Origin: Chrysemys picta bellii
Taxonomy: Eukaryota
Assembly: GCF_011386835.1 (NCBI RefSeq)
Contig: NC_088791.1
Span: 347,820,001-347,884,000 of the forward strand
Direction of reading: 5' to 3'
Length of the DNA: 64,000 bases
A program made the position numbers and the translations under genes. The notes below the pieces were generated by a model, which was not told where the DNA came from, made no database searches, and saw only the letters and a program-made list of their open reading frames with translations. This document shows, piece by piece, positions 1 through 64,000 of the stretch (position 1 is its first letter; every line of letters starts with the position of its first letter).

Positions 1-190
1 GGATTGGAAGATTGGAAGAACCTTTTCTTTTATGTGATGAGATAAGATTTTCAGTAATCATCATCATATGTGACAGGTGTGTGTGGATGGAGGCCTGAGG
101 CTGGGTACTTTAAGGGAACTGCGTTATTTGGACTTCCGAGTAACCAGTGAGGTAACATAGAAGCTGTTCTGTGCTGGCTTGGTAAATCTA

Positions 191-1415
<1,225 letters not shown>

Positions 1416-1542
1416 TCATTGAGCGCACGCTATGCCGACAGTTCCCCATGTAAAAGCATCAGTGTTAAGGTGCTGTAGCAGGGGTGGGGAAGCTATGGCA
1501 ACTCTCCACGCCGCGAGTGGCCGGCTCGCCCTGCTGCGGGAG

Positions 1543-2740
1543 TAGGGTTACCATTCGTCCGGATTTACCCGGACATGTCCTCCTTTTTGTTCTAAAAATA
1601 GCGTCCGGGGGGAATTTGTAAAGCACTCAAAATGTCCGGGATTTCCCCCCTCCCCCCCCCCCGGCAGAGCAGAGCGAGCAGCTGGGAGGGCTGCAGGAAA
1701 GTCCCGGGCTGGACTCCGGAGCAGCTGTAGAGGAGCCGGATCCGCCCTGCATTCTGAGCCGGCAGCTCTCCCCTGCAGCCCGGTCCAGCAGCACTGTGCA
1801 GGGCCAGGGACCGGGTTTTGTTGTGCTGGGGAGCGCAGCCACGTGTCCCGCTTGCACAGAGCCCAACACCCTGTTCTGAGCAGCAGGGTAAGGGGGCCAG
1901 GGGGCAGGAGAAGGGGCAGGGAGGTTCTGGAGGGGGCAGTCAAGAAACGGGGGGGGCTTTTTGGGGGGAGTGGAGAAAGTTTTGGGCAGTCAGGGTACAG
2001 GTAGGGGGTAGGGTCCTGGGGGGAAGTTGGGGGCGGTCTTAGGAGGGGGCAGTTAGGGGACAAGGAACAGGGAGTCTTAGGTAGGGGGTGGGGTTCTGGA
2101 GGGCAGTTAGGAGCAGGGGTCCCAGGAGGGGGCAGTCAGGGGACAAGGAGCGGGGGGGGTGGGGGGCTGGGAGTTCTGGGGGGGAGCTGTCAGGGGGCAG
2201 GAGTGCGGAGAGGGATCGGAGCAGTCAGGGGACAGGGAGCAGAGGGGTTTAGATGGGTTGGGAGTTCTGGGGGGGGGCTGTCAGGGGGCAGGAGTGGGGA
2301 GAGGGATCGGAGCAGTCAGGGGACAGGGAGCAGAGGGGTTTAGATGGGTTGGGAGTTCTGGGGGGGGCTGTCAGGGGGCAGGAGTGCGGAGAGGGATCGG
2401 AGCAGTCAGGGGACAGGGAGCAGAGGGGTTTAGATGGGTTGGGAGTTCTGGGGGGGCTGTCAGGGGGTGGGGAGTGGTTGGATGGGGCGTGGGAGTCCCA
2501 GGGGTCTGTCTGGGGGTGGGGGTGTGGATAAGGGTTGGGGCAGTCAGGGGACAAGAGGCAGAGAGGCTTAGATAGGGAGTGGAGTCCTGGGGGGCAGTTA
2601 GGGGCAGGGGTCCCAGGAGGGGGCAGTCAGGGGACAAGGAACGGGGGGAGGGTTGGGGGTTCTGGGGGGCGGGAAGTGGGAGGGGCAGGGGCGGGGCTCC
2701 TCCCGTCCTCTTTTTTGCTTGCTGAAATATGGTAACCCTA
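1543..2740. mobile_element. Nested hAT element (Tip100/MER96-like TIR)
   Basis: TIRs TAGGGTTACCAT / ATGGTAACCCTA; perfect 8-bp TSD tgcgggag at 1535-1542 and 2741-2748. Confidence 0.85.
2170..2460. repeat. G-rich tandem repeat, about 90-nt unit x3, inside the nested hAT element
   Basis: Unit gggagttctggggggggctgtcagggggcaggagt...agaggggtttagatgggtt recurs near 2170, 2261, 2351 and 2441. Confidence 0.8.
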
Positions 2741-3119
2741 TGCGGGAGGGGAGCTGGGGTTGCCATGCCGTTAAAAGTCCAGTCAGCTCCGCGCAACTTC
2801 CAGAAGCGACCGGCATGTCCCTGCAGCCCCATGGCGCTGGGGCGATCAGGGAAGCTCTGCGCGCTGCCCCCACCCCCAGCGCTGGCTCTGCAGCTCCCAT
2901 TGGCTGGGAACCGCGGCCATTGGGAGCTGTGGGGGCGGCGGCACTGTGCAGAGCCCCCTGGCCCCTCTGCCTAGGGGCCAGACATGCCGGCCACTTCTGG
3001 GAGCAGCACAGATCCAGGGCAGGCAGGGAGCCTGCCTTACTCCTGCTGCACCACCGAACAAGAGCCGCCTGAAGTAAGCGCCACCCCGGCCGGAACCTGC
3101 ACCCCGAACTCCCTGCCAC

Positions 3120-3720
3120 AGGTTGGAACCCCCTCCCGCACCCTAACTCCCTCCCAGACCCCACACCCAGCACCCCAACCCCCTGCCACAGGTCGCAACC
3201 CCCTCCCGCACCCTAACTCCCTCCCAGACCCCGCACCACGACCTACACTGCCTTCCCCAGGTCGCAACCCCCTCCCGCACCCTAACTCCCTCCCAGACCC
3301 CGCACCACGACCTACACTGCCTTCCCCAGGTCGCAACCCCCTCCCGCACCCTAACTCCCTCCCAGACCCCGCACCCAGCACCCCGAACTCCCTGCCACAG
3401 GCTGGAACCCCCTCCCGCACCCTAACTCCCTCCCAGACCCTGCACCCCCACCTGCACCCCAACCTCCTGCCCCAGCCCTGAGCCCCCTCCCGCACCCTAA
3501 CTCCCTCCCAGACCCCGCACCACGACCAACACTGCCTTCCCCAGGTCGCAACACACTCCTGCACCCTAACTCCCTCCCAGACCCCACACCACGACCTACA
3601 CTGCCTTCCCCAGGTCGCAACCCACTCCCACACCCTAACTCCCTCCCAGACCCCACACCCAGCACCCCAACCCCCTGTCACAGGTCGCAACCCCCTCCCA
3701 CACCCTATCTGCCTCCCAGA
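3120..3720. repeat. C-rich minisatellite, about 68-nt unit, inside the host hAT element
   Basis: Repeated ggtcgcaaccccctcccgcaccctaactccctcccagacccc...; explains the repetitive ORFs in the track. Confidence 0.8.
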
Positions 3721-4550
3721 CCCTGCACCCCCACCTGCACCCCAACCTCTTGCCCCAGCCCTGAGCCCCCTCCTGCACCCCAAACCCCTCATCCCCAGCC
3801 CCACCCAGAGCCCAAACCCCCAGTCAGAGCCCTTACCCCCTCCCACACCCCAAGCCCCTTCCACAACCTGGAGCCCCCTCCTGCACCCTGAACCCCTCAT
3901 TTCTGGCCCTACCCCAGAGCCTAGGGGAAGCCCCGAACCTCCATGCCCCCTGCGGGGCTGTGTGTGGCCTGTGATTGATTTTTTTCTGTGGGTCGGTGGC
4001 CCTGAGGTTCCCCACCCCTGTGCTACAGCCTAGTGCGCTATGAAAACCCAAGAGAAAGTGACCACGAAGCCACCTTCTGGCGGCTTTTATATCCTAGGCA
4101 TCTCAATGAGACACAAGTGATGCCCCCACCTTTTTGACTTCTCCTTTGTCTTGAAAGTCTCACTCGATGCTCTGAGCTGAGCGCCCACAGTCTCGCCTCA
4201 AGAGTTGCTTGTTTCCACCCTTGCTGTGAGCTTCTCTCCACCCAACACCCACCCGTGGGTGCATCCCTTCTCTTCCCTCTGCATTACAGCACCAGACACT
4301 TGCTTCTGGTTGCACAATCCGACCCTTGCCCAGAGATTCAAGTGGCTGAGCACTACTGGCTTTGAGCCAGTGGATTCCTGGCCAGCTGCTGTTAACCAGT
4401 CTCAGATCCAGTCAAATCTCTTTCTGAACATTAGCATGGCCAGCTGTACAGGCCTCTGTGAGGTAAGGGCGAGGCTCGCCCCACAGCTGTGCAATGGGGA
4501 AAGGGTTAAGCATTGACACTGACCATCAGCTCTCCCACAGGCAGGTCTTT

Positions 4551-4729
4551 CATAGACTATCAGGGTTGGAAGGGACCTCAGGAGGTCATCTAGTCCAACC
4601 CCCTGCTGAAAGCAGGACCAATCCCCAGACAGATTTTTGCCCCAGATCCCTAAGTGGCCCCCTCAAGGATTGAATTTACAACCCTGAGTTTAGCAGGCCA
4701 ATGCTCAAACCACTGAGCTAACCCTCCCC
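4551..4729 (-). mobile_element. Tortoise-type tRNA-derived SINE with CR1-like 3' tail
   Basis: Minus strand reads gggagggttagctcagtggtttgagcattggcctgctaaa... (tRNA-like head), then ...gatgacctcctgaggtcccttccaaccctgatagtctatg (CR1 tail). Confidence 0.8.
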
Positions 4730-4994
4730 GTTTGCACAGACTCCACGTACTGCAGACTGTTATCATATACAAATTCACAGTCCTGCCTATAACCCGGCAC
4801 CTTCAACTCCAACACCCCCCCGGCCTTTGGGTTGGGAGAGAAATCAATCCGGCACCAACACCAGGCCCTATCACCTCTTCCTGTGACATTACCCCTTTCA
4901 CAGATGGGGACACTCCTGAACTCATCTCAGTGCTCTCTGAATGCAGGCAACCATAGCACGAGACTGGAATCCCTCAAGCGGACACAGGGGGAGA

Positions 4995-5420
4995 AGTAGA
5001 ATTTATAAATCATCCGGTTGTTGTGATCCCCTAGTCTGACCTGCTGTATAGCACAGACCAGAGACCTGCCCTGAATTAATTCCTGCTCGAACAAGAACAA
5101 ATCATTCAGAAAAACAGCCGGTCTGGGTTTAGAAGGTGCCAGTGATGGAGACTCCACCATGACCTTTGGTAAGTTGTTGCAATGGTTAGTTACCCTCCCT
5201 GTTGTAAATTGACACTTTATTTCCAGTCTGAATTTATCTTCTTCAACTTCCCCAGTCACTGGATTGTGTTAGATCTTCCTCTGCTAGACTGAAGAGCCCT
5301 CTACTATTAAATTTCTGTTGCTTATGTAAGTACTTGGGAACCGATCAAGTCACACCTTAGCATTCACTTAATTAAACTAAACAGATCTAGCTCCTGGAGT
5401 CTCTCTGTGTGAGGCAGGTT
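4995..5420 (-). mobile_element. Degenerate CR1 LINE 3' fragment
   Basis: Minus-strand ORF remnant EDKFRLEIKCQF...NHCNNLP resembles the CR1 ORF2 C-terminus, followed by a CR1-like 3' end. Confidence 0.6.
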
Positions 5421-6662
5421 TTCCTGTCCTTGAGTCGCTCCTGGGGCTTTTCTCTTAGCCAGCTCTAATGTATCAATAAGTTATTCTAGTAGCCCTTTAA
5501 CTGGGGTGGGGAAGGAAACTACCATACACCTAGCACTGTCTGATTACTGTTACCTTCCACTCAACTGGGACAGGGAAACCAGACTAGTCAGTTACACACT
5601 AGCACAATGTTATGCTGTGAGGATCACAAGCCAGAAGAGCATGTGAAACTCACAAATGCCAGTTCAAAGGGGAATTGTAAAGGGAAAGAGTAAAAATTAT
5701 TTCTTTTCATTTTAGGTTACTGGCTTCTGCATCCCCTGAGGTAGTTTCTACAGCCCTTTGAAGGCAGAAGATACAGACCTGAGAGCAATGCTTAGATTGC
5801 CCTCCCTCCTTTTTAAAAACATAATAAAAATATTTGTCAGCCTCCCATTTTTCCGCATTAAGTGATTTCCTCCATCTTCAGGTACTAGCCTATAAACTAC
5901 AGATTAAGGGCCCCCTCCCTACAACAGCCTTATAAAGCATTGTCAAAGCTAATGACATTTACACCTAAACTCTAGACATAAGACACCAGCTAGCCTTGAT
6001 CACATCAGAAAAACTCATTAAAACATCAGGGGAACATACCTTACAGAAAGGCCAAACCAAAACAAGTTCTTCTCAGTAGCTTCAAGCAACTGCTTAGCAG
6101 AGCAGCTACACCTCTGGAGTTAATAACAAAGCCCCCAGGTCTGAACGCTTTTGAGCAACTCGGGTGCTGTGGTTAACAAGGCTTTAGTTTTAATCAGCGC
6201 TCATTACCTTCGGAGTTAGTAACAGACAAAGAGCTCACTGTGTTTGCCCGGAGGGCAGCCTAGTGCCATGGAAGAAGACAATCCAGCTCTTCATTTCAAA
6301 GGTCAGATGTCTGATCAACCCTTGGCCAATGAGTATAGAGTCCAACCTCCTGGGCACTTTTCCTTTGCTCTGTATCTCATGTGAGATAAAGGAGTCATAG
6401 AACTTCTTGCTCAGGCCTCTTCCTTCTAATCTTTCAATAAATAACCCACTCACCTGAGGGCTCTACCTAGCCTGTGTTTGCATTGACCTGGGATGCCCCA
6501 GTACAGATCAGAGAGGTTTGCTATGAGGAGGTGTTTAGCATAGCGTGACTCACACACTGTCACCTGCCAGAGCTGGGATGTGAACCCAGGACTTCTGCAG
6601 CCCAGGCCAGGCCAGCCCCCTGTGCACTAGGCCATGTTGCATCTCTCCAAGCTACTCTGTGG

Positions 6663-6785
6663 TAGGGTGACCAGACAGCAAGTGTGAAAAGTCGGGACGT
6701 GGGGTAGGGGTAATAGGAACCTATATAAGAAAAAGACCCCAAAATTGGGACTGTCCCTATACAATTGGGACATCTGGTCACCCTA
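6663..6785. mobile_element. 123-bp hAT MITE (Tip100/MER96-like)
   Basis: TIRs TAGGGTGACCAGA / TCTGGTCACCCTA; perfect TSD ctctgtgg. Same family as 44660-44783. Confidence 0.88.
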
Positions 6786-7989
6786 CTCTGTGGACACCAC
6801 TTTGAACTCCTTGGATGCGCTGTAATCGCACAATGGTGAATATGTGAGGCACAGTGGGCTAGTGGTTAGAGCCCCAGAATGACTGACAGGCAAGCTGGCC
6901 TGCTCACCTTTGAGCTCTGGGTGAGAAAAACACCATCGAAGCACAAGCGGTTCTCGTTATCTTCACTCCAGAGATGTTACCACACAAGCAAAAGTACCTG
7001 ATAAAGTGACAGGAGCAATTCACTTGGGTGAACTTCAGGGTAATCTCTATGGGATCTGGATCACTGCGGCTAATTACAAAGGCAAGGGACTTGCTAAAAG
7101 CCACATTTCCATATACAGGAATAGGGATAATCAGAGGACAAGCTGCCCCCCGGCTAAGCTGGTTGTGTAGTATAATGCAGCTCATTCTGTTTTTCTCTTC
7201 CCAGTAAAGTCCCCCCCTCTGTTACACTTTTTGGCGTTTCGTTCCTTTGCAAGGGTTAGTTTTATTTTCCTTAATGGTCCCTGGCCGCTGGGCTTTACGC
7301 TCCTGGCCAGCTAGCAGTATTGCCGATCTTCTCAAGGGCAGCACCCCTGGATGTCTGGCCAGGGCGGCTTGTCAGCCCAAACACGGGAGGTGCAGTCCAC
7401 CCAAGAGTTCCCAAAAGCCACAACATCCATTTTGCATGTTTGTTTGTTTTTATTGACTTGATATTGACAGATTTAAGGGCAAATTGGGGGTGGATTTAAA
7501 TGTCACAACTCGCTCTCTGCAGTAGCCAAACACCAACCCCCAGAATTCAAAGCATGTGGGGCTGCGTGAGGCTCAAATCTCGGTATAGCGGAGAGTGCCT
7601 CATGTAGTTGCCTTGTTCCCATGGCAGTTCACCACGCCCAGGAGGCATTTTATCAGGGCATTGCTGGGGTGACCATCTGCTGCTGCTTCTTCCTTCTAAG
7701 TAGCTATTACACTATACGTTGAGGGGAGGAGGGAATTGGTATTTTGTGATTTGTGTCTCACCTATCAAAATAGTCAGGCACCACCACAGCTTGCCCAGCA
7801 AGGAGTCGCATGGGTGCCAGAAAAGAAGGGAAGAGGCGTAAGCCACCCCTCAGGGGCATGGCTGGTGACGAATCGGGGGCTCTGGCTGCATCACTTCTGA
7901 ACTGGGGGTGACTTTGTGAAATTGTGTCATGAAATGACTGGGTCGTGAGAAACCTCTATGCCCGGGCTGTAGTTAGTCATTGGCGGCAT

Positions 7990-9808
7990 GTATGTGTGGT
8001 CTTTCAGTGCGCTGCCCCAGCTCTGTGCAGACGCGGCACACCTCGACCAAACGGCCCAGTAAAACCACAGATCCGTTTCAGTAGCGACAGCGCTTGGTCA
8101 GGTTTATTGTCAATGAAGCACGGTACTAGTATCCCGTTGACTCTATAGAACTACTGAGCCAAGTATGCCCGTTACAAGGGACCAGCCCAGTGAATGGTGG
8201 GATTTTCCATTCCCCCCCTAGGCCAGACAAAGACACTCCCTCTGAGACCTCTTTATACCTTGATGCAAACAAGTTACATGTTGCCTCTCTGATGCGGTTA
8301 GTTACCACCCATCACCTTGTATATGTTGGTTCAATGAAAACATTTCTATCCATCACCCTGTCATCCTGACCTTATCTTTAAGAGGGGTCAGCATGTTCCT
8401 GTTATCTTTGGGGAATGTGTTTGTACCGTACTTGGTATTGGGGTGTTTTGATACCACACTTCTGGAATGTGCTTGTGTGAGTGGTGTGACATTCTCCTGG
8501 TGTTATCTGGGCTGGTGATCTGCTAGGTCACTCCAATCCTTGACTCTGGGAGCCAGAGTTACCTTGCTCTGCTGTGAGAACCCCCACTCCTGGGCTGTTC
8601 ACACACAGCCTCTAGCATGTAAGCTGCTCCCAGCTACGTGAGTGAGCACTTTTGGCCAGCTACTGCTTGGATTGTGCAACCAAACAACACTAGCCAATAT
8701 CTCGGGTCCCAGACACGACCCTAGGAACCTCCGCCTTGCAGTGTCATTATGCCCCCTGGACGCTGCAAGCTTATATGAGTTTGTCAATTTAACAAAGAAA
8801 TTGATATGTACCAGCCTTGTTATCCCAAGGAGAGTCTCTGACATGCTTCAAATCAAACAGACAGCTTCAGGTAGAATAAACAAATTTATTAACTAAAAAG
8901 ATAGATTGTAAGTCATTATAAGTCAAAGCACAAGAAGTCAGATTTGGTCAAATGAAATGAAAGCAAAACACATTTTAAGCTCATTTTAACACTTTCAATG
9001 CCCTTACAAACTTAGATGCTTCTCACCACAGGCTGGCTGGTTGCTCTACAGCCAGGCTCTCCCCTTTGGTCAGCGCTTCAGTCGCTTGGTGGTGGTGTCT
9101 GTAGATGGAGGTGGAAGAGAGAGGAAGAGCAGGGCAAACGTCTTTCCCTTTTATCATGTTCTTTCTTCCCTTCTGGCTTTGCCCCCCGCCCCTTCAGAGT
9201 CAGGTGAGCATTACCTCATCGTAGTCCCAAACTCACCAAGGGAAGGGGGGTGACTCACTCGAGAGTCCAACAAATCCTTTGTTGCTACCTAGGCCAGCGT
9301 CCTTTGTTCCTGTGAGGCTGGGCTGGGTTTGTCCCATACATGCCCTGATGAGGTGTGAACTGCCCCTCTGCTCCTGGAGAGTTTTACCTGGGCTTGTTTT
9401 AAGACATGAGGACACATTTTCAGCCTCATAACTATATACATGAAATTACAACCTATAACATCACTATAACAATGCTCAGTGCATCACAAGCCTTCTGAAG
9501 ACACCCGACATGACAAATTTTGCATTGGATATCACACAATCATATTATAAGGATGAACGTGGGGGTGCTGGGTGTTCCCCCGAGGTACAGAGCATCACAA
9601 GTGGTCTGTGCCTACCACTTCTCAGGAATGTTTGTTTTTGCAATACCAGCCATGTTCTTGCCAGGTTCTGTGAACTTGTAAGCAGGCATGTTTTATAACA
9701 GGGCCTGACTTCTGCTCCCAGCTTGACTCTTACTACCTTTGCTTCATAGCAGCAGGGCTTGACCACTACTTTAGTTTAAACCTCGGGCCTCATACCAGGT
9801 CTCTTACA
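7990..9808 (-). mobile_element. Older LTR-like element interrupted by a younger solo LTR; boundaries approximate
   Basis: Shares gcgctgccccagctctg(t/c)gcaga and an AATAAACC motif region with 59284-59935. Minus strand begins TGTAAGAG. No TSD resolved. Confidence 0.45.
8485..9599. mobile_element. Solo LTR, 1115 bp
   Basis: TGTGAC...TCACA termini; perfect 5-bp TSD agtgg at 8480-8484 and 9600-9604. Confidence 0.85.
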
Positions 9809-10589
9809 CCAGGCCTCATGTCTCAGGCTCTCTTTCTACTACACCGGGATCCCCCAGGAGTTAGCAGGGCTGTGTCAGGCCAGAGACAGGGGCCCTAACC
9901 ACTGCACCACCCTGTCTCATCCCAATGTCCACTGTGGGACGTTCAAGCCCCACAATCATCTCAGAGGAGTAAAGAGCATTCTGGACAAGACACCATCCCC
10001 TTAGGCATGCTGCCTTCCTAATCTTGCAAATCTAGAGGGGCTGCCTGAGTCTGTAAACCCCATGGGCCTGTTTCTGTCCAAATGAGCCGAGGCATTTATT
10101 CATAACTAGCCCGGATCATCAAAAGCACTTTATTAACTGTCTGATCTCCACCACCCGCCTGGGAGGTAGGGCATACAGCTCCTTGCTCACGCCAAGCTCA
10201 CTAGAACATGCCTGCATGGGTGCACCAAGTCTCAACACAGTCCACGCCTTCCGCAAACAAGACACTAGATTCCAGCCATGACAAACTTTCACAATGTCTC
10301 CTGATTGCCGTGTTAGAACTCCCCATGACTTTGATGGGGTTTATTGCACAATCGCCTTGGCTGTGGGCCTGTGGCAGAGTGTTCTGGCTTTTTTATGACA
10401 GCAGGAACATTTTGCTGGGGTTGGCCGAGGAACAAAAGGAAATGACCCAAAGTATTAAAATACTGTTAACTCTTTCACTGGCCGGCCAATTGCTGCTCTG
10501 TCGCAGCCTCTGGAGAGATGATAAATACACCTTGAAAATACCAGAGCTCCCCTGGATTCCTTGTTGATGCAGCTAAGGACCAGATCATA

Positions 10590-10700
10590 AAACCATAGAT
10601 CAGGGTTGGAAGGGACCTCAGGAGGTATCTAGACCAACCCCCTGCTCAAAGCAGGACCAACCCCAACTACATCATCCCAGCCAGGGCTTTGTCAAGCCAG
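10590..10700 (-). mobile_element. CR1/SINE 3' tail fragment
   Basis: tagatcagggttggaagggacctcaggaggtatctagaccaaccccctgctcaaagcaggacc matches the tail of 4551-4729. Confidence 0.6.
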
Positions 10701-11299
10701 GCCTTACAGATGGTTTTACATCAATATTAATACTAATTTAAGTGGTGCTTTACAAACAAATATAGACTCCCACACCTGCTCTGAGGGCTACTAGAGATTA
10801 TCACCATGGTGGCCTAGTGAACAGGGGCGGCTCGAGGCACCAGCGCACCAAGCGCGTGCCCGGGGCGGCAAGCCGCAGGGGGTGGCCTGCCAGTCGCTGT
10901 GAGGGCGGCAGTCCCGCGGCGGGTACGCCAAAGGTGCGGGACTGGCATGCCGCCGAAGCTGCGTGACCAGCGGACCTCCCGCAGGCGCGCCGCCGGACCG
11001 CCATGTTTGGGGCAGCCCCGTGCCTCAGTTTCCCCACCGATCGCATGGGGCTCAGGACGCGACACGCTGCTGGGGGGGGCTGGGGACGAGCCGGGGCTGC
11101 CCAGAGGCAGTTGCCCGGGAGGGCGGGGGGGGTGTTCTCCTGCGCGCTGGGCGGGTTGGGGGGGTCGGTGCCAGGGGCCCGGGGGGGGGCAATTGTAGAG
11201 TTAACGTGTCCCGCAAGGGGGGGGGGGGTAATTCCCGCCCGACCCCAGCACTGGTGCCGTGGGACCCTGCGCGCGGGAGCAGCCCCGCCCCCCGGGGTT

Positions 11300-11700
11300 T
11301 TAACCCCCGCGCGCTGCCCCGCGTCACAGCGCCCCTGGCACGCGCAGCGCGGGGGGAGGGGCATGTAGCCGGCGGCCCCAGCAGCCCCTGGGGGCGGGAC
11401 CTGCCCCACTTCCGGCCGCCGGGGTTGCCGAGGGGCGGGGCTAAGGCCAGCCACTGGCACGCCCCAGGCGGGGTGGGGGTGGGGACGCGATTTCTCGCTA
11501 CCGACACGAGCCTCCCTAGTACGGCGCATGCGTAAGGCGAGGGGCTACCGCGGCTCCCACACCGTCACTTCCGGCGCGCAGGAAAATATGCTTCCAGGTC
11601 ACGCCCTCCTTCCCCCGCCCGCAGTCTGGGCACGGCTCTGGTGTCCGGTGAGTGGAGCTGCCTCGTACCACTCCGCGTGGCTCCGGAGCTGGCCCGGAAG
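11300..11700 (+). promoter_or_regulatory. ANAPC15 CpG-island promoter and non-coding first exon
   Basis: High CpG density from about 10820 to 12020; NRF1-like GCGCATGCGT near 11524; ETS motifs CACTTCCGG near 11566 and CCGGAAGT near 11694; splice donor CCG|GTGAGT at 11648. Confidence 0.65.
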
Positions 11701-11817
11701 TCCCGCCCCCTAAGCCCCGCCCCTCTCGGGAACCCCGCCCCCTCCTACCCCTGGAGCCCCATCCCGGGTGCGACCCCCCCTCAAACCACGTGCACCGCCC
11801 CCCCCCCCCCCCGAGCC

Positions 11818-16475
<4,658 letters not shown>

Positions 16476-16884
16476 CACGGCTGCATCTTGACCAGGTTAA
16501 AGGCTGCTGGCGTCCGCTGGAGCTGAAGGAGGGTAGGAGAGCTCTGCCTTCTGGCTTGGCATTGCCTAGGGGCATCAGATGGGACGGCTCGTCAGCACAG
16601 GGTCTGATGGACAGCAGCACTTGGAAGCCCTGGTTAGGGAAGTGTCCCTACTGCTGTCTGTCTCGTGATTATTTTGTGAACCGAATCTGGCTCAGCCTCA
16701 GGCCCCACAATGGAGCCAGCTGGAGAGAAGCTTTCGGTCTCAGCGCCTGCCCATGTTACCTGCGCCAGGGCAGCTGCTGTTAACGTACAGCTCTACATGG
16801 GATCACGGGACGACCGGGGTGGGACAGAGCAGCCGGGGCTGGCTTTGTGCATCTCTGGCGCTCACAGAAATGTGGGGGGGTTCC

Positions 16885-16890
16885 AATAAA
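16885..16890 (+). terminator. Probable ANAPC15 polyadenylation signal
   Basis: AATAAA about 410 nt after the stop codon, followed by a T-rich tract. Confidence 0.6.
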
Positions 16891-17405
16891 TAACACTTCA
16901 AAACAATTCTTTGAGGTTTTTTAATAGTAGTATTACAGTAGCACCTGGAAGTTCACCCAGGATTAAGGCCCCAGTGTGCTGGGTGCTGTACGTATATTTA
17001 GTAAGAGACCGTCTCTGTCACTTCATATAAAGGGGCTTCGCCCTACCATAGAGCCAGTGACCCAGGGAGCCGTTCTCATTTCACCTAATGGAGAGTAACC
17101 GGGATGCTCACCTGTCATTTCATTCCCAGAGTGACACATCAGAGAGCGCTTTACAAACCCCACTGTAACGTCCGTCTATCGCGCTGGGCCCAGGAAGTCC
17201 CCGGCGGCCAGGCAGTTTAGCTCAGCAATAAGTGGCCCGTCAGTGGCTTTGTTACAGTCTAAAGAACAGACAAAACCAACATGTTTCTCCTGGCTTGGCT
17301 CACACGGCCACATCTGGTCAGCAGCCTTTGCAATCAGGCTGCCCTGAGATAGGCCCCCGATTGCCGTGAGGCAGGAGCATAGTGCCTGAGTCGTGTAGAT
17401 ATGGG

Positions 17406-18108
17406 TGTGACGTTACGCCCCGTATTCTTCCTAGAAATAAGGTTATGCTACGAATATGGTCTAACTAAGAGAGACTGTGCAAGATGGGTCTTGTACGATA
17501 TCAGTGGAAAGGTTATGATTTACTGAATGTGTTTATCCAATTGGTATGCATGTATCATTGTTGTATCTGAAGCTGGGAATATTGACCATGTCTCTGTATT
17601 TCAAATGGGCTACTTTGGATGAGGCCAAACAATGTTAGTGGCTTATTGAGGAAATGCACACAAGCGCCACCCCAGGAACTGTGTGCAATAGAAACCTCTC
17701 AGAGAGAGCTCTACAGAATGGGAATTCTTTGACCCAGGTCACAGCAAAAAAGCTTTCCAGTAAGTGGGGGGAAGATATAAAAGAGGGACAATGACAACGT
17801 GAGGGGTCCTCACTCTCCCTACAACAACACAGCTGAAAACACCTGAGGAACAAAGACTGATCTGGGAGAAGTGATGGTCCCAGGCTAAGATCTTTAGCTT
17901 GTGTAAGAAAACCTGGGAAAGCCGAGGCAACTTGTGCCTTAAGAATCTGCCAGCCCGTTTATCACTGAGGGTGAGAATTTGTTCATTTGTATCCTACCTA
18001 TCTAGTGTGTTAAGCTCAGTCTGGGGCTTTTGTTTATTTACTAAGGTAATCTGCTTTGTTCTTTTGCTGTCCCTTTAACCTTAAGATTCACCTTTCGTGC
18101 CTGTCACG
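17406..18108 (+). mobile_element. Internally deleted solo LTR related to 25481-26640 and 31618-32756
   Basis: TGTGAC...TGTCAC(G) termini; near-TSD atggg/gtggg; shared blocks such as actgaatg...tatccaat...gtatgc.tgtatcat. Confidence 0.6.
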
Positions 18109-18361
18109 GTGGGCCCCAGTAATAAAGCTCACTTTGGGATCTGCTTGGCCCCCAAAGGCAGGTGTTTGGCTCCATCCATTAGAGAGGGTGGGGCGAGACA
18201 CCAAGTTTGGCTCCAGGCCTAAAGTTGGGGGGTGGATGGATGTGGGGCTGGGTTGGTCCTATCTCAGGCTCACTACAGTGTGCAGAAAATGCTTAGCACT
18301 TAGCCAAACACTTCAAAGGGCTTTCAGTGGCAGTGCAGTGGGTAAGTACTTATCTGCCCCA

Positions 18362-19000
18362 AGTTAAGAACATACGAACGGCCATAGTGGGTCAGACCAA
18401 AGGTCCATCTAGCCCAGTATCCTGTCTTCCAACAGTGGCCAGTGCCAGATGCCCCAGAGGGAATGAACAGAACAGGTCATCATCAAGTGATCCATCCCCT
18501 GTTGCCCATTTCCAGCTTGTGGCAAACAGAAGCTAGGGACACCATCCCTTCCCATCCTGGTTAATAGCCATTGATGGACCTATTCTCCATGAACTTCTCT
18601 AGTTCTTTTTTGAACCCTGTTATAGTCTTGGCCTTCACAACATCCTCTGGCAAGGAGTTCCACAGGTTGACTGTGTGTTGTGTGAAAAAAATACTTCCTT
18701 TTGTTTGTTTTAAACCTGCTGCCTATTAATTTCATTTGATAGCCCCTAGTTCTTATGTTATGAGAAGGAGTAAATAACACTTCCTGATTTACTTAAGTCC
18801 CAGTCTTATTAATCTCTCCTCATACAGCAGCAGTTCTCATCCTAATAATTTTTGTTGCCCTTTTCTGAACCTTTTCCAAGTCCAATATTTCTTTTCTGAG
18901 ATGGGGTGACCACATCTGCACGCAGTATTGAAGATGTGGGCGTACCATGGATTTATATAGAGGTAATATGATATTTTCTGTCTTCTTATCTGTAACATAC
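18362..19000 (-). mobile_element. CR1 LINE 3' fragment with ORF2 remnant
   Basis: Minus-strand remnants IILPLYKSMVRPHLQYCVQMWSPHLRK and [23 protein letters not shown] are CR1 RT C-terminal motifs; tail aagaacata on the plus strand. Confidence 0.85.
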
Positions 19001-19343
19001 AATAGTATTTGAGCTCATCACAAGCCACAATGGATTTATCGTCTCATACCCTATGCACAGCAGTGCAGTTATCCCCATTGTACAGAAGGGGAACTGAGGC
19101 ATGGGGAAAATGGGACCTAGCCCAAGCAAGTCCGTGGTAGAGCAGGAAATTGAATTCAGCTCTAAGTCAGCACCCTAACCCCTGGACCATCCTTTCTCAC
19201 TGTAGGAGCTTAGCACCTTCCATCTATGATAGATCAGTCCATATTTCACTCTAAACTCTGCCTTGTATTGCCATCTCCTAGGGTCAGAGTTAAGGTCACA
19301 GGATGATATTTTTGGGATTTATTTAAATATTGTGTCTGGAGGG

Positions 19344-19525
19344 TGGAGATATGCCTATCTCATAGAGCTGGACGGGACCTCAAAAGGTCATCGAGTCCAG
19401 CCCCCTGCCTTCACTAGCAGGACCAAGTACTGATTTTTGCCCCAGATCCCTAAGTGGCCCCCTCAAGGATTGAACTCACAACCCTGGGTTTAGCAGGCCA
19501 ATGCTCAAACCACTGAGCTATCCCC
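19344..19525 (-). mobile_element. Tortoise-type tRNA/CR1 SINE
   Basis: Reverse complement of the family seen at 30294-30485. Confidence 0.8.
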
Positions 19526-20664
19526 CCCCCAATGAAGTGACTTTTGAAGCCTGAGAGAGGAGATGTGTCCCCCTGGCTTTACTGTCTGGTTTTTGTAAAT
19601 GGGGTTTAGGAACCTTTTAGCACAGAGAGGTGAAGTGACTTGCCCAGTGAGCCAGGAACAGAGCCCCGGCGTTCTGCCACCCTCTCTGCTGGCCCGGGTG
19701 GTACACGCTCCGGCCTGCTTGGCTCAGGGAAGCCAGCTGATTACACTCCGGAGAACCAGCCAGTCACTAGTCCATGCTGTGTGCTCAGACCCATCTCCCA
19801 ATCCCAGCTGAACCATAGGGTTCTGGTGGCCCTGGGTAACAAGGGCTGTCCCCTACATGAATGGTGCTCATAGTAACCGGCGGGGAGGAGCGCAGAGCAG
19901 GGGAGCTTGGTGTCACTGGGGGGAAAGGGGTTGCTTCCTAGGGTGGACACCCCCTGCAGGCTGCTTTGCTGCGCGCTGAGGGTCAGCCCAGCACTGCACA
20001 GGAACCCCGGAAAGACAAAGGCCCTGTCGCAGGACACAACAGGAGGGCCGGGATGACGGGGCTGCTTTCTTCTGGCCCTTTAAATCTCCAGATAGGGAAA
20101 GTTTGGAGGAGGGATTTGAAAGGGGGAGAGGGGGCCTAATGCCTGTGGGGGAGGGGCTAGGTCGGCAGTCCCAGGTGTAGGAGAAGGCATGAAGACAGGA
20201 GCAATGGGAGTGGGGCAAAAGGTGGGGGGCAAACAAAACCTCTGAGTGGTGGCTGCAGCCTGGGTGTGTGCACGCGTGCGCCGCTCGTTCATACAGTGCA
20301 GCAGACCTATCTGGGAGACTCCCGTTCCTTCACAAACAGTGCAGCTTGTGTGAACGTGAGTCTCATCTCACAGCTGCTGGTGTGAACGCAGAGTACTCTG
20401 GAGTCGCTCTGGATTCACGCCAGTGGAAATGAGAACAGACTCTGGCCCCTATACATACAGAGCAGAGACGGGCTCACGTGCAGATCGGGCAGCGTGGCGA
20501 GGCCGTATGCACGTGTGCACACACCCACCCACCAGACCCAGCCTTTGGGCATCTCTACATGGCCCCCAAGCCCAGACACCCCTCAGCTCTGGTGCAGCAC
20601 CAGCTGGACCCCTGGCAGGGCAGGACGGGGCCCAGCCTGGCAGCCCCACCTTGGCCGCGAGAGC

Positions 20665-23600
20665 TCAGTCCAGGCCAGTGTAGGTGAGTTCGGCCATGCC
20701 GTCGGGGATGGCCCGGAAGTACTCCAAGCTGGTCCTGTGCATCTTGCACTGGTACTTGCCACAGGTCTTGACGTACTGCAGGAAATGGGGCGCGCCGGGG
20801 AAGACCACGTTGTCGGCCACAATGGTGGCTCCCTCGAGCAGCAGGCCGTGGGCCTCCAGCAGCTGCAGGTCCCGCAGGTAGCAGCGCTTCCAGTGGTCCA
20901 TGAAGACAAAGTCGGCCTTGAGCAGGCCGTGCTTCTCCTTCAGCTGCGGGATCACCTCCTCTGAGGCGCCCACAATCAGCTCCACCTGCGCTGGGGAGAG
21001 GTGGGGAGGTCAGCGGGGGGTCCCCCCCAATGAACAGCATGGCCCTCCTGCGGGATTTCATGGCACGGTGCAAACCAAGGGGCCAACCAGCCTGGGATCG
21101 GCCCTTTAAAATGCAACCGTCTCTGGGGCGGAATTCAGCAGCTTGTTCAACAGCCAACTGGAACGCTGCTCGGCCATTTGAGACAGGAAGTGGAGAGGAG
21201 TAGCTCAGCCAGTTGAAACCACAGGGGGACCGGAGGCAATTGACACTCAGATCACACAGTCTGGGGAAGTGAGGCTACGAGATTGGGCGTTAACCAGTGT
21301 CTGGGCCAAATTCCGAGCCAAGGAATTCTGTTCTCCCATCTGCAATTCCCTTGGCTGGGGCCTATGCTGGCTGCTGCCCCCCGGTGCTGGAGCAGAAACG
21401 CTGTCGGGTTCTGCCCCCAGAACCACTCTCTCCTGGCAGCCTCTTTTCACTGAGGCTAGTTCAGAATAAGCTGGGAGCCAGCCATGCCTCTATAGTCCAT
21501 GGAAAGCACTGGGGGAGGGGGCTACTCACAGTGTCCTCGTCGAAGCCGGCCAGGCGGATGACCTTCTCGGCCACTGCGGCATTGCGTGGGTCCATCTCCA
21601 CGGTGTAGAGCCGGGCACCCATGGGCAAACACTGGGCCATGAGGATGGTGGCGTAACCACAGTACGTGCCCAGCTCTAGCACGGTGAGCGGCGTGTTCTC
21701 ATAGATCAGACGGTCCAGGATCTTACCTAGAGGGCAGAAGGAGCCTCGCCAGGTCAGCTCACCTGGAGATGCGCGCGCCCCCTCCAGCCCCACACTCTAG
21801 GTAACCCACCCAGAAGGTGGAAAAGCCTGATGGGGCCATCTGGGCTCCCCAACCTTGGCCAGGGCAGGACTGTCCCCTGAGGTCTGTTCCCCAGGGCTCT
21901 GTCCTCTCCAGTTCTGATCACCCCAGGTAACACGGCTCCTAACCGGGGGAACTGATGTAAATCAAAAAGCGTTAAATCACCAGTTTTAATCGGCAAGGAG
22001 GAAACCTTGTTTTAAATCATCCATTTCAATCACGTTTTGCATTTGTACTTTTTCGTTACGTTTCCTCATGAAAGATTGTGGCTCACTGGTTTGTTACCAT
22101 TGAAACATGTTGAGTTGCAAATAAATCTAGCCTCTGTAACTAAATGGGGGGCTTGTTTTGCCAACCTCCCGGAGGCTGAGCGACAGCTATACACATTGAC
22201 TTAAGCAATGACTTCGCTTCATGGGCATTTCTTTAGATTCTTCATTTTTAGGTTTTTTTGTGTTAGAAAATTGTGAATGATGCATTTCCTTTTACTAGAT
22301 GGTTAACTTTTTACTTGTGATTTGTGTGAAGATCTATTTGAATAGAAATTCAAATTCAATTAAAAATGCAAAAGAAAAAAAAGAAAAATTTAAACTAAAA
22401 CTACCTTACATATGCTCAGGGCCGCCGAGAGCGGGTTCGGGCCCCCCAGCAAGGGCGGTGAAAATTTTTTTTCCGGGTCCCCCGGCAAGGGCGGACCGGC
22501 TAAACAGGGCCAACGAGAGCGGGGGAAGCCGGGCCCTGGGCCCCCTTCTGGACCGCCGGGCTCCGGTAAGGCGACGAGAGGGAGGGAAGCCGGGCCCTGG
22601 GCCTCCTTTCAGACCGTCGGGCCCCAGTAATTTGTACCGGCTTTTACCCCCCTCGTCGGCCCTGAATATGCTGCATACATAAGAAAAAAAAGTTTATCAA
22701 AACATATTTTTTATGTAAAACTAACTGATTTATTAAACCAAGGAAGTATGATGTGTCGTTAGTGAACTGAACTGATTGTTTCTGGTCACCACGTCCTTCA
22801 AGATTTTAGAACTAGTCGATCTCACCCTCTCACATACCTTGTTTTTATTCAGAGATTGGAAAAGGAATACAAGCTTTCCTGCTTTTTCAATTCTCACCTG
22901 GTTTAGGACATTGAATGAACTAGTCATTGAATCAAAGTGGCTGAATAAACTGAAATGAAGAAAATATTCTCGTTGCAGCCGTAGAAAAGGCTACTGGTAT
23001 CAAAAGCTCGTTTAGCCCTTCAACAAAGTCTGGGTCCAAGGTCCGGTGACTTCCACCAGTTCAGTAATTTCACTTTTTGAAAAACTTGGCAGCAAACATG
23101 CACTACTTAGTATTTTGTGTATTTAATTTAGATTCTAATAAATTATAATAAGTTTAGGCCTTAACATAGGTTGCCAATTTCAAATTTAATTTTAAAGAGG
23201 TTTATTTAAATCCAAATAAACCTTGTATTTAATTTAAATGTTAAAAAATCCAATTTAAATAAAATAAAATCTGTTTTTTTTTTTAAATCATCCTTTTTTA
23301 TCCATCCTGGCTCTCAGCCTCACCATCTGAGTGATGCTTCCCAGAGATCCTGTTCTTGGGACAATGTCTTTGAGAGGCTACCGAAAAGTCCCACTTCACC
23401 CCATTACTTCCAGCTGCTTCTAAGGAGGCAGAATGGCCTTGTGGTCAAGACACAGGGTTTGGCATTAGAGCTCCTAGGTTCTGCTCCCAAGTGCTGCCAC
23501 AGTGATCTCAGGCAAGTTACTTTCCTGCTTGGTGCCTCAGTTTCCCTGTCTGCAAGGAAGGTAGCAGTTAGAGGCTAGTGTTTGTACAGGGCCTTTAGGT

Positions 23601-26600
23601 GCTGTGTCAGTGCTGAATAATAATAAACATTTGGCGCTCCTTGAAGGGTAGGTGCTAGAATAGGGCAAACTCTGAGTTTTCTTCACTGCCTTAAATGATT
23701 CCCCCCACTCCTTGACTTTTTACACCCTGGAACTCAGTTTACAAGTGGCTTTGCTCAATTCCTCGCATAGATCAGACTCTGTCCAGCAGAGGGCGATGAT
23801 GACATATACATAGCGGCTCTTATAAATAGTCCCCGTTCCTCCCAACCATATCCCATTCCTCCCAGGAAAGCTCTAATGGGGGGGTGATGCTGCTGGAGAG
23901 ATTCCCCTCCCCGGCTCCCCACCAGCTAACAGGGAATGCAGCCCCCACTGCTGATGTCCCACGTTGTTCAAGGGGAGGCGCTGGGTTAAGCACAGCTGTG
24001 CTCCCCCATACATGCCACCCCAGCTGCGGGTGGGACTACGTGATGTGCTGGCCCTATAGACAGCAGGCAATTTCTCCCCCTACCCTCAAACTCGCTCGCG
24101 CGCCTCCCGACGACGCAGCCCTGTTCTCAGCGCGCGTCTGGCAGGCGGGTCCGTAATCACGGAGCACTTTAGTCTGTGCCGTGGGCTCATGGCAGTGAAA
24201 GGCCAAAGGGTTTTGCAATGCTGGGACCACTGCCCTAACGCGCCAGCCATCAGCCTGAGCAAAGAATGGGGCCGCCGGCTGCGGCAGTCTCAGAAGGCAG
24301 GGAGTGTGCACTGCACGTAGGGGGACATTTACCTCTGGCACCACATACAGTCTCAAAATGGGGTTTCAGTGGGACTCCTAGGGTACTGGCTGTGACACTC
24401 CGCACCCCATACTCACCATAGGAATATGATTATGATATAATTATGATGCATCTTGTACAGATATGTCATTGCAGCCAAAGACTGAACGGCCGGGGAGGCT
24501 AATTCCCCCATCCCCTAGATCAGGGTTCCTGCAGGTCTGGGGATACTTCACTGAGGCTACTGGAAACAGAGACCCCGTGGTTCTCACTGGCCCCCAGGGC
24601 TCAGTGGCTGACGCAGCCTGTGCTGTTTAGTTTCCTGGCACGGCTCCTCCCTGAGGCCTGGGCTGGCAGCTGTGGACGGGACCCCCCGGGACACGGCTCT
24701 CCCGATAGCGTGCTGCTGCTCTCCGGTCCCCCGAGGAAAGCCGGGGTCTAGGCTGGCCATCGTGAATCAGCGCTGGGCCAGACCCAGGTGTATTTGTTTC
24801 CTGGCACGGCCCTGGCGTGTTTCCAACGTCAGCACCTCCCACCCAAAGCGGCTGCTCTGTCCTCCCAGGCTCAGCAGGCTGGAAACTTAACCCTCTGCCT
24901 GCAGCTCCTGGTATAAACCAGGGGACCCTCCCCCCTCCTCCACAGGGAGCGCAGCTGAGCAGGGGGCAGGTCTGGCCAGGCCGGCTTCCCCACACTGCTC
25001 CCTCTGTGGGAGCCAGGCATTGCCCGGACCAGGGACCCTGCCCGAGCTGGCTACTTCAGGCACCCGCAGCCCTGGGCTGGCTCATTTTAGGAGGGCTTGG
25101 GGGGCTGTAGCAGGAAGGCTCCCTGGAAGTCAGTCTCAGACTCCTCACCAGGAACTCTCCCTCCTGGCCTGCTCACTGGAACATCCTAGCTGTGGGGGGC
25201 TGGGGCTGGCCTCGCCTGCCCAGGCCTGCTGAGAGAACAAAGGGAGGGCCTAGATGAGCTCCCCTGTAGCTCCAGGGGAGCTACCCAGGGCTTGGGGAGC
25301 CAAGGGAGCACGGTTCTAATCCTAGCTTCCCACATGGGAGTGTTCATTAGTGATTGTGTCTATAGGAGACATTTTCATCCCCTCCCACTGGGAGGCCAGG
25401 AGTCTGTTCTTCCCCCAGCGTGGGGGCTTCTGCTGCAAAACTCTTCCCCATGGAGCCATCTAGTGAGGATTCAAACCCCCTGTGATGTTGCAGTCTATAT
25501 GATTTTATAAAATATGCTAATGAGTGAATATAATGTAACTGGAATATGCTTCGTGCAAAAGGTCTCTTGTAAAGTATCATTACAAAGCTCATAATCTACT
25601 GAGTGTGATCATCCTATTAGTATAAACGTACCACTCTTGTATCTGAACCTAGAAATATAAAATATAACTCTGAGGACCTATTGTCATTATGCAAAGTTTG
25701 GGCCATTAATGGTGGTTTGGAATCTTGATGACTCCCATTAACCAGGACAATTGTCTGCAGGTGGCTGTGTTTTACCTGTAAGTCTCCCTGTATATGTGTG
25801 CTGGCAAGTGGGCAATGAAGTCTTGCAGTGACATGTGATCATGTCACCTGAACTGGAATCCATTTTTAACCTGGTGCATTTCCAGTGAAGGGGGGTGGAA
25901 ACCCATAGGGACAAAGGGTTCCCGCCTTATGCAAAAGATATATAAAGGGGTGGAAGAGAACAAAGGGAAGGAGGAGCCAGCATGAGGAATCCCCTAGCTA
26001 CCACCTGAGCTGGAACAAGCTCTGTACCAGGGGAAAGAATTTTGCCCAGGCCCGGAAGGTGTCCAGTCTGAGGAAAAAACGTACTGAAGCATCTCTGAGG
26101 GTGAGATTATCTGTATTCAGTTTGATTAGACATAGATTTGCCCATTTTATTTTATTTTGCTTGGTGACTTACTTTGTTCTGTCTGTTACTACTTGGAACC
26201 ACTTAAATCCTACTTTCTGTATTTAATAAAATCACTTTTTACTTATTAATTAACCCAGAGTATGTATTAATACCTGAAGGAGCAAACAGCTGTGCCTATC
26301 TCTCTATCAGTGTTATAGAGGGCGAACAATTGATGAGTTTCCCCTGCATAAGCTTTATACAGGGTAAAACGGATTTATTTGGGTTTAGACCCCATTGGGA
26401 GTTGGGCATCTGAGTGCTTCTGAGTGCTAAAGACAAGCACACTTCTGTTAGCTGTTTTCAGGTAAACCTGCCGCTTTGGGGCAAGTGATTCAGACCCTGG
26501 GTCTGTGTTGGAGCAGACGGAGTGTCTGGCTCAGCGAGACGGTGCTGGGGCCCCAAGCTGGCAGGGAAGGCAGGGGTAGAAGTAGTCTTGGCACATTGGG

Positions 26601-27934
26601 TGGCAGCTCCCAAGGGGGTTTCTGTGATCCAACCCGTCACCCCCCAATCTGGCTTAGCTACAGCTGCTGCTTTGACTACTAGGCAGCATGGTCCTGGCTA
26701 ACAGAGCTCGCTCTCTAGAAGCCTTGGAGGGGAAAGGTCGGGCAGCTCCCGCAGCAGCTATTCTAGAGCCAGATCTATTTTGAGGGAAGAATCCCTGCGC
26801 TGGCCTCGCACACTCGACCGACGTCCACGGATAGCGCAGAGTTCCCTGCAGAACGTGCATTCATTCTGGCTCTGCCAGGGTGGGGTCTCAGGCCTGGCTC
26901 ACGTGGAATTTGACTGGGCTAAAGAGAATGACAGCGTCTGGGTGCTAAATGTTAATCCCCTGCACAGGTCTGTCCTGCCCACCCGCCTCTGCCTGGTTCA
27001 AAGGGAGAACAACAGCACAAAGACACCATGATGAGCTGGCTAGTGGCTGTGTGCACCACTGCCCTGTTCTAGGTGGAGTCAGGTCTGCTCTCCTGTGTGT
27101 CATAAGCCCTATACTGCACAGCTGTTAATGGGGATTCTCACTTGGCAGAGGCTGGAGCAGAAGGAGCTGCGTTCCATGCCCAGTGTTGAAGTTCTGAGCA
27201 ATCATGCTGGACAGCACAGGAATGTAGTAAGAGGGCCAGGCTGGTGCTGGGGCAGAAGCCCTGCTGTTGTCACCACAGTATATGATTCAGCAGGGAGCGT
27301 GCTGGGGCAGCACTGAATTAAGGCCCCAGTGTGATGATGAGGGGCTGCATAGGGCAGGAGGGGACATAAAACGCGTTACTTGTGGCCACTAACGCTCACC
27401 GGGTATTTCTCACACGAGTTGTGGGGTTAATGCATGATATAAAAACGTAATAGAATGAGACTGAACTCCTGTGTCCTGGCCAAATTCCATCTGGGGTAAT
27501 TACAGTACTTTTTACACCTCCCTACATTGCCAGTGGATTTGCTATTTCCCCCCTCTTCCTCTCTCAAATGGTCATGTGACGTTGCTGTGTGCTGTTGAAC
27601 CGCTGCTGGGTTCCGCCCCAGAGGCGGCTGCATTTCAGTGCCGCACCCCCTCCAGGCTGGGCGAGCCCTTACCTTTGTGAGGCCCCACGTTGCTGAGGTA
27701 CTCGCAGTGGTAGCACCACTGGTCGAAGGTCTCGAGGATGTGGTGGGGGTCGCCGGGGATGGCATGCGTGAGGACGTACTGGAAGGCCCGCTCCTCCCGG
27801 GAGATGCCCGTCAGGCAGTCCTGCAGCCGGCGCACCAGCACCGCCCGGTAGAAGAGCAGGAAGTAGTGCCGGTAGCGGATGATCAAGGTGACCAGGAAGG
27901 GGATGAAGGCCAGAGCAATGGCTGGGGAGACCAT
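20665..27934 (-). CDS. TOMT: Transmembrane O-methyltransferase; exons 27934-27673, 21726-21530, 20985-20665 (780 nt, 259 aa)
   Basis: N-terminal TM segment [25 protein letters not shown]; SAM-binding [10 protein letters not shown]; DHWK, DNV and LEY motifs. Intron phases 1 and 0 join in frame. Lies convergent with ANAPC15, as in human. Confidence 0.95.
21945..23310 (-). mobile_element. Decayed hAT transposon with a transposase C-terminal remnant (TOMT intron 1); boundaries approximate
   Basis: Minus-strand remnant near 22830-22990, ...RIFSSF...[17 protein letters not shown], resembles the hAT dimerisation domain; AT-rich subterminal ATTTAAAT repeats. Confidence 0.55.
22417..22664. mobile_element. 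GC-rich hAT MITE nested in the decayed hAT element
   Basis: TIRs CAGGGCCG / CGGCCCTG; TSD catatgct/aatatgct. Confidence 0.8.
25481..26640 (+). mobile_element. Solo LTR, about 1.16 kb (TOMT intron 1)
   Basis: TGTGATG...GTCAC termini flanked by ccccc on both sides; internal TATA-like gatatataaa and AATAAA. Confidence 0.75.
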
Positions 27935-29387
27935 CTCAGCAGCAGTGCAGAGCAGAGGGTGGGTGGGAGCCCCACAGACCTAGACACCAAAGGGTGGGTG
28001 AGGGGGCCGGAGCATGGATCCATCTGGGTGAGTGTAACCTGCTGGGCCAGGGATGTTACGTATCCTCCTCGAGCAGCGGGCCCACATCAGAGGATAACAG
28101 CCTACTACTACTACAGCTACCAGCGATTTCATACCCTTCGCTTGCTGCTTGTGAGCTCACCGGGACGGGAATTGTATCTTCCTAAAGCGTTGGAAAAGCT
28201 TGTGAGATCTACCATAATACAGCTGAGGCATAACCTAGCTAATGGGGGTGTGTGTGGGGATTTTTATGTCCCATTCCCCCCCTCCCGCCCCGCCCCGCCT
28301 CCTGTGGCAGACGGAGAGCCCAGCTGCTGCGTGTCAGCGTCGGAGCAGAGCTGTCAACATGTGGAGACCGTTCACAAGGGACAATCAGCCAGAATACATT
28401 GTGGGGGCGGTTAGGTTCCCAGCCCAGGAAGAGTCTGGTTTGGCCTCATCTGGCACTTTACACATATTACAGTAACTACTTAGTTGCTGTACTCCTCTCT
28501 TGTAGGTGCAATCCCCTCCCCCCCCCATGTTGCAGATGGGGAAACTGAGGCACAGAGCCATTACAGCCACAGTCTCCAAACTTGGGCATCTGAAGTGAAG
28601 CACAAAAGCCCTGAGGTTTCTTAGGGGCTGGTCACCCCGCAGTTCCCACCAAAGCTGAGAGAAGCTGGAGGCGCTCGGCCCGCTCGGGATTTCAAAGCCT
28701 CTCTCTGGGCGCCCGTTTGAACGCCCCAGGTCAGAGGCTCACGTTGCATCGTCTCTGTTACAGTGGGGTCGGGAGCCACTGACGCCAGCGGTTACTGTTA
28801 CCAGCCTCAGCGCCTGGCTCAGGCCCTCGCTCCGCCCTCGAGCCGCGCTGCCTCTGGCTCTGGCGAGTGGCCCCTCAGGTGGGCCAGGTCTGGCTGGCTC
28901 GCTGGCGGAAGGAAGCTCCCTGCAGCCCTACACCCAGGTCACACCGGCCCTACAGCTGTCCCTTGCTATGGGAGCTTCCCCAAAACTCGGGGCCTGGATT
29001 TCCCAGGCGTGAGGGGACAGGGAGCAGATTTCAGCCCGTGTGACCCGTCTGCAGAGGTTACCTGGCTGTCTGCAGGAAAGGGCGAGGTGATGGCTCAGCC
29101 TGGGGTCTGCTCACGGCTACAGTAGCGAGTGGCCCGAGCGGCCCCCCCCGGCGCGTTTGTGCGTGTCACTGAGAGCAGGAGCTCGCCGGTAGCTGTTTAA
29201 ATCAACCCTGAGATTCTCCTTCACACGGATAAGACTCAGGGGGCCCCCCCGGCCCCGAGTCTGGCTTTCCATCAGGAAATCCAGTTACCAGGCTCCTCAG
29301 GAGTTTCTCCAGCGTCGGAGGCCCCCCAAGGTGGCGCAGAGCTGCCCCAGCTGTCCCTGTGCCAAGTCCCACTGCAGCCTATGGTGC

Positions 29388-29515
29388 CGGTGTAACCCCC
29401 ACAGACCCCAGTCGTTGGCGGGCGGGATCAAACCGGGGACCTCTGAGCTTAGTGCATGAGCCTCTAGTGCTGCGTGAGCTAAAAGCCGCATCCCTTCCCC
29501 CAACACCCCCGTCTC
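29388..29515 (-). mobile_element. tRNA-derived SINE of a second family
   Basis: Minus strand reads gcggcttttagctcacgcagcactagaggctcatgcactaagctcagaggtccccggtttgatcccg, with degenerate A- and B-box-like segments. Confidence 0.55.
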
Positions 29516-30293
29516 ACGCCCCACTTCCACCAGGGCATGAAGTGTAGCCAGAGGAAAATGCTGCCTCTTGGATTCCCCTTAGCCAGCCTCGGGCTCCCCG
29601 CCCCAGAGCTGTTCGGAGGGCCTTGCCCCAGTATCTGCTGCCGCTGTATCTTCCAGCTAGGGCTGCCCCTGTCTCCCACGTTGCCTGTAGCTAGCATGAG
29701 ATGAGATGAGCGCCTACCTGTCTGTTCCTTGCCAGCCTGCAGCCAAGGGATGGTCTGCGGAGCCTTTTGGCGCTCGCCCGGGCACCGCTGGCAGTGAGAG
29801 ACCAGCTGCCCTCCCTCAGCTTCGCTACCCACTCAATTATTGATTGTGTAACCCAATACACTGCAGGAGCCCAGCTCGGGTTACTGGCCCCGTCTGTGCA
29901 GGCCGCGGCGCTGCCCCTTTACCGGGCAGCGTCGCTGGGCTGAGCCCCCTGGCACTCTGCTGGGCTGAGCCCCCTGGCACTCTGCTGCGGACACCCTGGA
30001 AAGGTTCCTCTTCTCTAGGGGCACCTCGGCCATTTCCAGGGCAAGGGCACCGGGCATATGGTGCACCACTGCCCGGGGGGGGGGGGAGGGGGCAAAGAGC
30101 TGCAGGCAAAGTGCAGTCAGCAGATGTTGCTGAATGTCGATGGTCCGTCCGGTTTGCACCAGCCACTTTCCACGCTGCGGGGGCAGATCTTACTCATGGT
30201 GCTTTGGCATTTCAAAGAACTGGGCTAATTGCTGGCCAGCCCCTCTGGAGGTCGGGTATCATAATTAACACCCTAGGGTAAAGCTAGGAGCAA

Positions 30294-30485
30294 GGAGGGA
30301 TAGCTCGGTGGTTTGAGCATTGGCCTGCTAAACTCAGAGTTGGGAGCTCAATCCTTGAGGGGGCCACTTAGGGATCTGGGACCAAATCAGTACTTGGGCC
30401 TGCTAGTGAAGGCAGGGGGCTGGACTCGATGATCTTTCAAGGTCCCTTCCAGCTTTATGAGGTAGGTATATCTCCATATATATTA
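30294..30485 (+). mobile_element. Tortoise-type tRNA/CR1 SINE
   Basis: ggagggatagctcggtggtttgagcattggcctgctaaa... head followed by ...ggtcccttccagctttatgag tail. Confidence 0.82.
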
Positions 30486-31357
30486 AGGAAGTTAGGGGAT
30501 TTGCCCAAGGTCATGAAGACAGTGTCCTATGTATCTATCTTTGGGTTTTCTCCGGCAAACTTTGCCATCATATCTAAGTGCTTCCCAGGGAAATTACATC
30601 TGCTGGGCAAGGTTCCCAGTAGGTCTCCTGGAGGCTTCTGCTCCTTTCTCTTCCTGGGCACGGCAGGAAATCCATAGTGAGGAGGAGGCTCTTCACGCCC
30701 AGCAGTAGCCGGATGCTGGATTCATCTCATTTCCTTGGCAAACTTATTCCGTAGCCAAATCCCTCCCCCGGCAAACGGCTTGGGCCCGAGCCTCAGCTGG
30801 TGTCTCAGTGCAGCTCCACTGCTGTCACATCGGTTTACACCATGTCAGACTCTGGCCCTGTACCTCTCACTCCTGCACTCTGGGGCTGCACTGTCCCGGA
30901 GGGCACAATTGCCTGGGCAGGCCACGACTCACAGCTGGAGATGAGTCCCGCCCTGTCGATAAGAGGGGTTTTGGGGGCTCCTAAGGAGAGTCAATCCAAC
31001 CCCCCCCCCCGAGTCTCCCAGACAAACCTCTGTGTCTTTGGTTTTCTATCTATCCCAAGGGACTAATAACAATGAGTTGCAGTGTTTCATCGATGGATCT
31101 GAAAGCACTTGACAAAGATGGAGTCACAGGCGTAGCCCCGTGCTACGGATGGGGAAACCGAGGCACGGAGAGATGGGGAAACTTGCCCCAAAGGCCTCAT
31201 TGCAAACAGGAATCTGAACGATTTGTGGTATTTCCAGGGCACACATCACCCTCCCCTCTGCAAGCCGGGTGGTTATGGCGGGTCCCCTGTCACCTAGTCC
31301 CTTTTCTCTTACCGTTCCACCCTGTTTTCCACAGTGAGATTTCCTATAGTCCAAGAG

Positions 31358-31580
31358 AGGCACTGCCTCTTTGGGACCTCAGCTGTAACCACAGAGCCTG
31401 TCCCCCCAACCCCTGGCTACAGCCCCATTACCCGCCCCCATCTCTGACAGGCACTGCCTCTTTGGGACCTCAGCTGTAACCACCGAGCCCGTCCCCCCAA
31501 CCCCTGGCTACACCCCCCCTTTACCTACCCCCATCTCTGACAGGCACTACCTCTTTGGGACCTCAGCTGTAACCACAGAG
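31358..31580. repeat. Tandem repeat, about 91-nt unit x2.4
   Basis: aggcact(g/a)cctctttgggacctcagctgtaacca recurs near 31359, 31450 and 31542. Confidence 0.8.
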
Positions 31581-31617
31581 CCTATCTGCCAGGCAACCCA
31601 GGATTAGGGTGACCGGA

Positions 31618-32756
31618 TGTTTCACTCCATATTCTTTATGAAAATATGCTTACAATATGAATATGACAGAACTGAGCTATACTTTATGCCAGGTGGCTCA
31701 TGTGAGAGATCATTGGAAAGGTTCTGATTTACTGAATGCGATTATCCAATGTGTATGCCTGTATCATTTCTGTAGCTGAAGTTAGGAATATTGATCTGTA
31801 TTTCAACTATGCTACTTCGGGTGACGCCCACTGCTCACACTTCAGGTACAACAATGGAAAAGCCAGGCAGGGCTGATGGCCCATCAGCGAGGACAATGGA
31901 CTGGGAAAAGACTTGGCCTTCCTAAGGACGCTCCCTACTGCCACTGACTCATGGACGCTGTGATCCTACAGAGTCAGTTGGTCTTGTCACCTGATACTAA
32001 ACATTACCTGGCACTTCTTGTAACTTTCCACTGGAAGGGGGGGAGGGGTCAACTTTGGGAAACAAAGAATTCCCGCCTTGTGTCAATCCTATTTAAGCGT
32101 GGGGAGGAAGGCAAACGGGACTCCCCCTCTCCATGGCCTGTCTGCCCAAGGACTGCAAAAGCCACCTGAAGGGAAGGCAAGGGGGGAGTCCAGACTGAGA
32201 CAGGGGTCTGAAAAGGAATATAACTGGAACTCTGAACCACAGAAACTTTGCAACCTGCCTAAAATAACATCTAAGGTGAGAATGTATATTTTGTAACCTG
32301 TTTCTTAAGTATATCAAGCTTAGTTTGGGTATTTTGCTTTATTTGGTCAGTAATCTGCTTTGTTCTGCCTGTTATCTCTTATATTCACTTAAAATTCACC
32401 TTTTTCAGTTAATAAACTTATTTCTTCTTTATCATATAACCCGGTTTATGTAATTTCTATCTGGGGGGGGGCAAGAAGTTGTGCATATCTCCCTCCACAT
32501 TGAGGGAGGGAGCGAATTTCACAAAAGCTTTGGGTTTGTCCCCCTTAAAGGGAGTGGACAGTGTCGGGGCAAGTCCCAAAGGTGAATCTTTCCCGAGCGG
32601 ATTCTGTCTCTCTCTGTGCCACTGGGCGTAGCTGGAAGAGGCTGGTGAGCCTAACCCACCAAGGCCAGGTAAAGGGGACCCAGGCTGGCAAAATAGGCTG
32701 ACTCAGGGGCACCCCAGCACATCGGGTGACATCCCAAAGGGCCCAAACCCGTCACA
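31618..32756 (+). mobile_element. Solo LTR related to 17406-18108 and 25481-26640
   Basis: TG...CCCGTCACA termini; internal AATAAA; shared blocks with the other copies. TSD not resolved. Confidence 0.65.
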
Positions 32757-33921
32757 TCCGGTATCAGGGGCTTTGTCTTATATAGGCAACCATGCCCTCC
32801 CCCCCACCACCACAAAAAAGTGTCCCCATTTTTCACACTTGTGTTCTGGTCCCCTTACGTAGGAGCAATCCATGTCTGAGCCCCCACACTGCTGCTAGGG
32901 GTGAGGGGAGATTGTCACACATGGGAATGCATAAAACTCCCTCCCCCATGAAAAATGAACTGGGGCCCCCAGTGCAGCCTCTTCCCCTCAAATATGGGCA
33001 ATTATTGCCCTGCTGGTCTCTCTGCGATCCCCGTAGCTTTCCTGCTTCAGCCCCCTGCCCAAACCTCACACCCTCCTGGAGGAAAACCGAACCTGGCAGC
33101 CCTGCTCCCCCTGCACACGCCGGCTCACTCACATGCTCTCTGTCGTGCACACGCCCCTGCTCATTGGCGCTGACACAGGCTCTTTCGACGAAGCGGGGGA
33201 TACTTTTTTTTATCATTTCAAACTCTTATTTTTCAAACAAGACACCTCGGCCCCCAGCCGCTCGGCGTGTCATTCTCAGCCCTTTAAACCATGACTTCCC
33301 ACAAGCAAATGCAGCACCCAGAGTCACAGACGAGAGGGTTTGTGTTAACGGAAAAGTAACTTTCAGCCACTATTTAATCCCTCGACAATACCACTACTAC
33401 CATTAGGCAAGGAGACAGGGGTATTCCGCGGGGAAGTTTGGATGGGATGGATGAGAACAAAAAGAATTTCACCCCCTACCGCTGCCTATTCCCAGCACTA
33501 GTGAGCTTGGGGTGGGGGGATTTCCAGGTGGGGTTTCCACTTTCTGAAACTCCTGCGAGACCAGGAGGAGAGGGACAGTTGTCTGGAGCTCAGTGGTGCC
33601 TCCTTCAGGGAAGCGAAGCAAATGGTGTTTGCCCAGGTGCTGGAGTCATGAGCAGTCTTTGGTGGATGGTCTTGGGGCAGGCAGGCAGTAAGAGTGGGGT
33701 GGAGGGAATGGGGTGGTGGGGAAGGATCACATTCCAGTGGGATGACGGGGGGGAGGGGCGGGGTGAAGCCTCCACGAACTGGGTTGCTTGTTCTTATCAT
33801 GGATGCTGGATGGGCTCCGCATTCCCTCGTTACCGTGCTGTGCGAACCCTACAGAGAGAGTGGTGAGAGTGTGGAAAAGCTGGGCTGCGTGAGCCTAATT
33901 CCCCGCCAATGGACTGGCTCC

Positions 33922-36900
33922 TCAGACATTCTCCAGTGTCACAGGGTCGCCGAGCAGTTTGTAGCAGATCACAAAGTAGGGGTAGCACTGGGAGTTGTCG
34001 AAGATCACGTAGACGCCGGGCTTGTGGGCGTTGTCGCTGCAGGAGTCGTAGCGACACCTGCAGGATTCCCTCACCGGCGGCTGGGTGTACCCGGGACTCC
34101 CTAACACCCACTTGCCCACCAGGACCTTGGCCAGGAACATGTGGCGGCGGTCGGCGCGGTTGGCCAGAGCGAAGATGTGGGCGCAGTTGGCGTAGCAGGA
34201 GAAGTAGCTGCCATGGCCGTACTGGGCACCATGCTTTCCAGAGAGATGGGGGTTAAAGTTCGCCCGGCAGATGGGCTCCACGTTGTCGGCTGAGGTCCCG
34301 TGGAAGAGGTGCCTCTCCAGGAGCCGCATCTCCTGGGCCAAGAGTCCTCGGGACATTCGCTCCTTCTGGCTGAGGTGGGTGTAAAGGATAAACAAGGGGG
34401 TTTAGAGTCACTGCTGGTGCACCCCCACTATCTGCTCCCCTGGCCACTGAACACCTCAGCGGGGGATCCAGACACGAGCCCAATTCCCTCTATGACGCGT
34501 ACGTTCTCTCTTCTTGCTGTCCTGCATCTTCCTCACTAAACAGCTCGGCATCTCCTGCCCGGTCAGGTGCTGCACCGCCTGCCTCAGGCGACTCCCCTCA
34601 ACCCCACTCCTCTCTCTGCTCAGGATTCTCCCAGCTCCCTCTCCTCTCCTGGGTCCATCCCACCCCGCTTCCTCTCCTCCACCCCAGGCTCTGGCTGGGA
34701 CGTGTCTCTTCTTCTCTCAACCTCCAACCCCATCACTCACTTGTCTCTCTCACCCCCTCGCTCATCATCGTCAGCCTCTCTACCCTCTGCCTCCTTTCCC
34801 TCGGCCTTCCTTTCCCTCGGCCTCCCCAATTCACCACAGAGCGTTCCTTCACCACGACCTGCTCTCCAGCAGCTGGCCCGTTTCCCTTCGCCTCCAAACT
34901 CCTCATTGCCTCTTCCTCTCATCCCGCCCTCAGTCCCCCCAATCTGCCCCCAAGACTGTTCCCAGGTGGCTCCTTCAGGCCCGGGCGAGGGCCCCCCCTC
35001 ATCCTGATGCATCTCTCCCTCCCCTGGGCATCCCATGATGCTGTGCTGTCCCGGCTCCCAGCCCCTCAGCCTTCATGCCCCTCCTCACAGCACGCCTCTT
35101 TCCTGAAGCCCTCTGAAGTCTTTCTGTCGAGCCGGATATGGTTGGAAAGGACACGCTCCAGGTCAGCCGCAAGACAACAGGGTTGGAGTCGCTGAGGAAA
35201 ATTCTGAGGCCAGATGATTGTACCCCTGCGATGGGTCTCCTGAACCAACCCTTAGATACTCCTCCCTTAGGCCCACCCAGAGAAGATAACCCACCTAGTC
35301 ATGCCCACAGCACCGGCGTCAATGGCTTAATGGTGGGGTTAAAGCCGGTGACCTGGTCTGACCCCTGCCCCATCTCTTGCAGAATCCGTTCCTCTTCCTA
35401 CCTGCTGTATTTTTTCCAGAGTGCATCGTTCCGGATCCTGTAAATCTTCAGCACCAGCACCATGTCCTCTGGGACAGACGCGTGGAAGAGCTCACAGATC
35501 TTGCGGTACACCGCTTCCGACGAGGCCACCTCTGCATGAAGGAAGGCCTGGCCACAGGGCGGCTGGGGAACCCAGGCGGCTGGGTATGGGCCACAATACC
35601 CGTCTGTGGGTCTCTCCCCGGGGATGATGGATGTGGAAAGATGGAAGAGTCCCCAGGAGCCCCTAGGGACTGTCCTAAGGAGATAAGGAGATGGGAGATG
35701 CTGGCCAGTCAGAACGTAGCTTGGATCCCTCCAGCCATGGAACTGCCCAGGGAGTCACTTACCGCAGATACCGTGCCATGCAGCTCAGGGAACGGTAGGC
35801 AGGTCGGCGCTGGATCTGGATGGGTTGGACAGATCTCTGGCCTTCAGTGCTCCACTGAGGGGGTCTCAGATCCAGGGTGTAGAGCCTGCCCTGGAGCCAA
35901 AAGGTGGGTTCCTGGGAGCCCCTCTCCAAGGCTGCGAGGAGGTCGCGGGGGACAGGCTGAGCAGAGAGCGGAAGGAAAGTCGAGCCCTTAGCGTGACTGA
36001 AAGAGGAAAACCCTTACACGCATTGCTCCTTGCCACAGGACCCAGTCCTGCCCTGGAGGAACCGTCCAGTCCCGGGAAACCAGTCTCCAGCTTCATCCAA
36101 CCCTGGGCCGGCCATCCCATCTCCCCGGGATGCGCCAGCCCTACTTTGGAGAGCTCCCCCTCGCCCCCCCTTTGGGATCCCCCTCCCCCTTCACCTCCTG
36201 GTAACGCTGCCACGTGTCTCTGTGCTTCCAGTACACCTGCCACCTGGTGTGGAAGCGAGGATTCTGCTTCCAGTCCGAGGTGCTGCCCAGCCGCCTCACT
36301 CCATTAATCACGTCCGAATAGTCCATCTCCATGGTGTCCAGGTCCAGGATCCCAGACAACTGGTTCCTAAGAGGGGAAAATAATCTCACCTGTCGGCCCT
36401 AGGGGGCCCTTTTCGGGGAGGGGTCGGGACCGGGGTTCCCCAAACCACCTACAGTGGGGGAAATCTGAGGCACTCCCAGTACGCGGCTCCTTCCGCTTTT
36501 CCCTAGAGCTTCTGACCGGGAGACGCTGGGGAACCTGCCTAGCCAGCACTCCTGCCCTGGCTGGGATGGGAGCAGCTGGGAGATCGCTCCCCAGAGCCTG
36601 GTGCAGGCCCCCGTGGGGACAGACGGGGCGGGAGCGTTCCCATCCCGTACCTGCCCAAGAACCGCACGAGGCCATTTGTAGCGTCGCTGTAGAGCTTCTC
36701 CAAGTGACGCTGAGACGAGTCGCTCAGACTCTGCCACTCCACCCTTCTGCTCCCCCTGATCTGCCAGTGGAAGGGGTAGCGGGTGTGGTGGAGTGGGCAG
36801 CTCTCCCTCCGGGGGCAGTGCCCGAGCAGGAAGCCGTCACAGATCTGGATGCCGTCTTCCTGGTGGACATGGAAGGGGACCCCGTCCTTGCTGACCCATC

Positions 36901-38223
36901 GCTCCGTGGAAGGTGGGAAGCTGCACCAGCGTTTGGCAGGCATGGGGGATGGACTCTGGGGGGCCGCATCCCTCGTGGATGACGTAGGGGAGCCAGGGCT
37001 CACAGTGTCGGAAGAACTCAGATCCTGGATAGTTTGGGGAGCGGGAGAGATGGAGACACTTTAAGACAGGGGCGGGCAAACTTTTTGGCCTGAGGGCCAC
37101 ATCGCGTTTAGGAAATTGTATGGAGGGCCGGTTAGGGGAGGCTGTGCCTCCCCAAACAGCCAGGCGTGGCCCGGCCCCCACCCCCTATCCGACCCCTCCT
37201 GCTTCTCGCCCCGATGCCCCGCCCGGACTCCTGCCCCATCCAACCCCCCCGTTCCCTGTCCCCTTACAGCCCCCAGAAGCCCCGCCCCTGAGTGCCCCCC
37301 GCCACCCCATCCAACCCCTCCTCTCATTCCTGACTTCCCCCTCAGGACCCCTGCCCCATCCAACCACCCCTTCTCCCTGTCCCCTTACCGCCCCTGGAAC
37401 CCCTGCCCCTAACTGCCCCCTGCTTCCCCATCCAACCCCTGCTCCTTCCTGACTGCCCCCCCCAGGACCCCTGCCCCATCCAACCACCCCTTCTCCCTGT
37501 CCCCTGACCGCCCCTGGAACCCCTGCCCCTGACTGCCCCCCGCCGCCCTATCCAACCCCCCCTCCTTCCTGACTGCCCATCCGGGACCCCTGCCCCCATT
37601 CAACCCCCCCTGTTCTCTCCCCAACCACCCTGCTCCCTAGCCACACCCCCGCCTCCGGACCACACCCCCGAACTCCCCTGCTCTCTATCCAACTCCCCCT
37701 GCTCCCTGCCCCCTTATCGCGCTGCCTGGAGCACTGGTAGCTGGAGCCAGCCATGCTGTCGCCACGGCGCAGCACAGAGACCGGGGCAGGCCGGGCTCTG
37801 CAGCGGCACTGCCCCAGGAGCTCGCAGTCCCACTGCCCAGAGCATTGCGCCGGCGGTGGAGGGAGCTGAGGAGGCGGGGGAAGGGAGACAGCTGGGGAGG
37901 GGCCAGGGCGAGCCTCCCGGGCCAGGAGCTCAGGGGCCGGGCAGGAGGGTCCCACAGGCCGGATGTGGCCCGCGGGCCATAGTTTGCTCACCTCTGCTTT
38001 AAGGAGATGCGAAGCTGCTCTGGGACTCGGCCGCACCTACCCCCTTATCCTCTGCCCCCTCCCCATCAGTGTCTTCATCCCCCCTCCACGCATACAGACC
38101 CGCACGGCTCCCCCCATCAGAACCAGCTCTCCTGGGCTCCAACCCATCCCCCCCAGCCTTGCCCTGCAGGGACCCGTCCTCCTGGGCCCCGAGAGGGGAA
38201 TTCCCTCCATTTCGGTGGCTCAT
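33922..38223 (-). CDS. TIPARP/PARP7-like mono-ADP-ribosyltransferase paralogue; exons 38223-38041 (tentative), 37024-36651, 36366-36195, 35956-35763, 35674-35402, 34369-33922 (1644 nt, about 547 aa)
   Basis: CCCH finger ICDGFLLGHCPRRESCPLHH, WWE region WQVYWKHRDTWQRYQE / IQRRPAYRS, and PARP domain ERHLFHGTS...GHGSYF...MFLAKVLVG...YDSC...VYVIFDNSQCYPYFVI. All introns are GT-AG and phases 0,2,0,2,2 keep one open frame. An alternative acceptor 12 nt downstream at 35662 is also in frame. Not TIPARP itself by synteny. Confidence 0.85.
37067..37996. mobile_element. hAT MITE in the first predicted intron of the TIPARP-like gene
   Basis: TIRs CAGGGGCGGGCAAACT / AGTTTGCTCACCTCTG; TSD ctttaaga/ctttaagg. 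Confidence 0.82.
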
Positions 38224-39651
38224 GAGGTCCGTTTACCGGCTGGGGCTGGCGGTGGATTGGGTGGGTCCCCTCAGCGCCGGGCTCCTGTTCGGGATCAGCC
38301 GGGGAGATTTTCCTTTGGGGGCTACCCCTCAATTGGTTGAGGATCCCTATGGAGATCCTCTGGCCCATCCCCTCCCACACCCGCCGTCTGTTTCTCTTTG
38401 AACAGGAGGGTTCTTAGAACATCGGGGTGTCCCATGACGCCGATTGTTGGGTTTGTCCTGCAACACGAAGCCGCCGCCGGCCGAGCACCCCCAGGCACCC
38501 CAGAAGCGCCCCAGGGGGGCCAGGAACTGCCGGGGCTGCTTCTTGCCACTGGAGTCAAGCGCCTTTTTTTTTTTTAATCATCTCTTTCCACGCGTAAACT
38601 ATTTGTTTCAGAAACAACGTGGCAAATGTCGCTGCTCCCCCACAGCCGCTGGCGCTCAGATGTCAGGGTGACGTGGGCCCCAGAAACGCCACAGATTGTT
38701 CTGACTCATGGGGCAAGTCGCCCCATCTCCCTGTGCTCGGTTCCCCCATCTGTACACCGGGGCGACACATGCAAATCCAGCTTTGTAAAGGGCCGTGAGG
38801 TCCAGAGATGACCCCGGGCAAGTGTCACCCCTTTGGAACTGAGCAGTTAGCTAAATTTGGGGTAGCGCGGGCAGGAGGAGAAGTCAAGGATAGCATCAGA
38901 AACACCTGCCTCTCCCTTGTTTATTTACGAAGATGATACAGAAAGTTCCGTTTCCCTGAACATAGTGGGAATCGAACAGCAGGAGACGCCGGTTCCTTTG
39001 CTCGCTGTTCCACGCCTGCCTTTCCCGCCTGCACTCTGTGCCCAAAAAGCTCGCTCTCTCTTTGCTTTCTCTCAGGGCCGCGTTACTGGCACTTCTGGCT
39101 ACTTGGCTTTCTTACTGCTTGCCACTCACTGTCCTGCTTTTCACTCGCCCAACCTCCCACCCCCCGCCCAAATGATGCCCAGCCAACCCCTGCCCCCATA
39201 GTTCCAATCCCTGGACCCTGAGTGGCCCTACATGTCCCTTTGGTTTGGCCAGAGATATGGGCCTGCTTAACTGTTTCAGCCCCTGGTTACAGCGGGCATC
39301 TTTACATGGAGCCTGATTGTAAAGCCGCAGCCAGACTCGACCTGGAACAAGACTTAACCCATTCCACCCCACTCCTATTATTACCTACCTGACAGCTGGA
39401 AAACCGGAGACACCAGAAATTGCCTGGCTCGGTGCGCATTGCAAAACCGTGTCTCATGTTGTATCTGAGAACGGGCGTGTGAGATTACATAAGTGTTTCC
39501 TGCTAGGGAGGTTTGCTAGGCTGCAGGATAGGGGAATGGTTTGTGAGAAAATCAGGACGTCAAACTTATTTAAAACTGGCTGTGCTGGCCAGAGTGGTGG
39601 AGAATACCTCTCAGGAGGGGGCAGTCCTGCGCTGGAAGAGATGGACTAGGC

Positions 39652-40439
39652 CAGGGGTGGGCAAACTTTTTGGCCCGAGGGCCACATTGGGGAATAGAAA
39701 TTGTATGGCGGGCCATGAATGCTCACAAAATTGGGGTTGGGGTGCAGGAGGGCTCTGGTTGGGGGTGCGGGGCTCTGGGGTGGGGCTGGGGATGAGGTGT
39801 TTGGGGTGTAGGAGGGCACTCTGGGCTGGGACCGAGGGTTTGGCAGGCAGGAGGGGAATCAGGGCTGGGGCAGGGGTGCAGGAATGGGTACAGGTTCTGG
39901 CTGAGGGTGCGGGATCTAGGGTGGGGCTGGGGATGAGAGGTTTGGGGTGCAGGAGGGTGGGATTGAGGGGTTTGGAGAGTGGGAGGGGGATCAGGGCTGG
40001 GTTAGGGGGTTGAGGTGTGGGGGGAGGCTCAGGGGTGCAGGCTCCAAGCAGCGCTTACCTCAAGCGGCTCCCGGAAGCAGTGGCATGTCCCTTCTCTGGC
40101 TCCTACGCAGAAGCGCGGCCAGGCGGCTCTGCACGCTGCCCCGTCTGCAGGCACCGCCCCTGCAGCTCCCATTGGAGCGCATAGGAGCCGGAACGAGGCC
40201 ATGCCGCAGCTTCTGTGAGCCGTGTGGTGCGGCCTCGACGCAGTGCCCCAGCGGGAGCGCTGGAGGGGGGCTGAGCCGCGTGTTCCAGCCCCCGACCCAG
40301 CGCCCCGACGAGAGGGCTGGAGAGGGGCCGAATCGCATGGTGCGGCCCCCGACCCTGCTCCCCAGCGGGAGCTCGTGGGCCAGCTTAAAACAGCTCGTGG
40401 GTCAGATTTGGCCTGTGGGCCGTAGTTTGCCCACCCCTG
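39652..40439. mobile_element. hAT MITE, 788 bp
   Basis: Perfect TIRs CAGGGGTGGGCAAACT / AGTTTGCCCACCCCTG; perfect TSD gactaggc. Confidence 0.88.
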
Positions 40440-40560
40440 GACTAGGCGCTGATTTGGGTCTTTTCCATTTACACTGTTTGCTTGACAGTTCACTGGGGAG
40501 TCCTTCGTTGGGCTCATGTAGCCAAAGATCAACAAGCGGCCGATTAATGAGCAGAATATT

Positions 40561-40566
40561 TTTATT
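40561..40566 (-). terminator. Candidate polyadenylation signal of the SFRP2-like gene
   Basis: AATAAA on the minus strand about 1.1 kb past the stop codon; transcript end not verified. Confidence 0.45.
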
Positions 40567-40988
40567 GAAGCAAATTCCGAAGCTGAGCCCAAACTGGCAA
40601 TATACTTGCCCCCAACGCATGCAGGTATTTGCACAGGCAGTTACTAGCGTTGCACGCACAGCCGCAGTAACTGCGCATGCCGGTAACTAACTGGACGTGT
40701 AATTGGTCAGTTGGCCCAGAGTCACAGACGTTATCTACACACATCGCAACGCTTGGAGGTACAAAAACCTGGCCTCAGCTTTGCAGGAGGGGCGAAGAGA
40801 TGGAGGTGGAGACGGAGCATTTGCAGAGTGTCTTGGGAGGTCATTTTAGACATCCATTCCCCCACGTGACTGCTGCTGTTTTCATTCCCTGGCTGGCACC
40901 CCTCACCCCCTTTCTCCTATGTCCCCCCACAAGCTCTCCCTTCTCTGATCTCACCTCTCTCCTGGCCACCAGCATGTTCTCCCTACAG

Positions 40989-41391
40989 CAAAGGTGGCCA
41001 ACCTGTTAATATGCGGCTCCTTGTACAGGCACCGACTCTGGGGCTGGAACTACAGGTGCCAACTTTCCAATGTGCCGGGGGGGCTCACTGCTCAACCCCT
41101 GGCTCTGCCACAGGCCCTGCCCCCACTCCACCCCTTCCCCTCCCCTCCCCTGAGCCTGCCGTGCCCTCGCTCCTCCCCCTCCCCCAGAGCCTCCTGCACG
41201 CCACAAAACACCTGATCGGGAGGTGTGAGGAGGGAGAGGGAAGTGCGGATCGGCAGGGCTGCCGGTGGGAGGGAGGCGCTGGGAGCGGGGCGGGAGGACT
41301 GATGGGGGGCTGCCGACGTATTCCTGTGGCTCTTTGGCAATGTACATTGGTAAATTCTGGCTCCTTCTCAGGCTCAGGTTGGCCACCCCTG
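40989..41391. mobile_element. hAT MITE within the putative SFRP2-like 3' UTR
   Basis: TIRs CAAAGGTGGCCAACCTG / CAGGTTGGCCACCCCTG; TSD ccctacag/ccctatag. Confidence 0.8.
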
Positions 41392-41661
41392 CCCTATAGC
41401 TAACCGCATGGGCCTGAGGTGGGGGGCTGGCTTGTCTGTGCCTCTGGTCTCCTTGGTCTGCACACACCCTCCGGAGGGCGCTTGATTCAGCTGCTTCCTG
41501 GTTGAGTTTCTGGATCCCCTCTGTCCGTGACTGGGGGGAGGGGATGCTGTTTTCACGGTAAGAGCCTGGCTAAATATAATACGTTTTCCGGCTGGAGTGG
41601 GAAGAATTCACAGCACGTGCGGGAGGGAGACGTTCTCAGCGCAAAGCCGCGTCCCTCCCCT

Positions 41662-44600
41662 TTAGCACTGGATCTTCCGCACCGCCCGGGTGAATTTCTT
41701 CAGCTCCCTCTCCCCTCGCTGCCACCTCCTCACCCAGGAGATGACCAAGCGGCCGGCTGCCTTGTGGCCCATGGCCAGGACCACGGTCCCCTGCCCGCGG
41801 AGTTCTTCGCAGGCGCAGGTCTCGCCATGTGTCAGCCAGAGGACTGGCTTCTTCAGCTCTTCTTCCGACCAGCCTCCCTGCTTGTAGAGGGTCCGGCTCT
41901 TAAGCTCCGGGGTCACTTTCAAGTCTCCGTCCGCGCTGGACAGCGCTTTGATGCTCATTTTCAAGGCTGCGGGAGAGAGGGAGTCAGTGAGTGTTGAACA
42001 GAATGCAGGGAAACAAAGGGGGCGCTCGGCCAAACGGAAGCGGCTCAAAGGAATGACAAAAAACTCATCTGTGGAACTTGCTGCTGCAGGAAAGTACAGC
42101 GGCAGCCAGCGCAGTGAGAATTTTAGAAGGACTAGATGTTGCTAAGAGGAGCGTCTGACTCTGCAGTGACATGAGCTTAGGATATAACTGTAAGGGCGAC
42201 TGTAGTTGGCCCATTTAATGAAGCAGGGCTCAGTGTGTGCCCAGCTGGGCTAATGAAGAGGGCAGGGCTGCACCCTGGGGCTATACGAGGCCTCAGAGAG
42301 AGCTGCTAGAGACAGAAGGTGGGTCCTGGGAGAGGGTGGAGGCAGGAGAGCGGCAGACGGAGATGCCCGCTGGCTCTAAGTCGGAGAGCTGGAACCAAGG
42401 GCCAGAGAAGGCTGGAGGTAGGGGAGCAGCAGAGGGGCTTACCCACTGGATCTCCTTGCTGCGGGGCTGGGTGCCAGAGGAACCCTGGGAGGCTCCCAGC
42501 GGAGAAGCTGTGGGGTTTCCCGCTGGGAAGAGTGGGGCTGTACCCCAGAAGGAAGGACTGGGGTGGCTGTCCCAGCAAAGGTGGACTGTTAAGAGTCCAG
42601 GTCTGGTGGGAGACACCAGGATGGAGGAGGAAGCCGGGTTTTAAAGCCCACATGCACAGGTGGTGACATGGACGATGCTGGCTGTGGACTTAGGCACTGC
42701 CTTCTGCTAATAACCCGTGATGGACCGGAGGGCAGGCTTGTACTGAAGTTACTGGGGTCCAAGCGGGAAACTGAGGCGAGGGGCCGCTTGCAGAGCTGCC
42801 CTGAGGCCATGAGGTGCCCGGGAGGAGCGACCATCCCACGTGCCTCTGGGCGTAACGTGACCACGGGCAGGGATCAGGAAGGAGCTCTTCCCCACCCCTG
42901 GTGGAGACGCTGAATCAGGCACATCGCAGGGATGCCTGCCTTACGATGACCAGTCTGGGACCAACTGCTGCTCTAGGTGGACACTGGTCTGTTCCAGGAG
43001 GGGACAAGTTGTTTTTTGCCCCTCGCCCCCAGCCGCCCCCTCTCCTCTCAGCTGACGAGTCTGATTTTCCAGCTGACAGCTGCGGGGGAGCCCTGACGTT
43101 TTCGACTCACCAAAATCTTGGCTGCAGAAGTTTTCCAGGAACTCCTTTTCGCTGTGCCCTCGGCTGATACAGGCTGTGCACACTGCGTCTGGCAGGGAAA
43201 GAAACAGCTGCATTGAGAACAGCGAGCAAGGAACTGTCTGTGACAGCACAACCCAGATCAGGGCTGAAGAACGTTTCTTCGGTTTTACATAGAGCAGAAA
43301 TCACATCTGCCTCTCCTGGAAGCCTCTATGGATGACTGGAGAGCTGGTCTCTGTGCAATTCAACCTGATTAACGGAGATGCAAAGGGATTTTAACTCAGA
43401 TTTTGTAAATCTTTTTTTTTTATTTTGGTTTTCGCTAACAACCAGGGCCGGATGAACCTTTTGTGGGCCCTGTCAGCCCGGTCCGTGGCCACGCCCCACA
43501 CTCTGCCCCAAGGCCCCACCCCCGCTCGGCCTCTTCCCCTGAGGCCCCGCCCACTGCTCACACCGGGAGGAGAAGGCAGAGAGGAGCAGGCAGCGGTTGG
43601 GGGGGCGGGTAGAGACGAGCAAGTGGTGGGCAAGGCAGGGAAGGGGCAGAGAGGAGAGAGCGGGGGGCGGTACCTCAGGGGGAAGAGGCCGGGCGGGGGC
43701 GGGGGCGGGGCCTCAGGGCGGAGCACAGGCAGAGCAGTGGGCGTGGCCACAGTCCGGGCACCGGGGCCCCTTCTGAGTGTGGGCCAGACGCCACTGGTGC
43801 CATTGTAAACCCGCTTCTGCTAACACCTAATTGTGGGGTTACCAGATAGCAACTGCGAAAAAACGTGACAAGGGGTGGGGGGTAAAAGTCCCAAAACACG
43901 GGACTGTCCCTTTAAAAACAGGGCATCTGGTCACCCTAGCTAAGGGTCTCAACTGCCTGAAAACACTTGGAGGAAACCTCTCTTTGTTACGGATCCAGCA
44001 CCTCGGGGCTTTCAGACACAGCTTGAGAAAGCTCACAAGCCACATTCCTGTGCCCTTCAGTGACTTTTCCCGGCAAAACCAGAACTGACGTTCCTGATAT
44101 TTTAAGGTAAAACACAAAGTGAGAAATCAATCGTTTTTAAAAGGCACTTTTCAGACCTTCCTTATACATCCCAGAGAAACAAAAACTGGCATCAAGAAGC
44201 CAGGCTTTCCCTTTTGTCGGTCACCCGTCACTGAATTAAGCCTGGAAACACTGGAGTTCAGAGTCGGGAGGAAAGCTCCGAGAACGAGTCATGCTCTGAA
44301 AAACACCCCTCCCAGCGCAGTCTATTCAGCTTCTCAGTGAGACGCTTGAGATGCGGGACAGCTGTGACGATCAGTCGCAGACCCATCGGTGGCATCTCTC
44401 AGCAAGGCCTGGGGGATTTCAAATAAGGGACAGGTGGGCTTCTCAGCCTCGGCAGGCCGCTCACTTAGGAGAAGGAAAACTCCGATTTCAAACCAGAGGG
44501 TCAGGTGTGGCCAGATGACCTGTACAGCTCACCCAGGGGATATGCTCGTTGGCCTGGCGTATGACCGGGAGTTTTAGAAGAAGGCTATAAAAGTCGCCAG

Positions 44601-46247
44601 CCCCGACCAGGGCCATGTGAGGAGAAGAGGAATGAGAAGGTAGATGGGTGAGTTGATCATAGGGTGACCAGATGTCCTGATTTTATAGGGACAGTCCCGA
44701 TTTTTGGGTCTTTTTCTTATATAGGCTCTTATTACCCCCCACCCCCTGTCCCTATTTTTCACATTTGCTGTCTGGTCCCCCTAGTTGATCATGGTCTATA
44801 AGCACCTACATGCGGAGAAGACTGCCCATGCGGGAGGACTCTTTAATCTAGCAAAGCTCCAACAGCCAACGGCTGGACGCTGAAGTCAGCAAAGGTCAAA
44901 CTGGAAAGGGGACACAGATTTTTAACAGTGAGGGTCATTAACCATTGGAACCGTTTTTCAAGGGACGGGGTCCATTCTCAGAACCGTCACAGCGCGCCTA
45001 CAAGTTACGCTCTCATTCCACCGCAAGGCATTTGGTCCTTTGCAGGAATCGCTGGATGGAATTCCATAGCCTGCAGGAGCTGAGACTGGATCCCGGCTAA
45101 TCTTAAAATCTATAATCTACGCTGGCGACGAGGGTGATATAAATATATCTAGACCAGGGGGCGGCAACCTTTCAGAAGCGCTGTGCCGAGTCTTCATTTA
45201 TTCACTCTGATTTAAGGTTTCGCGTGCCAGTCATACATTTTAACGTTTTTAGAAGGGCTCTTTCTATAAGATACAACTAAACTATTGTATGTAAAGTAAA
45301 TACGATTTTTAAAATGTTTAAGAAGCTTCATTTAAAATTAAATTAAAATGCAGAGCCCCCCGGACCGGTGGCCAGGACCCAGGCAGTGTGAGTGCCACTG
45401 AAAATCAGCTTGCGTGCCGCCTTTGGCACCCGTGCCATAGGTTGCCTACCCCTGATCTAGACCGAGAGACCAGGGCATTTCTTACAGACGCGCTACGTTT
45501 CCAGGCCACTGCGCTCTGCCTGGCCCCTGGCATTTGGAGAGAGACTTAATCAAATGCTTGAACTTTTGGGGGGGCAGTAACGTGATACACAAGCATGCAA
45601 ACAGCTGCAGGCCGCACAGTTAAACAGGAACAGGCATCCAGCGACCCTGAACCGGAGCCAAAGCTTGATTGTGATGACCTGACGTTGAACCTTTGGTGCC
45701 TTTGCCAGGATCTCCAGGCTAAACACCGAGCGCCGCCTGGCTGCTTGGCCTCACCTTCCTTCGTGAGCTGGAGTCGGTCGTCCGGGCCGGCCAGCGGGAC
45801 GCACAGTTCGTTCCCCTGAGGGAACCTGCTGCAGTCGAACATCTCAGGCCAGGGGAAGCCAAAGGCAGCCATGACAGGGGTGCAGCCATCTCTCACCGCC
45901 TCGCAGAGGGACCTGCAAGGGTAGACGGGATCCTCCAGGTCGCTGATGCACACGGGGGCGAAGAGGGAGCACAGGAATTTCTTGGTGTCCCCGTGGCACT
46001 GCTTGGTGAGCAGCGGCACCCAGGAGGCGGCTTGCTGCAGAGCTTCCTTCATGCTCTCGTGGCCCAGCAGGTTGGGCAGACGCATCTCGTTGTACCCGAC
46101 CCCGTGGCAGAGGGTCATGCTGCTGGGGATGGGCTTGCAGCTGCTCCGCTGGGAGCTGAGCCGGGCCAGCTGGTAGGTGAAAGGAGCAGCCAGAGAAGGG
46201 GAGCGCCACGTCCACGCCACGAGGACGAGGAGCAGCAGGACGTCCAT
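41662..46247 (-). CDS. SFRP2L: Secreted frizzled-related protein 2-like (candidate Tlc/sfrp2l orthologue); exons 46247-45755, 43188-43111, 41966-41662 (876 nt, 291 aa)
   Basis: Signal peptide, Frizzled CRD with all 10 Cys (SCKPIP...MRLPNLLGHE...DTKKFLCSLFAPVC...AFGFPWP...LCVP) and NTR domain with 6 Cys ending RKIQC*. Two phase-1 introns. SFRP2-type diagnostic residues. Confidence 0.9.
43443..43819. mobile_element. GC-rich hAT MITE (SFRP2-like intron 1)
   Basis: CAGGGCCGGAT start, degenerate right TIR; TSD ctaacaac/ctaacacc. Confidence 0.65.
44660..44783. mobile_element. 124-bp hAT MITE (Tip100/MER96-like), inverted relative to 6663-6785
   Basis: TIRs TAGGGTGACCAGA / TCTGGTCCCCCTA; perfect TSD gttgatca. 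Confidence 0.88.
44810..45120 (+). mobile_element. Old CR1 3' fragment
   Basis: ...aaattcaaactggaa-like agcaaaggtcaaactggaaaggggacacagatttttaacagtgagggtcattaaccattggaac, followed by a degenerate CR1 tail. Confidence 0.6.
45155..45454. mobile_element. 300-bp hAT MITE
   Basis: TIRs CAGGGGGCGGCAACCT / AGGTTGCCTACCCCTG; perfect TSD atctagac. Confidence 0.88.
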
Positions 46248-46344
46248 CGGGAGCCGGGACGGGGACTCTGCAGGAGCAAAAGGAGGCCTCGTCACTGAGG
46301 ACAATTGCAGTTCGCTGGAGCTGCTAAATCTGGGCGGGAAGTAA

Positions 46345-46476
46345 GATTCATAGATTCATAGATTCTAGGACTGGAAGGGACCTCGAGAGGTCATCGAGTC
46401 CAGTCCCCTGCCCGCATGGCAGGACCAAATACTGTCTAGACCATCCCTGATAGACATTTATCTAACCTACTCTTAA
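46345..46476 (-). mobile_element. Young CR1 3' terminus with an 8-nt tandem tail
   Basis: gattcatagattcatagattctaggactggaagggacctcgagaggtcatcgagtccagtcc. Confidence 0.75.
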
Positions 46477-46785
46477 GATGGGACCGTCCTCCCTAGAGCA
46501 CCAGCCCCAAAGTCACCTCCGTCGTGTGAAATGTGTCAGGAGGCCTCAGTCCAGCCTGGTGCCCATCCCCACAACTGACTCCCTCCAGGCCCCCCACTGC
46601 TGGCAATCTCAGGTGAGCAGGCCAGGCTAGAATAGTGACTCTGCCCCTTCCCCCCTGAGAGGTCAGAGGTGAGGCACGTACAGTGCCTAGCGCAGGTGGG
46701 GCCTGGCCTGGGACTGGGGTTCCAGGCGTGACTGCAGTAATAGATGGGACAACCCTAGGGGAAGCTTGTCCTAGATACTAAGGGT

Positions 46786-46849
46786 GAAATCCTGGCCCTA
46801 CTGAAGTCTATGGGGGTTTTGCCATTGACTTCAGTGAAACCAGGATTTT
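46786..46849. repeat. Short palindromic (hairpin) interspersed repeat
   Basis: aaatcctggccctactgaagtctatgg...ccattgacttcagtgaaaccaggattt folds back on itself. Confidence 0.6.
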
Positions 46850-49800
46850 GCCCCTGCTGCTGTCATGCGTGGGGAGTATGTCAATCAAACGCCACCTCCG
46901 GTAACTCCTGGCATTACGGAAGCTCCCACGGCCTCCTGCACTAGCGCGGAGGTGCTGGTGGGGCAGGGGAGCGGCAAAGCAGTTTGTTTCATCAACACTC
47001 TTAACTTTGCTCCCCACTGAAATGCAGTCACCTCTGGGGCGGAACGCGCCAGCCGTTTATCAGCAAAGACTGGCACTACGTTGACGTTCAGGAAAGGAAG
47101 GGAAGAGTAGCCCTGGAGCCACATGAACCAGCCAGGAGCACCTGGAGGCTAAATCCAATCACCCAAATTGCAATCAGGCCAGGACCCCTGGGCTTACCTG
47201 CCCTGACTCTTGCAAAAAATGTTCTGGGACTTTTAACCACCATTAGTGGTAGCCAGGAGCTCAGCGCTTCCAGTAGCACAGCTCCTCCTAGCCCCCCTCC
47301 ACAGCCCGCCTCAGGCCTGGCTCAGACGGCCGTCTCCTCACCCACCAGAGCGACTGGTTGCCGCATGTTGGTGGTTCTCGCCACCGCTTGTGAAGCAAAT
47401 CTCCCTTCACAAAGGCCTTGTCTGTGCGAGGAAAACGAACACACGTGCTCAGCCAGGGGCAGCCGCACTGGTGCTCCCCGGGGCGCAAGTGCCGGCAGAG
47501 CCTGGGCTCAGGCCCTGCGTGACGGGGGGGGGGAAGGACACCTGAGCCCAGCTGCACCAGGGCGGGGACAGGGACACTTGCCTCCTAGGCGAGGCTGAAG
47601 GGAACCGGTTCCCCAGCAAACCTGGGCTTCCTGGGCTGTGCAGCAACATGCTCTGACAAGGACCTCGCTCCCTCTCCCTCCTCCGCGCCCGCAGAGCGGC
47701 CCCTCTCTTTGTTTGTCTCCTTTCAACCAGGAACGATGAAAGAGGGAGAGCGTCAACGATGTGGACTCCCAGGGTCTGATCTTAGCTCTGCCACCGACTC
47801 CCTGTGAGACCGTGGGCATGGCCCTGCCCCTCCCCGTGCCTCAGTTTCCCCCTCTATAACAAGCGGGAGAGTATATTGATCCCCCCACCTCCCTCCCTGG
47901 GGATCTGCGAGGATTAATTAGCTCATGTTTGTAAAGAGCTTTGAGAGTCTCGGGTCAAATGGCTGGAGAAAGGCCACTTATTATTGTTCTGAGCAGGACA
48001 GAAATCCCGCCTCCTCGGCTTTTCGCTTCTCCCAGCTCTGTTCTAGTCTCAGCTCCCACAGTTGATTCCCAGGGGGATTGTTTCCCTGTGGAGAGCAATG
48101 CACCTCGCCTGGCCTCTTGATCTCCACTCTGCTCTCCCGCCCAGCATCAACGGAGGGGACTCCCAGCCTCGACCCCTCCTCAGCCCTGTTCCCTTCTGGA
48201 GTTGTTTCATGCATGCAACTCCAGAAATTAACCCAAGGCAAAGCCATTTCCAGCCCTGACGGTACCTTCTCTGCTGGGATCCAGGCAAGACAATCTGGAA
48301 GCGGATCGGCACCTTTAGCCTCTTGCTTTAGATCCTTCCCCTCCTGGGCTTGCAGGGCTGGTAGTTCTAAGTGTCTCCTGCAGGAATTCTGACCCTCTTA
48401 TAAGAACCACAAACCCTTACCTGGGAGCTCCGGCTGGCTTTGTGAGCCTGAAACCAGGATGTTTATCCTCCGAAAATTATAGGTTTCGGTAACAGGAGCG
48501 TAGACCACAGGGATGTGTTTGGTCATGACCACACAAGTGCATGAATTTAACTGCAGGAAATCCAAGGCCTAGGAAGGGGCTGTAAAATCCTACCATGTAA
48601 TTATACCTCTTTTCTCCAGCACAATAAAAGCAACGCTGCAGGCGCTGCTTTCTCCAAGCCACCCACCTGCCTCATTGCTCCAGCCGCCCTGGCGAAGAGC
48701 CACAGAAATGTTCAATGGGTCCGATGTTAAAACCAAACCCTTATCTTCTCAAGCATCAGCGAGGGGGGAGGTGTTACCGCCATCCAGAGCTGCAAAGAGA
48801 GGCCAGAAAACAACCAAACACCCAACAGCATTGGGCTAAAGGCCCCTCGCCAGCAAAGGAAATCAGCAAAGAAACGGACTGAGGCAAATTGTTTGTAAGG
48901 GGGCGGGGGGATTTTTTTATAATGGTTTGTAAGCAAGTAGCCACAAAGAAATTCAGAACCAACTGTTGGTGGTGACCCCCGAGGCTGCTGAGGTATCTAT
49001 AATAAAATATTTTGCATTTCTATCGCATCCTTCATCCAAGTGATCTCCAAGCACTTTAATCATCCCTGGGAGGGGGTCACACCACTGAAGTCAGTGGATG
49101 TCCACCAGGGGATGAATTTGGCCCATTAAGTGACAAAGGCAAGGAAGAGAGGATGGGCTTGTCGTGAAGTCACTGGATTGGGGGGGAAGTCTGGGCTCTG
49201 TTCCTGGCTCTGCCATAGGCTCCCTGGGTGACCTTGAGCTAGTCATTTTGTCTCTCCGTGCCTCAGTTTCCCCATCTGCAAAATGGGGCTCTGACTCTCC
49301 CCCCCCCAGTTCTGCCACGGCACCTCAATCCTGACTTGACCCCTAGCTGGGAACCTGTCCTGAGCTAAGCCTCCTCACTACACAGTCATTCAGGGACAGA
49401 CGGGGACCAGCGTCCATGCAGGAAAGTGCAATTGCCCAGAGATGTCATTTACTGGGAATTTATTCAGGAGTCACCAGAGAGCCTGGCTGTGCAGAGCCGA
49501 CCAGACCAGCGCACTGAACCCTGGCCGCCACCAGAGAGAAGGGGAAGTTTTAGCAAGGTTGTGCCCCTGCCCCCGGGGCCTGGAACACCCCAGGGGTCAG
49601 AGTAAGTGGCTCGGGGACAGAAAGGGAAGTTGACGGGAAGGGCTGCTGGAGGAGTAGGTCTGAAAAAGTCAGCTTTTAGAATTAGTCATGAACTTGAGCC
49701 AAGCCGTTAATTACACTCCCCTCCTCTTAGGCATCGTGAAACTGAAGTTCCAGGCAGAGGAGAGCTTTCCCTGGTCCAAATCTCTCACTCCCCGAGACTC

Positions 49801-51126
49801 ACTTGGGAAACAAGGAGAACATTTGGGTAACTGCTTCAGACAATCACAGACCTTAGAGACAGAGGGGGACGAGCAGGTCGCTCGGGGTGGCCACAAGGGG
49901 GCCAGGAATAGCTCTCTGCAGTGGGTTTAACAAGGGATGGGGGTTGCACTGATGGGTAAAAAATCCATCTGCCTCTTTAGGGTGTGAGCTTCTAGAAGTA
50001 TCCATGGCCTTGTGGGTGAGCCACTGAGTCAGGAGATCTGTGTATAGTGCCAGGCTCTGACACTGATGCACCATGTTGCCTCGGGCAAGTCATCTGAGGC
50101 CACATTTTCAGAAGCGGCCATTGATTTGGGGAGCCCAGCATGAGATGCTTTGGGCCTGGTTTTCAGAAGTACCCACCATTCTAATGAGCTTGAAGAGGGA
50201 GTTCAGTCTCCACGGCCTCTTCAGACATTGGCCTCGGCACAAGGCTGCCAGCTACAGAGCCTGACTTGCACCCGGGTTACACACACAAACTGGGGGAATG
50301 CCCCTGCAAACAATAAACCCCTTTGTCTGTCAGGTGCAGGACCTGTGTGCGGGGAAACCACACCGCTGGCTTTTTCAAACAGCCCACACTTTGGTTCCAG
50401 TTCTGCTCCTGCTGGCATTAGCAACTCCCCTGCGGCTCTTTCTGTTATTTACTCCATCCCCAGGAAGTAAAGCCCCTCCCGCTGGAACTTAGTTGACAAT
50501 CTTGTTGACAGGGCAGGAGCCAGACTAGATTCCAGTTCCCGCTCCCATAGCTCTCCCAGGCTAGTAGGACTCAAAGCTTGTTAGCGGTAACATCAGCTCT
50601 GCAGGTGTGACTTGAAGACACATGAAAAGACGCCATTTTCTGACCACCATTGCCCAGCCTCGGGCAGCTGTGACAGCAAGTTACTGTCTGGAACCGCCTC
50701 CGATTATCATAACAATGCACAACTACTGAGGTAACTGCAGTACAAGGTGGTCAGCTAACTGCATGCACATAGTGCTGGGGAATAGGACTTGCAACCTTCG
50801 GCTCTGAGACTGTGCGATTCGTTGCAGTCTCCCGTCGCTTTGACGGACGAGCGTTCAGCCGGCTTGACTTGAGTTCTGGGTTTATTTGTGTTTATGGCTT
50901 CTCACGAGTCCGATCCTGGATTTGCAAATGCAAAGAGGTCTGTTGAGTGCCATCCAGGAGAGGGCAGTAGCGTGCCCGCTCAGCATATGCACCTGCCCAC
51001 CCATATACATCTGACACTAGAGTCCTGATCCGAACAACCTCACTGCAAAACTAATGCTCAAAAATGTAGATTAACTCCCAATGAGCAGGGTGCAGCTTCC
51101 TGGGAAAGACAGATGAACATTAAGTA

Positions 51127-51995
51127 GCTAAAACAACAAGGAGTCCTTGTGGCACTTTAGAGACTAACAAATTTATTTGGGCATAAGCTTTCGTGGGCTA
51201 GAACCCACTTCATCGGATGCATGGAGTGGAAAATATAAGAGCAGGTATAAATACTTGAAAAGATGTGAGTTTGCCTTACCAAGTGTGAGGTCAGTCTAAC
51301 GAAACTATTCAATTAACAGCAGGATACCAAGGGAGGAAAGATAACTTTTGAAGTGGTAATGAGAGTGGCCCATTTCAGACAGTTGACAAGAAGGTGTGAG
51401 TAACAGTAGGGGGAAATTAGTCTTGGGGAAATTAGGTTTAGGTTTTGTAATGACCCAACCACTCCCAGTCTTTATTCAGGCCTAATCTGATGGTATCCAG
51501 TTTGCAAATTAATTCTAGTTCTGCAGTTTCACGTTGGAGTCTGTTTTTGAAGTTTTTTTGTTGAAGAATTGCCACTTTTAGGTCTGTTATTGAGTGATCA
51601 AGGAGGTTGAAGTGTTCTCCGACTAGTTTTTGAATGTTATGATTCCTGATGTCAGATTTGTGTCCATTTATTCTTTTGTGTAGAGACTGTCCGGTTTGGC
51701 CAATGTACATGGCAGAGGGATATTGCTGGCACACGATGGCATATATCACATTAGTAGATGTGCAGAACAAGCCCCTGATGGTGTGGCTGATGTGGTTAGG
51801 TCCTATGATGGTGTCCCTTGAATAGATATGTGGACAGAGTTGGAACCGGGGTTTGTTGCAGGGATTGGTTCCTGGGTTAGTGTTTTTGTTCTGAGGTGTG
51901 TAGTTGCTGGTGAGTATTTGCTTCAGGTTGGGGGGCTGTCTGTAAGCGAGGACTGGCCTGTCCCCCAAGGTCTGTGAGAGTGAGGGAGCTAAGAG
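51127..51995 (-). mobile_element. 5'-truncated Penelope-like retroelement with GIY-YIG endonuclease remnant and terminal repeat
   Basis: ORF 51438-52034 contains RPVLAYRQPPNLKQIL...NVIYAIVC...MYIGQTGQSLHKRINGHKSDI...VGEHFN; the 3' terminal repeat matches 12178-12290. Confidence 0.9.
51181..51220 (-). ncRNA. Minimal type I hammerhead ribozyme motif with variant core (CCGAUGA)
   Basis: Minus strand reads GCAU CCGAUGA A GUGGG uucuag CCCAC GAAA GCU UA UGC. Confidence 0.6.
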
Positions 51996-52389
51996 TAAGT
52001 GGCTAGAGCGCTGCAGATCCCCACACAGTAACATAACTCCAGGAGATTATTCTGTGACAGTGAAATACTCAAAGCACCAGCAGGACTTTGCCAGTTACAA
52101 GCTGGAAATAGAAATCAAGAGACTCAGCCCACATGGAAACCCAAAGAGGAACAGCTCTGTAGCTCATGTGATGGAAGAGAGATTAAAACTGAAACGCATT
52201 TTCTACTCGACTGTTCAAAATATGAAGCAAGAGGGGAAAGCAGCTTCCTCAAATCCTCTCAGAAAACCCTAAAAAGCCAGGAAGAAAAATGGAGCTGAGT
52301 TTGGTTAGGAGAAGTGAAAGAGACAGAAAAATCCTAGGCTGGCGCCTCACTGAACTTCATTTCATTTTGGCAATTTCATCCCTAACTGT

Positions 52390-53105
52390 AGGAGTAAATA
52401 CATCAGAGGGGTAAATACCAGGGAAGGGGGAGGAGTTATTTCAGTTATGTGCCAATGTAGACACAAGAGCAAACAGATATAAACGGGCCACCGACAAGTT
52501 TAGGCTTGAAATGAGATGAAGGTTTCTAACCATCAGAGGAGTGAAGTTCTGGAACAGCCTTCCAAGGGGAGCAGTGGGGGGCAAAAAACCCTAACTGGCT
52601 TCAAGACTGAGCTTGATAAGTTTATGGAGGGAACGGTGTGATGGGACTGCCTACAATAACATATGGCCCATCGGCAACTGCTAGCAACAAATACCCCCAA
52701 TAGCTGGTGATGGGACACTAGATGGGGAGTTCTCTGAGTTACTACAGAGAATTCTTTCTCAGGTGTCTGGCTGGTGGGTCTTGCCCACATGTTCAGGGTC
52801 TAACTGATCGCCACATTTGGGGTCAGGAAGGAATTGTCCCCCATGTCAGATGGGCAGAGATGCTGGAGTTTTTCTCACCTTCCTCTGCAGCGTGGGGCGG
52901 GGGTCACTTGCAGGTTTAAACTAGTGTAAATGGTGAATTCTTGGTAACTTGAAGTCTTTAAACCGTGATTTGAGGACATCAGTAACTCGGCCAGAGGCTA
53001 GGAGTCTATTACAGGAGTGGGTGGGCGAGATTCTGTGGCCTGTGATGTGCAGGTCAGACTAGATGATCATGATGGTCCCTTCTGGCCTTAGTCTGTGAGT
53101 CTATG
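52390..53105 (+). mobile_element. CR1 LINE 3' fragment
   Basis: Remnant KFRLEMR*RFLTIRGVKFWNSLPRG...FKTELDKFMEG, then a CR1 3' UTR ending gatggtcccttctggccttagtctgtgagtctatg. Confidence 0.85.
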
Positions 53106-54879
53106 CTGGAGCTGGATGAATAAGGTGTGTTGAGTAACTTTCCCAACCTGCTCTTATAACACAGGCCACACAACAAAGTTCAAACTTTCCCCTGTTCTGG
53201 GATTTGGTTTATTAACAACGAAATTAATGATAACAAAATATATAGCTCAGTTCAAACTTTCCCCTCGCCTGGCATGCTCTTACGGTTCCTCCTGCTGCAT
53301 TGCTCAGCCCACACCTTTGGTCCTCTCGCTCTAGAGAGCCACACCCACTTCCTGCATGTCCTGATGAAGTAACCAGTCACCAGAACCTACTTGATCCTAT
53401 TGGGAAAGGGTTAACCTTTGCTGACAGGATGGAGCGTGCCAGGCAAACGGACCTTGTGCCTACACACAAAAGTGCTGTGATCAGTTATCAGCTGGGAAAC
53501 TTGTGCAAATGGAGCCACCACCATTCATCAGCGCAGGTGCAGTCCACTGAGTGGCAAACAGTCCTCCCACTGGTGTCCCACGGCGCACTGCACAAGTGGC
53601 CTGTCTGGCCATCTTTCTGCATGTCGCTGCCCAAGCGTCAACATAGCTGAAAGCTCCGGACAGTCAGTGCTGCACAAAACATGGGGCTCTGCTACACATC
53701 GTTTTCAGAGCAGGCTGTTTCATCTGGAGACTGAGCTTCCCCAGCCACGCCAGTGAATATTCCCCATAACCCACCTCACTCAAAGGGCTTGGTGACCCTT
53801 TCGTGAATGAACTAGCACGAGGATATTTGTTTTAATTATTCACCCAGCACAGCTCATCCTGCTGACAAGGCTGGTGGAGTTGGACGTACATTTCATCTCG
53901 TAGCTGACAGTCATGTGAACACAAACCATTGCATTGTTTGGGTTATGAAGAAAAAGGGAAGTGTGCATATAAACCCTAGGGCCACTGCAGCTCAGGTTGT
54001 GTGCGACGGGTCTGCAACAGGCAACACCACCCAACGAGAGAGGCATTGGCAGTGACTCCACAGTTACCGCTGCACTGAGATTTGCACTTAAAACAGGACC
54101 GCGGTCCCTCTGTTACAACACATGTTCACGAGTGGGCTTAAATCTCTGCATTTCCCACCCTGACTCTCCAGGGGTCATGTGAATTTTCTATCCTGTTGTG
54201 CGAGTTATACTTTGACTCTTTAGCAGAGGAAACGTTTTAAAATCATCCAAAACGTGGCTCTATCTGGCTCCCTCTCGCTAAGCAGCTGTAGAAGGCCAAA
54301 TCCATTGGCGCAACAGTGACACCAACGTACACACCAGCCGAACAGCTGGCTGGGCTCCATTATACTAACAGCTCGTAGATAAGGGAACGGCTCCGTGTTT
54401 TTACTGAAGCACCAAAATGGCTGTTTTCCTTGTGCCGGAGTTTTTATCTCCAGGAAAAGCACCTGGAACTGCTCAGATCCTTCAGCTGCTTCCCTTACCG
54501 ATCATGGCCCCCCCACCTCACGAACTCTCCTCCCTGGCTCCTGGCTATAGACCTCACAGCAGCTCACCCTAGCTACCTCCGGACTCCCCCCTTCCCTCTA
54601 GCTCCGGCAGCCTTGGCAGCTGAGTCCAAGGCAGGCCTTTTTGTCAGGCCTGGATCCACCTTCTGGCAAAGGACAGGAGTTTCCCTTGAGCAAAGCAGCG
54701 GGGCTCTGCCAACTTGGGCTGCAACTTTTCCCATCTCTAGGACTGCAGTAAATTACCCCCCCCCCCCTGCAACTATCACAGCCATGAGGAAGGAGGCTGC
54801 AGGATAACCAGAGTCCACCGTGCGGTCTAGTGGTTTGGATTCAGATGTAGGATTCAGTCCCTGTCTGAGACAGCGGGAG

Positions 54880-55230
54880 ATGGGGGGGTCCAGTCCCCCT
54901 GTCTGAGATGGGTGGTTCAGTCCATGTGTCTGAGCTGGTTGGGGGATGGGGAGATCTGATCCCCATGTCTGAGCCCGTGGGGGGATGACAATCCCCATGT
55001 GTGATGGGGAATCCTGGCCCCGTGTCTGGGATGGGGGGATGGGCGGTTTGGGCCCTGTGTCTGGGATGGGGGGGTCCAGGCCCCATGTCTGGGATGGGGG
55101 GGTCCAGGCCCGATGTGTGAGGTGGGAAGATGGGGGGATCCCGGTCCAGTGTCTGAGATGGGGGGGTCTGGGCCCCATGTTTGGAATGGAGGGATGGGGG
55201 GTCGGAACGGCTACGGGCCCCGTGTCTGGG
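54880..55230. repeat. Minisatellite, about 25-nt unit
   Basis: Repeats of cccc(a/g)tgtctg(a/g)gatgggggg(g)t. Confidence 0.75.
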
Positions 55231-55249
55231 ATGGCGCGGCTGTAGCGCC

Positions 55250-55975
55250 ACCAGCCACCGGTGCTCCAGGCAGCACGGTAAGGGGCCAGGGAGTGGCGGG
55301 GGGAGTTTGGATAGAGGGCAGGGGAGTTCGGGGTGGTGGTCAGGGGGCGGGGGTGTGGATGGGGGCAGGGCAGAGAACAGGGGTTGAATGGGGCACGGGT
55401 CCCAGGGGGGCAGTCAGGAAGGAGGGGGGGTTGGATGGGGCGGCAGGGGACAGTCAGGGGCAGGGGTTCCAGGGCCGGTCAGGGAGAAGGGGGGGGTGAA
55501 TGGGGCAGCGGTCCCAGGGGGGCAATTAGGAATGAGAGGGGGGGATGGGGGTTCTGGGGCAGTCAGGGAGAAGGGGGGTTGGATGGGGTGGCAGGGGGCA
55601 GTCGGGGCGGGGGTCCCGGGGGCGGTGAGGGAGGAGGGGGGCAGTCGGGGCAGGGGTCCCGGGGGCGGTGAGGGAGAAGGGGGGGTGGATGGGGTGGCGG
55701 GGGGCAGTCGGGGCGGGGGTCCCGGGGGCGGTGAGGGAGGAGGGAGGCAGTCGGGGGTGTCCCGGGGGCGGTGAGGGAGAAGGGGGGGGTTGGATGGGGT
55801 GGCGGGGGGCAGTCGGGGCGGGGGTCCCGGGGGCGGTGAGGGAGAAGGGGGGGGATGGGGTGGCGGGGGGCAGTCGGGGGGGGGTCCCGGGGGCGGTGAG
55901 GGAGGAGGGGGGTAGTCGGGGGGGTCCCGGGGGCGGTCAGGGGCAGCGAGCGGGGGGGGGGGGTAGATCGGGGCT
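55250..55975. repeat. G-rich compound tandem repeat, probably derived from a hAT-MITE interior
   Basis: Units such as gggggcagtcggggcgggggtcccgggggcggtgagggag recur; similar motifs occur inside the MITEs at 1543 and 37067. Confidence 0.65.
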
Positions 55976-56094
55976 CCGGGCCCCGTGTCTGGGGCGGGGG
56001 GGGTCCGGGGAGCTGTGGAAAACGCCTCAGGGCAGCCTGCCCACGATCCACTTCTCGGTTGTTGCTTGTACTTGTCTGAATTCCCCCCATCTGA

Positions 56095-56380
56095 GCGCTG
56101 ATTGGCTCCCCATACGCACGTGACGGCAGGGGGGCCGCTCTCTCCGGACTCCGCCCTCTCGCTGCGGCCCTCCCCGTCCCGCGAGTGTCACTCGGCGTTC
56201 GATTGGCTCGGCCTCCTCACGTGCGGCGGGGGCCCGGGTCCGCGCTCGCCATTGGCGCTCCGGGTCACGTGTCCGGAAGCGGGGAACGGGAAGGGCGAGT
56301 GAGTGGCTGCCCCCTCCCTCCCCGCAGGGTTGTTTGTTGGCTGGAGGGGCGGGCGCCGCTGCTCATGTGATCGGGGCGGC
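56095..56380 (+). promoter_or_regulatory. LAMTOR1 CpG-island promoter with CCAAT boxes, E-box/CLEAR-like motifs and an ETS site
   Basis: ATTGG near 56101, 56202 and 56251; CACGTGAC 56117-56124; TCACGTG 56217-56223; GTCACGTG 56264-56271; CCGGAAG 56273-56279; TCATGTGA 56363-56370. Confidence 0.7.
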
Positions 56381-56453
56381 AGGGCCCCAGCCGGACACCG
56401 TAGCGCGTCCCTCCCCTCCCCCTCCCCGGAGACCGGCCCCGCCGCGCTCGGCC

Positions 56454-56495
56454 ATGGGGTGCTGCTATAGCAGCGAGAACGAGGCCACCGACCAG
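56454..56495 (+). CDS. LAMTOR1: Ragulator subunit LAMTOR1 (p18), coding exon 1; later exons not found in the window
   Basis: Strong Kozak gccATGG; MGCCYSSENEATDQ then a GTGAG donor. Matches the LAMTOR1 N-terminus (Gly2 myristoylation, Cys3/Cys4 palmitoylation) and the synteny. Confidence 0.92.
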
Positions 56496-56579
56496 GTGAG
56501 GGGCGGCGATGCGGGGGGATGAGCCGTGGGGCGGGGGGAGGCCTGGCTGTCCGGGGGGGGCAGGGTGTGTGGAGGGGGG

Positions 56580-56945
56580 GGTCCCTGGGAGGGGCTAAGT
56601 GGAGGTCTCTGGGAGGTGGGAGGGGCTGGGTTGGGGTGTCCAGGGGAGGGGGTTACTGTGGGGAGGGGCTAGGTGGGGGTGTTGGGGGTCTCTGGGAGGT
56701 GGGAGGGGCTGGGTTGGGGTGTCCAGGGGAGGGGGTTACTGTGGGGAGGGGCTAGGTGGGGGTGTTGGGGGTCTCTGGGAGGCAGGAGGGGCTGGGTGGG
56801 GGTGTTGGGGGTCTCTGGGAGGCGGGAGGGGCTGGGTTGGGGTGTCCAGGGGAGGGGGTTACTGTGGGGAGGGGCTAGGTGGGGGTGTTGGGGGTCTCTG
56901 GGAGGCGGGAGGGGCTGGGTTGGGGTGTCCAGGAGAGGGGGTCAC
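56580..56945. repeat. G-rich minisatellite, about 65-nt unit, in LAMTOR1 intron 1
   Basis: Repeats of ggtctctgggagg(t/c)gggaggggctgggttggggtgtccaggggagggggttactgtggggaggggctaggtgg. Confidence 0.8.
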
Positions 56946-57799
56946 TGAGGGGTCTTTGGGCAGGTTCAGGGTGTCAGGAGAAGCAGTGCTGTGGTGAGCG
57001 GGAGGGGAGAGAGCAAGGGGCTGGAGAAGAAGAATGACTGGGGGCCACAGTCGCTGGGGAAGCAAAGGGTCAGAGAGGAGCTATGGGTAGGGGTGGGGCC
57101 TGCTATGGAAGAAGAGGTCCTGGGGAGAAGGTGAGTGGGGTTTGGGGAGAGGGTGTCTTCTTGCCAGGCTGTGACTCCCCAGAGATGGGGTCACTCTCCC
57201 CACCCACCGGGAGTCCAAGCGGCATCGTGTTTGCTGGCTGGCCTGACCTCTTTCTGGGGGAGGTCCCAAGCTGGGGAAGAAAGTCCCAGCATGCAACTGA
57301 GAGTAGGGGCCCTGGGACAGTAGGGATTTCATGGGAGGGAGGAGGAGAGGGTGCTTTCTGTCTGATCTTTCCCCAGGTGGGGAGGGCAGGGGAGTCAGGG
57401 TGTTTGCGGGGAGGGGGCCATTGGGAAGGGGCTGTTACAAACCAGCTGAAGAATTCTGTTCCTGATGAGCATCTGTGACCGTCCCTTTGGAAGGTTTCTG
57501 GGATTGGTTCCCCAGCATCTGAACTCAAATGGTCCCTCTGGGGGGAAGGCAGAGGGCAAAGGCAGGGCACTAACTGGTCTATCCAGTTCCTGGGAAACTT
57601 TCCCTTGTTTGGTTCGCTGGCTCCTGGGTGGGGGAGGGAATCTGCCTCTGTTTTATGATTTGGCTTAGCTAATGAGTTACCAGTTCCAGAAAATGGGAAA
57701 CCAACTCTTTCCAGGAGAAATTCCTGCCCCTGGGGCATTTGTCACCCTGTTTGGACTGGGTTTAATGGCTGTCTCCAGCCAGCGGCCAGGGTCTCCAGT

Positions 57800-58080
57800 A
57801 GTACGCAGTCACATACTGGTGATGGGTTGGGAATGAGATATGGAGCCTTTCTCCTCCAAAACCACCAAGTGCCATCTGGTGGTGGTCGGTTCATGAGCTA
57901 TGCAGAAGGTTTAGCAACCTCATTTAGACTGCAGTTGACCTCCAAAAACCTACCAGCATAATTGACACTGTAACTGTTCCCCTTGCTGCTGGTCTCAGCA
58001 GAGAGGCCATAGATAGAATGATCCATGGAGACTGAATTTCCATCTCATGCTCACGGCTCGTTTTTCCGGAGAGGAACTGA
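57800..58080 (+). mobile_element. Ancient SINE, LF-SINE-like
   Basis: ggtctcagcagagaggccatagatagaatgatccatggagactgaa resembles the LF-SINE core as recalled; upstream degenerate tRNA-like segment. Confidence 0.5.
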
Positions 58081-59283
58081 GCCAGCAGACAGGGTGTGGG
58101 GCTGTGTCCCAGACTGTCTCCATTAGGTGGCTAAAGGGCTATTCACCATCTGGAAATGCACCCCCATGCAAGTGAGAGACTTCGGAGGACCACAAACAGC
58201 CACATCTCGGTTCACGTGGGGTGTGGGGGGGTTGTGGCTTGTTTCATTCTTTGGCTTGTTTCCAAACCATAATGGACAAAATACAGAGATGGAGTCATCA
58301 GTGACTCTAGCTTCAATGTAACTGGGTACCAAGGTATCCCTTGGGAGTTTCTGTATTGTTAAAATGTACATCAGTGTGTTTTAGTATGGGGCTGTGGTTA
58401 GACATGCTTTGGAAAGAAGCCAGGAAAGATCTCCGAAAATGCTGGAGTGTGTCTTGCCAGAAAGATGATAAAGGTGGGGCCTGGAGGGTGGGGTGAGGAG
58501 TGGAAGAGATTCCCCTTGTCCCAGCAGGGAGGGGGCTGATTTTATTGCCTGCAAAGCCAAGGGCCTCCATCATATCCTAAGGAAATGGGGCCCTATGGAC
58601 TTGCAGTGAGCTCCCCACTAGGGGATGACTGGAGGGGACAATTTGGGCCCAGGATGATGGCAAACCCTTGGGACTAGTGAGGGTGTTTGTGAAAAGACAT
58701 GGATGGAGCTTGGCCTCATCCTCTGGGATTTGAAGGACATGGCTGGGTTATTAGGAGTTAGGATTTAACAGTGTGGGCTCAGAACCAATATATTTGAGAA
58801 CTTGCACGGCAGGGCAGTCTATAAACACGTGCTACGGTGATTAAAGTGAAGTCTAGGCACTCCTCTAGACTTCTACTCAACCATCTTAATGCGTGCTAAG
58901 CACAGCTTGCCTCGCCTATGCTAGCGTTCTCGGGTGCGCTTGCTGAGACTTTCCACCAACAGCCCTTTAACCCTAGTCTACACAGAGCCCTGGCTGTGAA
59001 TGTAGGGCCAAGAGATTCAGGCCTTGTCCCCACTCAGGTGGTCAGTAACAACGTAGCTACATAAAAGCCCGGTTGTGGGTGTGTTGTATTAGTGTACGCC
59101 CAGAGCAGCGAGTGAGGCCGTCCCAGTGTGGGAATGAGAACCAGTCATTCTGCCTTCAAAAACTTTCGCAACAGTGGACAGGCAGGAGTGACTTGAATTC
59201 CAGTGTCCTCTTCTTTGTAGCTGTTGTTGTCAGTAGCTACCGGTGTGGTGCTCTGCTCTTGTTCGGTTATGATAACAGTCGGT

Positions 59284-59935
59284 TGTTTGCGTGTTCCCTC
59301 TGCGCGCTGCCCCAGCTCTGCGCAGATCGCTGACACAGCAGACCCCGCGAGAACCCCCAGTGACCACAGACTCTAGTAAGTGACAATAAACCTGGCTCAG
59401 GTTCCTTCGTACAACAAAGCACAGTAATAGTTTCCTATAGACTCTACAGGACGTATTACGAATCTGTGCCCCCGGCAATGGACACAGCTCAGTCAGTGGC
59501 AGGACTGTCCACTGCCCCCTAGGCTGGCCAAAGATGCGCACTCTGGGACGTACTTTTATACAGTTACAGGACAGATAACTCATCCCTACTGACGTATTGA
59601 GGTACAGCCCCTTGGCTCATTAGGGTGCTGTCACCCCCCTTTGATCATGTTTTTTCAGACAAACAGATCTATCCATCATGCTGTACTTTTGACTCTGTCT
59701 TTAAGATACACCAGCCTGTTCCTTGTTATGTCTATGGAGTGTCCTTGTATCGGACTGTCCAGGTGCCATCTTGGCACAAGTTCCTCTTATATGTTAAGCA
59801 CCTGCTTCTAACGACCTTCTTCTCACCAACTTCTGTGAGCGGGGCCTGCCTCTGGCTCACAGCCCAGCTTTTGCTTAGCAGTGCCTGGAAGTACTTTGGT
59901 TCAGGCTTCAGTCCTCAGACTAGGCCTCTGACACA
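59284..59935 (-). mobile_element. LTR-like element related to 7990-9808; boundaries approximate
   Basis: Shared gcgctgccccagctctg.gcaga block; minus strand begins TGTGTCAG. No TSD resolved. Confidence 0.45.
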
Positions 59936-62934
59936 AGAATTTATATTTCAGGGCCTCATCTTACTACAGCTGTCTAGCTCTGTGCCATCCCAAATTGCCG
60001 TTCATCGGTTCTCAGCCCAGGCACCACTATACGCAGTCATCCAGTGGAAGCCAAAAGGTTATGGGGCTGCCGGTGGGACAGCTATTAATAGCTGAACTTT
60101 AATGAAAGAGTCTGATCCTTGGCCACAGCGTGAGCAGCTGCTCCTCAGACTTTGTTTACTTCCCCAACTGATGCTCCCTGCCCCATGGCCTTGGGGGTCT
60201 ACAGGGAATCTTCTGTTTTCTAGTGTGTGTTAAAACTGTTTACTTTTGCTGGGGTACACAGCAGTCACCTGCCGAGAATGCAGCAGAATCACCACATTCA
60301 GCCGGGTAGAACTGGCTTTTTTTCCACTACATGGCAAACCGGATCTGAAATCAGGTACAGAAGCCTAGAAATAAGAGCAGAGGTTTGTGGGACACTTCCC
60401 GCCCCACGTGCTCTGGTCAGTGTCGGATTATTCTCTGCAGTGTAGTTGCTACTGTCTTGCCCGGTCTAGTTTATGGGCTTGTCTTGAGTAGGATGTAGCT
60501 AGCATGTGTTGGCCGAAACGGATCTTTTCCCTCAGTCAAATGAAACCTCAATTGTCTCAACACCGGAGTTGTCACTGCTTCCCCTAGGACACTAGTGTCC
60601 AGCTGACCAGATCTCATCCTAGGAAGGCTCTCCCTAAGATTCAGCCTAAATCTTCTTTCATGTCATTATTGTAGCCCTGTGGAATCACCACGGAAACATA
60701 TCCAGCCAGGCACTCCCCCTTTGCCATGATTAAAAGCCACGGCAGCTTAGTTGATTGGCTGAGTCAGACGTGCCAGACAAATGGATGAGTAGAACTTCCC
60801 ATGGCAGCTTTAGTCTGGGGTTGTAACCTCAAGTGCCTCTGCATTCCTGTCTCTCCTGGGGTGTGCACCGTCCATAGAGTTGTTTTGCATCTATCATGTG
60901 TACCCCCTGCATCCCCTTATTTAGCCAAACTGTGTGCACTTACGTGTGGCTCCTTCTCCCATTGAAGTAAATGGCAAAGCTTTCATGGATCTCGCCTTTA
61001 GTCTTTAATCTCTCCTCATAAACTAGCCTCTCCCTTAATCACCTTGTTCGCCGCTCTGTCCATCTTTCCGGCGTTGTCCAGACCTGGATGCAATCGCATT
61101 GGAACTGTTCAGACTGGGATGCTGGGGACTAAATTTAAAGTGCATTGAGCCCAGGAGTACTAAATGCAAAATACGGCACCACCCGTGAACTAAGGGTGCA
61201 AACAGGTGCAGAGGACTGGACTAGCCAGGCAGGTGTCGACAGACTTCTCTATTGCTCTTCAAACTCTCAGCCTTCATCTCTAAAACAAACAAATCTCCAG
61301 CTGGTCTGGCTGGGCAAAACCTCTCCAAACTGTGAGGTGAGTGTTACAGACATCTTCCTGAGTTTGCAGAAGGCCTGAAACAGGAGCTCTGAGGTGTGAG
61401 CTGCCCCAGGCATTCGTGGGGGCCGTCTCTAGTGCCACTGGCACTTTAGGGTAAGCTATTTCACAGCTCCACTGAGCATTGGAGGAAGGAGAGGGAGGAG
61501 CGTGCTATGAAGAGCTACCCCAGTGTTTCACAAGTGAGGAAGAGGAAAGACTAGTTATGGTGGCACGAAGGAGGTTTGAGATAAGATGGGTGGGTCTAGT
61601 GGGGGGTATGATTGCTTCAAACCCTCTTCTTACAGGTGGGCTCCGCTTTGGAAGTTTGGCTTTGGGGGCTGGCTGGCTCCTCTAATCACCCACTGGCTGC
61701 TCCAGACCAGGGATTTCTAACGCACCCATTGCTGTGCTCAGGTGGTGCTGTTCCCTCCCCACGCCGGGATACTGCCTGTGGACTGTGCTGCGAGCCTGCC
61801 TAGCCCAGGGTAGCACAGCCCTGCTCTCCCATGCAGCACAGCAAAGCTTAGGATCCACCGCCAGCCAGGAGATGGGGGAAGTGATGGCGAAGAGTTGCTG
61901 GTGCGTTTGTCCGTAGTAGCCGTGGTAACCCTTGACAGCTGACGCGCTGCAGGAGCCTGCGCTCAGCTGCCTGGTGGCTCGGAATCTTCCTTCTTCATCG
62001 TGTCGGGTTCTTGGCAATAACTTGAATCGAATCCAGAAGTCAGGCCAACCTCCAGGCTGGAGGAAACTGACTCATGGGAATTAGAGCAGAAAAAGATCTA
62101 ACCGTTCATCTGGGCCAACTCCCTGCAAGCGCAGGACTGTTCCCTACAGCATGAATTCCCCCTCCGACCTCCTCCCTCATGTTACCCTTGTTCCACTAAC
62201 CTCCCCGCTCCTTGGTGTCTACACCTCTTAGCTACCTGCCTCTTTCTCCCTTAGCCATTGCTCAGCCAAGCTGTGTTTAGCTAGCTTCACCTTCCTTCCT
62301 GTGGTCCCTCCTGCTCTCTGGTCACGTAGCCTCTCTTCTGCAATTTGTCAGTGTTTTCCTGGTAATGAGGTGCCCTGTGGTGGTTGCCTGCCTTTCCTGA
62401 ACGAATGCCAATGCAGTGGTGCTGCTGGAGGTGGGGAGATGCCGCTCGTAGCTAGCAAGAAGCTGGAGGGGAAGGGAAAAATACAAAGCTTGAAGCAAGG
62501 CTAGTCGACGCTATACTGCGCTATCGCAGACCTGAAAATGGGTATTCTTCTTACAGCTTGACTGTGGGATTTGATATCCCAGTTTACACTAGGAATCCAT
62601 CTGCCGCAATATCCCCTGATGCTTTAGAGCGGCGGAGGGTGTGGGAATATAATACAATACCATGCTACCAGGTGGGGAAGGGAGAGGGGGATGTCCACCC
62701 CTGGCCATCAGAGCAGCAGCCGAAGCAGGATTTGTTTATTCGGGCCATGTTATATAGAAGACACTAAATTCTCCAGCTGCAGTATCGGGCTCTGCATCCT
62801 GGGGCAGAGGGTTCCACAGGATAAGGAGTTAGAGGCACATCTGCCTTTCTGTCCCTGGCTCAGAGCAGAGCCCTGGACTTCAGCAGCTCACTGACTAATG
62901 TAAACGGATTTTATTTTTCAGCTGAGATTCAGCT

Positions 62935-63531
62935 CATAGACTCCTAGACTTTAAGGTCAGAAGGGACCATTATGATCATCTGGTCTGACCCCCTGCATGC
63001 TGCAGGCCACAAAACCGTCCCTACCCCTTCCCTTGACTCTGCTGTTGAAGTCCCCAAATCCTGTGTTTTAGTGACTTCAATTGGCAGAGAACCTTCCTGC
63101 TAGCGATCCCTGCCCCATGCTGCGGAGGAAGGCGAAAAACCTCCAGGGCCTCTGCCAATCTACCCTGGAGGAAAATTCCTTCCCGACCCCAAATATGGCA
63201 ATCAGTAAGACCCCGAGCATGTAGGCAAGATTCTCCAGCCTGACTCCTGTTAGCCATTATACTATTTACCTGCCATTGCTTGGTATTCCTTGGCTAATAT
63301 GTTTTACCATTAAACCATTCCCTCCATAAACTTATCTAACTTAATCTTAAAACCAGACAGGTCCCTCGCCCCCACCGTTTCCCTCGGAAGGCCATTCCAA
63401 TATTTCACCCCTCTGACGGTCAGAAACCTTCATCTAATTTCAAGCCTGAACTTCCCCACGGCCAGTTTATATCCATTCGTTCTAGTGTCCACATTAGTAC
63501 TAAGCTGGAATAATTCCTCTCCCTCCCTTGT
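62935..63531 (-). mobile_element. CR1 LINE 3' fragment
   Basis: Plus strand begins catagactcctagactttaaggtcagaagggacc; minus-strand remnant RTNGYKLAVGKFRLEIR*RFLTVRG. Confidence 0.85.
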
Positions 63532-63567
63532 ATATCCCAGCTAAAGAGTGAGATCCAAATTCTAGGA

Positions 63568-63799
63568 CAGTGGTTCTCAACCGGGGTCGGGGGCCTCAAG
63601 CAGGTTTCAGGGGGGCCACCAAGCAGGGCCAGCATTAGACTCGCTGGGGCTCAGGGCAGAAAGCCGAAGCCCCACTGCATGGGGCTGAAGCGCAGGTCCC
63701 TGAGCCCCACCACCTGGGGCTGAAGCCGAAGCCTGAGCAATGTTGGGGAGGGAGGTGTGTGGTGGGGGGGCTCAGAAAGAAAAAGATTGAGAGCCCCTG
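63568..63799. mobile_element. hAT MITE
   Basis: CAGTGGTTCTCAA start, TTGAGAGCCCCTG end; perfect TSD ttctagga at 63560-63567 and 63800-63807. Confidence 0.8.
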
Positions 63800-63807
63800 T
63801 TCTAGGA

Positions 63808-64000
63808 CAGTGTTTTTCAAACCGTGGGTCGCAACCCACTGCTGAGTCGCTGGCTCGCCTTGCTCTAGTGAGCACCGCTGACCAAGACGTTAAAAGTCCC
63901 ATTGGCGGTGCTGCCTGGCTAAGGCCGGCTAGTGCCTACACGTTCCGATACCGCGCTGCATCCCAGAAGCAGCCAGCAGCGGGTCTGGCTTCTAGGCAGG
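63808..64000. mobile_element. Second hAT MITE, left end only; runs off the window
   Basis: CAGTGTTTTTCAAACCGTGGGTCGC begins immediately after the TSD copy at 63800-63807. Confidence 0.7.

What the first reader, a model, noticed from the sequence alone, without database searches (positions are those of the whole stretch)
33922..38223. Apparently intact TIPARP/PARP7 paralogue at a locus where humans have none
Seen: six exons splice into one open frame with a C-x7-C-x5-C-x3-H finger, a WWE region and a full PARP catalytic domain. Established: TIPARP has this CCCH-WWE-PARP layout, is AHR-inducible, restrains type I interferon signalling, and maps elsewhere in human (3q25). The human LAMTOR1-TOMT interval has no PARP. 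Inference: this is a diverged second PARP7-like enzyme retained in turtles and lost in mammals, possibly forming an uncharacterised xenobiotic or antiviral ADP-ribosylation branch.
Basis: partly seen in the sequence, partly recalled or inferred. Interest (0 to 1): 0.78.

Follow-up and report, generated by a model that had tools for sequence, protein, structure and literature searches.

The report
Turtle TIPARP-like ADP-ribosyltransferase gene, already annotated
This is a real, expressed and conserved turtle gene for a relative of the enzyme TIPARP/PARP7. It is already in RefSeq as "TIPARP-like" and is one of several such copies that turtles, lizards, amphibians and fishes carry and that were not seen in mammals or birds, so it is uncharacterised rather than new.

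Summary
The gene is real. Its first exon (38223-38041) is wrong. Spliced RNA contigs from four runs (three organisms, three studies) join exon 2 to a donor at 38237. The true first exon is 38368-38237 and starts MGQRIS.

The corrected product is 530 aa. It has one C-x7-C-x5-C-x3-H finger, tandem WWE domains like the central domain of ZAP, and a PARP domain with an intact H-Y-I triad.

RefSeq already models it: XP_042696141.1, "TIPARP-like", matches residues 72-530 exactly.

Orthologues lie between an SFRP-like gene and TOMT in five other turtles examined, including a side-necked turtle. Pairwise dN/dS is 0.28-0.59.

It is not a moved TIPARP. An AU test rejects that grouping (p 1.6e-54), and other turtles carry canonical TIPARP on another chromosome-scale contig.

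It is not "the" second PARP7 either. It is one of five turtle-wide, dispersed copies inside an old TIPARP-like clade that also holds ray-finned fish, lungfish, caecilian and lizard genes. No bird or mammal member was seen.

AHR or interferon control has no sequence support. No paper found describes this clade.

The scan had already noted a sister copy 215.6 Mb away in this genome.

The parts
38237..38368 (-). Coding exon 1 (MGQRISIGIL...QPQP, 44 codons). The ATG is at 38368 in a good Kozak context (G at -3, G at +4). The 5' UTR and transcription start are not mapped.
   Evidence: RNA contigs join 38237 to 37024 and cover 62-65 nt of this exon. The frame is open from 38368. The same ORF is intact in Emydura, Trachemys, Caretta and Chelonoidis loci, and RefSeq models of Mauremys, Chelonoidis, Pelodiscus, Carettochelys and Emydura also start MGQR.
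37025..38236 (-). Intron 1 (1212 nt).
   Evidence: The joint skips 1212 nt with GT..AG ends on the minus strand, and RNA depth is zero at 38022-38170. The tandem repeat is at 37215-37611.
36651..37024 (-). Exon 2. It holds a Ser/Pro-rich stretch, the RefSeq start codon (ATG at 36943), the CCCH finger (36841-36785) and the start of WWE1.
36195..36366 (-). Exon 3: the end of WWE1 and the first half of WWE2 (RFHTRWQVYWKHRDTWQRYQE).
   Evidence: Junctions. Aligned to the ZAP central domain.
35763..35956 (-). Exon 4: the second half of WWE2 (PVPRDLLAALERG...IQIQRRPAY).
   Evidence: Some tortoise and Mauremys RefSeq isoforms skip or shorten this exon.
35402..35674 (-). Exon 5: the linker and the N-terminal part of the ADP-ribosyltransferase domain (YPAAWVP...IRNDALWKKYS).
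33922..34369 (-). Exon 6, coding part. It is the catalytic core, with His405 (34302-34300), Tyr437 (34206-34204) and Ile504 (34005-34003). The stop codon is at 33924-33922.
   Evidence: Pfam PARP 2.9e-16. PARP12 catalytic fragment E 6.4e-28, with H, Y and I aligned. Coordinates.
33245..33921 (-). 3' UTR of at least about 0.6 kb. An AATAAA lies at 33378.
   Evidence: The 2199-nt contig of run X1 has 605 nt beyond position 33850. The poly(A) signal is.

Best explanation
What it is: a functional, expressed member of the TIPARP (PARP7) subfamily, most likely an active mono-ADP-ribosyltransferase.

The 530-aa protein has four parts:
- A poorly constrained N-terminal tail of about 94 aa. Its first residues, MGQR[IL]S, are conserved and fit an N-myristoylation signal.
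- One CCCH zinc finger fused to two WWE domains. This is the same module as the ZnF5-WWE1-WWE2 centre of ZAP.
- A short linker.
- A C-terminal ART domain with the H-Y-I triad, which marks mono- rather than poly-ADP-ribosylating PARPs.

Shown here: the gene structure, splicing, domain folds, conservation of the triad, purifying selection, conserved synteny across turtles, and its place in the family tree.

Inferred from the PARP7/PARP12/ZAP families, not shown:
- It uses NAD+ to put single ADP-ribose units on itself and on targets.
- The ZnF-WWE module brings it to RNA or to ADP-ribosylated partners.
- A myristoyl anchor may place it on membranes, unlike nuclear TIPARP.
- Its fast evolution and the copy-number expansion point to a role in innate defence or stress responses.

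Evolution: it belongs to an old 'TIPARP-like' clade that was present by the bony-vertebrate ancestor and was not seen in mammals or birds. This clade expanded to at least five dispersed copies before living turtles diverged.
For: Splicing: four spliced junctions are identical in four runs from three organisms and three studies; the exon 1-2 junction is seen in three of the four runs.

Open frame: 530 aa. It contains RefSeq XP_042696141.1 exactly.

Domains:
- Pfam PARP is hit.
- The AlphaFold2 model has pLDDT 83.9 and pTM 0.84.
- The catalytic domain matches PARP12 (TM 0.91, rmsd 1.9) and PARP15/PARP10 (Z 26).
- Residues 31-220 of the RefSeq protein match the ZAP central domain, Z 14.3 with 169 of 182 residues aligned; by sequence E 0.0036.
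- H, Y and I are kept in all five orthologues aligned and align to the PARP12 triad.

Selection: dN/dS is 0.28-0.59, with p(<1) from 4e-5 to 4e-19. The finger region is 0.14-0.24 and the ART domain 0.26-0.54.

Synteny: the order SFRP-like > PARP > TOMT holds in Emydura, Trachemys, Caretta, Carettochelys and Chelonoidis.

Tree: the gene sits in a 100%-supported seven-row turtle group. That group lies inside a 23-row group of five turtle paralogue clades plus two lizards, which lies inside a 48-row clade (SH-aLRT 95) separate from canonical TIPARP (100).

Exon 1: the ORF is intact in the four other turtle loci where it was recovered.
Against: No enzyme assay exists. H-Y-I is necessary for activity but not sufficient.

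The emydid lineage has unusual residues just after the tyrosine motif (GSYFSCYANCAH, against the family consensus GSYFAxxAxYSH).

WWE1 and the N-terminal tail are weakly constrained. dN/dS is 0.5-0.7 for WWE1 and 0.8-1.07 for the tail, mostly not significantly below 1.

The RNA contigs stop 67-70 nt short of the first ATG. Use of that start, and hence myristoylation, is therefore not shown in this species. RefSeq starts at the second ATG.

The runs are only guessed to be RNA. Their tissues and conditions are hidden.

No PARP11 sequence could be put in the tree.

Absence from birds, crocodilians and mammals rests on the 120 hits listed out of 182 and on general knowledge of the 17 human PARPs.
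Confidence: 0.8

Rival explanations
1. One reading: a single extra PARP7-like enzyme kept in turtles and lost in mammals. It would be AHR-inducible or would restrain interferon like TIPARP, forming a new xenobiotic or antiviral branch.
For: It is a TIPARP-family paralogue at a locus separate from canonical TIPARP, and no mammal member of its clade was seen. Its protein evolves about five times faster than canonical TIPARP over comparable turtle splits. Path lengths are 0.38 against 0.07, as is often seen for defence genes.
Against: It is one of at least five turtle-wide copies plus other TIPARP-like genes. The clade is also present in fishes, a caecilian and lizards.

The 1.5 kb upstream of the ATG has no ISRE and only one AHRE core. 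It has two TTCNNNGAA sites and one NF-kB-like site, all weak evidence.

The protein lacks TIPARP's long N-terminal region.

No expression-condition data could be read.
Confidence: 0.15
2. A catalytically silent reader or scaffold, like ZAP. The ZnF-WWE module would do the work, and the ART fold would be kept only for structure or binding.
For: The finger region is the most constrained part (dN/dS 0.14-0.24). ZAP shows this route is possible in the family. The scan noted a sister paralogue that is said to have lost the catalytic histidine. There are odd residues after the Tyr motif in emydids.
Against: H, Y and I are all kept in five orthologues spanning the deepest turtle split. The ART domain is under significant purifying selection. 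It models confidently onto active mono-ARTs.
Confidence: 0.15
3. A transcribed but decaying pseudogene or annotation artefact.
For: Overall dN/dS is fairly high, up to 0.59. The N-terminal tail is near neutral. Some RefSeq isoforms in tortoises and Mauremys lack all or part of exon 4.
Against: The frame is intact in Chrysemys and in RefSeq or GenBank models of more than 15 turtle species. dN/dS is significantly below 1 in every full-length comparison. Splicing is precise in three organisms. Synteny is conserved across the cryptodire-pleurodire split.
Confidence: 0.02
4. The canonical TIPARP orthologue, moved to a new locus.
For: None beyond the shared domain layout and the QCYPYF motif.
Against: The AU test rejects a clade of this group plus canonical TIPARP (delta lnL 240.7, p 1.6e-54). 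Canonical TIPARP of 667-670 aa exists in Pelodiscus, Carettochelys, Pelusios and Eretmochelys on other contigs. In Carettochelys that contig is 54 Mb, against 383 Mb for this gene's orthologue. A painted-turtle genome paper reports Tiparp expression (PMC13077969).
Confidence: 0.01

Closest known systems
TIPARP / PARP7 (canonical, human 3q25 orthologue group)
   Same: - One CCCH finger, then WWE1-WWE2, then an ART domain with H-Y-I.
- The C-terminal motif QCYPYF, against QIYPEY in PARP12 and ZAP.
- Both lie on the same side of the split from PARP12/ZAP (SH-aLRT 98).
   Different: - Only about 34-35% identical.
- It sits in a different, well-supported clade, and the AU test rejects orthology.
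- It is 530 aa against about 660-670 aa, and lacks the long N-terminal region.
- It has a conserved MGQR[IL]S start instead.
- The WWE2 motif is W-x-x-Y-W, as in ZAP/PARP12, rather than W-x-Y-F-C.
- It gives no Pfam WWE_4 hit.
- It is at a different locus.
- Its protein evolves about five times faster.
RefSeq 'protein mono-ADP-ribosyltransferase TIPARP-like' models of turtles (for example XP_042696141.1 Chrysemys, XP_034636375.1 Trachemys, XP_044841150.1 Mauremys)
   Same: This is the same gene. XP_042696141.1 equals residues 72-530 of the model built here.
   Different: The Chrysemys, Trachemys and sea-turtle models start at the second ATG and omit the conserved first coding exon.
ZAP (ZC3HAV1/PARP13) and PARP12
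   Same: - The ZnF-WWE1-WWE2 module: Z 14.3 to 7kzh and E 0.0036 by sequence.
- The catalytic fold is closest to PARP12 among solved structures.
- The adenine-stacking Trp of ZAP WWE2 (W611; PMC9720839) appears to align with a conserved Trp here. The numbering was inferred, not checked.
   Different: - It has no N-terminal array of four or five RNA-binding CCCH fingers.
- ZAP has lost the catalytic triad, whereas this protein keeps H-Y-I.
- These proteins are the outgroup in the tree.

Membership tests
Canonical TIPARP/PARP7 orthologue group | Groups inside the clade of TIPARP orthologues from fishes to birds | tested here: not met
   Canonical clade support is 100. This gene lies in a separate 48-row clade. 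The AU test rejects the joint clade, p 1.6e-54.
Canonical TIPARP/PARP7 orthologue group | About 650-700 aa with a long N-terminal region; Pfam WWE_4 plus WWE plus PARP | tested here: not met
   This protein is 530 aa. Orthologues hit only PARP, with or without WWE, whereas Pelodiscus TIPARP hits PARP, WWE, WWE_4 and zf_CCCH_4.
Canonical TIPARP/PARP7 orthologue group | Is the only TIPARP-type gene at the TIPARP locus of the genome | tested here: not met
   Carettochelys has TIPARP on a 54-Mb contig and this gene's orthologue on a 383-Mb contig.
TIPARP subfamily in the broad sense (CCCH-WWE-WWE-ART mono-ARTs) | A single C-x7-C-x5-C-x3-H finger directly before the WWE domains | tested here: met
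   CDGFLLGHCPRRESCPLHH, residues 106-124. The Cys and His columns are nearly invariant in 61 family members.
TIPARP subfamily in the broad sense (CCCH-WWE-WWE-ART mono-ARTs) | Tandem WWE fold | tested here: met
   Z 14.3 to the ZAP central domain over 169 residues. WWE1 alone scores Z 7-8 to HUWE1, TRIP12 and RNF146 WWE domains. Pfam WWE is just above cutoff in orthologues.
TIPARP subfamily in the broad sense (CCCH-WWE-WWE-ART mono-ARTs) | ART fold with the H-Y-I triad | tested here: met
   His405, Tyr437 and Ile504 align to the PARP12 triad and are kept in five turtle orthologues.
TIPARP subfamily in the broad sense (CCCH-WWE-WWE-ART mono-ARTs) | Closer to TIPARP than to PARP12 or ZAP | tested here: met
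   The outgroup split has SH-aLRT 98. PARP11 could not be included.
TIPARP subfamily in the broad sense (CCCH-WWE-WWE-ART mono-ARTs) | Mono-ADP-ribosyltransferase activity | not testable with these tools
   Needs an enzyme assay.
TIPARP subfamily in the broad sense (CCCH-WWE-WWE-ART mono-ARTs) | AHR-driven transcription (AHRE cluster) | tested here: inconclusive
   There is one AHRE core in the 1.5 kb upstream of the ATG and no ISRE. The transcription start is not mapped.
PARP12 | Array of N-terminal CCCH fingers; QIYPEY-type C-terminus | tested here: not met
   It has a single finger and a QCYPYF motif, and PARP12 is the outgroup in the tree.
ZAP / PARP13 | Four N-terminal RNA-binding fingers and a degenerate catalytic triad | tested here: not met
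   There are no such fingers, and H-Y-I is intact.

The most novel reading that the evidence does not exclude
Turtles keep a fast-evolving, membrane-anchored (N-myristoylated) active mono-ADP-ribosyltransferase with a ZAP-like ZnF-WWE reader module. It would be one of five dispersed copies from an expansion, older than living turtles, of an ancient TIPARP-like lineage that mammals and birds lost. The family would be an unstudied ADP-ribosylation arm of reptile, amphibian and fish innate defence.
Probability: 0.25. Interest if true: 0.55.

Novelty: new member of a known kind. Interest (0 to 1): 0.35.

Why it matters
PARP7, PARP12 and ZAP are central to AHR signalling, interferon control and antiviral RNA sensing, and PARP7 is a drug target. 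This work shows that non-mammalian vertebrates carry a second, old TIPARP-like lineage, and that turtles expanded it to several conserved, expressed copies.

No paper in the searched library names or describes it. Comparative studies that take 'TIPARP' in reptiles or fishes as one gene may therefore be mixing paralogues.

The gene itself is an ordinary family member, and it is already in RefSeq. The practical gains here are:
- a corrected first exon
- a possible lipid anchor
- evidence of selection
- the gene's placement in the family tree

Tried and rejected
- The word-index search with the last exon alone found only fragments at 49% identity or less, because of its length filter. The exhaustive representative search was needed to reach the orthologue cluster.
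- Pfam on single exons misses the finger and the WWE domains.
- Synteny outside turtles could not be tested. The Hemicordylus protein is not on record. The Lerista locus has no called neighbour within 10 kb and no TOMT, SFRP or LAMTOR1 signal by tblastx. A tarpon homologue lies in a tandem pair next to a TRIM gene.
- The AU test under the mixture model on 84 rows did not finish in two runs. It was done on 44 rows under LG+G4.
- No PARP11 reference was obtained. The only PARP11-like candidate, P0112, does not match the PARP11 WWE structure 2dk6 at E 1e-5 or better.
- The promoter motif scan gave nothing convincing.
- No human sequence was used or searched.
Full report
**What is in the sequence**

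The finding lies on the minus strand. The zinc finger CDGFLLGHCPRRESCPLHH has the spacing C-x7-C-x5-C-x3-H. The last exon matches Pfam PARP at 2.9e-16. It also matches the human PARP12 catalytic fragment at 6.4e-28, with the His, Tyr and Ile of the triad aligned.

**RNA evidence and the corrected first exon**

Public runs that hold about a quarter of the stretch were laid on 33850-38300. These were four runs from three organisms and three studies. All four contain contigs that skip exactly 34370-35401, 35675-35762, 35957-36194 and 36367-36650. Every skipped piece has GT..AG ends on the minus strand. Exons 2 to 6 are therefore confirmed to the base.

Three of the four runs also show the next joint, which goes from 37024 to about 38237 and skips 1212 nt. 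Depth is zero over 38022-38170 in every run.

The frame stays open upstream of the true donor, back to an ATG at 38368. That ATG has G at -3 and G at +4. The corrected product is 530 aa.

The contigs end 67-70 nt short of that ATG, so its use in this species is inferred. The inference rests on two observations:
- The same MGQR[IL]S-initiated exon is intact in Emydura, Trachemys, Caretta and Chelonoidis DNA.
- It is the annotated start in Mauremys, Chelonoidis, Pelodiscus, Carettochelys and Emydura.

The runs are labelled RNA only by guess. However, contigs with introns precisely removed can only come from RNA.

**The gene is already annotated**

RefSeq XP_042696141.1, 'protein mono-ADP-ribosyltransferase TIPARP-like [Chrysemys picta bellii]', is 459 aa. 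It is an exact substring of the model, residues 72-530. Orthologues with the same name exist in these genera:
- Pond, box and Asian turtles: Trachemys, Emys, Malaclemys, Terrapene, Mauremys.
- Tortoises: Chelonoidis, Gopherus.
- Sea turtles: Caretta, Chelonia, Lepidochelys, Natator, Eretmochelys, Dermochelys.
- Other lineages: Chelydra, Pelodiscus, Carettochelys and the pleurodire Emydura.

**Locus**

- ANAPC15 on the plus strand, 11.8-15 kb.
- TOMT on the minus strand, with exons from 18.5 to 28.1 kb.
- This gene on the minus strand, 33.2-38.4 kb.
- An SFRP-like gene, 41.6-46.3 kb.
- LAMTOR1 exon 1 on the plus strand, at 56454.

The order SFRP-like (Fz + NTR), PARP, TOMT (Methyltransf_3), all on one strand, recurs in Emydura, Trachemys, Caretta, Carettochelys and Chelonoidis. 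The gene has therefore sat at this place since before the deepest split of living turtles. Outside turtles I could not test synteny.

**Selection**

I rebuilt the coding sequences of four orthologues from their loci. Each translates exactly to its RefSeq protein.

Nei-Gojobori dN/dS is 0.28-0.59 over all pairs. In the four full-length comparisons tested, the one-sided Fisher p values run from 4e-5 to 4e-19. By region:

| Region | dN/dS |
|---|---|
| Finger region | 0.14-0.24 |
| ART domain | 0.26-0.54 |
| WWE2 | 0.26-0.65 |
| WWE1 | 0.48-0.68 (mostly not significant) |
| N-terminal 71 residues | 0.8-1.07 |

The gene is therefore constrained but evolves fast. On the tree, the Emydura-Carettochelys path is 0.38 for this gene. 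A comparable pleurodire-to-Carettochelys path for canonical TIPARP is about 0.07.

**Family placement**

Canonical TIPARP was recognised through a fish protein with the typical C-terminus. That protein recovered named TIPARP orthologues from fishes, coelacanth, lungfish, lizards, birds and turtles, namely Pelodiscus, Carettochelys and Pelusios; Eretmochelys appeared as a cluster member.

I built a maximum-likelihood tree of 84 proteins rooted on PARP12 and ZAP-like sequences. It shows:
- The canonical clade has 100% support. It sits with one set of TIPARP-like genes and the lamprey sequences.
- This gene lies in a separate 48-row clade (SH-aLRT 95). That clade holds sturgeon and teleost genes, then lungfish, bowfin and a caecilian, then sauropsids.
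- Inside it, a 23-row group (100) contains two lizard genes and five turtle groups. Each turtle group spans deep turtle splits. This gene's group (100) is one of the five.

An AU test rejects uniting this group with canonical TIPARP (delta lnL 240.7, p 1.6e-54; 44 rows, LG+G4).

In Chelonoidis, three of the five copies lie at 143.1, 215.9 and 367.4 Mb of one chromosome. The copies are therefore dispersed, not tandem. Turtles also have a 468-aa copy on a microchromosome-sized contig and a roughly 540-aa copy in the other clade.

No bird, crocodilian or mammal member appeared among the 120 hits listed out of 182. This is suggestive, not proof. PARP11 could not be added to the tree.

**Structure and likely mechanism**

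An AlphaFold2 model of the RefSeq protein, built with a 61-sequence alignment, has pLDDT 83.9 and pTM 0.84.
- The C-terminal domain matches PARP12 (TM 0.91, rmsd 1.9, 38% identity). It also matches PARP15, PARP10 and PARP13 at Z 24-26.
- Residues 31-220 match the ZAP ZnF5-WWE1-WWE2 crystal structure at Z 14.3, with 169 of 182 residues aligned. The sequence-level E-value is 0.0036.
- The WWE2 strand reads W-Q-V-Y-W, like ZAP and PARP12 (W-x-W-Y-W). Canonical TIPARP has W-K-Y-F-C.
- The first Trp appears to correspond to ZAP W611, whose mutation abolishes ADP-ribose and PAR binding (PMC9720839). The residue numbering was inferred.

With H-Y-I intact in all orthologues, the most likely activity is mono-ADP-ribosylation. 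The ZnF-WWE module would act as the targeting or reader part. The start MGQR[IL]S fits the G2/S6 rule for N-myristoylation. This start is seen in this orthologue group and not in the three paralogues inspected. This last point is an inference only.

**Regulation**

The 1.5 kb upstream of the ATG contains no ISRE and one AHRE core. It also has two TTCNNNGAA sites and one NF-kB-like site. Nothing here supports AHR or interferon control, and the transcription start is unmapped.

A painted-turtle genome paper reports 'Tiparp' as anoxia-induced in heart (PMC13077969). I could not tell which family member that refers to.

**Literature**

No paper in the library contains 'TIPARP-like'. Searches for TIPARP paralogues in teleosts or reptiles found nothing relevant.

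**Verdict**

The first exon and the upper coordinate are wrong.
This is a true, functional TIPARP-family paralogue that was not seen in mammals. It is not a lone second PARP7 but one copy of an expanded, old and already annotated lineage.
- Its proposed xenobiotic or antiviral role has no direct support.
- The scan had earlier noted a sister paralogue 215.6 Mb away in the same genome (s1-325563).

Noticed in passing
window 37215-37611 (intron 1); similar Gly/Arg-rich ORF repeats at about 2159-3900: A 120-bp C-rich tandem repeat (3.3 copies, 85% matches) lies inside intron 1. ORFs at 2.1-3.9 kb of the window show a similar repeated peptide pattern, which suggests one repeat family spread over the window.
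   Followed up: partly
window 37066-37103 (intron 1): RNA contig depth is very high (more than 2000) here. Many contigs break at 37066/37067 and 37103, as expected for a fragment of a highly repeated, transcribed element.
   Followed up: no
window 33922-33924; L006, L007, L001: Chrysemys and Trachemys end at ...VTLENV. Caretta, Carettochelys, Emydura, Mauremys and the tortoises read on for 10-33 more residues (GVGGAG...). The emydid lineage therefore seems to have gained an earlier stop.
   Followed up: partly
P0037, P0184, P0185, P0223 (tortoise and Mauremys RefSeq isoforms): Some models skip exon 4, or use an inner acceptor in it. This removes half of WWE2 and, in tortoises, reads part of intron 4 instead. 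Newer models (P0460, P0457; 553 aa) are longer and probably include it. This could be alternative splicing or a model artefact.
   Followed up: no
L001 10001-10551 (Emydura): The Emydura model has no intron 1. Exons 1 and 2 are read through as one 551-nt coding exon. The painted turtle has a 1212-nt intron there that holds repeats.
   Followed up: no
L003, L008, L009 (Chelonoidis CM113690.1): Three of the five turtle paralogue groups lie at 143.1, 215.9 and 367.4 Mb of one chromosome. They are dispersed copies, not a tandem array.
   Followed up: partly
L004 10001-22200 (Megalops): The tarpon TIPARP-like gene is a tandem pair of two 600-aa genes, next to a TRIM-type RING/B-box/PRY-SPRY gene. 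This is a typical neighbourhood for fish immune-gene clusters.
   Followed up: no
window 38380-38430: An upstream ATG (MGHPDVLRTLLFKEKQT...) lies in another frame just 5' of the main ATG. It is the annotated start of a Gopherus evgoodei isoform. It could be a uORF or an alternative first exon.
   Followed up: no

Follow-up and report, generated by a model that had tools for sequence, protein, structure and literature searches.

An SFRP2-like gene beside TOMT in the painted turtle, very probably an ancient sister of SFRP2

The SFRP2-like locus and its product

The 64-kb window examined here, by which we mean the whole stretch of painted-turtle DNA that was analysed, carries genes in the order ANAPC15 (+), TOMT (−), TIPARP-like (−), SFRP2-like (−) and, probably, LAMTOR1 (+). 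The first coding exon of ANAPC15 (11818..11937, plus strand) was recognized by a motif match and by Pfam (ANAPC15, E 8e-17). TOMT, which encodes a transmembrane O-methyltransferase, occupies 20674..27934 on the minus strand in coding blocks 27934-27668, 21727-21500 and 20985-20674, with 65-74% identity to sturgeon TOMT proteins by tblastn and a Pfam Methyltransf_3 domain. Downstream of SFRP2-like lies a TIPARP-like ADP-ribosyltransferase gene (33922..38223, minus strand) whose PARP catalytic domain falls in the open reading frame at 33925-34401 (Pfam E 2.4e-16), and a TIPARP-like gene stands downstream of SFRP2-like in Carettochelys too. A single 14-residue motif match, MGCCYSSENEATDQ, at 56454..56495 (plus strand) points to the probable first coding exon of LAMTOR1, of which no other exons were found within the 64-kb window. 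Pfam searches of ten long open reading frames elsewhere in the window returned nothing beyond a weak GIY-YIG match.

SFRP2-like itself extends from stop codon to start codon over 41662-46247 on the minus strand, in three exons. Exon 1 (45755..46247, 493 nt; ATG at 46247, donor GT at 45754-45753) contains the start codon, the predicted signal peptide and the whole Fz domain, corresponding to residues 1-164 and the first base of codon 165. Exon 2 (43111..43188, 78 nt; acceptor AG at 43190-43189, donor GT at 43110-43109) codes for the linker and the start of the netrin-type (NTR) domain, with three cysteines (AVCTACISRGHSEKEFLENFCSQDF), and exon 3 (41662..41966, 305 nt; acceptor AG at 41968-41967) codes for the remainder of that domain, with another three cysteines, terminating in RKIQC and a TAA stop (41664-41662) with no sequence beyond the NTR domain. 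All three exons have canonical GT/AG splice borders, both introns are in phase 1, and the 876-nt coding sequence comprises 291 codons and a stop, with no internal stops and 16 cysteines (10 + 3 + 3). The exons give gapless alignments with residues 1-164, 166-190 and 192-291 of the Lepidochelys kempii RefSeq protein 'SFRP2-like isoform X3', at 94.5, 96 and 98% identity, respectively. Searches were made by single exon, by reference, or with the Lepidochelys kempii orthologue (P0001) as a full-length stand-in. The GC3 of the turtle gene is 0.84-0.87.

The cysteine-rich (Fz) domain (CRD; residues 37-145, 45813..46139, minus strand) contains 10 cysteines and matches Pfam PF01392 within exon 1 at E 1.3e-32, covering profile positions 1-109 of 110, and exon 3 yields a Pfam NTR match at E 6e-8. 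The six NTR cysteines align with those of SFRP2 in the SFRP1/2/5 pattern, and the cysteine columns are all invariant across a 63-sequence alignment. Read by eye, the N-terminus has a hydrophobic core followed by SLA/AP, consistent with a predicted signal peptide of about residues 1-20, MDVLLLLVLVAWTWRSPSLA (46188..46247, minus strand). The AlphaFold model of the Lepidochelys kempii orthologue (mean pLDDT 82.5) has an N-terminal helix at residues 2-14 and then a low-confidence linker. Judged from its sequence, the turtle gene appears to encode a complete sFRP of the SFRP1/2/5 type.

An earlier note on this DNA had described a complete three-exon sFRP of 291 residues and 16 cysteines with SFRP2-type motifs (DTKKFLCSLFAPVC, KxVLWL, RKxQC), and had named lamtor1, tomt and anapc15 as genes to compare by microsynteny. 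Splice sites, reading frame and the Pfam Fz and NTR matches uphold the gene model, the motifs are found in the exons as DTKKFLCSLFAPVC, KPVLWL and RKIQC, and the neighbours include those it had named, ANAPC15 and TOMT by Pfam and, probably, LAMTOR1 by the 14-residue motif.

Phylogenetic placement, linkage and taxonomic range

To place the gene, a careful tree covering SFRP2, SFRP2-like, SFRP1/5 and invertebrate sFRPs was built in IQ-TREE. Tunicate rows were excluded because a quick tree drew them into the SFRP2 clade on a branch 1.77 long, which we judged to be long-branch attraction, and 14 other redundant or long rows were likewise left out. Bony-vertebrate SFRP2-like sequences form a clade with support of 100/99, in which both exon rows from the window nest successively in turtles (97/92), sauropsids (100/99) and tetrapods (99/96). 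Jawed-vertebrate SFRP2, including that of turtle, chicken, mammals and zebrafish, forms a separate clade, also at 100/99, and the two clades are joined with the shark 'SFRP2-like' sequences at 99/98, as against SFRP1/5 and invertebrate sFRPs. Amphioxus sFRP2-like (P0163) is sister to vertebrate SFRP2 plus SFRP2-like (86/72), and cyclostome genes join SFRP2 (88/92). SFRP2 coexists with SFRP2-like in turtles, frogs, coelacanth, lungfish, bichir, paddlefish and teleosts; in turtle the two proteins are 50% identical, and seven clade-diagnostic residues part SFRP2-like from SFRP2. These placements suggest that the turtle gene is an old SFRP2 paralogue, clearly distinct from SFRP2 itself, and that it is the orthologue of the bony-vertebrate SFRP2-like gene (zebrafish symbol sfrp2l). 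The clear divergence from SFRP2 stressed in the earlier note is thus matched by separate clades and by the level of identity, and the turtle gene does not cluster among SFRP2 orthologues as a recent duplicate, an outcome that note had held would count against it.

Gene order points the same way. A magpie goose contig carries SFRP2-like, TOMT and ANAPC15 in the order and orientation seen in turtle, zebrafish sfrp2l is followed by tomt, and in sturgeon the accession numbers of sfrp2l and TOMT follow one another and a read-through gene model fuses the two. SFRP2-like and TOMT are thus same-strand neighbours in turtle, magpie goose, zebrafish and sturgeon, and fish sfrp2l has in tomt a neighbour shared with the turtle gene, a point the earlier note had singled out for checking. 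The turtle, bird, zebrafish and shark loci examined each have three coding exons, exon 2 being present at every one.

The RefSeq label 'SFRP2-like' is applied in turtles, tuatara, squamates, crocodilians, amphibians, coelacanth, lungfish and ray-finned fishes, and the gene is neither turtle-specific nor unannotated. One bird among the matches listed carries it, annotated there as 'SFRP2', and no chicken protein appears among the matches listed. Nor does any mammal join the SFRP2-like clade among the matches listed (annotated proteomes), in agreement with the absence from the human locus inferred in the earlier note. The reading offered by the earlier note therefore stands as to an old SFRP2 paralogue with a shared fish neighbour; its presentation as a 'candidate amniote' novelty was overstated, since databases already annotate SFRP2-like from fishes to reptiles. 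Because the gene is already in public databases, the value of the present analysis lies in evolutionary placement, not in discovery.

Proposed origin and function

We consider it very probable that the turtle gene is the bony-vertebrate SFRP2-like orthologue, an ancient sister of SFRP2, encoding a secreted Fz plus netrin-type protein that by homology would be a Wnt antagonist or modulator. SFRP2-like would have split from SFRP2 after the amphioxus lineage had branched off and before the divergence of bony vertebrates; the simplest setting would be the genome duplications of early vertebrates. The gene would since have been kept immediately upstream of TOMT in lineages ranging from ray-finned fishes through crocodilians to at least one bird. 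By human map positions, the SFRP2 and SFRP2-like loci presumably fall into chromosome blocks paralogous to each other (RNF175/RNF121 and like pairs), and from these positions together with the shape of the tree a whole-genome-duplication origin of the pair is plausible. The shark 'SFRP2-like' sequences are placed with support of 78/17, their alternative position as sister of SFRP2 is not rejected (AU p 0.385), and three chondrichthyan loci showed neither a called gene nor any match to TOMT, ANAPC15 or PARP within 10 kb; the duplication is therefore dated only to before the bony-vertebrate ancestor.

The protein would act extracellularly. Its CRD may bind the Wnt lipid through Frizzled-like hydrophobic groove residues, and the CRD and netrin-type domain together could sequester Wnts from Frizzled receptors. 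Like SFRP2 and Sizzled, the protein may also act secondarily on BMP1/tolloid proteases. Superposed on crystal structures of Frizzled CRDs, the CRD of the model fits at 1.3-1.5 Å, with TM scores of 0.88-0.92 to Frizzled CRDs that include Wnt- and lipid-bound ones. The groove motifs of SFRP2-like (WVPLL and MAAFGFPWP) compare with FAPLV and MEQFNFKWP in Frizzled-10 and with WQNLL and LACHGHSWP in Sizzled, so that the groove residues appear Frizzled-like and not Sizzled-like.

It is possible, though we regard it as doubtful, that zebrafish Tlc, the telencephalon-inducing Wnt antagonist, has its amniote orthologue in the turtle gene, with tlc and sfrp2l being one gene. Zebrafish sfrp2l is fast-evolving (49% identical to turtle SFRP2-like, 38-39% to either SFRP2 or SFRP5), and for that reason could have looked like a Sizzled-drawn orphan in the small trees of 2004-2008; tlc has, moreover, been called 'closely related' to sfrp1 (PMC5786327). 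Against this, a 'Tlc/Sizzled' subfamily apart from Sfrp1/2/5 has been described, citing Esteve et al. 2004 (PMC2542364), our literature search found no paper that links the names tlc and sfrp2l, and no member of the protein cluster containing zebrafish sfrp2l is named 'Tlc'. The fuller proposal, that SFRP2-like is the tetrapod counterpart of Tlc, an SFRP2 ohnologue that every jawed vertebrate outside the mammals has retained and that disappeared on the mammalian stem, is likewise put forward tentatively. If it were true, SFRP1 and others would have taken over the telencephalon-setting role in mammals.

A place in the Sizzled/Crescent 'third branch' of fish, frog and chick, with an action mainly on tolloid proteases and not on Wnts, is very unlikely. 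Xenopus Sizzled (5XGP) is the closest solved structure to the full-length fold in a search with the predicted model, yet it is the sole full-length sFRP of this family part among the structure matches. Chicken LOC417741, named 'SFRP2-like', has hypoblast-specific expression like that of Crescent (PMC7058932). However, the turtle protein scores 369 bits against SFRP2 and 169 bits against Sizzled, no closer to Sizzled in effect than shark SFRP2 (159 bits) and zebrafish sfrp2l (140 bits), a result that speaks against the clustering with Sizzled which the earlier note had weighed against its own reading. The NTR exon alone has no Sizzled match at E 0.01, the groove is of the Frizzled type, the clade's frog members bear names other than crescent or frzb2, and the matches listed include, as above, no chicken protein. 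Neither Crescent nor Tlc appeared among the matches listed, multi-CRD proteins making up most of those from an exhaustive search of representatives, and two sequences considered as Sizzled candidates, P0222 and P0254, turned out not to be Sizzled. The label 'SFRP2-like' may span several genes, and chick LOC417741 and the Xenopus copy named plain 'sfrp2' are in question in this respect.

It appears extremely improbable that SFRP2-like is a silent or decaying relic heading for loss as in mammals. The gene has evolved at roughly double the pace of SFRP2 (61% identity between turtle and coelacanth, vs 80% for SFRP2), and the painted-turtle gene lacks the NCS/NCT glycosylation sequon that is typical of the SFRP2-like clade and missing from SFRP2. 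Yet the gene retains an unbroken frame, canonical splice sites and 16 of 16 cysteines; dN/dS between the turtle gene and that of Carettochelys is 0.18 over 822 aligned coding bases, and intact orthologues occur in five turtle genera among the matches listed. On these comparisons the gene is under purifying selection. Finally, a recent turtle- or reptile-specific duplication of SFRP2, which the RefSeq name and the common motifs and exon structure might suggest, has practically no chance of being correct and is refuted by the IQ-TREE placement, as the clade holds coelacanth, lungfish, amphibians and ray-finned fishes in species-tree-like branching, Mauremys SFRP2 (P0421) groups with the SFRP2 of chicken and lizard and shares just 50% identity with SFRP2-like, and the TOMT linkage is conserved from zebrafish to bird.

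Amniote sFRPs in textbooks number five, with Crescent and Sizzled in addition in birds, and to our knowledge nobody has studied SFRP2-like in amniotes. On the preferred reading of an ancient SFRP2 sister, reptiles and at least one bird would carry a further constrained member of the family, seemingly missing from mammals, which bears on how paralogues divide Wnt antagonism between them as the early head, limb or shell is patterned.

Comparison with known sFRPs

SFRP2, the sister clade in the tree, shares with SFRP2-like the 10-cysteine Fz domain, the 6-cysteine NTR domain and the motifs DTKKFLCSLFAPVC, VLWL and RKxQC, along with the signal peptide predicted for the turtle protein. Unlike SFRP2, SFRP2-like stands at another locus, beside TOMT, evolves at roughly double the rate and has no mammalian member among the matches listed. 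Zebrafish sfrp2l (NP_001373251.1) and the RefSeq 'SFRP2-like' proteins of fishes, amphibians and reptiles would be its orthologues by tree and tomt linkage, and have the same exon blocks. Teleost sfrp2l proteins differ in being longer (about 310-340 aa) and more diverged, with an NTR domain under the Pfam threshold, and in turtles, unlike at the zebrafish locus, the TIPARP-like gene lies between SFRP2-like and TOMT.

More distant comparisons are with Tlc, Sizzled and amphioxus sFRP2-like. Zebrafish Tlc resembles SFRP2-like as a fish sFRP without a named mammalian counterpart and antagonizes Wnt at the anterior neural border, but has been grouped with Sizzled (PMC2542364). Xenopus Sizzled (PDB 5XGP, 7EL5) has the same two-domain CRD plus NTR fold and is the top full-length structural match; it is, however, only about 35% identical to SFRP2-like, and the Frizzled-like groove residues are replaced in it. 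Amphioxus sFRP2-like (Kong et al. 2012) resembles the vertebrate pair as its single pre-duplication relative and sister, and differs in being an invertebrate-chordate co-orthologue of both SFRP2 and SFRP2-like, set on a long branch.

Gene structure and neighbourhood

The painted turtle has a real, intact SFRP2-like gene under constraint. It is the orthologue of a vertebrate gene that sits at the TOMT-LAMTOR1 locus, is an old sister of SFRP2 and, though widely annotated, has been little studied; it is neither new nor special to turtles. On the minus strand, exon 1 (46247-45755, 493 nt) begins with ATG and ends at a GT donor, exon 2 (43188-43111, 78 nt) lies between an AG acceptor and a GT donor, and exon 3 (41966-41662, 305 nt) follows an AG acceptor and closes with the codons TGC TAA. 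Both introns are phase 1, and the 876 coding nucleotides give 291 codons plus the stop; the in-frame parts of exons 1, 2 and 3 are free of stops and encode 10, 3 and 3 cysteines. By Pfam, exon 1 encodes a complete Fz domain (E 1.3e-32) and exon 3 an NTR module (E 6e-8). The borders, frame, 16 cysteines and domains bear out the intact three-exon sFRP, coordinates included, that an earlier note had read from the DNA. The turtle gene was searched exon by exon, and a sea-turtle orthologue, the Lepidochelys kempii SFRP2-like isoform X3 (P0001), stood in for it in full-length steps.

Five genes were identified in the window, the last of them probable. ANAPC15 is represented by its first coding exon (11818-11937, plus strand; Pfam E 8e-17), and TOMT by three minus-strand blocks from 27934 to 20674 (65-74% identity to sturgeon TOMT by tblastn; Pfam Methyltransf_3). 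A minus-strand TIPARP-like gene with a PARP catalytic domain (33922-38223; E 2.4e-16) and the sFRP exons (46.2-41.7 kb, minus strand) follow, and the motif MGCCYSSENE marks a probable first exon of LAMTOR1 at 56454 on the plus strand. The sole item detected between the sFRP gene and LAMTOR1 is a 198-aa minus-strand ORF (51441-52034) whose GIY-YIG match is borderline (E 1e-4) and which is probably the remnant of a Penelope-like retroelement.

Much of this arrangement recurs elsewhere. A 9.7-kb magpie-goose contig carries SFRP2-like (+), TOMT (+) and ANAPC15 (-) in the order and orientation of the window; its sFRP protein (P0058), labelled "SFRP2, partial", is 67% identical to turtle SFRP2-like vs 50% to shark SFRP2. 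Zebrafish tomt lies ~3 kb downstream of sfrp2l and on its strand; the gene upstream of sfrp2l is sarcolipin. SFRP2-like and TOMT accession numbers are consecutive in sturgeons and paddlefish, and a 541-residue Acipenser sinensis read-through model (P0298) fuses the two, its halves mapping onto the sFRP exons and TOMT exons of the window. This fused model probably explains why the 90% cluster of sturgeon SFRP2-like (the cluster of P0060) also contains TOMT proteins. A TIPARP-like gene lies downstream of SFRP2-like, between it and TOMT, in both Carettochelys and the window; none is present at the magpie-goose (L003 810-5211) and zebrafish (L004 10001-26142) loci, where only 2-3 kb separate SFRP2-like from TOMT. 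At three shark and ray loci, no neighbour was found within 10 kb. The earlier note asked whether fish sfrp2l has neighbours in common with the turtle gene, and it does: tomt adjoins sfrp2l in zebrafish and sturgeon.

Distribution, constraint and age of the split from SFRP2

With exon 1 as query, a word search gave 741 proteins at E <= 1e-10, and the best matches were all annotated "SFRP2-like": turtles at 95-83% identity, then tuatara, lizards, snakes, crocodilians, frogs, salamanders, caecilians, coelacanth, lungfish, sharks and many ray-finned fishes. A search from a catfish member extended the set to cyprinids, characins and salmonids. Seeding with shark SFRP2 instead retrieved true SFRP2 from sharks, coelacanth, lungfish, amphibians, a turtle (Mauremys), snakes, birds, mammals, teleosts, lamprey and hagfish. 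The many species with both genes include basking shark, coelacanth, lungfish, Pleurodeles, Pseudophryne, Hymenochirus, paddlefish, bichir, Esox, Silurus and Danio; turtles have both as a group, each seen in different genera. In the SFRP2-like clade, Xenopus is represented by P0033, P0389, P0390 and P0391, among them the "secreted frizzled-related protein S homeolog" (NP_001098737.1); the L copy bears the plain name "secreted frizzled-related protein 2", a trap for work on frog sfrp2.

Summed over three exons, comparison with Carettochelys gives dS 0.336, dN 0.059 and dN/dS 0.18, and a 63-sequence alignment shows no or almost no variation at any of the 16 cysteines. SFRP2-like has evolved at roughly twice the rate of SFRP2 (turtle-coelacanth identity 61% vs 80%; turtle-Esox 47% vs 76%). 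An NCS/NCT N-glycosylation sequon, missing from SFRP2 and from shark "SFRP2-like", occurs in almost every sampled SFRP2-like protein of bony vertebrates (other turtles, tuatara, lizard, crocodile, goose, frog, coelacanth, sturgeon, zebrafish). Codon 138 of the painted turtle is GAC (45834-45836), so the site reads DCS and the protein lacks any N-x-S/T sequon; the NCS/NCT site is also missing from the Gopherus model.

Phylogeny was determined with IQ-TREE (LG+C20 PMSF; 70 rows, 293 columns), with SFRP1 and SFRP5 included and invertebrate sFRPs as outgroup; tunicate rows were omitted because their very long branch was drawn inside SFRP2 in a quick tree. Vertebrate SFRP2 and SFRP2-like form one clade (99/98), to which an amphioxus "sFRP2-like" is sister (86/72). 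Within it, jawed-vertebrate SFRP2 (100/99), joined by cyclostome "SFRP2" at 88/92, stands apart from bony-vertebrate SFRP2-like (100/99), whose branching resembles the species tree: coelacanth with tetrapods, amphibians, then sauropsids, with the magpie goose beside crocodile (87/91). Given a row each, window exons 1 and 3 are both placed among the turtles (97/92). These placements exclude a recent duplication of SFRP2 and, with 50% identity between the two turtle proteins, uphold the distinctness claimed earlier. The split predates the bony-vertebrate ancestor and postdates the amphioxus split.

Chondrichthyan "SFRP2-like" forms its own clade (100/100), sister to bony-vertebrate SFRP2-like in the best tree but only at 78/17, and an AU test does not reject its placement with SFRP2 (p 0.385); E178 and L279, both shared derived residues, weakly favour shark orthology. 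Lamprey "SFRP2" (P0047) has an SFRP2-type NTR and shares the CRD residues SWVPLL, VRDSC and AAFGFPWP with SFRP2-like, a pattern suggesting that, in the CRD, the derived partner is jawed-vertebrate SFRP2.

One amphioxus gene against two vertebrate clades fits the genome-duplication origin proposed in the earlier note. Human 4q31-q35 and 11q are a recognized paralogous pair (PDGFC/PDGFD, GUCY1A1/GUCY1A2, MAML3/MAML2, FAT1/FAT3); SFRP2 presumably adjoins RNF175 on 4q31.3, and we take RNF121 to lie near LAMTOR1 and LRTOMT on 11q13.4. From tree shape and these map positions, whole-genome duplication is a reasonable inference.

No mammal appears in the SFRP2-like clade among the annotated proteins listed as matches, and the unnamed transcript contigs prove without exception to be fish, squamate or true SFRP2 sequences. 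The magpie goose is the only bird among those matches. Its contig (9697 bp, 67% GC, 420 N) has gaps inside the gene, which cost the model ~12 residues at the beginning of exon 3 and leave an X in exon 1; with turtle exons at GC3 0.84-0.87, real loss in birds and dropout from their assemblies are equally likely. Since no chicken protein is among the matches listed, the "SFRP2-like" name of chick LOC417741 (PMC7058932) may denote another gene; alternatively, the true chick orthologue may rank just below them.

Predicted action and comparison with Tlc, Sizzled and Frizzled

The earlier note also equated the gene with zebrafish tlc. A passage of PMC2542364, citing Esteve et al. 2004, divides sFRPs into Sfrp1/2/5, Tlc/Sizzled and Sfrp3/4, and tlc has been called "closely related" to sfrp1 (PMC5786327). 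Our literature search found no paper linking tlc with sfrp2l, a symbol met only as a brief mention in studies of stickleback and halibut. The long branch of zebrafish sfrp2l could have misplaced it in an old, small tree, and we therefore regard the identity of tlc and sfrp2l as possible, though less likely than not. Identity with Sizzled is rejected, as Sizzled scores are alike for turtle SFRP2-like (169 bits), shark SFRP2 (159) and zebrafish sfrp2l (140), vs 369 bits between turtle SFRP2-like and SFRP2, and exon 3, the NTR exon, alone has no Sizzled match.

An AlphaFold model of the sea-turtle orthologue, built on the 63-sequence alignment (mean pLDDT 82.5), has a helical CRD and a beta-rich NTR. 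At full length, Foldseek ranks Xenopus Sizzled first, followed by dozens of Frizzled CRDs (1.3-1.5 A rmsd, TM 0.88-0.92), including XWnt8-bound Fz8 and fatty-acid-bound Fz4, Fz5 and Fz7. By analogy with SFRP1, SFRP2 and SFRP5, SFRP2-like would most likely work by sequestering Wnts extracellularly; an action on BMP1/tolloid is possible. WVPLL and MAAFGFPWP presumably line the lipid groove, by analogy with the Fz8-Wnt8 structure. In HMMER alignments, Frizzled-10 has FAPLV and MEQFNFKWP where the turtle CRD has these two motifs, and Sizzled has WQNLL and LACHGHSWP.
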